A stretch of 63,839 nucleotides of DNA, the filler included, from Folioceros fuciformis (Eukaryota), in NCBI GenBank assembly GCA_049999805.1. It is 7 parts of 7 records of this genome, joined end to end, with 100 filler letters (N's around TTAATTAATTAA, not from the genome) between each part and the next. Parts side by side here need not be neighbours in the genome. Positions count along the whole stretch, not along the records: positions 45,479 to 57,460 come from JBNGIO010001659.1; 6 more parts are not named here. The stretch is one strand, 5' to 3'. Shown in pieces: positions 1 through 63,839 of the stretch (position 1 is its first letter; each line of letters starts with the position of its first letter). Both the position numbers and the translations under genes were made by a program. The notes beneath the pieces were generated by a model. That model saw only the letters and a list, made by a program, of their open reading frames with translations. It searched no databases and had not been told where the DNA came from.

Positions 1-1157
1 CCACCAGAGGGCGGGTAGCAGGGCTGTCGAACAGGGCCTGGTCTGAATGCAAGAGGCCCTTGTGCGCCTGCAGCCCTCGGTAGTAGTTGACGTCGAAGTT
101 GTTGGGGGTGAGGGGGTCCAGGTTTAGGGGGGTGCTGTCGCTGGCAGATCCCGGCGGGCAGCGGGCCTTGAGGGCGGCAGCGTATTCCGGATCCAAGCTC
201 GGGTCGGTGGCGCTGGTGCTGCTGAAGTTGTAAAGCCTGGTACGGATGGTCTGGCAGTGGGATACCCCGACTGTGTGCGCGCCTGCACATGAGATGCGAT
301 TTGTTAAGGCGCAGGCGGGAGGACTGGATTCGATCTGGGTGTGAAATTAAGTGCGTACCTGAGAGGATGACCATGTCCGCTTGTGTGAGACCGACGGTCG
401 TGAAGGCGTTGGTGAGCTCGGTCACTCCGTCCACGGGTTTGGGCAGGTTGACGAGGCTGCTGCTGGACGTGAGCCCGTCTCGGCGGCCGGAACGCACTGG
501 GAATCTTCCTCCCAGCGTCTGCCATGACAGGGACAAGATTGGGTGGGGATGCAGGACGGCGTGCACATGGCTGAATTCTGATTTTGCGCCGGCCCGGGGC
601 CGAATGAAGCGAAATCCTGCTGGATTGGTGCACTGCTTACCATCCGAACGCTGTCCCTGGCAGCGAATGTGAGGATGTCCGCGCAGGACACGACGCCGGG
701 GCAGCGCGCCTCCAGCAGGGCTTTGGCAGTGTTCACCACCTCGAACGCCTGGTCCTGCAGGCTGAGGTTGGGGCGCGCGTATTTCTCCGACCCGGTGGCG
801 TTGATGAGCACCGACGCGTCCGCTCCCTGGTGCAATGGGAAGTTGCAACAACGATCTAAGGCACTCAACATAAACAATGTGACTCAATGACGGGCATCGC
901 TCAAACCACCCACAGAAGTTACGTACGAGCACGAAGGCGTCGTGGAAGTGCAAGCGGATGAGGCCGGGGGCGATGGCTCTGTTTCTGTCGTAAGCCGACC
1001 GCACCACTCTGCTCACCAGCCCCTCCACGCTCAGGACGCCAGGGCATTTCCCTCTGTAGAAGTCATGGACCAGCTGCGCATGCACAGATGCTGCTGGCAT
1101 CGCCAGCAGCACCAGGAGGGCAGCCAGTCTCACCACCACCATCTCAGCTGCGGCCAT
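1..1157 (-). CDS. Class III secretory peroxidase (3' end runs off the window)
   Basis: Exons 1157-927, 826-641, 518-359 and 282-1 with GT-AG introns at the classic three positions. Signal peptide [27 protein letters not shown], distal motif [25 protein letters not shown], proximal His motif [31 protein letters not shown]. Confidence 0.95.
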
Positions 1158-2822
1158 GTTCCACGGGTAATCACGTAACACGTACTACTGGCCGACGATG
1201 TGGCGTAAACTGGATCCCTAGCCTCGCGCCGTCAGATACGTCCTCAATCTAAGATCGAGTCACCAATTGCTTTAAGCTATAAGCGCGGCTGGGAGCCTGA
1301 ACATGAGCTGGCCTGCCTGGAGACAGGACAGCATGCGCCGGAGCTTTATAGGACAAGAGGCCTGTGCCATAGCCTCTGTTGGAAGTCCAAGTTGACCAGA
1401 GTCGACCTAGGCCTGCATCCTTGAGGCATGCAAGCAGACATGGTCTCGCAAGGATGCAAGCCTCCATGTGAGCCTCCGTCTGCAAGGCAGAAAGCACGCC
1501 TGCAGTTTGACCCGACTGTTACAATGGCTATGAAAGGAATCAATGACTGCATTTTCGTTTCCAGGACCAGCCCCGCAAACCATACTGTGAACTGTTTGAG
1601 TTTGACCACAGTCAGACGGTCTGTGTCTTGTCTGTGTGAGCTTCGGCGATTGCACCTGCTCCACATGAGATCCCTCCAAGGGATCCGTTCATCCGGACGG
1701 TGTACCCACAAACTGCCAGGCTCGACATTCCCTGTGTTTCCACATGCGTGACACGCCACATTTGCTTCCCGGGCTCTGCCTGGTTTTATGCCTACAATAC
1801 AATACAATACTGAGCTTTGGGAACTGTCCACCACGAACTTACGTACTATGCTTTCGAGCCTGGGTCAAAAGTCAGATTCATTGGCGCTCACGATTAACAT
1901 GCACCGATTTGGGTTACATCGGAATATGGAGATATTGGTTGGTATACCACCTTGCGATACCTCCGATTCCAAGTTGAGAACCCCAACTCGCAGTCCCACC
2001 ATTGGTCAAATTCTTACTTTCTAATCTTTGTTTTATCTTTCGATACAATGTATGTAATATTTACAATCTTTTTTATTAAAAAAAGGAAGATGAAAAATCT
2101 CATTACTCCAAAGATTGGAAGAACAATCAAAAGGCCAAAAAGACACTTAGCTCCATGGTACATCATTCTCAAAAACTATCTATCGCTCTCAATATATATA
2201 TATGAAATAATAAAAAACTTACCTCAATATTTAACATTTAAAATAAGTCTTTGGGTACTCAAAATTCAATACCTTTGAAAGTACAACATTTACTTTGAGC
2301 ATTATGAAGTTTTTTTTTCTTCTTCCTAATAGGCCTATGATCGTATTATGCTTTACATCTCAGGCAGATAGCGATTAACAAAACTAAATGCTATGAATAT
2401 GTCCTTTTCATGGATTTTTAATATCTTGCTATCTCAAAAAATACAAAGAAAAGTAAAATTTACTGTGGAAACGGTTAATCTTGAACGTCGATGACGAGCA
2501 GAGGCTGCACGTCAGAATCATTTTCACAAATCGTCAACGCTTGATTCTCATTGAAAAAGCATAGAATGGCGGCATTTCATAGCCTGGCTTGCAGAATCGA
2601 ATCTGACAACGCCAGCAGATGCTGCTCTTGACTCATGTTCTCATTGGGGAAGCCAAAGACTGCCTACTTTGGCAACTTGGGAATTCAGGCCCCCCGTATG
2701 AATTAACTGCTGTGTAATGAAGATGTGTAACATTATACATACAAGTTAGGCGTACTTCGACGTGAGACCCCTCTTGGCGGGAGCATCCCACACTCGGCTC
2801 CTGCTATTACAACTAGGGCCCG

Positions 2823-4486
2823 TTAGACCGCCACGGGTTCGGGTGACGGAAGTGGCTTCAGGGCTTTCAGCGGATTTGAGATAACAGCATCGATTAGGCC
2901 ATACTCCTTGGCCTCCTTGGCGCTCATGAAGAAATCACGGTCAGTATCCTGGACTATCTTGACCAAGGGCTGACCGGTGTGGTAGGCCAGATAACCGTTC
3001 AGATTCGCCTTGTGGTGAAGAATCTCATTTGCCTGAAAGGATAGCACGCAACTGTGAGAAGAGCCGACAACAACCATACACAGCCTGCATGCACCAGACC
3101 TTCAGGAAATAGTGGAGTACCTGGATTTCAATGTCTGTTTGCTGACCTTGAGCACCACCCAACGGCTGATGGATCATAATCCTAGAGTTTGGCAAACTGT
3201 ACCTCTTACCTGGCCAAGCCACGACCAGATGTTCAACAAATGGATTTTAGAGAAGAGGTGCGCCGAACTGTGCACAGACACCGCTCAAGAAGCATACCTT
3301 TTGTGCCGGCACTCAGAAGGAAAGCACCCATACTGCCAAAACAAGGGAGAGTTCATGTACATAATATTTTCAACACAGTGGAAGCACTCCTCCAGCAAAC
3401 ACAAATGTGGTTCTGCCCTACCTTGCGGCAAGGCCAACGCAAACTGTACTAACATCGGGGCGGATGTGCCTCATGGTATCGAATATGGCCATTCCTAGTG
3501 TAAGACACAGCCACAGTCACTTGAAAGATTTGTCTGCCACTAGTTGGGACAATCTGGGAAAGCAAAACAACCCTGTGCACGAACAGCACAAGCTGAAAAA
3601 AGTAAACTCACCCGCAGTAACTGAACCACCTGGGGAGTTCACGTACATGACAATATCCTGCACACAACGTAGTTGGATACAAAAGAGTTCTACACATTCA
3701 AAATGCCATACACATAAACACCCTTGGATTAAGAAGTAGAACACACCCTGCTGGGATCAGCGGCATCGAGGTAGAGGAGTTGAGCGACGATCAAGTTAGC
3801 CATGTCATCATCTACAGCACCTCCACAACGGATGATCCTCTGCGACGAGGATCACTTAGGTCAGGCATGTGGCAACCGGAAACGAAAACCTTCCTCAGAA
3901 CTGAAATCACGGGGATGGGAAGTACGTATTGGAAAAGTTGGGAAATAACACTCTGGAACCGCTCGGCCAACATAGGTGGAGGACCTTGCCCACCCTGAGC
4001 ATAAGGTGGGCAATAAGAATTTCTCGGAATCTCCAAGTCATGTCTGCAAGTTTGGAAGCGACAGACAAACGCAATTCAGGCCAGAACCGTTCACTCAAAT
4101 TATTTCCTACTTGTCTAGCAGCTGAAAACAAGGTCTGCAGCTCACACCTAATCGACCAGAGGTTAGGTACTACAGTGGCGTCCGGTGTCCAGAATCCCTC
4201 CGACCGGAAGCTGGATAATGTGTCATTCGCCGAGTAGGAAGCCCTCACCACGCCCCTGGAACTTCTTCAACAACAGTTCAGCCACCACAATCAGGGGCTG
4301 CCTGATGCCGGAGATGCGACGCACCAAGCCACGAACACGCCAAAAACCCTACCTGGAATGGGGACGCCCAGACAGAGGAGCAAAGAGGACGGAGGAACGC
4401 AGCTGCTGCTGATGCGATTGGGTCACCTTGCCCTGGGACAGCGCGGCCAGGCCCACGGGCTGCTTCACCAACATGGTGTGCGCCAT
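2823..4486 (-). CDS. CLPP5: Chloroplast ATP-dependent Clp protease proteolytic subunit (ClpP5 type)
   Basis: Multi-exon gene. Transit-like N-terminus [52 protein letters not shown] (catalytic Ser), [13 protein letters not shown] (His), [20 protein letters not shown]. Stop at 2823-2825. Confidence 0.93.
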
Positions 4487-4825
4487 GTCTGCGAGAATGA
4501 GATTCGCAAGGAATGCCTCTCCTGGCTTGTCCACAAAACGGCAAGGTGGCGTGTAGGTGCGGCAAAGGTCTAATGCGATTTAACACTAAGGACGACGAAT
4601 AAGGCTAGATTGCGTGCGATTTCACGTGCTCCAGCGCTTCCACTCCACGATGTTAAAACTGTTTCTAGATTTTATTTTCGAGATTTGAATGCGGCCCCTC
4701 AACAAACATCCTCCGAAATGTCGTTGTGTAGTGGTACACTCACTAGGAGCAACTAAGAAAACTAAGAACATCGTCCGAGAAGTAACTTTAAGCCGCTGTT
4801 CTCGGTGCAAATCAAATGGATGAAG

Positions 4826-7800
4826 CTAATGTCTGCTCATCTCTCGGAATGTTGCAGCTGCTGAGGGGGAAACCCTTGAGAAGTTCTTGAAGACCTGCAG
4901 AGCAATCGATTCGGTTAGACGAGCTGAGAACGATGAGTGGATTCTGGAATAGAGGTCCAAGTATCTTACCCACAGCTTGAAAAATGCGTCCATGATGACA
5001 GGAACCGTGGCTACAAACAGGTAGATGGAAGCTTCGTCTGCTTCAAAACCGTACCGTTCGAGCACCATCTCCACCACAGTTTCCCAACCCATTGAGGAAT
5101 GGTACCTGCAAGCACCAGGTATGACCAACACTACTTCAGCCATAATCCCCTGGACTAGAAACATCTTGTATACAATTTCATGCTCATAAAACCAGATGTT
5201 TTGGGGTCATAACGACAACCAGCATAAACTATAAACACATCCTACCCTAGAAAGATATCTGTCATAAGAATGATAATAAATGCCTTCCCAGTGTCTGAAA
5301 CATTTGTAAACAGGCGGTCGCTTGTCATTGACATAATGGCCACCTGCAAAGAATTCAACATCTCACGAGCTGAGGATGCAAATACCGTTAGACGAGGCAC
5401 CAACAACTGATCACAACAAGGGAGTCAAATTCCTACGCCTGCAAGACGCTTTACAGAAATTCGACGTCTACTTAAATCAGAACAGGAATAAATGCAAATC
5501 GAAGTGTCGGCGTTTACTTGTTGCGGGTTCAGAAACAGCAGAAGGAAGATAGTGGAACCTCCCAGGAGGTCTGACCAGATGGAGGCAAATGCTGCCCTGT
5601 TCTCTGCCCGGGCCTCCTCATATAATTCAAGCCTGAGGAATGAAAGGCAATTCAAATTAGCATCTGTGGCGGCCATATAGTCATCAGGATGTGCGACTCG
5701 AGTCCGGGCTATGATGCTGGGCATACATCAGCCATCACATTCCTTTGGAAGCACCTAATCCCCACATCACTACCTGAATGCCCTAGGGTCTAGGGGAATA
5801 GTAGTTAGACGCAGAGAAAAAGGAAAGAGAAATAATGCAAGGAACATACGCTTCATGCCGCAAATGATCAGCAAGTTCTTCTTCAGAAAGGGGTGGGGCT
5901 TTGCCAATCTCTGCTTCGAAGCGTACCCGTTGTCGTTCCAATTTCAGTTCCTTGACAATCTTCAGTTTCTGCGGTCTTCTAACATCAAGCATCTCGGCCG
6001 CTAACGGAACGGTTTCCACGTATCTGTGCACCGACCCAGACAAGGCTTAGACAGGCAGAAATCTGGCCAACATAAATCGTCTCCACCACGACCTCATCAG
6101 GATGCCCCTATTACAGACACTGGAAAAGAAACAAAAGATAAACAGACATCTGACCTGTTCAAAAATGGGACAAGAATCAAGTCGTGCACTGAAATATCCA
6201 CCAGTAAGGGCACAATCACTAGTATGGCTGCAAATTTAGCCTGCATCACAGTAGCTCTCTCAGGAATCACTCCCCATAATGAAAAAAATACTGATCTACC
6301 CATGTTCGGATACCCTTAGAGAAGAGGTTCAAGTCCACCGAACAGTACGACCATAAGGAGAAGTCAATCTCAACCAAACTTCTGAGGCTACTTGGCATGC
6401 CAATCGAGGTATACTGCACAGAACCTCAACATGCTGCCACAAAAGAAATTGAACCCTGAAAAACTTGGGGCACGCACGGGTGGAGATAGACTATATCACG
6501 GGATTGTCCGACTAAAACACAAACCCATGGCAATGAAGCAGAATAGCGCATAGACTATATCACGGGATTGTCCGACTAAAACACAAACCCATGGCAATGA
6601 AGCAGAATAGCGCATAGACTATATACTATATCACGGGATTGTCCGACTAAAACACAAACCCATGGCAATGGAGCAGAATAGCGCACGTACAGATTGCTGA
6701 GAGGTGAATCGAAAAACCCTCTCCTCAAATTCCAGCTCTCTTTCTACTTCATCCTGAGGCTCAAACGCTCGCGACAGGAGCTCATAAACTGTCCGCTTCA
6801 TTCCCCTCACAGGCTTCTTGGGTGCGGACCGAGGCATACCATCTTTCTCCCATTCGGTGTCTGGGTAGTACCACCCACTGTCATCTACACCAAAGGCGCC
6901 ACTGTTGTCGTTGTTATCCAACCAGTCCTCCCAGTCTTTGCTGTCTGGATCACGACCAGTTTTCTGAAAGTCGTCTATTTCCCTGCTAGCCTTGTTTTTC
7001 TGCTGCCATGCTGAATACGTGACGTCGTCTGCCAACATCTCATCGATGTCATCCATGATCTCATCCTCTTCATCATCTGAAGAGTCCCCCTCCTTTCTAC
7101 CAGGCCACTTACTGTTTCGTCTACCTGAGCCATCCTTATCGTTCTGTCCCTTTGCCCGATACCCCACCGGGTCATCTCTGCCATCCCTGTCACCATCCGT
7201 CTCCTCACTCGAGTGCTCGTCTGGCAACGGGATAGGCTCGAACAGAAGTCTTTGAAACCAATTGCGTTTCCGGTTGGGGTCCACTGAATTAACCCTGGAC
7301 CCGCTTCCTTTTCTCCGTTTCTGGAGAGGAGGAGATGCCACAAAGCTCATATGCAATGCGTCCCAATCATGTTGCTGGTTGCAAAACCCTCGCGCCGCAG
7401 CCAGATCAGGCTGGGCAAACACGGAGCCAAAATGAACCTCCTGGAAGTGGCAGTTGACGATATCAAGAGGCCCCTGCGGACACCTCGATAAGGTGGATTG
7501 CGCTCCGGGCTCTGCTCTCCCATGAGAACACCCCCCTGCAAGACATAGCACGTCCTGCACTCGCAATCTTCCACTACCCTGGCGGCCACCAGAAATTCGT
7601 CCCCTAAATCCCCTACCGCATTCGCAGTTAAATCCACAAAAACCGTGGGCTGCAATCTCGGAACAACACCCACACAGCCTAGCGCTGGTCTGACAACGCA
7701 GAATTGGAGCCCAATCGCTCTTGCTGCCAGATTCCCTCCAATCACTCACCGAGCAGCGGTCGTTGGGAAAGGAAAATGCAGAATGGGAGGCCCGAACTGA

Positions 7801-7833
7801 AGGCTGCCAGCAATGTACCAGCTCTGTCATCAT
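4826..7833 (-). CDS. DLDG1: Nuclear-encoded CemA/Ycf10-like chloroplast envelope protein (DLDG1-like)
   Basis: Long first exon (to about 6690) then short exons giving [88 protein letters not shown]. The start Met is uncertain (7833 versus 7350). Confidence 0.85.
6491..6684. repeat. Three near-identical tandem copies of a ~64-bp unit in DLDG1 intron 1
   Basis: CTATATCACGGGATTGTCCGACTAAAACACAAACCCATGGCAATGAAGCAGAATAGCGCA repeated at about 6491, 6555 and 6626. Confidence 0.95.
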
Positions 7834-8820
7834 GCTCCGTCACCATGCTGGCATGATAGACCTAATTCTGCACAAAAGCTAATTCAGCTCCGGAAGAACC
7901 TGTGATCCCTTGCAACCTCCTTGCTTGCCGGCCACGTCTCGCCGCCCGCATTCCCATCACCTGTACCTCCTGGCCTCACCCATTCCCCGTGTCCTGGATG
8001 TCCTTACCGCGCACCATTGGCACTCCCAGCGAGCTGCCTCCAAAACCGAAAATGAAGCAACAAAGCTCAATTGCGGCTCAATCTTGCTGCGTTCAAGAAT
8101 CGCCTCACGTTGAATGTGAGGTCCACAAGCCGGATGGCTGCAGGCAGCCGATCCGCCGTAGGCTGCTCACCCGAGCCGAGAGAGGCAATCGGGCAGGACC
8201 GAGCGCATTCCGGAGGCCCGGATTCTTCCCAAGGATTCACGTCAGCGTCCCGCCATTGGGCGGGAGCGTTTTGCCAAATATCCACTCCGGCGAAATAGCC
8301 ACCTTGTTTTGGACGTCGAGTTTCCTTATCGGTTAAACCCCTTGCCGACAACGTGGCCAGCCGACAAGCTGCCACGGGAAGATAAGATGGCGGGGTCGCA
8401 AATGCGGGAAAAGTGTTAAATAAGTCGGATTGGACAGGTACAGGTCCAAATGGTTTCTGTTTCTAAAGCTGACACATCACTGGCCGATGCAAACTTCTTA
8501 CACGGATACGGAACCCATGTTCAGGCAGCAACCGATAACGGGGTAGCACGGGTGTTTCACTAAACATGGTCATAGTCAGTGCCTACATCCTTACTTGGCG
8601 TCACATTTTACTACACTCGAATGTCACATATAGAAGTGAATCAAAACTGGTGATCAGATACTGGATACACGGTGAACCGGAGGGTGTACCTTCGGTTTCC
8701 ATGCTTCACTTCAACTCTGGTCAACCTGAATTGGACAGTCCACAAGTGAGTAAGACAGCAGGCAACCACAACCCTGCGCCTAGCAAGCGAGATCTCTGGG
8801 ATAATGGCAGATGAACCTGT

Positions 8821-10856
8821 CTAAAGCTGATCAATCCAAGCAGCTGGAAAGCAAACGGGAGGAGCACAAGGTCCGTGAGATATCATACCCTGCGATGGAG
8901 GTGGAGGCGGCATCATCCCTTGTGGAGGTGCAGCCTGTCCAGGAGGAGGAGGAGGGCCACCTGGATTCATCTGAGGAGGTTGCATGCCGACAGGAGGTGG
9001 AGGAGGCCGCATCGGTCCTTGAGGGGGTGGAGGTCCTCGAGCCCAAGGAGGAGGAGCCATTCCAAGTGGGGGAGGAGGGGGCCCTCCTGGAGGAGGCCCA
9101 GGAAACCCATGTGGAGGCGGAGGGGGCATGTTCTGCGGGAGCCCTGGCCTGAACTGTTGCATATTGCCTGGAGGAGGCCTAGGCTGGTTAAGCCAAGGAG
9201 GCCTGCCTTGCATCTGATGTGGACCGGGCATTGGTGGTCCAGAACCTTGCATCTGCGGAGGTCCCCCATACTGACCTTGCATAGGAGCTTGAGACATTTG
9301 CCCTTGAGGAGGCATAGGGGGGCCACCAAAACGATGAGACATGTTACCATTGCCCATGCCTGATAGAGAGCCCATATGTCCATTCCCTTGCTGGACCATC
9401 GATGGTGGCCCACCTCCAAGTTGGGGAAGGCCCACGGATGATGGGGGGCCACTTGCAAACAGTGTATGAGGCCTGTTCTTCTGGGCACTAGGATTACTGG
9501 CAGCTAGCATTCTCTCTACACAAACAAACAAGAGGTATCCATGACTCCCGCACCTGCACAATTGCGCAGGATGCAGACTCTGCTTATAAACAATGGCAGC
9601 ATACCTGCTGGTGTACCGTGCCTTTCTCCTTTTGTGTCTTTCTTATAGGCATAAGACACCGTTATTGGACGATTGCAGAGATACTGACCATTCATTGCCT
9701 GCAAGAATCAAAAACTCTCGTGGAGCCTGAGTCCTCGAAATCCTTGTCAAATGAGAGGGTTTCAGCTGACAAAAGCACTTTAGCGCACTCATACCTCAAT
9801 CGCAGAATCAGACGCCTCAAAAGAGTCATAGCTAATGAAACCAAATCCCCGTGAATTGCCAGAGTCTGGATCCCTCATAATCTGTAAAAAGAACGGCCAC
9901 AACCACGTGAAGAAGAGAAGTACTGCAACAGAGCTCCCAGACATGTAGCAAATTGCAGGTGAAAAGCATGGTACATACCTTGGGATTTGTCACTATCACA
10001 CCAAATGCACTGAAGGTATCATATAGGAGCTTCTCATCAACATCCTGCAAATCATTCACAAACTTAGTGCTACGACCGCGCAAAACAGGGGGAAACCACG
10101 ACAATCCAATACACTTACAGAATCTAGATTGCCCACAAACAAGTTAGCACCCACGTCCAAGCTCTTCTTATCTTGAGATGCCTATCACAAACAGACCAAG
10201 GAGAAACCTTCAACATCAAGGTCAGCAGGTTGACGGAAGCCATGAAACAGTCTCACCCGGTCCATGAATACCTTGTTGACACGAATAGGCTTCCCATGCA
10301 GCTTTATCATGTTCAGAATCTTTATAGCCTGTAAAACTGAGAGCTGGATCAGAAAGACCACAGTAGCACATCGATGAGAGACTTCACTTGGTTTCGAATA
10401 TGCTTACGTAGTCAGCTCCTTCTTCACTTCGGAACTCCACAAAGCCGTATCCCTGGTGAAGATTGGACACCCTATCCTTGGGAACGTAGACATTAACTGC
10501 ACAAAATATCAGTTATGATTTTCCTGGAGCAGAAATCCCCCAACCCTACAATTCACATGAGCTAGCGAACAGAGAACTCACCGACTGGTCCAGCTTGCAC
10601 AAACAACTCCCACAGAAGCTCCTCGGACACCTGGAAGCACATCAAAACGATCATTTCATTTGAGCAGCCCGCCTGAAACAAATTTTTCTGGAGACGAATA
10701 CGGAATCCTCGCACCAAACCAGAAAGAAACGATTGGAGGTAGAACAACAACCTGAGGATCCAGGTTTCCCACGTATGCAGTGGCATCCTGATTCCGCTCG
10801 GCTGCGTGTTGCCCCAGCAAATTGGCTCCTACGCCGGGCGTAATCCGCGTTGTCAT
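8821..10856 (-). CDS. SF3B4: Splicing factor 3B subunit 4 (SAP49): two RRMs plus Pro-rich tail
   Basis: [89 protein letters not shown]. The 3' end is approximate because a further intron after ...SQG (about 8888) is possible. Confidence 0.95.
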
Positions 10857-11303
10857 TCTTGCGTCTCGACCGCGCTCACAGCTTTGGCGACCACATTTGC
10901 GAAGCCTTTCAGCTTCAGCTGGCACCGGATGCTCAGCGGGGGTTTAGGGCTTGTGTCGTTTTTCCGATGATAACAGATGTTCTGCGATGTGTACAAATAT
11001 AAATACGGCAGGTAGGAACCCCGTTAGATTGTTCTGGATGTGTGCGTACTGCAGACCTAGATATGTATGTACCACTTTGTAAGGAATTACTTTTAAGTTT
11101 CATTCTTAGCCAGCCCAGAGATATAAACCACCTTCTCGGTACCAATTTCCATACCCCATATCTCCCAATATGTGCTTCCTTATGACTTAAGTGGGAGCAA
11201 AAGCTTTCTTGTTTACAATGTAGAAAGAATACCACATTTCTCTGCAAATAAGTTCAAACTCTACTATGTAGAACTAATTCTGAAATCAAGTTGAAGTATC
11301 AAA

Positions 11304-12242
11304 ATGAATGATCTATTGGGTGATTCGATCCAAATTGATGCAAGCAAAGATGATACAAACACCAACAAGGATGACCCTGAAGCTGGACCTCCAGCTGCCG
11401 CAAGCACTAGTTTGACAACCATGGATTTGACACAATTTTTTCAAGAAGTGAATGAAATAAAAGATGCCATGGCATTGATTCGTAAAAGTTTGCAAAAATT
11501 GCAAGCCTCACACGAAGAAACAAAGACAGTTACCAAAGCTGACACTATGAAAGAATTAAAGGAGAAGATGGATAAGGATGTGGATGATGTGAACAAAACT
11601 ACTCAAAGCCTCAAGAACAAACTCGAAGCACTGGATAAAGCAAATCTGGCGAGCCGGAAAGAGAAAGGTTGTGGGGAAGGCTCTAGCACAGACAGGACGA
11701 GGATGGCCATCACAGCAACTTTGAAGAAGAAGTTGAAGGGGATGATGCAAGACTTCCAAAAGCTAAGGGAAAAATTCCAGGAAGACTACAGAGAAATTGT
11801 AGAGAGGCGAATTTTTGCTGTGACAGGCCACAAAGTTGACGAAGCCACTATCGAACATCTCATAGACACAGGGGATAGTGAACAAATATTTCAAAAAGCC
11901 ATCCAAGAGCAAGGACGTGGGCAAATCTTAGACACTATGGCAGAGATTCAAGAACGACACGACGTTGTAAAGGATATTGAAAGGAAGCTACTAGAGCTGC
12001 ACCAAGTGTTTTTAGATATGGCTGTGTTAGTAGAAGCACAAGGAGAGCTTCTTGATAACATTGAAACACAGCTCTCGAAAGCAGTGGAGCACGTAACTAC
12101 TGGAACTGCAGCACTGAAAAAAGTGAAAGAGTACCAAAGAGGGACAAGAAAATGTATGTGCATTGCTATTATTATTTTGCTGTTGATTATTGTAGTAACT
12201 GTGGTAGCTGTTCTGCAACCTTGGAAGAACAAGAATGCTTAG
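11304..12242 (+). CDS. Qa-SNARE syntaxin of the SYP13 (SYP131/132-like) type, intronless
   Basis: Uninterrupted 312-aa ORF: MNDLL start, TGDSEQIFQKAIQEQGRGQ, SNARE motif EIQERHD...LLELHQVFLDMAVLVEAQGELLDNIE, C-terminal TM segment and QPWKNKNA end as in SYP132. Confidence 0.92.
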   Translation: MNDLLGDSIQIDASKDDTNTNKDDPEAGPPAAASTSLTTMDLTQFFQEVNEIKDAMALIRKSLQKLQASHEETKTVTKADTMKELKEKMDKDVDDVNKTTQSLKNKLEALDKANLASRKEKGCGEGSSTDRTRMAITATLKKKLKGMMQDFQKLREKFQEDYREIVERRIFAVTGHKVDEATIEHLIDTGDSEQIFQKAIQEQGRGQILDTMAEIQERHDVVKDIERKLLELHQVFLDMAVLVEAQGELLDNIETQLSKAVEHVTTGTAALKKVKEYQRGTRKCMCIAIIILLLIIVVTVVAVLQPWKNKNA

Positions 12243-13035
12243 AAGAGTGATGGTAAGTACGTGAAAGGATCATGAGAAATGTTTCTATTTCTTCATAAGC
12301 AAGGCTGTACACTGACATGAGTCAAATAGCTTTTGTACTGTATTTATATGACTAATATTTAATTAGTAATTTATTACTGCACAACTAACTCACCCCAAAA
12401 TTTTTATTGCATGTCCAAAAAGTAGGTCTCCACATCAGTGAGATTTGGAGATATATAAGATGAGCAACCACCCAATATGCCACAAACGAGACTACATAGA
12501 TTTCCAGGTATATGAAGGCTTTATGTTTCGTAATAATAACTTTGTTTGGCAAGTTTAGTTTGTTATGTTGTCCTAAACAATGCAAGAGAGTTGTTCTTTC
12601 TTGCCTTTCCTATTAGCAAGTTTAGTTTGTCATGTTGTCCTGAACAATGCAAGAAAAGTTGTTCTTTCCTGCCTTTCCTATTTGTCAATCATGGACGAAG
12701 AAAGTTGTTCTTTCCTGCCTTTCCTATTTGTCAATCATGGATGTCTATTGTTTCAATGAATATGCTTTTCTTCTTCTAATCTTTTAAATTTGTACTATTT
12801 TTTCCTTAATATGGTATGGTATGCTTAAGATCTTGCTTCTCATGTGATAGTCTTGGAGCTTTGAATCAACTTCAAAGCCACAAGGACATTCATAAATTAG
12901 AGCATCTAATTTGTAAGCGTCACCCTCCTTTCCCTAATGCAAGTCATATCCTCCTTTCAAGTTCTTTCTTCATGCGTGGAGGGAATGCATAGTGGATTTC
13001 AAATTTTGAAAGGGGAGAATGTGTGAATCATTTTA

Positions 13036-13374
13036 ATGAGTGACTTTCTGCAGAAATTGAAGGGTGTGAAAATGGTGATGACCACTTTGAAAGGTTTGGC
13101 CAAGATGAAAGTGAAGGATGTTCCTGGTCACCTGAAGAAAGTGGTAACCAAAGAAAATGTGAAGCGCTCAACTGGTTCTTTCTTACAAGGTTACTATGAA
13201 AAATATATTAAAACAGGGAGCATTCGCCCTCTTCATGATACTTTCATATGCATAGGGTTGTTTGCTTATGCTATAAATTGGCCCAATGAAATGCGGCATA
13301 TCAAACATCAAGAGGAGCAAGAACGACTCAAGAAAGAGGGGAAAGGCAAAGACCAAAAAGGCAAGAAACATTAA
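13036..13374 (+). CDS. Plant mitochondrial ATP synthase subunit f-like protein
   Basis: KVKDVPGHLK, YYEKYIKTGSIRPL, hydrophobic helix, then PNEMRHIKHQ, resembling plant subunit f (At4g30010-like, recognised from memory). The real start may be 13072, after a TTTCTGCAG acceptor-like site. Confidence 0.75.
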   Translation: MSDFLQKLKGVKMVMTTLKGLAKMKVKDVPGHLKKVVTKENVKRSTGSFLQGYYEKYIKTGSIRPLHDTFICIGLFAYAINWPNEMRHIKHQEEQERLKKEGKGKDQKGKKH

Positions 13375-15380
13375 AAATAATGTATCTTAAAATAGGTGGA
13401 TAACTACCCATGATGTAAAGTGCGTGTCGGATGGAGAATGAAGACCAGTCTCGTTATCCACGTACATTATTTTTATTTTAAAAAAAACACATATTAAGGA
13501 TACGTAGTAGTAGTAGTAGGTACATCACGTGTGTGGGTCACGCTTTGAAGTATGGACGCGGGACGACCGCAGATGTTGGGCGGTGAATGGGAGACTGCAT
13601 CAATACTTTAAAATATATTATTATCTTAACAATGGTATACATGTTTGAAAGTAGTGGATGGCCCATGAAGCTGGAGGATGCGGTGTGAAGAATGTGACCG
13701 ATACATCCCAAGGTCGCGTAACTGCGGGGTTTCAAGGTGTTTCTTGTTGGAGCAAGGGAGCAAATGGGGGTGTCAATCAGACGCGATCGATCGATGAACG
13801 ACACGACTCGTTGTGTGAGCGTTTCCAAGGCAGCAGGATGTGGACGGGACTGACGGCTGTGGTAGGCACAAATCGTTGCCAGTGTCTTCACTGTCGAGGA
13901 TGAGGCAACACGCGGTTGTCAGCCTCCGAAGCCTGGTGCTGTACACGCGGATAAGTTCAGCTGAGAGACGGTCCCCTCTGCGTTCCAGACCTTTCAGTCA
14001 TCAGAGTTTCGGTCTGCGAGGTTTCAAGGTCGGAGCATCAAAGGACGATACTTGTCACCTGATCTGGGGTAACCTAAACGTGAAAAGCAAACAGCAGGGA
14101 ATTTCGATCCGGGCTGTGGTTCAAGCTTGCCGACCTGGAGTCTCTGCAGTAATGCAGGGCCGTGGTGCAGAGAATCTGGACCTTCAGCCCCTTCCGCGCA
14201 AGGATCAAGAGTGGCCGCCGTGTAGTAGTCCTAATAATGTCATGGGCACCCACGGTTATCCTGTATGGTTGTCAACCCAGATGTGATCACCCGGCGTCGC
14301 ATAATCTCTGCTCCTTTTCCCACGAGAACACGACGAGGACGCCATACAGCTGTATCATGGCAAGTGGCGATCACGAGTTACTGTATTACCTAATATTGGC
14401 CATTTGTTTGCAGCAGCCCTTCAGGCTTGTGCAAGGGCGAAGACTTAACGCAGATCTGGGCAGCAAGCGCGTCCAGGCTTTAGGGGCTGGAGGCGGTGAG
14501 ACTGATTTGCTTGAGTGTCGTCGCTGGCGTTGGGTGGAAATTCATGCAAAGTGCGAGATCCCAGCATGGGACAGGGCATGAAGTCCTTATTGTTTATGTA
14601 TATTTAAGCTATCCAAGAAGGAAGGCAAGGCAGAATCCATGACATACCATTCGTACAGTTTCCCTCCTGCACCTTGTGGCTTGTGCTAGTGGCGGCTACA
14701 AAGTGTCGCAAGGGATAATATATATATATCTAAAAATTAGGGCCATGTATGCGACGCAACGCTCTCATCTGGGGCCCAGCCATCCTCAGGAATCGAGATA
14801 CTGGGAAATTTCTAAATTCGGAACTTTACCGCTTTCCCCACGAGCCAAATTTGGTCTGGGCATCACAAAAGTTCCATTCGTGGGAGGCCAGATCGTGGGA
14901 GGCCAGACTTCCTTGAACTGGCTGTTGGCAGGCAGAGCCAGTGCTTTGACTGCAGCATCGCACCTGGACGACCGTTATTTACTATTTACGTCACCGGTTC
15001 CGAGCGTGCGGAGAGTGAGAATGCCTTTAGTGCCGTCGCCAGGGAATGTTTGCCTACAATCACGAGTGTAGAACAGCATACACCTTCTAGAGATGGCACA
15101 ACTTGCAGGCTCAGCTGGCCTCCTTATCCCGAATGGGAAAGAACCCATCGGCAAAAAGAAATGTAAACATCATTATCTACGCCCAATTAGCTAAGCGTGC
15201 AGCATTACCAGCCCTCCCAGCAAAGCTACAGGTGGCACACGAGAAGGAGGAGGAAACTGTGTCCAGACTCCAGATTCCCTCCTGCTAATCCAACCCCATT
15301 GTCACTGCTTATACACGACATAACCTCTTTACAAAGAAACGGGTTACAGCAGCAGCATGTGAGCGATCAACCTTCATATA

Positions 15381-16906
15381 TCAAGCTACGGCTGCACTAT
15401 TCGCAGCGTCTAACCTTAGACTCTCCAGTTGGCGCTTCCCTTCTATGTAGTGACCCCGATAGCCCAAGTACTCTTGATAGGTGACCCCCCGATACTGAAG
15501 GGGCTCGCCCTTGGATGGGTGGGGGACCAGCATGGCATCCAGCTCGGGTCGCAATCCCACCAACAAAGAAATGCGATCTCCCACCGAGCTGACGATGCCA
15601 CGATGCAGCACGCTCGCGTACCTCCCGTTGCTAATGATCTGCATACATGTGCACCGGCAAGCAAGTAGAGTTTAGTCGCACTGTCACGGCAATCAGGCAC
15701 GTACACGTGACAACAAGACAGGTGCGCGTGCGTTGCATGTGCATTGCATCTAAATTGGAAGTGATCGGCAGCCAACCTCCACGACATCCCCGGCGTTGAC
15801 AATGAGGGCGCCAGGCACGGACTTGATGGTAAGCCACTCGTCCTTGTGGTAGATCTGGAGACCGGGCACGCCCACCGTCTCCTGCAGGATGTTGAGGGCG
15901 CTGGCATCTGCGTGCGCGTTCAGGCCGATCACCTCCGACGGTCTTGAGCAGGGAGGGTAGTAATTGGTGGCTCCCGAAGCAATGTGGCAGAGATCCCCCA
16001 AGTAAGAGCTCGGTAGGCCCAGGTTCTCGCTCATGATGGAGAGCAGGACGGAGCCCAGCTTTTCCACCTCCTCCTGCCACTTCACCACCTTCTCTCTGCA
16101 TGACAAGCGGTGGTAGAAACCCGCAAAACTACACGTTAGTGGTGATACCATAAACTAGGCCTGTCGTTCGGGCTACGAAGAGCTCGACGCAATCCATGTT
16201 TCGAGCATACGGGTAGTGCGGCAGCAGTCACTGACCTATAATCGGCAGGCGTCTTGGGCCACTCGTGCCCCTCCTCGGGCCCGTGGTACTTCTCATGGTG
16301 GTGAAAGAAGAAATCGCGCCACTCCAGCTCCACTTCCCGGTGCCGGATGTTGAAACGCCCGTACCCGGCGAAGTTGATCCCGGGCTGCTTCACTGCGCTC
16401 TTAAGCTTTTCCTCCAGAGGCAGCGCGTAGAACTGGCGCACCACCTCCATTCCTTGCTCCATCACCGATGGATCTATTCCATGATTCACAACCTAGAGCA
16501 CGACGTGCTCCGCGGGGGACGTCACTCGTACTGGCCAAGTGCAAAACCTCCAGCACTAGCGCTATGAGTGAATCTCTATCTCGATCCTATCCTCAACCAT
16601 TCGTATCTTGCTACTAACCTGAAAGAATCCCCAATTCTCGCACGCGGACGCGAGTTGGTTGCGGACGTGCTGTTTGGCCTGCTCGTCCCCTGTGAGGAAG
16701 CCGGAGATGTCGATCACGGGCACCTCCGCCTCGGAAGCTGTCCGGAGGCTAGAGACGACGGGCTTGGACCGCAGGAAGCAGGCAGGCACCTCGCCCTTCT
16801 CGGCGATCAACTGGACCGGGGCTTTCTGGAAGAATTCCAGCGGCGGCTCGTTGTCTTCACCCTCAGTCGCTTGCAGCCTCTGAAGCTGAGCCATATCCAG
16901 CGCCAT
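15381..16906 (-). CDS. 2-oxoglutarate/Fe(II)-dependent dioxygenase (DOXC class)
   Basis: Four exons. VPVIDIS, ACENWGFFQVVNHGID, EWRDFF, NYYPPC, Fe ligands HAD and HR, 2OG-binding RIS. TATA-like CTATATAAC at about 17002-17010 on the minus strand. Confidence 0.94.
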
Positions 16907-18639
16907 CGTTCTTCCTCCCTCAGCTTCCGCACTGCTGTGGGCTGGCAAGCTCACTGCAGTTAGAGTGAAACGTAGATCTGCTTAATGCACCAAACGACAG
17001 GGTTATATAGCGCCGGCCCCCACAAACGGATCCTTTCCACTCTCCCAAAGCTCTTCCCGACACGCAATAATTTATACAGCAACGTCCAATCACAAAACCG
17101 GGTGAGGAATGGTCACCACAAGGCGGGGTCCACCAAGTGCGTCCGCTCGACTCCAACTTGTGATGTACCAGGCCGTCTTCTCACATTTCACCCTCATGAA
17201 ACGTGTATATAGGAGGGGATTCGGGCTCCTTACGCAACACGGAGATCCTGTAATTAACCACGAGAGAGTTCCCGGGCCGTTTTATGTTTGCATCCGTCTC
17301 CCTCTGGCTCTCATCATCCTCCCAGTCAGTCTGTCATGACCCTACGAAAAGGCCAGTGCCACACGTACATATTGCCAGGAAACGGGACAAAGTGCAACGC
17401 GCTTTCAAATTGGCCAAAGTTCACATGCCCCACGAGCAGTACGGCTGGCCCTGCTCAAGAGTCACCAAATAAAAGCCGTAGCGTAGCCTGTTCCTCGTAC
17501 ATACATACGTACTGCGGGAGTAGCCATACCCAACAATGAACTGGCGCAGGAGCACAGTGTCTGCACCTTCCTGGTAGAGTCGACGTGAGGCGACGTCGGG
17601 TTCCTTGCTTCATGGTGCAGCGTAGAAACCTCGCCGGCCATGACTGGACCCCTCCTGCACAATGCGTGTACATGGCATAGGTAGAGGCAGAGGACTGCTT
17701 CCACGCGGCCGCCCAGCCCAACCCATCTTACCCGGCGTGCCCCTAAACAGGCTACTGTGTCCACAGCTGTAGCGCACACGGCCGTGACAAAGAAAGAAAG
17801 ACAAGAAAAGAATGTCCAGCAAACTACACTGGAGACCTGGAGCTCCTTGCTGAGTTCATAAAAAATCTGGGCTCACCCTGCCCGCGTATAACGCGAGTAT
17901 TGTCTTCCAAGCCACCCCTTCTGCTAAACTTTACACGCCCACTTGCCAATCACCTTTATTTCCAAATATCTTAGCTACCTTGGAAGGATCTGGCAACACA
18001 CCATCGCTACCTCCATGGGCCCGCCTACACGACATGGAGTCAACGGGAGTCACTCATGTTGTACTTTCTGCGGGTGGTACCAGAGCGAAAGAGTGGAAGA
18101 TTTTTGCTTTTTTGCAAGCACAGGTACGTATTAAAGAAAGGGGAGGAATGATTTTTTTTGTCCATCATAGCCACTCGAGAGGAGAGAGGGGATGTATTTA
18201 TTATTGTTTAAAGGAGAAGAAAGATTTTTATTACTTCTACATGGAGAACCACATAGAAGAGAGAGGAAGGATTTTATATCATTATTATTTGAAGGAAGAG
18301 GAAGGATTTTTATTGTTTTACATCAGGGGTATTGGAAAGGAAATATGTAGCAAGTGGCTTTTGGTGCAAACGCTCCTTCCCATGATTAGCTTTTCCTAAT
18401 CTAGAAAAAGGAATTAAAAGACAAAAATTAGAACATGTGTTTCCTCCACACTCAGCTAGAAGATAAATGCTTAGATTTCAATGTGTGAATGAGAGCAAGA
18501 AGGCATGATATTTTGATCAGATGAAGTATGAGTAAATGAGAGGCATAGGAGCTAAAATTAGGAGGGGTTTGAGTAGCTCTTGAAATGCATATGAAGAAAG
18601 GCTTTATGCCTCCCAAAACAAGAATAGAGTATATGTTGG

Positions 18640-18850
18640 CCATGCCTAGCTTCACCCACTCGAACTTGGAGAACAAGGTATAGACCATGCCCTACCTTTT
18701 AACACTCACTCCAACTTCAAGAACAAGGTACAAGCTATGCCTTGCCTTCACCCACTCCAATTTCAAGAACAGAGTATAGACCATGCTCTACCTTCATCGA
18801 CTCCAACATCAAGAACAAGGTCTCGACCATGTCCTAGCTTCACCAATTCG
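18640..18850. repeat. Degenerate ~45-bp tandem repeat, about 4-5 copies
   Basis: Recurring CATGCCYTRCCTTCA...CTCCAACWTCAAGAACAAGGTATAGAC units. Confidence 0.8.
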
Positions 18851-18879
18851 GTCTCCATGTGTGCAAGGAAGCCACAATA

Positions 18880-19520
18880 TCCAACTCTAGCAAGTAGTTA
18901 ACATGTGAATATAGATGGACAAGGAAGGGGGAAATTAAGGATTGCCTAGGAGTGGGGGAGGTCAAATTGTGCCTCCCTCGATCAGACTATCGAAAATAAT
19001 CTTCCCCCAATCGATCCTACTCCCCTTTGACCACCTCATGCAAGAACAGCAATATATGGTCGGATAAATAATCCTGCTTCTTGTGTTGTAGGAAGCAGAG
19101 GAGCCATTTGGCTAGGCCCATAAACTGAGTGGACGCCATCTCGCGCGTCAGCCAGCCGTTGGTCTCGCGTCCAATGTGCGCCTTGAACAGCACTGTTACT
19201 ACTGCCACCGTACTTTGCTTCAGAAGGGATTCGATTACGATCCCTCTAGCTTCCTCCGTGCTGCGCCCATACACTGCCTTGACCAAGTCCATGTCCCAGT
19301 CCTACAGTGTGTCTTTGATTCCTTCCATTAGCACCTTAACTCGCAGCTGCTGCGCACACTCCTCCACTAGGCCTGGGTTCGCGTAGTTCCAGCGCGTTGC
19401 CATGAACCCGAGACCAAACTTCTCTACCAGTTCACCTACTTGGACCCTCCAGTGGTTTAGGGTTTAGGGTTGGGCTAGAGAGCAATCTCAACTTGCACCA
19501 TAGGTCTGGGTGTGATGTTC
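18880..19520 (-). pseudogene. Disrupted copy of retroelement accessory ORF family
   Basis: ETNGWLTREMA, GLAKWLLCFLQHKKQDYLSDHILLFLHEVVKGE*xDWGKI aligns by eye to the copy at 48324-49228. Contains stops and frameshifts. Confidence 0.75.
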
Positions 19521-19935
19521 CCGCAGGGATCAACTGCCGTTAGCTCTACTGACGCTTTCATCATTCGTCGCCACTCCAGGGTTAGCTTGCACGCCGCCAC
19601 CACCGCCTAACCTGCTCCTCACAGCCTCGTGCTTCCCGGAGCCTGTGAAGAGAGGGCCCACTCCCTCCTCCCTAGTCACCACGTTCATCTTGCACGCTCG
19701 GTCTTTCGTTTGCCCGAGTCTGCTCCCCAACACCGCTTCAGTTGTGGTTGTGCTCCACTTGGAAAGTGGCCCTGAAACACTTGGACTTCCCCTTAGGGTT
19801 TCCATCTGCCAGAAGTCGTTCCTGTTTCCACAACCGCTACCAGCTTCCACTAACGGGTGCTCCTTTTGTGACCGCTTCCCACCTTCCGCGACAGTTGTCG
19901 GGCTTCGACTACCTTCCTTCTCAGACTAAGTCCAC

Positions 19936-20035
19936 NNNNNNNNNNNNNNNNNNNNNNNNNNNNNNNNNNNNNNNNNNNNTTAATTAATTAANNNNNNNNN
20001 NNNNNNNNNNNNNNNNNNNNNNNNNNNNNNNNNNN
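19936..20035. other. Artificial contig spacer
   Basis: 100 bp of N with central TTAATTAATTAA (stops in all six frames). Confidence 0.98.
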
Positions 20036-21980
20036 TGCTTTGGAGCTGGGCCGTCGGTGGCTGATCCAGGCCGGTGTAGGCCGCGAACGGGCAGGCTGCA
20101 GGGGACGAAACCGGCTAGGATTGCAGGCCGGCTAGAGGTGGCCTTCCAGGCGGCTGGCCAGCAGACTCGGGTGACCCCCGGCTGGATCAGGTGGTGGCGG
20201 CAACACGGCATCTAGATCTGGGAGTGGCGCCAGATCTAAGGCTGGCCAAGGTCGAATCCCGAAGCCAGGTGGGTTGCGGAGGAGCTTAGCCAGCACCCAT
20301 CCCGACCCGGCAACAGGCAGGCAGCCTGGGTGGATCTAGACCGACCAGGTGGGTGTAAGCAGCCTCGCTGGGCGGCCGGCCTGGCTGCAGCTGGAGGCGG
20401 CTAGGTAGATAGCCCAAAGGCGGCGCTGGATCTAGGCCATGTGGGCTGCTCCGGACTGGGTAGGCTGGCAGGCAAAACCAGGGAGGCAGCCCAGCCGGGG
20501 CAGCGGGGCCAGACCGGCTTGCAGGCAGTCTGGCGGGTGGCCGGGCCAGCAGCGGCCCGGCTGCTGAGGAGCAGCTCGGCGACCCGGCAGTAAGCAGGCT
20601 ACTAGCGGCAGCCAGATCCGGGACGTGGGCAGGCCAGTCAACCCTTGGCAGGCGGGAGGCCGGGGAGGGCAGCCAGGCCTAGCGAGTTGGGGTCTAGCCA
20701 AGCAAGGGACGGGCCAGGCTACTGCGAGAGTCAATAGGCAGCCGGGAGGCTGGCGCCTGACCGGATCGCCAGGCTGCCGCCTGACGGCTAGGGGGAATCG
20801 GCCTAGCAGGGGCTGGCCAGCAAAGGCTAGCTATTGAGCAGCAGCCAGCTGACCCAGCAACCGGCGGGCTGCAAGAATCCAAGCAGCCCGGCCGGCTGGC
20901 TGTAGCAGCAGATTGGCCAGGCGGCTTGGCTGGGGGACCTGGCTGGTCACGGCTGGGAGTAGGGCGGTGGCGTCGGAACGGCAAGCCGAGCCAGGCAGGC
21001 GGCCTGGGTAAATTGGTCAAGCAGGGGGGCAATCGGATCCAGCCAGCCAAGAGGTTGTATCGATAGGCGGCCTGGCAGCCGGGGTGGATCTAAGCGAGGC
21101 CGGAGCCAGAAGCAGGCCAGGTAGGCTAGTCCTGGCCGGCGTGGATAGGGCTGGTTGCAGGACCGGTGCGTCAGGATCAGAGCGTAGCTCAGGGGCGGCT
21201 GGGCACAGCTATGCAAGGTTCCTGGCCTGCTGCAGGGACTGAGTGGGAGCAACTGCTGAGACCCATCTCCCTGCGGCTGCAGGATCCCAACCGGCTGGCA
21301 AGTCAGTCGGTCCTAAGCGAAGCAGGAGGTCGGGGAGAGACCTGGCCGGAGGGGGAATGGCAGGCCACTGGTCACAGCTGGCAGGCAAGTGGCTGGGCTG
21401 GATCCAGGCGGTGGTTCCAGGCCGGCTGGATAGGCGACTGGCACGGCCGTTGAGGGAGGCAGGCGGCCAGCAGTGGCAGGCAGCACCTGGCCAGATCGCC
21501 AGGCAGGCCGAGTTGGCGGCAGGACGGCCGGACCCGCAGGTGCAGTAGCTTGGGAGCCAGATTCAGGTTGAAGCTGACGGGATTCAGCGGGATGGTCGGG
21601 CAGGCGGATCGAAGTGGATCCATCCGGCTGGGCAGGTGGCCTGGTCGTGGCAGGGCGGCGGCGGATCCGGCCTGTCGCAAGCGGCCGAAGGGCTGGATGC
21701 TGGCTGGCTGGGGGATCCAGGCCCAAACTGGCGGGGCCAGGCCAGAAAACGAATCTAGCCAGCAGGCGGGTCCGCATGCGTGGCAGGTCTGGGTTGGATC
21801 CAGCTACGGTCCCGAATGGATCCAGGGGCCAGCAAGTAGGTAGGCGGGCTTATCAGGCGCCAAGCCTGCTGGCTAGTTGGCCAACCAAATCGGCAGATGG
21901 TAGGTAAGCTAGGGCGGCAGGTTGGGTGGCAGTGGCAGCTACGGGGCAAGCACAGGTGTTGGGCAGACAGCCAGATCCAA
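20036..21980. repeat. GC-rich, G-skewed low-complexity repeat region of an LTR-element family
   Basis: Dense GGCTGG, GGCAGG, GGATC and CTAG words. Blocks shared with 57561-59450 and 62669-63839, e.g. GATCCATCCGGCTGGGCAGGTGGC at about 21618 and 57826. Confidence 0.7.
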
Positions 21981-22559
21981 AACTAGGCGATGGCGAAGGC
22001 TTTTGTCAACGATAGCACTGTTGTGTCAACGATAGCACTGTAGGGAGGTGTCGAATTGGGGCGAATCGACAAGTGCGACTCGGGGGCTGGTGTTCCAGGT
22101 TCTGCTGCTGAAGGCATTTGTGCAGGAGGGGATGCTGGGGGGCCCGAGTTCCATAACCTACTGGGGTTGAAAGAGGGCAGGATGGATTGGGCAATTGGCA
22201 GAAGATTCATGCGAAGGAACAATGGTCTGTGGGGCGTGGAACAGTCAACCTTGGCAGATCCCAGCGCACTCGGGAGCCCTGCAACCCAACCCCTACACTG
22301 ATTGGGGCCCGAGCAGTGCACCCCTCCTGCGAGGAAGGTCTGAATACAGACGCACTGCTCGCAGGCAGGAAGCCAGATGGTGGAATGTCACTTTCGGGTG
22401 CCAGGTTTACAAGGCTGCCCCTCGAGGGCACCAGACCAGCAGCGTGGGGGCTGAACAAAAGTGAAGAGGTGGAGGCTCTGAAGGGTTGCAGGGTTGCAGG
22501 ATGCTTTGAAGGAAAGGGATGGAATGATCTGAGAGAAGAGGGAGAGTGTTGAGAGGCAC

Positions 22560-23552
22560 TAACCATTTTGGTAGTCTTGAGAGGTTGGTCAATTTTGGTA
22601 AGGGCACCTAATGGCATCCAAGGGACACAACCCCTATTGGGTCGAGGTTAGGATTAGGTCGGATTCAGGTTAGGTCAGAATTAGGGGCAGCTTAGGTTAG
22701 AGAGAGATTGCGGGGTGGTTGACTGAGGCTAACCCTAGTAGATAGAGATGGAGGTTTGGGCCGAGGTAGTATAAGAGGCTAGACCTGCCATTGAGGAGGG
22801 GGCAGTCTACGGTGTGATGTCCCCGGACCTTGTGTGCAGAACTCCTGGCTTAGGACGCTGAGCCGGTTGAGACTGAACCGAGGTCCTGATTCCCCTTGCC
22901 ACTAGGGGAACGTGGAGATCCCAAGACTGTCAAGATCCGTGTGGCCGGATCCGCAAGGGTTGAATGATTCGCAAGCTGGCTGAAGTGCAGGAACATGACC
23001 GTGAGCCTGGAGGGCTATCCAGTCCTAGTACCCACACTATGCCTGAAGGCTGCAAGGAGTGAAGCCATTGTGTCCCAATTTCCAGGGGGTAGCTGAAGAA
23101 AAGAGAGGGAGAGTTGGAGTGAAATGCATAGAAGTGAAGAGTAAGTTGCTGAGGTGCAAGAGTGCATGCTGCAGTGAAGGGTGGAGGGCTGAAGTGAAGA
23201 GGAAGGGACTGAAGTGGGGATCTTGAAGAGCTGAAGTGAAGAGGAAGAAACTGAAGTGGGAATCTTGAAGAGCTGAGGTGAAGGAGAAAGGACTGAAGTG
23301 GGAATCTTGAAGAGCTGAAGAAATGAAGATCAGGAGTATGAGTTGTGTGAGCTGATTTGGGGATTCTAGGCTTCTTGCCCCTTTTGTTGTGAGTGTATGG
23401 TCAGGCCTATAGACCGGCTGATAGGTAGAAGTGTGATAGGTAGTGTTCCTTGGCACTAGTTCACTCCCTTGGGAGCGAACCATAAGACTACAACGACAAT
23501 AAGGGGTTGTGTGGCCCCTTGGTGGTTCTTGGGTGCAAGAAATCACTCCACA
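22560..23552 (-). mobile_element. LTR-like terminal region, beginning TGTGGAGTG at 23552 on the minus strand
   Basis: Shares GTGTGGCCCTTGGTGGTTCTTGGGTGCAAG...ACTCCACA and CACTAGTTCACTCCCTTGG with 60640-60746 and 62030-62139. Internal ~40-bp GAAGAGCTGAAGTG tandem array at 23180-23320. Left boundary approximate. Confidence 0.65.
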
Positions 23553-25135
23553 TATGGCACTATCGGGCCGGCCACATAAATCCGCGTTACTTGGATTCCT
23601 TTGCTAACCCTGCTTTGTATAAGGATCCCATCAACATTAAACCCAACAAGGACTTCTTTTGTGAAATCTACAAATACTCCAAGCTACCCCAACTTCCCTT
23701 TAAAGATCCCTCACTAATAAGAGCTAGACGACTTCTCACGATTGTACACTCCGATATTTGTGGCCCAATGAGCACACATATTTCAGAGGCCACTCCTACT
23801 AACTTACCTTTATGGACAAGCGGAGCAGGTATTGCCACATTTACTTCCCTCACAATAAGGAGGATGCCCTCACCTGTTTTCAAGAATTTGTATTAGCAGT
23901 AGAACGACAAACTAGATTCCAAGTCTTCACCCTACGTAGTGATAATGGCGGCGAATACATCAGCATAGCCTTCAATCAGTTCTGGAGATCCAAGGGGATC
24001 CTCCGCCAACTAACCGTACCACACACCCTAGCTTAGAACTCTTTTGCAGAATGCCTCAACAGATCCCTACTCAAGATTTCTCGCTTTATCTTGAAGCTAT
24101 CTTGTCTCTCTCGAGGCTATTGGGCTGGGGCCGTAGCTAGAGCCAACTACCTCAAACACAAGCTTCCTACGAAAGAGCTGCCAGGTACTACCTTTTTTGA
24201 GCTTTGGACAAGTCATAAACCATGAATCTCTCACCTCTGCATCTTCGGTAGTCCAATTTTTGCACATGTCCCATATTCTACTCATCGCAAATGGGATGGC
24301 AAAAGCTGCAAGCTCCTCCTCATTGGCTACGTAGATTAAGTAAAAGCCTACCACCTTTTTGATCCCACCATCAGAGAGGTACTCCTTTCTCACAGTGTTC
24401 ATTTCCGTGAATCCCTCATTCTCAACACTTACCTTACCTCCCTTTCCACCTCTCTACCTACTATTGGCCTATCCGCCTCCTCCCTTCCGCTACTTTCCCC
24501 CTTGACCTTGAGGGGGCCACATCTCACTACGAAGAAGATGACACATAAGCTCAAGAGGAAAACCAAATTATCTATCCAACTCCAGCACTAGCTACTCCAG
24601 CCACTCTTGCACCTCCAGCCATCCCTGTCCATGCACCACCAACTATCCCAGCTCAAGCGCAACCACCAGATGACCATATGGAACACCCTCCTATTCAAAA
24701 CTAGGAGAACCATGTGGTAAATACCCCTGAACCTAAACCACCACCTATCAGGCAATTTACTCTCCATAGGCCAGCTTATCATTAATGGAGAAATCCACTT
24801 TCTGTCTCCAAGGACTCTTTTTCTCGTCAAGTAGCCATTCCACTCGTAGAGATACCAGTTCCTGGACAAGCCTATGACAATGTAGATCCAGTCTAGCTCA
24901 CCTTGCATTGAGCTCTTTTTGCAATTGAAATGCAGGATGTACCTACAAGCATAGAAGAAACCCTTGGTATGCACGTGTGAAAAGCATCTGTCCAATTCGA
25001 ATATGACTCACTAATTGCCAATAAGACTTGGAAGCTCATTGACCTGCCTGTTGGGCACGAACCAATTTTCTGTAAATGAACCTTTAGAAGAAAACTTAAC
25101 CCTGATATCAATATGTACAAGCTCAAGAACCTCTG
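23553..25135 (+). mobile_element. Degraded Ty1/Copia pol fragment (GAG-pre-integrase, integrase, start of RT)
   Basis: WHYRAGH, IVHSDICGPM, LRSDNGGEY, EYDSLIANKTWKLIDLP; many stops and frameshifts. Confidence 0.88.
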
Positions 25136-25259
25136 AGGCACAATGTGGAACCTTGTTCTTGAATGTTGCTTGATGCTTCTTCGAAAGGACACATGATTCA
25201 CAGATGGGTAATGAGGTAAGAGTGCCTATTGGCCCATCTCTATAACGATCACTAGTGGC

Positions 25260-26710
25260 AAGCTATTAAAGCTTTGTAGTATGTGGGTAACCAAGTCTAG
25301 CTTGCTACAACTGTGTCTTTGCGACTTGTTGTGCAGAGGCTACTATTGTATAATGTGAGGAGACATACTATTGTTACTATTATTGAGATGTAAACGGAAG
25401 AGGTCTCTGTCCGAGGAGCTAGTGGCAAGTATTTTCCTATAGTCTGAGGAATCGATTACTTGACACTTTGATGTGGGAAATAACACGTGTATTATTTTTT
25501 GCATTGAGCTTCCTAATAGATATGAGATTTCTTGTCATGTCAAAAATAAAATAGACATCTAGGATTTGAAGGACAACTCCAGTGGATACAAATAACTTCA
25601 CAATTCCTCAACCAGGTGACTTCAATGAACAATCATCACCAAGGTACATATACTAATCTACAACATAGTTGTATGTATCAAATGCGTTTCTATCAAAACA
25701 CATATGGGCTGTAGCACCAGTGTCTAGATACCATTCAGGAGGTCCTCTAAAATCTGGTTTTGCTGATAGACTTGTTGGAAGCAAGAGAGTACGTGCAAAC
25801 TCCCTGGTCACAACAGTGAGGGCTGCTGGAGTTGCTTTCTTCTTCACAACGATATTTGTTTCACTGCTGGTAGATCCTTTCTTGCCAGGGATATCGGCTT
25901 GTTTCTTTCGACACTCACATTCCTAGTGCCTAGGTAGCTTACACCAGTCACAGGTGCTAGGCTTCTTCTTTGGCTTTTGCGTTGTTGAAGCTCCTTGCGA
26001 ACCTCCTTTATTAGTATTGGCAGATCCTCGGGAATTTGGGTAAGCACCTTTTCCTTTGTTTGAAGTGTAAAATGCTTGTTGCTTGCCAGCACGCTTGTAT
26101 TGGCCTCTGCTCACCTCTTCTTGCATCAGGGGCCCTACTAACTCAGCAAAACCCATCTTAGGGAGATCCAAATTGCCATTTGTCGTGCTAATTTTGCTGC
26201 TTGTGTATGTGCTGCAGTGTGAGAAGTCACAAAATGTCACCATAATTCTGGAAGTGAAAGCATAAGAGATATACAAAGATCTTTTTCATCCATTGTCTCT
26301 TCAGAAGAACTCTCACATTTAGCAGCTAAGGAGTGAAATATACGAACATGCTTTTCAATTGAATCACTCTCTTTCAGTTTATAATTTTGAAAAGTTCTTA
26401 TTGCTGCCATATTACCAATGACATTCCTTGTTGAATATAGGTGCTGCAATCTTATCCAGATCTCGGCTGCGAACTTAGCCTCACCAATCTGCCGTAACAT
26501 GTCAAATGTCAAGCCATTGCGTATAAGGTATATGGATGAGTTGTTTTTGACTAACCATGTTACGCAAGATTCTAATAGTTCATCGTCAGGCTTTTTCTCT
26601 TCACCACTTGTGATCCTCCAAAGCCTTCTATTTTTAAGTGCACCTTGCATTTGAATAATCCAAATATCGTAATCGATCCCTCTGAATTCACCACTTGTGA
26701 TCCTCCAAAG
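25260..26710 (-). mobile_element. Degraded Ty1/Copia gag-protease fragment
   Basis: Gag MQGALKNRRLWRITSG...LMLSLPE, zinc knuckle CDWCKLPRH*xC, protease WYLDTGATAHMC. Confidence 0.88.
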
Positions 26711-26810
26711 NNNNNNNNNNNNNNNNNNNNNNNNNNNNNNNNNNNNNNNNNNNNTTAATTAATTAANNNNNNNNNNNNNNNNNNNNNNNNNNNNNNNNNN
26801 NNNNNNNNNN
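26711..26810. other. Artificial contig spacer
   Basis: 100 bp N/TTAATTAATTAA/N. Confidence 0.98.
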
Positions 26811-29800
26811 TTACCAGAGAGTTGGGACACGTTTCGTACAGCTCTGAGTAATTCCGCTCCTGCCAGTGGTCTTACCGTTGTAAATGTAGAAGGTAGCCTG
26901 TTAACAGAGGAGGTAAACAGGAAGAATATGGAACCTTCGAAAGGTTCCAATGCCCTCATGGTGAGAGGAAGATCCACTTCTAAGGGGAAGAACAAGGAGC
27001 GAAGTTCTTCCCGTAGCAAATCTCGTAGTCGTAACAATGTTGAGTGTTACCATTGTCACAAGAAGGGTCACATCAGGAAGGACTGCGAGAAGTTCAAAAA
27101 GGACAAAGGAAAGGAGAAGAAGCAAAGCGACAACAAAGCAAGTCCAATATCAAGCCTAACGAGGTGAATTCTGTTGACGATGGAGATGTACTTATCTCTT
27201 CTTTCTTTGATTCTGCACAACTGACAGCCGTGGAGAGTCACTTATTTTCTAATTGGATAATTGACTCTAGAGCATCTTTCCATGTTACTCCGCATAGAGA
27301 GTGGTTTAGCACATATGATGCTACTAGGAAAGGATGTGTATGGCTTGGAAATAACTACGCATGCGAGATTGCAGGCGTTGGTGATGTGCAGTTGAAGTTC
27401 GACAACGGATCCTCATTCGTACTAAAGGATGTTAGGCATGTTCCTAAGTTGGCTAAGAGCATGATTAGTGCAGGGCAGTTGGATGACGCTGGCTACCACT
27501 GTTGGTTTGGAGATCGTTCTTGGAAGATCTCCAAAGGTTCTCTTGTGTTAGCTCGTGGATTGAAGTGTGGCACTTTGTACTCACTTCAGGTAACCATTGT
27601 CAAGGATCATGTGATTTGTGTCACGGAACAGGCAAGTGTTTCCTTGTGGCATGGTCGGTTAGGACATATGTCTCAAAAAGGAATGAAGATACTATCTCGT
27701 TTTGGTTACGTCCCTGCCTTTGACTTCTCCGATTTCTTCGTGTGTGAGCACTGTCTGTATGGGAAACAGACCAAGTCACCACATGGAGCAAGAGGTAAAT
27801 ACAAAAGTAAACCTCTTAAGTTGGTTCACAGTGACGTCTGTGGACCTATGCCCACTGTATCGTTAGGCGGTGCGTCCTATTTTGTCACTTTCATAGATGA
27901 TTTCTCACGCAAGGTGTGGGTTTATCCTTTGAGGAACAAGGATGATGTTCTGACAGTGTTTCAGAAGTTTGTCACCCTTTTGGAGAATCAGTCTGGCCTG
28001 TGACTAAAGTGTCTAAGGACAGACAATGGGGGAGAGTATGTTTCGAAGGCTTTCCAGTCATTCTGTGATTCCAAGGGAATTAGGAGAGAATTGACTGCCC
28101 CGTATACTCCTCCCCAGAATGGTGTGGCCGAACGGATGAACAGGACCATCCAAGAGAGGATGCGTAGTTTGTTATCAAACTCTGGATTGTCTAACGGTTT
28201 TTGGGCAGAAGCAGTGGCTACTGCAGTGCATCTTATTAACAGATCTCCTAATAGGGCTATGGATGAACGGGTTCCAGAGGAGATGTGGTTTGGAAACCAG
28301 CCGTCATATAAACATCTACGAGTATTTGGCTGCGAGGCATACTACCATGTTCCGAAGGAGTTTCGGGACAAGTTGGCACCCAAGTCCAAGAAATGTATTT
28401 TTTTTGGCTATGGTAAATCTTGTGAGATGGGATACCGTCTATGGGATCCAGAAGCCAAGAGGATGGTTCGGAGCAATGACGTATTCTTCAATGAGACCAA
28501 GATGCACAAGAAACCTACTCCAACTGTGGAGGTACAACGGGTGGTCTTCCAAGAAGACGGATTTAACCGTCCTGCGCAGGTTGAACGTCGTGATGTGCAA
28601 GAACAAGTTCCTCCACTTGTACAAGAAGAGAGAGTGCAACCAGCTCCGGTCGAGGCGCCAGTACTTCGCAGGTCAGGAAGGATCTCACGTCCTCCTGACA
28701 GGTATGTTGCATCTCTTGATTATGTCATGCTGACGGATTGTGGGGAGCTCTCTTGTTACCAAGAGGCCATGTTAGTGATTGACAAGGACAAGTGGGAGAA
28801 GGCGATGTAGTCGCAAATGGATTCACTCCACAAGAACCAAACTTGGGAATTGGTTCGGTTACCTAAGGGCAAAAAGGCGTTGCCATGTCAATGGGTGTAT
28901 AAGATGAAGGACATACCCCATTATGGCAAACCCAAGTACAAGGCACGATTGGTTGCGAAGGGTTTTAAGCAACAGCAAGGTATTGACTTTGATGAGATTT
29001 TCTCACCGGTTGTCAAAATGACCACCTTGCGATGTGTTCTTGGTCTGGTTGCGAGGCTCGACATGGAACTTGTCCAGATGGATGTGAAGTCGGCATTTTT
29101 GCATGGTGATCTCCAGGAAGAGGTATTCATGCAATAACCAAAGGGTTTCATTGAGAAGGGCAAAGAGAATCTGGTGTGCAGGTTAAAGAAGAGCCTTTAT
29201 GGTTTCAAGCAGGCACCCAGGGAGTGGTATTTCAAGTTCCACTCATTTATGCTTTCTCAAGGCTACAAGCGTAGCGATGAGGATCATTGCCTCTATACGA
29301 AGCAAGCTAAGGAAGGAAGCTTGCTCATTCTGGTCCTCTATGTGGATGATATGCTAATTGCTGGGACTAACAGTGATGAGATTTCAACGTTGAAGTCAAA
29401 GTTGAATGGTCGCTTTGACATGACAGACTTGGGAGAGGCAAGCCATATTCTTGGCATGCGTATTCGTCGAGATAGACAGAAGCGTTTGCTGTACTTGTCT
29501 CAGATTGAATACATTAACAAGGTGCTTCAACGCTTCAATATGGAGAAGGGGAAGGTATTAAGTTCTCCGTTGCCTCCATATGTGAAACTGTCGAGCAAGG
29601 ATTGCCCAAGCTCTGCGGAGGACAAAGCTGAAATGGAGAAGGTTCCATACTCATCAGCTGTAGGGAGTTTGATGTATGCAATGATTGCTACACGTCCTGA
29701 CATTGCCTTTGCAGTGGGAGTGGTTAGCAGGTTTATGTCAAACCCTGGCAGGAAGCATTGGAAGGCAGTGAAAGGAGTTATGAGGTACTTGAATGGTACA

Positions 29801-30299
29801 AAAGCTTTGTGCTTATGTTTTGGTAGTGAAGATGCATCTATCGTGGGCTATACGGATGCTGATTATGCAGGGGATATGGACAAAAGGAGGTCCACATCAG
29901 CTTATGTCTTCATGTGCACTGGAGGGGTAGTTTCATGGCGATCGCGTTTGCAATCGTGCATAACGCTATCTACCATAGAGGCCGAGTATGTTGCAGCAGC
30001 TGAGGCGTGCAAGGAAGCCATGTGGCTTGCTTGTTTAGTGGGAGATTTGGGGGATCAAGATTGAGCTGCCAGTGTTGCATTGTGATAGCTAGAGTGCTAT
30101 CCAATTGGCGAAGAATCCAGTGTTTCATGCGAAGACCAAACATGTAGAAGTGAAGTATCACTTCATTTGAGAGGTGTTGGAAGACAAGAGGGTACAACTT
30201 GTCAAAGTTCACACCAGTCAGAACCCTGCAGATGTTCTCACCAAGGGGCTCTCTTCGGAGCAATTCGCACAAGCTCGGACACTCATGGGCATGAGGTAG
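26811..30299 (+). mobile_element. Ty1/Copia gag-pol, nearly complete but inactivated
   Basis: CYHCHKKGHIRKDC knuckle, protease WIIDSRAS, LWHGRLGH, LVHSDVCGP, PQNGVAERMNRT, RT YKARLVAKGF and LYVDDMLI, RNase H YTDADYAG. Integrase precedes RT (Copia order). Five in-frame stops plus frameshifts. Confidence 0.96.
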
Positions 30300-30328
30300 A
30301 TCACTCTCCTATCAAGGTAATTGGCCTT

Positions 30329-30710
30329 TAAGGGGGCGGTTGTAGGGTTATTAAAGCCCAATGTGCCTAGACTAATGTGTTTAGTCTAAGATTAGTATCT
30401 AGTTAAGTATCATTAGTTTAGATTAGCTTAAGCTAATCTCTAAGAAGCTTCTTGTGTAGCTTCCTGCGGGCTTCTTGTGAAGCTTCCTAGGGAGCTCTTC
30501 TAGAGGGTATAAATACCCCCTTGAGCTCCTTTGTATGTGTGACTCTATTATGAGAGTGTGACCTCTCTTTCTCCTCTCCTCCTTACCTCCTCCTCTCCTC
30601 TCCTTCACCATATAGCTCCCAGAGCGTTCCTTCAAGGCTTATTGTGGACCTTCTACCTTGGGCTTAGTTGGTCATCAATTGTTCATAATGGGAAGGACTT
30701 GATTGCAACA
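30329..30710 (+). mobile_element. Polypurine tract and 3' LTR of the Copia element
   Basis: AAGGGGGCGG followed by TGTAGGG at 30341; TATAAATA at about 30508. Right end approximate. Confidence 0.7.
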
Positions 30711-31562
30711 AAGGCAACGTTGTAACTGGAAAGAGTGGAGAAAGCTAGATTTTTTGGGCCCACTAGAGACCACCAATGAAATCATGCATTTCCCTTGCGA
30801 AGGTAGAGGTCAAATTAATCTACTAACAAGGGCTTCTCTTGTGTTTAACTCGATAAGTGGTTGCTTGCTTTTGTTTATATAAAGTTAGAATCTATGGTGT
30901 AAAGGTGCTCCTTCTCCTCCTCCTTTTAGTAATAGGATGTTTGTTGAAGGTTTAGTTTCTCACATCGGTTTTTGCTTTTGTATCTTCAAAAGCACCTCAA
31001 GCTCATATAACTTGAAATCTTTTCTTCATAAAAAAATAGTTTAATATATACTGACCTTAAGGGCTAGTACTCTTTGGCCAGCTTGCCTTTGCTATTTTTT
31101 CCCCTTTCTTCAGTAGATGAATTTTCCATGAGGTTTTTTCAATAAAGTCTTCATTTTCCTTATTATTTTCTCTTATTTTATCCATCAATAAATAATATAT
31201 TATATGATATTATATTATCTTCCTTTTGATTACAGACAATCACATTGTCATTCACATCCTTAGTTTAAAGACTGGTTCGGCAAAAGCGAAACCGGGTACT
31301 GGGTATGAACCCGCTGGTCCGTCCCAAATATTTTTGCTTCGATTATAAATGGAGGACAGCGCTTTTCGACTGAGCCTCCCCGTTCACAAAGCACCTTCAC
31401 AATTCAGTGTCGAAATTAATCGTTACTCAACTTTAGGCTATTCGAGGGTATTATTTATCAGGATTGTGATCACCTTGTTTTTCTTGTCGTGTATGGTGTT
31501 AAAAGCCCTTCAGCTCTAGGTCGTGACTTTCAGGCAGGAGTGAGCGGCGTTAGCGTCTGACC

Positions 31563-33650
31563 ATGGCGGACGCACCTGCGCCCCGTTCTTTCGCGCAGGC
31601 TGCGGCTGCAGAGGAGGTTGTGGTTCCCTTGAAGGTTGTGCAGATTGATGGCCTGGTACGCTACGTGGAACCCTGTGTGTTCGGTCCATTGTTGGTGGAC
31701 TATGGGAATCGGTTATGGTGGAGGGCTTTGCTGCTCAAGAGCTTTTCTCTGGCGATCTTGTAGGTTGCTTTGAAAATTATTAAGCATTGCAAGGAGTGCG
31801 CTCCAGCTCTTGTCACGGGTCAGCTTCTGGGACTGGATATCGGCAAGGTCTTGGAAGTCACGAATTGTTTCCCCTACCCGGTCTGTATCCTCGGTTCCAC
31901 AAGTCTTCAAGATGGTCGTATTTTATCTTGCATTGGCTGGCACAGTCGCCTAATGTTTCGTCATTGATAAGAGCAGAGTAGAGGTGGGGAGGAGGACGAG
32001 GAGGTTGAGGCTGATGGTGCCAATTACCAGCTGGAAATGATGCGTTATCTCCGCGAGGTGAATGTCGACAACAACACTGTTGGATGGTACGTGCACCCTT
32101 TGTAGGTCTCATCTGTGGAGGGAAGTTTTCGACGTGTTGGTAAAGCTCTGCGCTCAGCGGCTGTAGTAAATGCCCTATCTTGCTGTAGGTATCAGTCAAC
32201 TTACATGGGCTCCTTTCAGACTGTGGAGTTGATCGAGACCTTTTTGAACTATCAGGTGGGTTTTTCTTTGCTTAGGCTTCAAATTTTTGTGAGAGGTTGC
32301 TTTTTGTGCAGAATGCTGATGAGACGGAATACGATTCTCAGGAGAATATCAAGCGCGGTGTCTGTATCATATACGATCCTCTTCGCTCTGGACAAGGAGT
32401 GCTTGCTCTGAAGGCGCTGAAGCTCACGGACTCGTTCATGGACCTCTACCGCTCTCAGAATTTCACGGGAGAAAAGTATGATAAGCCCCCGTCGAATGCT
32501 TTTTTGGCTCGATACTCTGTTATTGAGTTTGTTGCAAATGAGATGCGGATATGGGATTGTGATGTAAACGGGCTTCTGGGCTGAGTAGGTTGAGGGAGAA
32601 GAACATGACATGGAAAGATATATTTGAGGAAATTCCGGTGAGTAGTCTGTATTCACGAAAAGTTTCTTGTCCTTGAGGATTGTGGGTGTCTTCGGCTGTG
32701 AGATTCGGATCTGTTCATGTGACGTGATGGTCATTTGCTTATGAACGGTAGCAATTGCCCATTCCAGGTGAAGATTTCAAACTCAGTCTTAGTGAGTGCT
32801 CTCATGACTGAGCTTGAGACAAATGCGGCAGCCACGCAGGTAGCTTTCCACTTGCCTGCAGTACACGTTTCTTGCATCCCGTGAATTTCGAGTCCTTTTT
32901 CTACCCATGCGATCTATTTGTTAGCAATGTCTGTGGGTCATCACTGGACTGGAATTTTGGTTTGCAGTGTGATTTCGACAGGCTAGTTCTTTCAACAAAT
33001 CCTTTTGTGGAGAAGAACCTCGAGTTTCTCATTGAGTGCATGGACGATCTTGCTATGGAGCAGCAGAAGGTAACTAGCAAACATTTTTTGCATGTGACAT
33101 GAACGTAGTTCATTTTCCATCGTTCCTAAAATTATGTGGAGTCTAACCAAGTGACCGTGATGTGACGGTTCGGTCTATTTTGTGGGAACAGTTCCAGTAT
33201 TATTACAGGAACTTGTCAAGACAGCAGGCGCAGCAACAAGCATGGCTTCAGAAGAGAAGGTTGGAGTTGATTATGAAAGCCACATTTGGAAAACATTATT
33301 ATGGTTTTATGCCTTGACGCTTGATTTCGGCCTGTGTTCAGACAAGAGAACATGGCTCGCAAGTCTTCTAACGAGGAACCGCTTCCCGAGGAGGATCCCA
33401 ACAATGCTATCTTCAAGACCATCCCGGAACCTTCTCGGTTGGACAGTTATCTGATAACGAATCAGATCAACAACTACTGCAGTCAGATTAATGGGTACAT
33501 GCTCATTCATATCTTCATTTCCAATCCTAACCTTTGTCATGTCAATGCTCATCTCGTATGGGATCTCGTCTTGCCAGGTTTGCTGGGCAGAGCTTTGCCA
33601 AGCTGTACTTGATGGACGCCTTCCACAAAGCACAGGATCCCAGGATTTGA
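31563..33650 (+). CDS. TIF3H1: Eukaryotic translation initiation factor 3 subunit H
   Basis: Multi-exon MPN-domain gene: [74 protein letters not shown], ending [16 protein letters not shown] (TGA 33648-33650). Confidence 0.95.
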
Positions 33651-35204
33651 AGGCTTCACATTCTTTTTTGATTTGCCAGGATAGCGCGAGGCACTTGTTG
33701 GCGCCAACGAGTCAGTCCCCTGCTGTGGACGTCTGTTTTGCGGTTGTCCGCATCGGAAGCGACTGTGGACGGTTTAGTGGTTGCGCGAGTAAGTTAGAGA
33801 TGTGAACGGTCATCCCTGCCACACAGGGGCAATTGCTTGGGGAGGTCTGTGTCACTGGGTGTGACCTTTGATGGCAAGATCCCATGAATAATTTAAATTT
33901 TGTTGAATCTTGACTCCTTCTTGGACCATGGCAACGCTATCGTTCTGTCGCCTGCTGTTGAGAGCTCTCATACGCTATCAGGGGATGGAAGTCACCCGCC
34001 AAAACGAGGTGAAGTGAAGGGGCATTCCCCGAAGGTTTAGGTATACTGTGGTCAGTATTTATACAAAGAATGCCAACCTTAAAAATGTTCAATAGGTTTT
34101 TACTAAATATTTAGACTACACTCTTAACATACACTCAAATGGAGACAAAGAGAAAAATGATATTGCACGATTCATCCACTCACAACGGAGCAAATCTTGC
34201 TCTCAGTTGTGGTGGGCTACTAATTGTTTCCTTGCTTGAGTTACAAGGAAGATTTATTAGTTGTGTATAGAGGGTAATCAATATTGTATAGTAATAACTT
34301 GTGCATGTATCACAACCCCTTACTACCACTGCCATGTCTTTATCAACTTTGTAACATAACCCTTCCTTGAATATTACTCTTATAATTACTATCCATGGGC
34401 TTTGCAAAGAACATTGATCAGCATAATTTTTAGAATAGTAACAAATGCAGCTCAAGCACCTTCTTCAAAAGTTTGTGGACTCGTGGTAAGTAGCTCCGGC
34501 CATGTTTCTTATGCACTGTAGTAAGTAGGCCTCTTGTTATTCTGTATCTTGACACAACATTTGGAGAGGAGTAAGAAAATTCAAGAATGATGTTGGAAGA
34601 AAAGCTAGTATCCTTTTTGACCTTCGACCTTGCTCGAGTTCTTTCTCCTCAAGGGTCTTTTGGAGTTGATGAAGTTTTCTATCTCTTTCTACATAAAAGG
34701 ATCATTATTCTCTCATGATTTAATTTTCACTAACCATTTATCCTCATGGTATTGTCATCCCATCGCATGAGATCATGCTGAGTAAATAAAAATCACTAGT
34801 ATATCACATTTTTACTTTTTACTAAATATTTTTTTCGTCACGCTTGCTTTCCTAAAGGATTCTCTGTGATGAGATGTGTGCTAGAAATATAACTCGCCAA
34901 TGCTGCAAATCCCCAAGTGCCACGCATGTTAATTAAGCGCAAACTGAATGTACATACATATAGGACAGGTTACTCAGTGTGAGAGCCCAAGCTACTATCT
35001 TGAAATAGTTCTTACTTATTACGTTTACTCCTATGTACTTACATCCCAGAATTGACTGGCCACAAAGCCAGAACAACCGATTGTCCAGGACTTGTACTGA
35101 CGAATTTCTTGGACCGCTGTGTGCTAATGCACCAGCACGGATTGGCCAGAGAAACCAACTGTGTAGGAGGACTAATACTCACGTGTTGCGTTTACCGCGG
35201 TGTG

Positions 35205-38200
35205 CTAATGCACCAAAACCTTTCCCTGACTGACTACAGAAGCCAAGTATTGCTCCACGTTGTCTAATCCACACAGGCTTTTCACTTTGTCGAGAGTAGC
35301 TGGACTATCCAGCTGGAAAAACCCGTCCGCTCCTTTCAAGTCCTTTCTCGCAGCAGCAATAGCTTCCCTGACTGCACTGTGCACCGACGCGGCCAAGAGT
35401 AGTGGTGGCTCCCCGGAAGCTTCACATAAGAAGCCTTTGCGTCAGTCTCCACCAGACAGATCACTTAGTAGGAAGGCCCAAAAGTGGCAGCAACACCTTA
35501 CCTTTGCCCGACAGAATTCTAGTTTTGTGGGCAGGACTGTTCAGAAGCTCGACGTTGAAAATACGAGGGATGTTGTCAATCGTTGGCGGCTTATACAGCC
35601 ACGTTCCCTCGCTGAGCTGACGACCTTCAGCATTGACTAAGATCTCCTCCGTCAAGAAGAAACCGATTCCTTGAACAAATGCACCTTCAACCTGTGTATT
35701 TCGTGTGTCAAAAGTCTTAACAGGAGGGTCTTGCCCAAGCGGGAAGATGCACAAAATGTGAACACAAACTGACCTGTCCTATGTCGACCGCAGGATTCAG
35801 ACTCTTCCCGGCGTCATAGATGAGGTCTGTTCGTAGGATGACAGTTTCGCCAGTCAACACATTCACCTCCACCTGTAAGGAGTGTCAGCGACATACTTCA
35901 CACTTACAATCGACTATCTTCCCGCCAGCAGGAATGCTCACCTCGCTCACAGCAGCACCAACGGTAAGGTAACTTGACTCTCCAGGCCCAACAGATGAAA
36001 TCGTTTGAGCAGAAAGATCAACTCCTGTCAATTTAGCCTGCACGATCCACAATGAGTGCAATATGATTAGACAGCCTTCGTGCAGGTCCAAGCATCACGA
36101 TAAGAACAAGATCCCTCTCTCCAGGTAGAAGTGAACAACTTGTTGAGGACGATATCCAAGACAGAGACTAACAGAATCATGATGTCACACCACTTACAGT
36201 GCCCACCACCGCCTCCCAGGAGGCTCCATCGGGATTCCCTTCCTCCAGCTTCTGCTTGATGGGCTTCAGCCTCTGTACGAGCATTTTGCATGCGGCAAGG
36301 ACTCCTGCACAGTTAGTCTCTGACGTAGTGCTCCCTCCTGAGATTCCTCCGTTACCCAAGCTGATGGAATCAGCTTGCACTACGCGAATTTTGGAGATAT
36401 CCACACCACCCGGCTTGTCCCATAACTGTCCAAGTCCGAACGCTGCTGCCTGCCTCACCTTGGTGTACAGGCCCTGTCCCATTTCAATGCCCCCGGCCTC
36501 AACTGCCACAGAACCATCAGCAAAACATGTCACCCGACCATTCCTTGAGGAGAGATGAACGACGTAGGTTGTCGGCACCATTGCCAAGCCCCGCTTTGAC
36601 CACCTGCTCCGACTATTGAAGCTCTGGATCTCAGTCTGTCGCTCATTTAGGTCCGCGTTTGTCTTGAGTCGCGCCCACATTTCCGGCAAAGTGAATCCTT
36701 CAGGACCCCCAGCAGTGTCAGGACCCCAAAATGCAGACGCGGATTCCAGCGTGTGCGAATTTTTGTCCCGGACTTCCTGGGCCGTCAACCCAAGAAACGC
36801 AGCAACATGTTGTATGATAGCTTCACCGAAGAAGGCCCCTTGTACATCGCCTGGACCCCTGACAGTGGTCTTACTGGAATGATTAGTCTTGAGAAGACGG
36901 TAATCAGCAGAAAATGCTCCCCAGTCGTATTTTTTAAGAGATGAGTGTACTGCAAGGGGTATAAACATGGAAAGATCCGGAGACCAGCCCCCGATAATAT
37001 CCACTTTTGCTTGAAGAGCCGTCACCTTCCCTTCTTTAGTAAATCCTACAGAATAAGTGGCCTTCATTGGGTGCCGGCCCCCAACAAGCAACATGTCTGT
37101 CTTCCGGTCCAGAAACATCCGGACGGGTCGTTTCAGCTTCCAGGCAGCAACTGCACAAGCTGTTGCAACCTGTCCACAGGAGACACACATTTATGACAAT
37201 CAGCTCCAAACCCAGATCCATCTCGTCAGCAAAGCAGCAAATTCACGCCTTCTCATGTCGACAAAGAAACTTCTACTTGCAATGGGAAGAACCGTACTGT
37301 GCAAGCCTTGGTTCCCTTCCCTCCGAATCCACCACCAATACGGCGAGTGATTGCGCGAACATTGTGCATAGGGATTCCCAAACACTCCGCGACTGCTTGC
37401 TGCACAAATTCAGTACCTTGGCACGCACTGTACACCACAATCTGCCCATCCTCGTCAGGAACAGCAAGTGCTGTGTTCGTCTCCATGTAGAAATGGTACT
37501 GGGAACCACAAGACACCTGCAGTCCCATTCATCCGAGTGAGCAGTCTCAGACAGAAGACAGGCCGGAGAACTCTGCAAACAGACGACATGGCTCGAGAAG
37601 CAACCTCTCCATTCTCGATCTTCAGCTCGGCCTCAGCTAGCGCCTTTTGTGAGTCCCCAACAGGAGTGGTGGCATGGGCAAAAAAAGGAGGAACTGGAAG
37701 AAAAGAACTCCTCGCAACAGCATCCTCTACTGTCAATATCGGGGGTCCAAGTTTCTCAGTGTCATACGCCACTATCACCTTCCCAGCCGCGTCACTTGCA
37801 TGCTGGTAGCTATCGGCCACCTGCCACAGACAAACAAGATCAGACTGAGAATCATGCCAGGAAAATTCAAGTTCATGAAGGGCCTGAACCACGACACCCA
37901 CCAATATTGCCACAGGATGACCATGGAATTCCACTTTGTCCGTTGCAAAAAGAGATTCAGTGATTCCCCATATGTTCATCGCCCTATTCAACCCACCTTC
38001 CGGAATGTCATCAGCAGTCACCAGTGCCACGGCCCCAGGGGAGGCCAGTGCCTGAGAAGCATCAATGCCCGTCACCTCGGCCAGTGCGTGCTCACTAACG
38101 ACAAAAGCAGCATAAAGGCAACCCTCCGGAGAGGGTATGTCATCCACATACACGGCTTCTCCTGCGAGATTCCCAAGCACCAAAGCAAAGTCAGATACGA

Positions 38201-40254
38201 TCCAACCGGAACAACAGTCTGGCATTGATCCAGAAAGGCCAAACGATCCATTCTCATCCCCCAAAATATACCTGATGCCTGCAACTCTGCCACCATCTTG
38301 GGAGCAGCACGCCCAACTGGAAAAAACTCGTCAAACTCTTCAAATTGCTGCTTCGCCCTGCTAAGTGTCTTGGATTTCGTGCCTTTCCCATTCCTGCTCT
38401 GGCCATTGCCATTGGCCATAACCCCGTCCCCGTTGGCCACATGGCCATTCCCGCCAGCGGGAATCCAGCCGTTCTCACACAAGCGTTCAGGTCCTAGAAA
38501 CGGCCTAAAGAAATCAAAGAAGTAGCCGACCACAACGCTGGCGCGATACGCAGCCTTGTGGGTGCCCTTTGCGGGAAGAACCGAAGCCTTGAGCAACGAA
38601 ATCGCCTCCAACAGCACCTGCGCGGAAATTTCCTTTCCGGCGAGGAACTCCTGCACATCCCTGGCTAGAACGGCGTGCTTGCTTCCGAACGCCCCGAACG
38701 CCAGACGCACATCGCGCACCGCGTGCTTCCCCTCGCGCTCCTGGATGCGAGCCAGAAGAGCCGCGTTCACGTAAGAGACAGCGTTTCCCAGAGGCCGAGG
38801 CGATGCTCTGTAGGTTTTGAACACCACCCGCTTGGAGGCATTGCTGTCTGCATCCCCGTCGGACACGTGCCCTGGACCCCCGTTACTGTGCTCTTCCAAA
38901 TTCCACGTAGGGATGAGCACGGACACCAACACGCTCCCCTTTTCCAGAGCCCCCCTCTCCAAGAATTCCTCGACACTCACAACATCCTCGCCACCGGAGC
39001 TGGCAATCCTCAAACTGGCACCGGCTCCGAGCAAAATGGTGGCCAAATCGGAGTCGAATCCCCGCTGCTGGGCCATGATCAAATTGCCCCCCACGCTAGC
39101 CCGGTTCCGTACATGCACGCTGGCCAGCTTGTGCAAATGTACGGCCAGCTGGGGATAGACCTCGGAGTGCGCGCTCTCCTCCAAGAAGCGGATGAATTTG
39201 GAGATGGAGACAGCAGCTCCGACCTCCACCTGGCCCTTCGCCACCTTCAGCGTCAGCAGCTCCGGCACACCACTGATGTCCACGAAAACCTGCGGCCTGG
39301 CGTCCTTGTAGATCCCCTGGCTGGTATTTCCCACCACAAGCCTCACCTCCCGATCACAACCCTCAACCTCCTTCAACCTGCCGAACAGCTCTCGCAACTT
39401 CTTCACACGTATCCAGGCCCTCTCCTTCTCCTCCTCAACCACGCCCGTGTCCAAGAAGCGAGCTCCGTCCCACTCCCTCTCCGCATCCGCCACCTCCACC
39501 AGAAACTGAGGGAACTTGGGGTCCTTCCCCGCATCGTACGCCGGCAGGGCAGCGCCTCGTAGGACTTCGCCTGGCCGGCAAAAGGTGTTCACACCCAAAT
39601 CTTCCAAGTCCACATCCTTGGCAAAACTCTTGCAAGCGTCTAGAATCGGGCGGTAGCCGGTGCACCTGCAAATGTTCCCCTGCACCGCCAGCTCCGCTTC
39701 GGCGACCTGAGGCCCCTCGGGACCGGCCTGGCGCAGGCACCCGAACATGGACATGGTCATCCCCGGAGTGCAGAACCCGCACTGGGAGGCGTGGAAGCCC
39801 GCCAGCCGCTGGTGGACGGCGTGCAGCCCGCCCCGGGAGCTGCCGAGGCCTTCGGTGGTGGTGATGGAGCACAGGTCCAGAGAACAGACGGGCGCCAGGC
39901 AGGAATTGATGGTGGACTCCTCCACCCGCTTGCTGGCCGCATCGTAGCGCGCCAGCAGCACCACGCAAGCTCCGCATCCACCTGCACCCACAGACACGAT
40001 CCACCGAGCCCACAACTGCAGCACCAACCTTGCATCGACCAAGCTTCTGAAGCACAGCATTCCTGTCCATACACAAGAGAATCAGCCCCAAGGTCCGGCG
40101 CCCTCAAGTGTCCGCACTCACCTTCCCCGCATCCCAGTTTGGTGCCTCTGAACGGCGTGAACGTGCGAATGTAGGACAGCAGGGTCATGGAGGGATCGGG
40201 GTGAGCCACTTCCACCCGCTCGCCATTGAGCGCGAAGAGCAGGGGCCTTCCCAT
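35205..40254 (-). CDS. Aldehyde oxidase (molybdo-flavoenzyme, plant AAO family)
   Basis: 2Fe-2S motifs [44 protein letters not shown] domain [11 protein letters not shown]; Moco domain [46 protein letters not shown] introns. Confidence 0.95.
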
Positions 40255-41033
40255 CGTCTCCTGGCAATAACGGCTCGGCTCGCCTTCCCTTGGCCTCACA
40301 GCAGACACGCTTATGTCTACTCCTCACTGGTGGAAGCTCGATTTATACTATCTAGATACATGGTCTCCTAAACATGTACCACGTCGCGGGTCCTGGTCAC
40401 CTGGATCGCACTACAGTACATGTCATGTCATCTACAGTGGCATCGTCTCAAACCGGCCGGGCCATTGGGATCCAGATTCCGGCACTCATCACCACGCTAT
40501 AACAATGATAAAACCGAACACATTAACTGCGTTGCGTGATACCATGAGCTTTTTTCACCTCCACTGACGTCACTCCACATCGCGTCACAGGATTTCTTGG
40601 CGTCACTCCTCGAAATAGCACGACATCTTTCGATCCACACTTGATGCGGTTGCACCTTCCTACTGTATTTGGAAACGGCGAATGAATCCTCGAAGTCAAG
40701 CCACCCAGAGGTCCCACACTTTGCACTAGCAGCGCTGCATGTCACCACCCGCGCTGCCCACAATGAAGCTGCCTTCCACCCGTCTGGAAACAGGCAGCCC
40801 AGGGCCCCGTGTCCTCCTTTCTTAGTGAAGACCGTCCAGGTCCAACTTCCCACCTAGATTTACTTGACAGACTGCTGTCAAAAAGTGCTACCGGTCATGA
40901 GTCATATTTGAATCATCAAGGGCCATGGCGCTAGCGTTGTACGTGCTGTACGACACACCTGGGAGTCCAACAAGCACAGCCCAGTACACACGTGTGGGCA
41001 TCCACACCTCTTGTGCGTTCTTTGGCTACTCCC

Positions 41034-41133
41034 NNNNNNNNNNNNNNNNNNNNNNNNNNNNNNNNNNNNNNNNNNNNTTAATTAATTAANNNNNNNNNNN
41101 NNNNNNNNNNNNNNNNNNNNNNNNNNNNNNNNN
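41034..41133. other. Artificial contig spacer
   Basis: 100 bp N/TTAATTAATTAA/N. Confidence 0.98.
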
Positions 41134-42330
41134 CTCCTTCATATCCCAACTCCTTACTCTTGGTCGTATTCATGTATCTTGGTTACATTGAAGGGGTTCG
41201 GCCTCTTCCGCGCAGTAGGGGCAACCCAATGATGGAAGATTGAGCGGTCTTCCTCTAGTGAACAAAGACTACAGGCCATGCGTGGGAGCCGTAGAACGAC
41301 TACGGCAGTCAAGGATCGAACCAAGTAAGCCTTGCTACGTCGACTAGCTGAGAGCGGACCCCCAAGGTAAACCCCCGGACTGGAGTGTTCTTCTGTAACC
41401 CTGCTGTCCACGCTCCAATGCCTACTCTGCCTCCCCCCCCTCATCCCCCTATCACACCACCTTTCCGCTCTACCGGGAACGCCTGCTGGTGTAACACAAG
41501 ATTCGTCCGAATGGTCTCGTTGGACCATCCGTTACAATCGACCTTCCTACTCCAGCTAGTTTACCGTCTCACCCACTTGATAGATGTCATAGGTCCTGAA
41601 CGGGGGACACGACACTCCCCAAGGCTTGCTTGCATTGGTTTTTTGCACATTCTAGCCTATCCAGCTCTGGTGGGGCTAATAAGTCTGGTTGATAACCGAG
41701 GTGCTCTTTTTTCCCTATTGTATACCAACTGGATTTAGGGGCAACCAGGGGTTCATAAGACACTTCCTCCATGTGAAGGACCTGGCTCTGAACATATGAA
41801 AGTCAACCATCCACATTGCTGCCTTTTGTATTCATATCCATTGGGGACGCATAGTTCCTTGTCTAATACCTCCTTCCACCTTAGCTCCCACATCCCAAGG
41901 AGCGAGATAACTATCGGGGAGGAGAGCGATCCCATAAATCCAAGGTGAGCCAAGAAAACCATTCTAGTGGCCAAGGTAGCTTTCGCTTTCCCTAGCTTAA
42001 CATCTTTGATAAGGCCCTTAGCTTGTCTCTCATGGACCCATTGATTTACCATTGCGTTTGGGACCCTACATTCCCCGCCCACCTCCATAAGGGTATTGAT
42101 ATACAGAATAGCCGTTGCGTCATCAAAACTGTGACCCACAATATTATGTCTAGCAAGGTTAAGGAAAGCAACAGCCAACTATTCATCCATGTCCAACCTG
42201 GATTCCTAGACATCTTGTAGTTTCCTTTTGGCAGCTTCCTATAGACAAGGTAAAATACTTTTGAACTTTGGCAATCATACATTGTGAAAAAGAGGTGGAC
42301 TCTAAGGAAAATTACAATGCACATTGTACC
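41134..42330 (-). mobile_element. Highly degraded retroelement-like remnant
   Basis: The 41753-42324 ORFs loosely resemble the accessory-ORF family (GW...MAVAFL). Possible integrase H2C2 relic near 41570-41710. Weak. Confidence 0.35.
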
Positions 42331-42479
42331 TGGTGCTCCTAAGTTGATAAGACAACTACTCTAGAGGTTGAAAAAGCTGAAGGGTGGGCCAAACTCATTT
42401 AGAATCTCATTGTGGTCAGAAAAGTTAGCGGTCTTGATTTTTTAATCATTAAGTATTATTTTTAATTAAAATAATCAAG

Positions 42480-42757
42480 CAATTAAGTTGAGCCTAAGAG
42501 TGAGACCAAAGTGATATGAGATAAGCCTATATTAGACCATGACCCCATGATCACTGATAATAGGTGGGTATAGGGTTCATAGTTGTTTGTTTTTTTACAT
42601 ATTATCAATGTTACTTTCAATTAAGTTGGGGCATAAGAGTGGGACCACAGTAAAATGAGACAAGGCCTATATTGGACCATGACCCTAAAATCATTGTAGT
42701 AGGTGGCTATAAGGTTCATAATTGTTTGTTTCCTTGCATACTATCAGTGTTACTTTA
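42480..42757. repeat. Diverged tandem duplication of a ~138-bp unit
   Basis: AATTAAGTTG...GCCTATATT(A/G)GACCATGACCC...GGTTCATA.TTGTTTGTTT...TGTTACTTT occurs twice. Confidence 0.85.
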
Positions 42758-43438
42758 ACCTTCATGTGTTCATGTGTCATGCTCTAGTGATCACTAATCA
42801 CAATATATAAGTGTGTTGTCATTTTGATAGTCCATTTTGCTAGAACTCCTTGCTTCAATACATTGTGAAGTTTAGTGGGTCAAATACGTATTTCATTTTA
42901 TCAAATGCAAGTTTGAAATTGGATTGAGTAAAATATGAAACACTTTATATATTTGTTATAATGAAATGCCTTAATTAATCATAGATTATATCCAACTTTA
43001 AACACAATAAAGTTTCCAAATAATTATTGACGTGGTTGCATATGTAGATTGAAATAAACAAATGACATGTAAAATCCTATATAATATAATATAAGAATAT
43101 GAAACCTTTAAAATTATATATTATAATAGTATATTAAATAAGTTATTGTTTGAATGGTTAGGCTACCTTTGGTGGGGTTTGTGTGTACATCTATACGTCA
43201 CCCATGGGTAGGGCTACCGGAGAGGGAAAGAAGAATCTAGGAGGGTCGAACAACCCACATACATACATATGTATGAAACTGGGCCAAAACATTCTATGAC
43301 GAGTTAGTCTGCTCGGCAGGCTGGGAGAGGCGCGAACGTCGGACGGAGGTTCTGCTTTTAGGGCTGCTGGAAGTTGAACCCACTTAGAACAAAACTGCGA
43401 CGAGCATCGGTCAAGCAGCGTAGAGGAGCAAGGTCAAG

Positions 43439-44267
43439 ATGATGCGGCCGGGAGACTGGAACTGTCCATCCTGTCAGCATCTCAACTTCAGCCGGCGTGA
43501 CAGCTGCCAGCGCTGCTCGGATGCAAGGCCGGGAGGAGGCGATGGAGGCGCTCCTCGCCGCGGTGGTGGCTCCTCCTCTTATGGCTTCTCTTCCAGCTAC
43601 AATGAGGCCGGCAAGTCAGGCGGCGGCGGCGGTGGCTCCAGAGGGGGCTTCTCCGACGGGTCTCTGAGGCCCGGGGACTGGTACTGCTCGGCATCTGCCT
43701 GCGGTGCACATAACTTTGCCAGCCGCAGCAGCTGCTACAAGTGCGGTGAGTACAAGGACGAAGGCGCTGGCGGTGCAGCCGGTCTGTCTCCCGCTGCGTC
43801 TGGAGGTCGTGGCCCTCGGGGGAACTTCGGCTTTGGTGCGGGAGGATCACGGCAAGGCTGGAAGTCTGGTGACTGGATTTGCGGCAGGTGTGTCTTGGTT
43901 TTTCTTTGGTGCCTCTTGGTGACGTGCCTTGCCTTGAGCGTCCTTTGTTCTGCAAGGGAGGGGTAGCCTACTTGATCTCTGACTTGTTGTCGGAGTGCCA
44001 GATCTTGACGCTTTTCGTCTGAGGTTTATGGCTTTTGGTGTTGCTGGGAAGGTTTGAGGCGTGGCTGACGGGTTGTTGTAGCAGATCGGGATGCACGGAG
44101 CACAATTTTGCCAGCCGGATGGAGTGCTATCGGTGCAACGCTCCTCGTCAACCTGGTAAGCGGTCGGCGCGTTCTTCGTTGTCTGCTGAGCACTTTGTTT
44201 GAAACATGATGTAAGCTGATTCGTTGTGTGATGGTATGTGACAGATTACGAAGTGGCTGCGATGTGA
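43439..44267 (+). CDS. Gly-rich protein with three RanBP2-type zinc fingers (RNA-binding)
   Basis: RPGDWNCPSCQHLNFSRRDSCQRC, RPGDWYCSASACGAHNFASRSSCYKC, KSGDWICGR|SGCTEHNFASRMECYRC. Exons about 43439-43887, 44084-44155 and 44245-44267. Confidence 0.9.
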
Positions 44268-45117
44268 GTCTGATTCGTATGCGTCGTGCGTGCGCTGGAG
44301 TGAACGGTTCCTTGCGTGGGGTGGAACTCGCGTGACGGGCAGAGTGAGATGGTAGATTGATTGTTTTACGGGAGTTCGTGTAGTGGCAAGTATGATGTTC
44401 TAGCAATTTTGCGGTTTGGATGTTGTTTGTCTATGGGGTAATGTGTGATGAGGCTCCAGTTGGAGTTGAAGTGTAGGCTTGAATACTGAACACAGATCGA
44501 TAAGACCTCCATCGAGAGACAAATTTGTGGAACCCGCTCCTTTTTTTTCAAATTGTCTTCATGAACCGGCTCTGAGGCCGTGAAGAGATGTTTACGCCTT
44601 CCCTTTTTCCTTTTGGACGGATGGGAAGTAGGACGAGGACTTGCTTTCTGGTTGCCGATTTCCATTTCAGGAGGAGGGCATAGATGGTCCTGGTCGTTCT
44701 GCAGAAGACAACTTGTTTGCAGATTGAGCCCAGTAACTGACCACGCTTCTAACTTACGAGGCATCGGCTCTACGCTGTGTCCATGCGATTTGCTGGCTGA
44801 CGAGCCCTGTCGTCAGAGTTGGATAGGGTAGTAGGACGCCATATGTTGGCGTGGACACCGTCGTTAAACATATGCGCAATATATCGTACTCGGTTCGTCT
44901 TTCCCGGTATGTGCAGCTGACTATAGACGGAACCAGGGCCGGTAACATTACAGAGTCTTCAATCGTCCATACCAAGTCTTTCGTAGTCTAGAGGACTTCC
45001 CATCCTGTTCCTTTCTCCCTCCTGATTTAGGCTGTTTCCAGTTTGTATCTCTTCCAGTTTTCAGTTTGTTTGTTTCCAGTTCCAAACTATGATCTTAAGC
45101 ACTTCTCGTTTGCATCC

Positions 45118-45236
45118 TCGTGAAGGGCAAAATGTAAATCTAGTTGGTCTCCTTGCACATGTTGCATTGCCAACTCGTGAAGGGCAAAATGTAAGTCTAG
45201 TTGGCCTCTTTGCACATGTTGCATTGCCAACTTGTG
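45118..45236. repeat. 57-bp tandem duplication
   Basis: TCGTGAAGGGCAAAATGTAARTCTAGTTGGYCTCYTTGCACATGTTGCATTGCCAAC twice. Confidence 0.9.
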
Positions 45237-45378
45237 AACAAATCATAGAGTTAGCCCAATCCTTCGCAAGACCTTGTTTCCTTCCCCTCATATGACGGTG
45301 TTAGCCGCACCCCCTCGTATCACGGTGTAAGCCCCATCCTTCGCAAGACCCTCCTCCCTTCCCCTCGTCCCCCCAGGG

Positions 45379-45478
45379 NNNNNNNNNNNNNNNNNNNNNN
45401 NNNNNNNNNNNNNNNNNNNNNNTTAATTAATTAANNNNNNNNNNNNNNNNNNNNNNNNNNNNNNNNNNNNNNNNNNNN
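45379..45478. other. Artificial contig spacer
   Basis: 100 bp N/TTAATTAATTAA/N. Confidence 0.98.
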
Positions 45479-46074
45479 ACACTTGTGCGCGCCAACTTAG
45501 TCATAGTGCACACTTGTGCACACCAATCGAGTCATGGTATACAGAAATATATAGCAAGTGGGTCATGGTCCACACTTGTGGGAATGGGCCCGCTTAGAGC
45601 AAGATATTGTGCGCGGTGGTTTTCTCTTAGCACAAACTTTTGTGCAACAACCGGTTCTTAGTAAGGACTTGAAAATGCCACTTGGCTTCCAACCCGCACT
45701 TCTAGATACCAATAAATTGATTTAATGGCTCCTAAACATGAGGAGAGTAAAACGATAGTGAAACCCTAGGATTCGAATCCTTAGCCCCTTGATCAGCCGT
45801 TTTTGGAGGCATTTAGCCTTGTGAGTGCTATTGTGGCTTGGTTGAGAAGGTCCGCTTGGGTATGGGCCATTGTTGAGGTCAACCCCTGATTTGGGCTGTT
45901 CTAGTGCCCATCCTCTTCCACAACCACTCCCTTACTCATGCTGCATCTTCTACTCTCACCCCACCTAGACAGTTGAAAGGGTTAGCCCCAAAAATACTCT
46001 CCCACTCCTTAGAAGCCTCCACCTATAGTAATAACCCTTATTCACATGCTATTAACTCCTTAACCCCTTGCGTT

Positions 46075-46900
46075 TCATTCTTCAGCACCGCAACTTGCGT
46101 TCTCTCTTTTTCTTGTCCTACTCGCGGCTTCGCAGCTGCCTTTAATCTGGTGACACGGGATGGGGTCCTTACCTCCTATTCGCCTGCCATTGTCTTCCCT
46201 TTCTTTGTCGTGCTCCGCCCGATTGCCTAGCTCTCCCGCGACCTCCCCCTCGGAATCTTCTGGTGGTTTAGGCTCCCAAGTACTGGAGTCCTCCTCTGAA
46301 ACTTCTTTAGGTTCCTCCTCCTCGACCATAACTTCTCTGGCCAACTTCCAACTATGAAGGGAAGACACAATCTGCAACTCCGTTAAGCACTTAGTGTGCG
46401 CAAAAATGTGAATGAAGAAGGGCGAGATGAGGGAGCTCTTCCACCATTCATTGTCTATAGTTGTTATGTAAGGCCTCAACCCCACAAGCCCTGCCTTCAT
46501 ATGTGCTAAACCCTGGGTGGGCGACAAGCCATTGTCCAACCCCTTTTTATCTCGCGCACGCAATGCCAGTAGTGGAGTTGCTCCAATTTCAGCCATTAGT
46601 ACATGTCTCAAAAACTCCAAACCTTCTTTCGGCTCCCAATGGCAAGTTGTTGAATATTGCTTGCTGCGGATGATGGTTGCAAGCCCTTTGTCTGTTACGT
46701 TCTCTCGTGTTATCTTGAACTGGTGCTAGAATGACAAATTGTTCAACTTCCTTACCGCTTGTGGGAGAAAATATTGCTCCCCAGGGTGCTGCGAGGTCCA
46801 CACAAACCTTCTTTGTCGTTATAGCACTGGGATTCGATCCCAAGGGAATGATTTGTGTCAAATAACACAGGTTTTTTCCACCCAAGATCAGTCTCACTCA
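46075..46900 (-). pseudogene. Retroelement accessory ORF, paralog 2 (fragmentary)
   Basis: SSLISPFFIHIFAHTKCLTELQIVSSLHSWKLAREV...EEDSSTWE matches PSMISPFLIHIYCYTNLVSEQEVLASLHLWRPVRDV...EADSNSWE of the 48324 copy. Confidence 0.7.
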
Positions 46901-47799
46901 TCTACCGCTCACCTACCTCCTATTCAACTCCCTCGACCCCATCACGACTCGACTACCACCATCGTCTCCTAAACTACCTAAACCCTGGACTACCTGATGG
47001 ACCTTCTCGGCATCCAGGATGGGTGTCACTCCAACTACGGCTCTCAGCTACTTCGTCACTCCTACGGCTACCGCTACGCTCGGCTACTCCCGTTGTCCCT
47101 CCACAACGGTCACCCAACCGACTACCCCAGTGGGGTCCACCCTCTCTCTCTCTTCACTCCCTCTCTCTATCTTACTCCACGACTTACTTTTCTGGCTTAC
47201 GCCTCCAGACAGTCGTGATATGTCGCGGTCCTCTCTCTCATTTGCGACCACTCTTCCCTCATGGTTCACACCCTTCCATCCTCTCACCGCTACTGACTAC
47301 CCCGACTCAGAGCTCATCGGCTCTCAGTTTACACACCCATACGTACCCGCACTCTGCCCGCGTTCGCCACTAGCTCTTCCCGTTTTCCTCAGGAGCCCTT
47401 ACGCTTCGCTGCGCACGATGGCGCACCCACACACACACACACACACACAGCTCCAAAAAAACCTGACAGCACAGTCTTGGCACATTCACACGTCCCGATT
47501 ACAACCTCAGGCCAGACTCCCCACATCCACTCATGCTTCCCTGCGCTTCAGTCACACGCACATATAGACTTCTCTTTGCCTCACGGCATTCCATCACAGT
47601 ACAGAGTCACACCGGGTTCTCTTCACCCTCACACTCCATTCACTCGCTCATCGGCCACGATCACATCCCCACAGCGCAACACACTCTCCTCTCCGATTTA
47701 CGACTCCTCGACTCATCTCTCAGCTCACTCCTTGCACACAGCCGCACCAGTCTTTCAGCCGTACAGCCACTTCCTTCCTCCATATGTGCCTTATCCTCA

Positions 47800-49300
47800 C
47801 TCAGGACCCGCTGCTTCTCTTCCAGGAGCCGCCGTGCCGTCTCGGACTCCGCCAGCTGTCTCTAGGCTTCGGCCTCCTTTCCTCTTGCCTCTGCCTCCTT
47901 ACTCCGGGCCTCAGCCTCCCTCTCAGCCTGCATGCTCAGCTAGGTCAGCGCCTTGGCCGCCTAGTCCAGCAGGTCCGGTTGTGCCTGCACGATAACTGAG
48001 GTTAGTCCCGGCAGATCCACCTCCTGCGACTCCACAGGGGCCATTCCCCTCTTGGTTATTTGCCTCCCTAGCTGCGCTCGTAACTTCTCTAGCTCCCCTG
48101 CCTGCAGCCTATCCACCTGAGGAATTTTTCTAAAAACATCTTCCCATTCAGGGAATACTTCCTTCTTCGGAACGTGCCCTAATTCCCTCATACCCTTAGG
48201 AGGGGCCACTTCCATTTCTGGCACCTGCTCCTGAGGTGCTTCTAGCTCCTCCTTGTTTGGTTCCTACTCTACTGGCTCTTGAGCAGCTCCCTGCTCCTCC
48301 TCAGCCTGCTCCGGGACTGCCTCCTATGGTGCTGACCCGCTTCCTCTCGTGGCAATCTGGCCACTAGCCCGTCTCCTCTTGGCGGGAGTCCTCTTCCCTG
48401 CCCCTGCCTTCCTCTTTTGCCTGGTGGGGGTCTCCTCCTCCGAGCTGTCCACACTGCCCGACTCCCAGCTGTTAGAGTCAGCCTCCACTGGCTCGGTGGG
48501 CTTCCACTTCACATCCCTTACTGGTCTCCACAAATGTAGTGAGGCTAGCACTTCCTGTTCAGACACCAGGTTAGTATAGCAATAGATATGGATAAGAAAG
48601 GGAGAAATCATCGAAGGCGGAGGAGAGGACAGAGTCAAATTCTGCCTCTCCTCGTCCATCCTGGCATACAGGATTTTCCCCCAATCCACCTTGCTTCCCT
48701 TGACAACCTCGTGCACAAACAGGAGCATCTGATCAGACAGATAATCGTGCTTGCGAACCTGCAGGAAGCTCAAGAACCATCTGGCCAAACCCACCAGCTA
48801 GGGGTTGGCCATATTGCGGATCAGCCACCCATTGGCTTCCTTCTTGGTGCCTGGTTTGAGAAGCACCTCGGCGTCCGCTGTGGCACCACGCTTCTTCAGG
48901 GAATCCAGCACTAGTCCCCCTCCTCCTACTGATTGCAACCATACACCCACCCCACCAGTTCCAGGTTCCATTCTTGGGGCCTGCCGCGGATTCCCTCTTC
49001 TTGGACAGGCTCTCTCAACTTCAGGGCGCACTCCCTGACCAGCTGCGGCGCTGCATGGTTCCACCTTTGGGTCATGAACCCGAGGCCTAGTTCTCCGACC
49101 AGCCCTCCGGCTCTGACCCTCCAGTGCTCCATGTTGGGCCACAGGAGCACGTTGATCTTCGGTACAGGAGGTTCTCCCTCTTGCTCAGGCACCATTACTC
49201 TTGGCAGCAAATGTGGACGAGACCTCATCCTGCCTAATCTCCTCCCGTGCTCCGAACGTGGCTGCCTTCCTGCACCTGTGGTCGCCTGGCATCCTCCTTC
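47800..49300 (-). pseudogene. Retroelement accessory ORF, paralog 1, antisense to the PPT/LTR
   Basis: WPNMEHWRV...GLGFMTQRWNHAAPQLVRECALKL...VGWVYG...NGWLIR...DYLSDQMLLFVHEVVKGSKVDWGKIL, then a basic NLS-like stretch (RQKRKAGAGKRTPAKRRR) and a charged tail. In-frame stops. Confidence 0.75.
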
Positions 49301-49581
49301 CGCGCCGCTCCCTTAGCGCTCGCTCCGCTCCTAACCGTTGTCGCGCTCCGCAGCTACTCTCGGTCCCGCTCCAACTCGCGGATGCTCTTACCTCGATTAC
49401 TGCCCAGGTTCCCCCTGACTTCCTCTAGGGTTTTATACTGCCGTTCTCGTTCCACTACCGCCAGTTGCCCTTCCATGATAGTCGCCCAACTGGCTACCGT
49501 CACCCAGTCACAACATCCCGTTTTTCGCCTAAGTCCACAACTACCTAAGCCCCTACCCCACTTCCTACTTCCTTATTTTTC

Positions 49582-49917
49582 AGGGGGGAGGGGGGTTGCA
49601 TATATAGACACCTGAGTACCCCCGAACCACCAAGGGCCAAGGAAACTCTCGCTCACACTTCCCCTTGGTCCTGTCACTCAATCCTATCAGTACACCAAGG
49701 GCCAAGGAGACTTTGGGTATAAATACCCAAGCCTTATTTCCATATTAAGCTGATTCACTCGCATCTTCACAAAAAAAATCACAACCTGCTCATTCTGCTC
49801 TTGAAAATGGGAGTCCCGAAAGTTTTTCTCCTCTACACCGCTGTAGCATATGTTTATCTCCCTTTGCCTCTACGGACTAGCCAAACGAGAAATCAAGTAC
49901 TTCTATTAGCACTATCA
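49582..49917 (+). mobile_element. Polypurine tract plus ~320-bp 3' LTR
   Basis: AGGGGGGAGGGGGG (49582-49595), TG at 49597, GAACCACCAAGGGCC motif shared in reverse with the LTRs at 23552, 60746 and 62139, TATAAATA at about 49718, ends ...TATCA at 49917. Confidence 0.7.
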
Positions 49918-50475
49918 CCTAGGGTGAGGAGTGTACGCCGTGACTAATATCTCCGCCAAGGCAACCAATGTATACGCCTCTCTATACCATAAGCTCTTTG
50001 AAAAACAAGAAAACATTTGGTCAATCTGGTCATGAGTGTGGCCTACCTGAAGGAAGCCTACCTTCACCTTCTCAAATGTTCCCATTTCCACTAACATATT
50101 CAAATACGCAAATAACAGCCGGTTCTTATTCTCTCTACATGTATTGTCTAGTTGCAGGTATAAAATCTTTGGAACCACACCTTCGTAAGTATGTAAGACA
50201 TTTTGAATAACACTAATTGTCAAATTTGCATCATTCTAAAGATTGCCATAGTGTATGTATGCCCGGGCCTTGTAAATGGCATTGTGCACCATGCACTCCA
50301 CCACATGCACGGCGACCTGGCTTTCTTTGCTAAGATTTTTGGGCCACCTTAGAAAATGTGGTATCTCAGTTTTCTTTTGGTCCATGCCATCAATTGCCAG
50401 CATTATAAATCTATGTGGATGAACATAGCTTTTTTATGTATGCTTCGACGTCTTCTCCCTTTCGGTCGTTAGCCT
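49918..50475 (-). mobile_element. DDE-type transposase remnant (DUF7869/Sola-like)
   Basis: Reading through two stops gives LAIDGMDQKKTEIPHF...HVVECMVH...DANLTISVI...PKILYLQLDNTCRENKN...FLQVGHTHDQIDQMFS. Truncated at the LTR end. Confidence 0.8.
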
Positions 50476-50869
50476 TTCACAATAAGAATCCAATGCCTGT
50501 TGATATTTTTCCGCAGTAACGAAACAATATCAGACATCTCCCCAAGCATCAAATCCCCAATAGCACTGGATGACAAACGGAAAAGAGTCAACGGCCACCA
50601 TCATGCCAATGTCAGAACAAGGTGCCTCCCATCAGCATCTGCCGGTAAGGAGTTCCAAGTGGGGTGTAACCATTGGGGGAGAAGGGCAAGGGTACTAGCT
50701 GGCTGGCCGGCGCCCTCGGTACCACTTATCCCCACTGAGAAGGGTTCATGGAGGGCGCCGGCTGACCGGTGCCCTCTAGGGCAAAGCGTCAGTGATAGTG
50801 GTCCTCGTGGGGGACATGTTACTCAAGTCTAACACAGGTTTTCTGGTGAATCTGTTTCCAACAATTAAA

Positions 50870-51778
50870 GGATGCGGAGAACCTTACGAAGCTCCTCAAA
50901 GAGTTTCAGAACTTCATTTGTTAAGTCAGCAACTAGAAGAGCTTAGACAACGAACGAAGGGCCATCGCTGACAAGGACTTGCATGACGGTTTGTTCAGTT
51001 TCAGCGTGCCATCGACCAATATGCAAATGCAGTATATGGTTGAGGCACGGACTGTGCAAGATATGAGGGGCTATATGCGCAGACGGAACAATGGGTTATT
51101 GTTGATGGATGCTCCTCGTGGGTTTGACATTGGTCCCATGGACGATCGATTGGATGGAGGCATTATGCAAAATGTATTCGCCAGCTTTGCAGAGAAGAAA
51201 ACTAACGAAGATTTCCAGTTGGTGGTCATGCATGGTGTAGAAGATGCACACACTGTTAGGGAGGCCATGAAAAAGTGGTGTAGTCGAGGTGGGCTTGTTC
51301 ATTTGTTTAGGATAAGATGAATCTATCCAATGACCGCGGAGGCTTTGAAATTGTGGACTACATTACTATTGGATGGTCTTTGAAGGAAGGGAGTAGCAAA
51401 CAACACACGTCAATGATGCCAGGGCATAAGGGTGCTACGTTCAACAGTGGAAGATCTATTATTGCACATGATATGGTTGTGAAAAAACATATGTACCTTT
51501 CCCATGACAAACGGGTTGTGTGTCCATATCAGAGACCATTAGGGTTAATGGACAAGCTGATTTGCGGCTTCAATAGAGAGGGTGAGTGGGTCATGGATGC
51601 GTGTTCCGGCAGCGGGACAACACTGCTGGCATCATTGCTAGCTGGAAGAAACTGCATGGCCATTGAAGGGGACAAACGATGTGCAACATACGTTGCCCAG
51701 CGAGTGCATGGTTATGAAGTGCTCCCTGACGTTGTGGAGGAGCTAACGTTTGACCCGCTTCAGAGAGGACCATCATAG
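50870..51778 (+). pseudogene. Beta-class N4-cytosine/N6-adenine DNA methyltransferase homologue (N6_N4_Mtase-like), frameshifted
   Basis: Motif IV-like LLLMDAPRG (DAPR at 51108-51119) precedes CPYQRPLGLMDKLI...REGEWVMDACSGSGTTLLASLLAGRNCMAIEGD, equivalent to the HPxQKP..L...GD.VLDPFxGSGTT...GR..IGIE SAM-binding block. Frameshift and TAG at about 51306-51310. Confidence 0.82.
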
Positions 51779-52589
51779 TACGGGGCGAAGGAAGTATGCA
51801 TTAGTGAGAAGGACTGCTCTCAAGCACAGGTTGTCTCTTTGACATCAAAGAGGAGGAGCCACAAGGCGAGCCCAACAGTTGTGCCAAGATAAGAAACTCT
51901 GGAAAGGGTGTGGGAAGAGCTAGCATCGGACAACGAGGAAGATGGAGATGTGCAAAGGGAGGACAAGGTGCTGGAGGAAGTGGACAACTTTGATCTTCAA
52001 GATGAAGCGCTATTGCATAATGTGGCCGTAGTGTTTAACTTTGTGGTAGCAGGAGATCATCCCGTGGACTAGAGTAGCCGTAGAGTGTATGCTTCTTTGG
52101 GTAGATGTTGAGTACTATTCCCATACACTATACCCTGAAAGACATTATCAAGGCGATGAATAAAATATTTGTTGTACCCACCCTTCATTTTCACGATGAC
52201 TAGAGTTGGAGGGAGAGGGCGCCAGCTGGCCGGCGCCTCTAGAGGCCTGTACCTGAACTAACCTTCACCGTGTAATTCGTGTTTCAGACTTGTCGCAAGC
52301 AAGGAAAGGGTGTGTGATAAACAAGCACATTTGATTTTGTGTGTTTAAAGAATGGTGTCTTTTTTGTGAAGAAGGTCTACCCCCTTTCTATAAGGGTCAC
52401 GACATTCACCCCCTTGCAAGTTTGAGTTGTTCCTAGCAAACTCAAGTTAAGATGACATCTCTCAACACCTTAATAGGACATTAGGCATGCATGGTGCCTA
52501 TCACAATATGCTAAAAAAAAATTGTCCTCTTTTGTACTACAAGGTCTCTACAGGAGCTGAGGATCATAGGTAGACTAGAAAGAGATAAC

Positions 52590-52695
52590 ATGCTTTATTT
52601 CCTTAATCCCTGCCCCACTAGTGAGGTCAGAATTAGGGTAGCATGCTTTATTTCCTCAATTCTTGCCCCACTAGTGAGGTGGGAATTAGGGCAAT
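52590..52695. repeat. 53-bp tandem duplication
   Basis: CATGCTTTATTTCCTYAATYCYTGCCCCACTAGTGAGGT...AATTAGGG twice. Confidence 0.85.
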
Positions 52696-53835
52696 AGTGA
52701 GGTTACCATTTGGAACCAAGATTTGTTCTATTGTTTCTAGGTCTGTCATAGCACAAGATTACAAAGATGGGTTAGCAATGACAAATTTAATTGAATTAGC
52801 GAAAGCTACTAAATGGTGGTAGCATGCTTTGGAATTTATTTCCCACCCATGCTTGTGGGTTGCCCCTCTGGCATAGATATACTCCTTGGACTACATCGAA
52901 GAAGGCATTTTGTCTTTCCCTTACCATAGGCACCACATCTAAGTGGGCATCCTTCCCTTTCAAGGGGCCTCCTACTAAGTAGTGATTCAAGTATAGACAC
53001 CCCATCAAATGGGTCTCCTATCTAAGTATTGATTCATGTGTAGACTCCCATTGAAGAGGCCTCTTACCTAAGTATTTAATTCAAGTACAAACACCCCATC
53101 TAAGTACCGAATCAAAGTGGGCATCCTTCCCTTCTAGAGGACATACTATCTAAGTACGAATTCAAGTACAATCACCCCATCTAAGTACCTATCCAAGTGT
53201 AGGCAACTATCTCATATTTATTCAAGCACAAACACCTCATCAAATTATGGATTCAAATGGAGGATGCTGAATCATGACATTCTTACAAAAGAGCATGCAT
53301 ATATCTAGCTTTAACCATTTGGACTTGATCATTTAATCTTTAAGAGCATAGAATGGGAGTGCTTAAATTGAGCACTTTTGTTGAAGTTAGCCTCGGGTAA
53401 CCGCGACTAGAAGAATACTCGAGGTGAACACTTCGGGCTACCAGTGAAGAAGGGCGCAAAAGAGGCATACGTACATACCATTGTTTGCGCGAGAGGATAC
53501 TACCGCAATCTGCTTGAACTCCATAGGATCGTGCTAAGATACATGTCCATTGTAGGGAGCAGAAAAACATGAAAAAAAAAAAAAAAAGTGAACCGGGTCC
53601 GTTTGGGGAGCCCCTCCGCCACGGTAACCCTGTGATAGAGAGTGGGGGGAGCGGCCGAGCATAAAGCCGCAGCGAGCGTCCATAGCGGATGTTTGTTTTA
53701 TGGAGGCCTTGGAGAGCTGCCAGCCTCCACGCCCTCCTCTGCCAGCGGCTGACCACCTCGCAACCACGCACTCTGCCCTCTTGCTGGCCGCGTTCCGTTC
53801 CGGTGCTGTTCCTGAGAGGCGAGTGCGGCCAGTGC

Positions 53836-55512
53836 ATGGCTCGAGCGCCCATGGCGCTGCAGGATGTGAAGTTTAGTTCTGTGCCGCCAGCGGGAGCCGC
53901 CTCGTCGTCAGCGGCCGCGGCCTCCGGTGTGCTCGGCTCCATTCCCACCCGCTCCTGCTCCGTCACCGAGACCAAGAACGGCTCGCACCACTTCACTATC
54001 CAAGGGTACTCGCTGGCCAAGGGCATGGGTGTGGGCAAGTACATTGCTAGCGAGAGCTTTAGCGTTGGTGGCTACCAGTGGGCCATCTACTTCTATCCCG
54101 ATGGCAAGAACGCGGAGGACAATTCTCTCTACGTATCCGTCTTCATTGCCCTAGCCAGCGAGGGCACGGACGTGAGGGCTCTGTTCGAGCTCACTCTGCT
54201 GGATCAGAGTGGCAAGGGCAAGCACAAGGTTCACAGCCACTTCGAGAGGTCGCTAGAAAGCGGTCCGTATACTCTCAAATATCGCGGCAGTATGTGGTAA
54301 GTTGCTCTCCTGCTGCTTTCCAGAGATCTGCCGTCTTAGGTTTGCTGGAATTGGCTAGGTTTGGAGGTTCGTATGTGTGGATGTATGTGTGCTGATGTCG
54401 AGAGAGGGGTGCAGGGGTTACAAGCGCTTTTTCAGGCGAGCAGTCCTAGAAAATTCAGACTTCCTGAAGAATGACAGCCTTGCCATCACTTGCACAGTTG
54501 GTGTGGTTGTTTCATCCACGCAAGGTCCCAAGCTGAACAGTATTCCTGTGCCAGAGCCGGATTTGGGGAAGCACTTTGGTGACTTGCTTGAGAGCGGTGA
54601 GGGCACGGATGTTACATTTGAAGTGGACGGTGAAACCTTCCATGCGCACAAGCTTGTGCTTGCTGCTCGTTCTCCAGTGTTCAAAGCGCAGTTGTACGGC
54701 CCTTTAAGGGATCGCAATTGTGGCAAATTGCACATTGAAGAGATGCGGGCACCTGTGTTTAAGGTGCGCTCCCTGAGTCATTGCATTGTCCCATGTTATC
54801 TTCCTGTCTCCGTAACGTGGCCGCCGTGTTTACGGTTTAACGTGGCTGGAGTGTGCAGTTTCTCTCGATTTCAAGTTTCTTGACGGATCGCATTTGGTTT
54901 CTCTTTTATATGCAGGCACTGCTGAATTTTATATATAGGGATGCCTTTCCCGACACCAATGACATGACTGGTTGCTGCTCTTCAGCGGCATCCACCTTGA
55001 TGGCTCAGCATTTGCTAGCTGCAGCAGATAGATATGGCTTAGATCGCTTGCGGCTACTATGTGAGTCCAAGTTGTGTGAGGACGTTAGCACTGACACAGT
55101 GGCGACGACCTTGGCCCTTGCCGAACAACACCATGCCTCCCAGTTAAAGGCAGTATGTCTCAAGTTTGCTGCACAACATCTAGCAGGTTGGCTGCGATGT
55201 CCTTGTGTCCCCGCTCATTTCTGTTCCTGTTGCTTGATTGAGTCATCCGAAACAGGTGTTGTTGGCATCCTCTTTCTTTTTGTTTTTCTTTTTTTTTTTG
55301 AAAAGAAAACTTACACGAGTATGCTTTTGTTCCTTATTGCAGAGGTTATGCACTCGGAAGGGTTTGAGTATTTGCGTGAGAGCTGCCCCTCCCTACAATC
55401 TGAGCTTCTAAGAACAGTTGCTGGAGTCGATGAAGACGGAAGTAGGAGGAGTGTGTGCTTGGTGTCAGATGGTACAGATGCAAACGGTCGAAGGGTGAGG
55501 CAGAGAACGTAG
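53836..55512 (+). CDS. BTB/POZ-MATH domain protein (CUL3 substrate adaptor, BPM family)
   Basis: Exons 53836-54296, 54415-54763, 54916-55186 and 55343-55512. [87 protein letters not shown]. Start could be 53851. Confidence 0.95.
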
Positions 55513-56887
55513 GCAGAAGATAATTAGGGATGTACATTTAGGATGTCCTGTATAACTTTGGCTGTTGCAACAGAATCCGCCCTTCGTTTGCAAGGAGAAG
55601 GTGCGTTTTGGTTGCCATCTTCCATGTGGTTTATCTTGTGTCCTTCCTGCCCCTCCCGCCTGCCTTTGGTTCCAAACCTGAGGCTCCAGGATCCGTTTGT
55701 AATTTATACGTCCCTTTGTTGCACCCTACTGTAAGAGGCAGCCCTCCCTGTTGATGCTATGTCTGAGCTAGTGATTGAAATCTGGGCCTCCAGGAGGTCC
55801 TTCCGTCCCAAACATCTTTCTGTTTCATGCTGACGAATTGGAACATGTACCTGCTGTGAGAAGTAAACTTGGCCGGTCTTTTTGATGATTAATTGACGTG
55901 GAGGACAGATCCCACGTGAAGTGTGTGATTGACCCTGCAATGCAGTGATTCCTACGGCAGAGAGTGCAATCATCACGATTAAGTAGGTAGATAATGCAAG
56001 AAAACTCCTCTAGTAACCACGCAAGATAACTCCTCCGACGGGGAGCTTTAGTAACCACTAGTACTTCAGTGGATCGCTTGTACTTTGCTGGCACTGAAGT
56101 GACCACTTACATTTTTGAGATACGCGTTGTAAAAGTATCAGCCGTAGCACATATCTCATTATTAGAGCTGCCTGCCCGTCGAGGCCATAGATAAAAGGAG
56201 TAGAACGTTGAGGGTAGCTGCAAGATTTATATTCTCAGGGCTATAGCTTTGAAGACATTCATTCCTTACCCATGAAATGCAAAGGCTAAGAAGACTTTGA
56301 TCCCTTGAGCATGAGACACAATAGTTGTGAGCTAAGCAAAGGCTTTGAAAACACTCGAGCTTTGTGTGGAAAAAGTTGTGGAGAGCTTACAAGACAAGCT
56401 TGCTAGGGAGTCAAGGGACGTAGCCAAACTTTGTCACAAAAGTATTTACATCGGATTGGGGAGAGCTTGCATTGCAAGCATGTCAAAAAGAGTGAACCAC
56501 AGTAGCCATACTCTAATGTAGAAGTATCCTGCCTATAGAGAGAGCTTGCTAGAGTGTGAAGGGCAGTAGCCACACTTGGTTGCGAAAGGATTTTTGGCAA
56601 TAGAGAGCTTGCATGGGAAGGTAGCTAGAGAGTCCATAGCCACTCTATTGTAAATGCATTCTAAAGAGTAATGGCTCGATGAGGTGGTATGTGGTACACC
56701 TATATTATATGTTATAAGTGAAATTATCACACAATGAAGGGGCCATGATGGGGTGGTTTGTGAGTTGTCAATGGACCACACTTCAAGTTTAGTACTTTGT
56801 TATGTGCTTTAAGCTAAATCATCACACAATGAAGAATTGTGTGCTAGTGATACTCTTGTGGAGTGAATTAACAAAGTACAAAACAAT

Positions 56888-57460
56888 GTATGGTCACGAT
56901 AACTTTCCAAAGCACTATATGATCACAGTTAAGCACTCTATGGGTGCAGCTCAGCACTGTATGGTCACAGTTAAGCATTGTATAGTCACAGTTAAGCATT
57001 GTATGGTCACAACTCAAGCATTATATGGTCACAGCTCAGCACTGTATGATCACAACTCAGCATTGTATGGTCACAACTTAGCACTGTATGGTCACAACTT
57101 AGCACTATATGGTCACAGCTTAGCACTATATGGTCACAACTCAGCACTATAGGGTCACATCTCAGCACTCTATGGTTAGAGTTGAGCACTATATGGTCAC
57201 ATCTTAGCACTCTATGGTCAGAGAGCTGAGCACTCTATGGTCAGAGCTGAGCACCGTATGGTCACAGCTGAGCACTGTATGGTCACAGGTCACATCTCAG
57301 CACTCTATGGTCAGAGCTGAGTACTCTATGGTCAGAGCTGAGCACTGTATGGTCACAGTTGAGCACTGTATGGTCACAGTTGAGCACTGTATGGTCAGAG
57401 CTGAGCACTGTATGGTCAGAGCTGAGCACTGTATGGTCAGAGCTGAGCACTGTATGGTCA
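56888..57460. repeat. 21-bp minisatellite running into the contig end
   Basis: More than 20 head-to-tail copies of approximately (C/G)AGCACT(G/C/A)TATGGTCA(C/G)A(A/G)CT. Confidence 0.96.
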
Positions 57461-57560
57461 NNNNNNNNNNNNNNNNNNNNNNNNNNNNNNNNNNNNNNNN
57501 NNNNTTAATTAATTAANNNNNNNNNNNNNNNNNNNNNNNNNNNNNNNNNNNNNNNNNNNN
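57461..57560. other. Artificial contig spacer
   Basis: 100 bp N/TTAATTAATTAA/N. Confidence 0.98.
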
Positions 57561-59450
57561 GGCGGCTGGCTAGCAGGATGGGGTGAAGATGGGCTGCGGC
57601 GGCTGGCTAGCAGGATGGGGTGAAGATGGGCTGCGGTGGCTGGCTAGCAGGATGGGGTGAAGATGGGCTGGCGGATCCAATCAGCCAGGAGGCCGGATCA
57701 ACAGGTAGGCCTAGCTGGATCAGCGGGGCGGCCTGGCAACGGATCTAAGCTTGCAGCTAGGCAAGTGGATCGAAGCAAGAGCCATCCAGGCTAGTCGGTA
57801 GGGTGCTGGCAAAACCAGGCAGCAGATCCATCCGGCTGGGCAGGTGGCTTGGTCGTGGCAGGCTGGCGAGCGGCAGCGGATCCGGCCTGTCGCAGGCGAC
57901 TGACGGGCTGGATGCTGGTTGGCTGGTGGATCTTGGCCTAGACCGGTGGAGCCCAGGCCGGAAGATGGATCTAGCCAACAGGCGGATCCGCATGCGTGGC
58001 AGGCCGGAGTTGGATCTGGCTGCGGACTCGAATGATCCAGGGGCAGGCAGGCAGGTTGACTTGGGTGCCAAGCTTGTTGGTTGGTTGGCCGGCCACATCG
58101 GCGGCGAGTTCACGGCAGCCCAGTGACGGCGCTGCATCCAGGCCTGGGAGCGGTGTCGGATCCAAGGTAGTCGGGGCTGGATCCGACGGCCAGGCACCGG
58201 CGTGGTTGTAGGAACTCAAGCAGCCAGGCAGGTTGGCCTCTGGCTTCTAAGCGAGCGAATCCGGCAGGCAGCCAGGCCGGGCAAGCTGGCTGCCTGGCCA
58301 GATCCGAAAGGCAAGAGGCTAGTTTGTGGCCTCTGGGGGATGGAGGATCCAGGCAGCCAAGTTGATTGGCTGGACCGTGGCCAGATTGGTGGGCTGGCTG
58401 AATTGTTGCCGAAGTAGCCAGGCTACAGGGGGTGGATCTAGCCGGAATGGCAGGCCGGCTGAAGGCAACCTTACAAGTGGATCTGTCCAGGTAGCCCAGC
58501 GGGCTGGCGGGCCAGTTGGCCCTGGGCGAGTAGGTGGCCAGGTAAGGCAGGCAGGCCTGGGTAGGCCTGGCAGGTTGGATTTAGTCAGCCAGGGGACCGG
58601 CCTGGCTGTAGCTGGAGGTGGCCAGGCAAATAGCCCAAACTTTGGGCTAGTAGGGTCCACGCACTGGCCGGCTAGGCAGGCGACTTGAGGCGGCGCTGGA
58701 TCCAAGCCAGGCGGGCCTCGAACTAATCCAAGCTATGATGGCTGGCAAGTGAGTCTGAGGCGGATCAAGGCGGCGGTTGGCCAGGGAGGGAATCCTGGTT
58801 GGGGGAGGCTTGCTGGCTGGCGGGTGAATCCAGCAGGCTAGTCGAGGCCGGATCCAAAAGCCAGGCAGCGGCCTGGCTGCAAGATCCCAAGTAGCGGATG
58901 GCGACTAGATCTGGGCAGGCAGGAGGTTGGCTGACCTGACTGGCGGGTTGCGCAGGACGTTGGGGTGGATCTAGCCAGGAGGTCGGCAGGTGGCAGGTTG
59001 GATCGTGGTGGCTGGCCCCGGTGGAGGCCCCAGTCGGGGGCAGGGTGCTTTGGCGAGCTGGGGTAGGCCAGAGTGGATTAGGCAAGACGTGCACTGCTGG
59101 AGGCTGGGTCGCCAAGGCAGTCTGGGCCGTGCCGGATCCGGGAGGTAGGCTAGCTGGGGTGGCTGCCTGCCCGGATCGCCAAGGCAAGCCGTGTCCAGTC
59201 CAGTCAGGATCCAAGCCGTGCATCCTAGCAGGCAGCAGGATCCAGACGAACTGACCAAGCGAGCTAGGTCGCAACTAGCTGGCGAGCAAGTTGGATTGAG
59301 GTGGGTTGATCGGCAGGCCAGGCAAGGGGTTGGCAGTTGGATCCAGGTAGCTAGGCGGCGGATAGATTGGCCGGAACCAAGCAAGTAGCAGGCAGATGGC
59401 AGGGGTTTTGTGGGGCTTGTGGAGATTAGGCTGGCCAAGTAGAGGGAGGG
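57561..59450. repeat. GC-rich low-complexity arm (same family as 20036-21980), starting with three copies of a ~37-bp unit
   Basis: GGCTGGCTAGCAGGATGGGGTGAAGATGGGCTG three times at 57561-57670; shared blocks with the other two GC-rich regions. Confidence 0.7.
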
Positions 59451-59689
59451 TCGATGTGTAGGCGTTGCTTGTGGCTAGCAAGGGGAAGCCCAGGGGGGTC
59501 TATTCCTCGTGAGCAACCCGCTCGCTGTGGCAAAGGGCACTGAGGGGCAGGCAAGCCATGTAATTCCAACCCCAAACAGTACCAAGTAGATACTGTATGC
59601 CATGATACATGGGCTGTGGCTGGTCGACTTGTGTAGGAGGTTCCCTTGGTGAATGAGGGGGTCCCCTCGGTGTTTGTTCTTGTCACCCC

Positions 59690-60746
59690 TAGATTCGAGC
59701 AAGGTTAGGTCAAAGTTAGGGTTAGGATTAAGTCAGAGTTAGGTTTAGGGTTTTCACGAGTGGAGGGTTCTGTCTGAGGCGCGCTGACCTGGTTAGGCAG
59801 TGACAAGCGTTCTTGGCCAAGGGAGTATTAAAGGCCAGGCCTGTCATTGAGGGGGAGGCTTTTTTTGGTGAAGAGTGCCCTTGACCTTGTGTGCAGGCTG
59901 CTGGGTTCGAGGGATTAATCTAGTGTGCAGATGCACCTCGGCCTTGATTCCCCATGCCACTAGGGGAATGTGGTGGCTCCCAAAATCGCTAAGGTTTGGG
60001 TGGCCAGATCTGCAGGGGCTGATCTTTCTTGCAGGCTGGTTGGGTGGTGGGGGTACCTTGACATCCCTGAGGGGTTTCCAAGGTGACGGATTGCAGGGCT
60101 GTGAGCCAAGGAGGCTATCCAGCCTGGGTCTGCACATCCCCGCCTCAAGGACTGCAAGTGAGGGGTTGCTGTGTTCCAAAATCCACGAGTGAGACGTGAT
60201 GGTGAAGGGCAAAATCCAGGAGTGAGATGTGATGGTGAAGGGGCTGAAGAGTTGAAGTGCTGGAGCAGAGATTCGAAGTGCTAGAGAAGTGCTGGAGTAG
60301 AGAGTTGAAGTGCTGGAGCAGAGATTTGAAGTGCTGGAGAAGTGCTGGAGCAGAGATTTGAAGTGCTAGAGAAGTGCTGGAGCAGAGATTTGAAGTGCTG
60401 GAGAAGTGTTGGAGTAGAGACTTGAGGTCGAGGCTAGGGCTAGGGCCTCCTCTTAGCTGCTGAAGTGGCTGATACCAGGAGCTGGAAGTGGGAGCTGAGG
60501 ATGATGCTGAGTCCTCATTCAACTGGGGTTGTGGTTGGTGTTGAAGACAGGGTTTTGATCTTTTTGTTGTAGTGTGGTTAGGTCTAGGAGCCGGCTAATA
60601 GATAGGATTAGATTTGGGCAATGTGGGGAAGATTGTGGGGAACCTTGACACTAGTTCACTCCCTTGGAAGAGAATCCTAGTGCCACGACGATAATAAGGG
60701 GGAAGTGTGGCCCTTGGTGGTTCTTGGGTGCAAGTACCACTCCACA
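59690..60746 (-). mobile_element. LTR-like terminal region, beginning TGTGGAGTGG at 60746
   Basis: Colinear with 22640-23552: GGTTAGG cluster, CATTGAGGxGGxGG, GCCACTAGGGGAA, tandem GAAGTGCTGGAG array at 60245-60420, terminal motif. Confidence 0.65.
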
Positions 60747-61778
60747 CAGGTGCTTGAGGAATATCATGGGGCACCATGTGTTCAAAATCAACATGTTCAA
60801 CATCACCTTGTTCCGTACATGGGTCCTCAGATACTACCTTGTGGTCTATTTCCATGTCCCCCTCTCTAGCAGGAACAGGTGACTCAGGAGCGGGCTGCAC
60901 TTGGGGAGCAGGACCAACAATAGGCGGCACCAAAACTGCTTGAGGGATAAGAGCCACAGGAGAAGGAGGAACACTAATAGTTGGAAAAGTAAAGGGCTGA
61001 ACAAAGTGATCAATAGAAGTATCACCAGAAGAGCGAGGAGTGCTCGAGCCAGAGGAAGCACCATCTTGCACGTCAAGAGGAGACTCAAATGACGTCTTAA
61101 GAGCAGGCACTATCTTAGCTTCATCAAAGGTGACAGTGCGGGCATAGATAGGAATTCGAGAGTCCAAGTCCACGAGCTTGTAGGCTTTGCGGTCATCGCC
61201 ATAACCGACAAACACCAACTTGCGAGCACGAGCATCAAGCTTGTCGCGAAGTTGTGATGGGACAAGAGCATAGGCAGGGCAACCAAAAACACGAAGATGG
61301 GAAATTAAAGGCTTGCTCCCATGCCAACACTCATGAGGAGTATGGACAGAAACTGACTTGGTGAGGACTTTGTTCTTAATGTACACCGTAGTAGACACAG
61401 CCTCAGCCTAAAAGGACTTGGGCAGCTGGGACTGTGCCAGCATGGCATGAGCCATGGACATCAAATCGCCATTGGCCTTCTCAGCAACGTCATTCTGCTC
61501 AGAAGTGTAGGGCACTGTAAACTGACGCAAGACACCACGCTGCTCGCAGAAGTCGCGAAACTGATGGTTGTTGAGTTCTCCCGCATTGTCGCAGCGAATA
61601 CACCGAAGTTTACGGCCAGTCTGTAACTCACCCATAGTAACAAAGGGTGAGAACACATTAAACGAGTCACTCTTAAGACGGATAGGAAAGGCAAACGTAT
61701 ATCGACTAAAGTCATCCACAACAGTCATAAAGTGATTTGCTCCGCCTAAAGACGAGACAGGTAGAGGACCACATAGAC
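60747..61778 (-). mobile_element. Ty1/Copia integrase fragment
   Basis: LCGPLPVSSLGGANHFMTVVDDFSRY, IRCDNAGE, TVPYTSEQNDVAEKAN, HLRVFGCPAY, KLDARARKLVFVGY. Confidence 0.9.
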
Positions 61779-62139
61779 CTCAGCTGCTGAGGTGGCTGGC
61801 ACTTAGGGCTGAGAGTGGAGGTCGAGGCCAGGACTAGGGCCTCCTCCCAGCTGCTGAGGCGGCTGAAACCCGGAGCTGGAAGTAGGAGGTGAAGATGATG
61901 CTGAGTCCTCATTCAACCAGGGTTGTGGTTGGTGTTGAAGACAAGGTTTTGGTCTTTTGCTGTAGGGTGGATAGGTCTAGGAGCCGGCTGATAGATAATA
62001 TTAGATTTGGGTAGTGTGGGCGAGATTGTGGGGGACCTTGACACTAGTTCACTCCCTTGGGAGCGAATCCTAGTGCTACGACGATAATAAAGGGGAAGTG
62101 TGGCCCTTGGTGGTTCTTGGGTGCAAGTACCACTCCACA
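61779..62139 (-). mobile_element. Second, truncated copy of the same LTR
   Basis: Highly similar to about 60425-60746 (GATGATGCTGAGTCCTCATTCAAC...GTACCACTCCACA). Confidence 0.85.
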
Positions 62140-62177
62140 AGGGCAATCGACATTCTTGGGGTTTTGTTCCATCAACT

Positions 62178-62568
62178 ATGGCTCGGACCTCCAACAATAC
62201 TCAGGTGGGTTCCGGCAGTAGGGGACGACCCACGAGAGCAGCCAGCTCTCCCCGAACCAATGTTCTGTCCTTTTCTTGCTTTGGGGGCCAATTGAACTCA
62301 AGGGATTTGATAGACCTACGGACTTGGGCATGTGACGCAAACATCCAGCTTGACTGGATATATGGCAGACACTGGTCGTATGTTCATGAAGATTTGGTGA
62401 AGGAGTGCTATACCAACCTACAGCAATCGAAGGAGGAGTTGGAAGCCCTACCTGAACGAAACGCGAGGACTGACCCTCGGTGTTGGACTGTCCGGAGCAT
62501 CCGACAGGTGTATGGTAGGTCGGAAGAGGAGAGCGATGGTATTGGGATCCTGGATAAAACCATAGATG
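62178..62568 (+). CDS. N-terminal part of a retroelement accessory ORF (distant family member), cut by the contig end
   Basis: LDWIYGRHWSYVHEDLVKECYTNL...DPRCWTVRSIRQVYGRSEEESDGIGI parallels GFMTQRWNHAAPQLVRECALKL...PQEWNLELVGWVYG at 48926-49228 and VYGRSTEEARGIVI at about 19270. Confidence 0.6.
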
Positions 62569-62668
62569 NNNNNNNNNNNNNNNNNNNNNNNNNNNNNNNN
62601 NNNNNNNNNNNNTTAATTAATTAANNNNNNNNNNNNNNNNNNNNNNNNNNNNNNNNNNNNNNNNNNNN
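62569..62668. other. Artificial contig spacer
   Basis: 100 bp N/TTAATTAATTAA/N. Confidence 0.98.
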
Positions 62669-63839
62669 GGCAGACGGCAACTCGGTCAGGCTGCAAGCAG
62701 GCAGCTTGGCCTGGTAGCAGGCCACTAGCCGCTGTAGCAAGGCGGCCTCGTAGCGGCAGTGGGGACAGGGTGGTATGTGGTCCAGCCAGGGCAGATCCGA
62801 CCAAGCAACTAGTTGATCGGCTGGGCAGGGGCCTGGTCATGGTGACTGGTCGCGGTGGGGCCAGAAAGGCGCTGGCCGGATCGCCAACCAGCCAGTGGGC
62901 AGGCCAGAAGCAGGCGGTTCCAGCCAGGCATCTAGGCAGCAGCCGGGTAGCTCGGCGGCAGGCTGGTGGGCAAGCGTCCGGCAGGCGAACCTGCCTGGCT
63001 GGATCTGGAGGCAGCTAGCGGCCCTGGCAAATCGGCCTGGGCAAGCAGGCAACGGCCAGGGGAGTCGGGCAAGCGGGCAGGCTGCCTGGCCAGATCCAAG
63101 CCGGGCTGGCCAGCGGGCGAGTCTAGGCACGAGAGCTGGTTGGTAGGGGGGCCTACAAGATCCGGCTGGCTTCCCAGTTGGATCTAGCCAGCCAGCAGGC
63201 TAGCCAGGCCACGGGCAGCAGCGGCCGTGGATGGCGTGCGACCGGATGGCGGGCAGGATCGATCGGCAGGCCAGGCGGGTTGAGCTAGGCTTGGCCAGAT
63301 CCTGACCAGCAGGACACTCCGAGCATGGCAGGCCGAGGCCAAAGTCGGAAGTCGGGCGGTGGCCTGGCTGCAGGATCCCGGCAGGAGGCGGGCAGCCGGG
63401 ATGGACCCAAGTCAGCCAAGCCGGGGGGGAAACAAACTGGTCGTGGCTGGAGGTGGCTGCAAGCTAGAAAGGTAGCCAGCAGTGCCTGGCCGGGGGGGAG
63501 GAGTGTATGCGGCTGGCCAAGGTGGATTCAGGCCGACTGGCTGGGCCTGGCCAATCGGCGGGCTGGGCTGATTAGGGCCGGCTAGCAGGTAAGGCCCGGG
63601 AGAGGTAGGCCAGGGGAACAGAACGGGCGGCTGGTCGGGCGGATCCTGGTAGGTGGGTCTGGCCGGATCGCCATGCGGCCGCTGGCTGGCTGCAGTAGCA
63701 AATCGGTCTGCAGGCTGGCGGGTTGGATTTAGCCAGCCAGGGGACCGGCTTGGCTGCAGCTAGAGGCGGCCAGGCAGGCAGCCCGAGGTGGCGCTGGATC
63801 CAGGCCAGACGGGCCTTGGGCTGATCCAAGCGGTAATGG
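62669..63839. repeat. Third GC-rich low-complexity arm
   Basis: Shares GGTTGGATTTAG.CAGCCAGGGGACCGG..TGGCTG.AGCT.GAGG with about 58573-58620, and GCGCTGGATC..GGCC with about 20423. Confidence 0.7.

What the first reader, a model, noticed from the sequence alone, without database searches (positions are those of the whole stretch)
49918..52245. Candidate methyltransferase-carrying DNA transposon: bacterial-type beta-class amino-MTase next to a DUF7869/Sola-like transposase
Seen: a plus-strand reading frame has a catalytic-motif-like LLLMDAPRG followed by the SAM-binding block QRPLGLMDKLI...EGEWVMDACSGSGTTLLASLLAGRNCMAIE. It lies about 400 bp from a divergently oriented IDGMDQ/DNxxRENKN/GHTHxxIDQ transposase. 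Known: motif IV before motif I defines beta-class N4C/N6A methyltransferases, which are typical of prokaryotic restriction-modification and phage systems and are not part of the standard plant 5mC machinery. Horizontally acquired 4mC enzymes are reported in Marchantia sperm and bdelloid rotifers. Inference: this is a decayed copy of a transposon that carries its own amino-MTase, which could mark or protect the element or supply domesticated 4mC/6mA writers. This copy looks dead.
Basis: partly seen in the sequence, partly recalled or inferred. Interest (0 to 1): 0.85.

Follow-up and report, generated by a model that had tools for sequence, protein, structure and literature searches.

The report
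Dead methyltransferase gene beside transposase remnant
A plant genome contig holds a broken bacterial-style DNA methyltransferase gene lying head-to-head with a broken jumping-gene enzyme, probably the wreck of a transposon that carried its own methyltransferase, a kind of element so far reported only in red algae.

Summary
At 50816-52072 (+) lies a pseudogene of a beta-class PF01555 amino-methyltransferase (Pfam 34.2 bits, cut-off 26.7). It has two frameshifts and two premature stops. About 290 bp away, divergently oriented, lies a DUF7869 transposase remnant at 49918-50529 (-) (131 bits). That remnant is split by a ~3.1-kb nested repeat and continues at 46426-46812.

The methyltransferase is not a contaminant. 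Its nearest relatives form a eukaryote-type clade, named members being Chara, Riccia, Adiantum, Ginkgo and a sea cucumber. The clade has its own signature (D-x-P-[Y/R/H]-G ... PYQKP ... SGSG), and a profile comparison aligns it with bacterial DPPY enzymes (99.8%).

In the window and its three closest relatives that cover the motif, the catalytic aromatic residue is Arg (DAPRG/DLPRG). An active 4mC/6mA writer is therefore doubtful for this branch.

Whether the two genes belong to one transposon could not be decided. No genome is held, no termini or target duplications were found, and no context from other genomes could be fetched. Similar divergence from sister copies and the compact head-to-head layout favour linkage. 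Unequal depth and GC-rich repeats bracketing the methyltransferase alone speak against it.

PF01555 cargo in DNA transposons is already reported for red algae. Interest is moderate.

The parts
50816..52072 (+). Pseudogene of a beta-class (PF01555) amino-methyltransferase of a eukaryote-type family. It reads frame 2 (50780-50971), then frame 0 (50937-51320), then frame 2 (51311-52072). The 5' limit is uncertain: ATG at 50816, homology from 50859.
   Evidence: tblastn places P0005 residues 13-164 on 50859-51302 and residues 174-317 on 51317-51745.
51108..51122 (+). Motif IV equivalent, DAPRG. It sits at the position of DPPYG in bacterial enzymes, with the aromatic residue replaced by Arg.
   Evidence: hhalign of the family against bacterial beta-class enzymes gives 99.8% and E 3.7e-28, with DLPRG aligned on D[PL]PYG.
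51524..51622 (+). PYQRP (the family's version of HPTQKP) followed by SAM-binding motif I, DACSGSGTT.
51305..51320 (+). Frameshift (frame 0 to frame 2) inside the conserved VW.K.NV block. A second frameshift lies near 50937-50971. In-frame stops lie at 51776-51778 and 51890-51892.
   Evidence: A diverged sister contig has two extra bases at 50970/50972.
51893..52072 (+). Acidic C-terminal tail (contains VDNFDL at 51980-51997), resembling the acidic tails of family members.
49918..50529 (-). DUF7869 transposase remnant, part 1. It holds DGMDQ, DNTCRENKN and GHTHDQIDQ and has in-frame stops at 50436-50434 and 50238-50236. It corresponds to residues 492-695 of the 1076-aa Riccia protein P0169.
46426..46812 (-). 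DUF7869 transposase remnant, part 2. It corresponds to residues 719-827 of P0169 and 189-307 of P0170.
   Evidence: E 1e-8 for P0170. In one search, sister contigs join 46756 to 49899 with 87 letters in between.
46829..49906 (.). Nested mosaic of high-copy repeats splitting the transposase gene. A 7-bp TAGCACT stands at both edges (46822-46828 and 49907-49913).
   Evidence: summed contig depth in the hundreds to 2878, against about 13 on the unique gene; joints that skip 3142 and 3241 bases..
50530..50815 (.). Spacer of about 290 bp between the divergent genes. It holds a GC-rich hairpin with arms at 50699-50715 (-) and 50753-50769 (+).
   Evidence: folding z-score -2.4.
52217..52233 (+). Third copy of the GC-rich motif, just past the methyltransferase tail. 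The motif occurs 3 times in the window, all flanking this gene.
   Evidence: 3 matches, 0.17 expected, 0 of 100 shuffles reach 3. (50751-50782 against 52215-52246).
52073..52426 (.). Right flank still shared with at least one diverged sister copy. Unique sequence begins between about 52426 and 52680.
   Evidence: records 4 and 10 cover 52084-52219 and 52307-52426; depth falls to about 13 from 52679.

Best explanation
Shown:
- A plant contig (45479-57460) carries two pseudogenes lying head-to-head about 290 bp apart.
- One is a beta-class PF01555 amino-methyltransferase gene of a eukaryote-type, multi-copy family whose core resembles phage methyltransferases.
- The other is a DUF7869 DDE-type transposase gene, split by a 3.1-kb nested repeat and lacking its N-terminal half.

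Inferred as most likely: both are remains of one cut-and-paste transposon family that carried the methyltransferase-like gene as cargo, the two genes being transcribed divergently from the shared spacer. In intact elements the transposase would move the unit. The cargo protein would bind SAM and DNA and act on the element's own or nearby DNA, for example to counter host silencing or to mark the element.

In this sub-branch the catalytic aromatic residue of motif IV is Arg (DAPRG/DLPRG). The protein may therefore have been a binding or regulatory accessory rather than an active N6A/N4C writer. This copy is non-functional.
For: Identity of the methyltransferase gene:
- Pfam PF01555 scores 34.2 bits against a cut-off of 26.7.
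- phmmer against PDB finds DpnA/M1.HpyAVI, M.BceJIV, RsrI and CcrM.
- The family profile against bacterial enzymes gives hhalign 99.8%, E 3.7e-28, over 227 columns.
- The model of the closest intact relative P0022 (pLDDT 71.7) matches CcrM, RsrI, MboIIA and N4CMT with Foldseek E 8e-13 to 4e-9.

Eukaryote-type family:
- Of 1.84 billion representatives, 728 hits have E<=1e-3, and the best is 42% identical.
- Named members among the 30 proteins looked up are Ginkgo 1, Riccia 2, Chara 4, Adiantum 1 and Holothuria 1.
- The window groups with P0002/P0005/P0004/P0007 (support 85) inside a 59-row clade (support 93) in a 147-row FastTree.

Transposase: 131 bits on PF25273. All 57 scored relatives carry PF25273. 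tblastn maps two collinear pieces.

For linkage:
- The layout is compact and divergent, with no foreign repeat in between.
- Sister contigs differ from this copy by similar amounts. The transposase part shows 33 of 274 and 18 of 136 letters. The methyltransferase part shows 82 of 609.
- Summed depth stays about three times the unique level from 50279 to 51878.
- Look-alike clusters of the transposase come from Streptophyta, Mollusca and Hemichordata. This patchy range resembles that of the methyltransferase family (streptophytes plus an echinoderm).
- PF01555 genes are reported as accessory genes of red-algal Plavaka, Mutator and Zisupton transposons (10.1101/2025.02.11.637652, section 8 read).
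Against: - No terminal inverted repeats or target-site duplications were found.
- Summed depth is about 100 on 49879-50278 but 36-49 on the methyltransferase, so the two parts are not equally represented. The tool warns that depth is not a copy number.
- The mean for the 50279-50678 bin could be a mix of high transposase depth and single-copy spacer.
- The transposase homology stops at residue 492 of 1076, exactly where the methyltransferase side begins. An insertion or replacement would look like this.
- The GC-rich motif brackets the methyltransferase alone.
- None of 57 DUF7869 proteins carries PF01555.
- None of 151 methyltransferase-side proteins matches the transposase P0169, and none of the DUF7869-side proteins matches the methyltransferases P0020 or P0001.
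- No contig length is shared between the two hit lists.
- The Riccia methyltransferase gene R1sor_017671 and the Riccia DUF7869 genes R1sor_017504 and R1sor_019130 lie on one 46.9-Mb record. Their numbers are not adjacent.
Confidence: 0.47

Rival explanations
1. Chance juxtaposition or nesting. The methyltransferase pseudogene belongs to a different mobile element, or is a dispersed retro- or DNA-mediated copy, that landed in or beside the 5' part of an unrelated DUF7869 transposon. The region is a transposon graveyard.
For: - The contig left of 52.4 kb is a mosaic of repeats. A 3.1-kb nested insertion lies in the transposase, and depths range from about 20 to 2878.
- Transposase homology ends abruptly at residue 492 of 1076.
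- Depth is unequal for the two parts.
- No fused or co-contig proteins appear in the databases.
Against: - The spacer is only about 290 bp, with no recognisable third element.
- Divergence from sister contigs is similar for both parts, 12-13% against 13.5%.
- The methyltransferase family has no mobility gene of its own in any of the proteins examined.
Confidence: 0.3
2. The methyltransferase sits in its own small non-autonomous cassette (about 50696-52246, 1.55 kb) bounded by the GC-rich palindromic repeats. A transposase would mobilise it in trans, and it inserted next to the transposase remnant.
For: The motif occurs exactly 3 times in 63.8 kb, all at the edges of the gene (3 found, 0.17 expected). 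The outer left copy is inverted relative to the right copy, as terminal inverted repeats would be.
Against: - No matching target-site duplication is seen beside 50696 and 52246 (sequence read).
- A sister copy stays alignable beyond the right repeat, at 52307-52426, with 91 letters standing in for 87. The repeated unit therefore does not end at 52246.
- The palindrome could equally be a binding site or a promoter element.
Confidence: 0.12
3. Host gene relic. This would be a decayed paralogue of a domesticated plant amino-methyltransferase, comparable to Marchantia DN4MT1, and not transposon cargo.
For: PF01555 genes have been domesticated in Marchantia and in bdelloid rotifers. Intact family members are annotated as genes in Ginkgo, Riccia, Adiantum and Chara.
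Against: - At least one further diverged copy exists in the same reads.
- Four separate 50%-identity clusters occur in Chara alone.
- The family range is patchy and includes a sea cucumber.
- Motif IV differs from (T)SPPY.
- The gene is embedded in repeats.
Confidence: 0.06
4. Artefact: bacterial or phage contamination, or a chimeric contig.
For: The domain is typical of prokaryotes and phages. Atlas look-alikes of P0005 are mostly phage clusters. The window is a concatenation of short contigs.
Against: - The same 12-kb contig carries a MATH-BTB gene that is spliced at three GT-AG introns in a second study's contig.
- Logan contigs match 50369-51248 and 52397-54387 without a difference.
- The nearest relatives are eukaryotic.
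- Prokaryotic and viral collections hold only distant relatives, 26-51% identical over short stretches.
Confidence: 0.02

Closest known systems
PAG2 accessory gene (PF01555 N6-adenine methylase plus SET) of giant Plavaka, Mutator and Zisupton DNA transposons of red algae. Source: Bostrychia moritziana genome preprint, 10.1101/2025.02.11.637652; section 8 and methods passages read.
   Same: A bacterial-type PF01555 methyltransferase gene lies beside a DDE transposase gene in a eukaryotic DNA transposon. Most copies are degenerate. Inverted-repeat arrays next to an accessory gene are reported there, and a GC-rich palindrome flanks the gene here.
   Different: No SET domain in the window or in any relative scanned. 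The transposase family differs (DUF7869, not EnSpm/Plavaka). The lineage is streptophyte. The element is small rather than 17-19 kb. Linkage is not demonstrated here.
Bacterial and phage beta-class N6-adenine methyltransferases: CcrM (6pbd), M.RsrI (1eg2), M.MboIIA (1g60), M1.HpyAVI/DpnA (5hek/5hfj), M.BceJIV (8urk).
   Same: Domain order is the same (motif IV, then target-recognition region, then motif I). The SAM-binding D.xxGSGTT motif, the VW.K block and the fold are shared. PHROG phrog_67 matches P0001 with E 1.5e-27.
   Different: Motif IV is D-x-P-[Y/R/H/S/Q]-G instead of DPPY, and it is Arg in the window. PYQ(K/R)P replaces HPTQKP. The gene lies in a eukaryotic genome. Long forms have an N-terminal region of about 450 aa with no detectable family.
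Marchantia MpDN4MT1a/b (bioRxiv 10.1101/2021.02.12.428880, passages read) and bdelloid rotifer N4CMT (PMC8885841, passages read; structures 8s9m-o).
   Same: These are horizontally acquired PF01555 beta-class enzymes in eukaryotes. N4CMT is among the fold matches of the relative's model.
   Different: Those are intact, expressed, low-copy host genes with (T)SPPY motifs and proven 4mC activity. This is a multi-copy pseudogene family member with DAPRG. No closer kinship was found: N4CMT scores E 0.13 in phmmer.
C5-DNMT genes captured by retrotransposons of charophytes and dinoflagellates (PMC5890265; title and start of abstract seen in the listing).
   Same: A mobile element carries a DNA methyltransferase, including in the charophyte lineage.
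   Different: That is a C5 cytosine methyltransferase in retrotransposons, not an amino-methyltransferase beside a DDE transposase.
Inactive methyltransferase domain of DIRS1 retrotransposons (Iyer et al. 2016, PMC4738411, passages read).
   Same: A transposon-borne methyltransferase-fold protein has substitutions at catalytic residues, which suggests a non-catalytic role.
   Different: It belongs to a different clade (PCIF1-like, group 2), is embedded in a retrotransposon polyprotein, and is not PF01555.

Membership tests
Beta-class amino-methyltransferases (Pfam PF01555 N6_N4_Mtase) | HMM match above the curated gathering score | tested here: met
   ORF 51311-51778 scores 34.2 bits against 26.7, E 3.3e-8, but only on profile positions 162-216 of 221. 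ORF 50937-51320 has no Pfam match.
Beta-class amino-methyltransferases (Pfam PF01555 N6_N4_Mtase) | Permuted order: catalytic motif IV N-terminal to SAM-binding motif I | tested here: met
   DAPRG at 51108-51122 precedes DACSGSGTT at 51596-51622. The equivalence of D-x-P-x-G with DPPYG comes from hhalign (99.8%) and the alignment.
Beta-class amino-methyltransferases (Pfam PF01555 N6_N4_Mtase) | Catalytic tetrapeptide (D/N/S)-P-P-(Y/F/W). The consensus is recalled; DPPW, SPPY and TSPPY are quoted. | tested here: not met
   The window has D-A-P-R. The closest relatives P0002, P0005 and P0022 have D-L-P-R. Ginkgo has D-I-P-H. Chara has D-F/L-P-Y.
Beta-class amino-methyltransferases (Pfam PF01555 N6_N4_Mtase) | Beta-class fold | tested here: met
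   Tested on the closest intact relative only, because the window gene is broken. The P0022 model has pLDDT 71.7 and pTM 0.75. Foldseek gives CcrM 8.4e-13, RsrI 1e-11 and MboIIA 3.5e-11, with TM 0.5-0.63.
Beta-class amino-methyltransferases (Pfam PF01555 N6_N4_Mtase) | Open reading frame and methyl-transfer activity on DNA | tested here: not met
   There are two frameshifts and in-frame stops at 51776 and 51890. Activity and target base cannot be tested with these tools.
DUF7869 (PF25273) transposase | HMM match above the gathering score | tested here: met
   131.4 bits against 26, profile 36-141 of 192. It is 68% identical to P0152, and all 57 scored relatives carry PF25273.
DUF7869 (PF25273) transposase | Complete protein with terminal inverted repeats and target-site duplication of the element | tested here: not met
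   Only residues 492-695 and 719-827 of the 1076-aa P0169 are detectable. There are two in-frame stops and a nested 3.1-kb insertion. No terminal repeats were found between 45479-46450 and 52000-52900.
   No transposon reference library is on hand. 'DUF7869' occurs in 0 papers of the library. The Sola search gave listings only.
DNA transposon with amino-methyltransferase cargo (as in the red-algal PAG cassette) | Methyltransferase and transposase inside one pair of termini, repeated in several copies | tested here: inconclusive
   There is one copy in the window. Sister contigs exist for each part, with similar divergence but unequal summed depth. No genome is held. No eukaryotic contexts were retrievable.
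DNA transposon with amino-methyltransferase cargo (as in the red-algal PAG cassette) | SET domain fused to the methylase (PAG2 architecture) | tested here: not met
   No SET domain in the window ORFs or in 25 relatives scanned with Pfam.
Domesticated eukaryotic N4C methyltransferases (MpDN4MT1, N4CMT) | (T)SPPY motif, in an intact, expressed, low-copy host gene | tested here: not met
   The window has DAPRG, is a pseudogene, and has further diverged copies in the reads. The motifs of the known enzymes are as quoted.

The most novel reading that the evidence does not exclude
Streptophytes from Chara to Ginkgo, and some marine invertebrates, harbour a so far undescribed lineage of compact two-gene DUF7869 transposons. 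Their cargo is a phage-derived beta-class amino-methyltransferase. That cargo has repeatedly lost its catalytic tyrosine (to Arg, His, Ser or Gln). This implies a shift from DNA methylation to a non-catalytic role, such as binding the element's GC-rich palindromes or blocking host silencing. The window holds a fossil of this lineage.
Probability: 0.3. Interest if true: 0.7.

Novelty: new variant of a known kind. Interest (0 to 1): 0.5.

Why it matters
Transposons that bring their own DNA-modifying enzymes bear on how mobile elements escape or exploit host silencing. They also bear on how eukaryotes acquired 6mA/4mC writers. PF01555 cargo has been reported for red-algal giant transposons.

A streptophyte counterpart with a different transposase would show that such captures recur in the plant lineage. 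It would also give a pool from which domesticated amino-methyltransferases could have arisen.

The repeated loss of the catalytic aromatic residue is a caution. Annotating these genes as 'DNA methylase' may overstate what they do. This particular copy is a dead relic, so its value is as a pointer to the family, not as a functional element.

Tried and rejected
- Whole-genome search: no genome is held for this window.
- Word-indexed protein searches with ORF B, at near and longer lengths: nothing found.
- Earlier findings of this scan: nothing by place, sequence or words that bears on this. The 8 items listed are prokaryotic and unrelated.
- Metagenome contigs with the Chara-type alignment: 4 loci, all weak. 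L002 is phage-like. P0020's own contig was not retrieved.
- An alignment of 18 family members was too diverse to search with.
- Viral contigs: 7 distant phage-type methyltransferase loci for alignment A3. None for P0169, A6 or A4.
- Prokaryote genome contigs: none for the transposase. For the methyltransferase, 14 distant hits, mostly Clostridia assemblies, 31-50% identical over 29-68 residues.
- RNA: no RNA holder is listed for the stretch. Run X4 has no cover on 49.9-52.7 kb. This says nothing on expression.
- ParB-like reading of the family's N-terminal region was my recollection from a GG.H...A-like motif and is not supported:
  - Pfam gives only DUF6551 at E 0.019 in P0001.
  - A family profile against PDB hits only the methyltransferase part.
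  - The AlphaFold model of P0001 is unusable (pLDDT 42.7), so no fold search was made with it.
- Search for terminal inverted repeats between the contig's left part and the right flank, and for LTR-like or inverted ends of the nested insert: only low-scoring matches.
- Rejected: bacterial contamination (see rivals).
- Rejected: kinship with DN4MT1/N4CMT beyond the shared Pfam family.
- Supplementary files of the papers were not seen. Supplemental Table 6 and Fig. 13 of the Bostrychia preprint may hold PAG2 details relevant to kinship.
- Literature searches for a description of this family:
  - 'DUF7869': 0 papers.
  - PF01555 + eukaryot: 17 papers.
  - N6_N4_Mtase + transposable element: 8 papers.
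  - Five transposon, methyltransferase and streptophyte terms: 4 papers.
  - Plavaka, adenine, methyltransferase and accessory gene.
  - Only the red-algal preprint is relevant.
Full report
**Setting.** The window is not one stretch of chromosome. Six N44-TTAATTAATTAA-N44 linkers join seven contigs. The finding lies on the contig 45479-57460. No whole genome is held, so genome-wide tests were not possible.

The same contig carries a MATH-BTB-BACK (BPM-type) gene (Pfam). Its exons are joined at three GT-AG introns in a contig of run X4, which comes from a different study. The contig is therefore eukaryotic and plant-like.

**Observation.**
- On the + strand, ORF 50937-51320 (frame 0) holds LLLMDAPRG.
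- ORF 51311-51778 (frame 2) holds PYQRP and DACSGSGTT.
- Pfam places the second ORF in PF01555 above the gathering score (34.2 against 26.7 bits). It finds nothing in the first.
- NCBIfam gives only weak CcrM-type matches.
- On the - strand, ORF 49915-50235 scores 131 bits on DUF7869.

**Anatomy of the methyltransferase gene.** I aligned it with relatives and ran tblastn with them.
- The gene runs from about 50816/50859 to 52072.
- It has a frameshift near 50937-50971.
- A second frameshift lies at about 51305-51320, inside the conserved VW.K.NV block.
- In-frame stops lie at 51776 and 51890.
- An acidic tail follows, like the tails of relatives.

**What family the methyltransferase belongs to.** A full HMMER scan of 1.84 billion representatives with ORF B gave 728 hits at E<=1e-3, 17 at <=1e-10 and none at <=1e-30. 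No close relative is on record.

I looked up names for 30 of the best 150 hits.
- The named ones are Ginkgo biloba (P0001), Riccia sorocarpa (P0011, P0024), Chara braunii (P0016, P0018, P0034, P0041), Adiantum nelumboides (P0149) and Holothuria leucospilota (P0151).
- The rest are unnamed assembly products or bacterial-type.

These proteins share a signature: D-[LIFA]-P-[YRH]-G, then VW.K.NV, then PYQKP, then D.xSGSG. Bacterial hits have D[PL]PYG and HPTQKP.

Several tests place the family among beta-class enzymes.
- A profile of six eukaryote-type members aligns with a profile of 13 bacterial members at 99.8% probability (E 3.7e-28, 227 columns). DLPRG falls on D[PL]PYG.
- A profile of seven long members hits M.MboIIA, DpnA, CcrM and RsrI in the PDB.
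- The model of the closest intact relative P0022 (pLDDT 71.7) matches CcrM, RsrI, M.BceJIV, MboIIA, and also rotifer N4CMT and M.PvuII.
- PHROGs and the Atlas point to phage methyltransferases as the nearest outside kin.

A FastTree of 147 rows is short and weakly resolved. It puts the window with P0002/P0005/P0004/P0007 (support 85) inside a 59-row eukaryote-type clade (support 93). The window's end branch is long.

**Catalytic motif.** The aromatic residue of motif IV varies across the family.
- It is present in Chara (DFPYG/DLPYG), in Riccia P0024 and in several unnamed members.
- It is Arg in the window and in 3 of 3 members of its subgroup that cover the motif (P0002, P0005, P0022).
- It is His in Ginkgo, Ser in P0029 and Gln in Holothuria.

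The SAM-binding motif is kept. I infer that this sub-branch may not have been an active base methyltransferase. This is inference, not a test.

**Transposase.** The last word-indexed search gave 57 relatives, all PF25273 only, except one that also carries PF00759. None carries PF01555.

tblastn with full-length relatives maps residues 492-695 of the 1076-aa Riccia protein P0169 to 50520-49918. It maps residues 719-827 to 46746-46426. In between lies a 3.1-kb mosaic of high-copy repeats.
- Sister contigs in runs X1 and X2 join 46756 to 49899, with 87 letters in between.
- A 7-bp TAGCACT stands at both edges.
- The fragment has two in-frame stops.
- The N-terminal 491 residues and the C-terminal 250 residues of the Riccia-type protein are not detectable.

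In favour:
- The pair is compact and divergent, with a spacer of about 290 bp and no third repeat in between.
- Diverged sister contigs exist for both parts and differ from this copy by similar amounts. The transposase side shows 33/274 and 18/136 letters. The methyltransferase side shows 82/609, and the right flank 14/136 and 9/116.
- Summed depth is about three times the unique level from 50279 to 51878.
- Both families have a patchy range of streptophytes plus marine invertebrates.
- PF01555 genes are reported as accessory genes of red-algal DNA transposons.

Against:
- No termini or target duplications were found.
- Summed depth on 49879-50278 is about 100, against 36-49 on the methyltransferase. 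The tool warns that depth is no copy number.
- The transposase homology stops where the methyltransferase side begins.
- A GC-rich palindromic motif occurs three times in the window, only at the two edges of the methyltransferase gene.
- No fused proteins or shared contigs appear in the two hit lists.
- The Riccia genes of the two families are not neighbours by their numbers.

One sister copy remains alignable beyond the right GC-rich repeat, to about 52426. This argues against a cassette ending at 52246.

**Comparison with what is known.**
- The nearest precedent is the PAG2 gene (PF01555 plus SET) of red-algal Plavaka, Mutator and Zisupton elements (preprint 10.1101/2025.02.11.637652, section 8 and methods passages read). 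Here there is no SET domain, and the transposase family and lineage are different.
- MpDN4MT1 and N4CMT are intact host genes with (T)SPPY.
- The 2016 survey of eukaryotic N6A methyltransferases (PMC4738411, passages read) lists 13 acquisitions. In the passages I read, none is a streptophyte family of this kind.
- C5-DNMT capture by charophyte retrotransposons is known (PMC5890265, listing only).
- Searches for DUF7869, and for PF01555 or N6_N4_Mtase with transposable elements, found no description of this pairing.

**Verdict.** The locus is a fossil. Its interest lies in pointing to an apparently undescribed streptophyte-wide, transposon-like family of beta-class methyltransferase genes, and to a possible DUF7869 carrier. 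Interest is 0.5.

Noticed in passing
window 19936-20035, 26711-26810, 41034-41133, 45379-45478, 57461-57560, 62569-62668: Six N44-TTAATTAATTAA-N44 linkers. The window is a concatenation of seven separate contigs, so features on different sides of a linker are not neighbours in the genome.
   Followed up: yes
window 53887-55892 (+): A MATH-BTB-BACK (BPM/SPOP-type) gene. In a contig of run X4 its exons are joined at three GT-AG introns (54295/54414, 54761/54914, 55182/55339). It lies about 1.8 kb downstream of the methyltransferase relic.
   Followed up: partly
window 46760-46878: A very high-copy short repeat of about 119 bp. Summed contig depth is about 2878, against about 13 on unique sequence, and many contigs break at 46760 and 46873-46878. 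It lies at the edge of the nested insertion.
   Followed up: no
window 46168-46434 (-), 48357-48599 (-), 18849-19124 (-): Three ORF pieces share a motif of the type ISPF[FL]IHI...LH.W. ORF46 against ORF48 is 32% identical over 84 aa (E 6e-9). ORF48 against the piece on another contig is 51% identical over 92 aa (E 2e-27). Pfam finds nothing. They may be a domain of a further repeat family related to the transposase C-terminus.
   Followed up: partly
run X3 laid on window 45479-57460: Differences are almost only C>T (258) and G>A (219), as in bisulfite-converted DNA. Such a run could be used to read cytosine methylation over the relic.
   Followed up: no
window 56911-57460: A tandem array of a 21-bp unit (25.7 copies, 83% matches) runs into the contig end. 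Further tandem repeats of 53 bp (52589-52691) and 46-47 bp (52954-53104) lie between the relic and the BPM gene.
   Followed up: no
proteins P0001, P0016, P0020, P0034, P0041, P0018, P0151, P0031, P0050, P0149, P0011: Long members of the methyltransferase family (Chara, Ginkgo, Holothuria, Adiantum, Riccia) share an N-terminal region of about 450 residues (phmmer E 1e-185 to 3e-6 against P0020 residues 1-560). Pfam, PDB sequence search and an AlphaFold model could not assign it to any family. The window copy and its closest relatives lack it.
   Followed up: partly
proteins P0016 (Chara braunii, 1825 aa): The predicted protein contains two tandem units of the whole N-terminal-region-plus-methyltransferase architecture. 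This is consistent with adjacent repeated copies merged by gene prediction.
   Followed up: no
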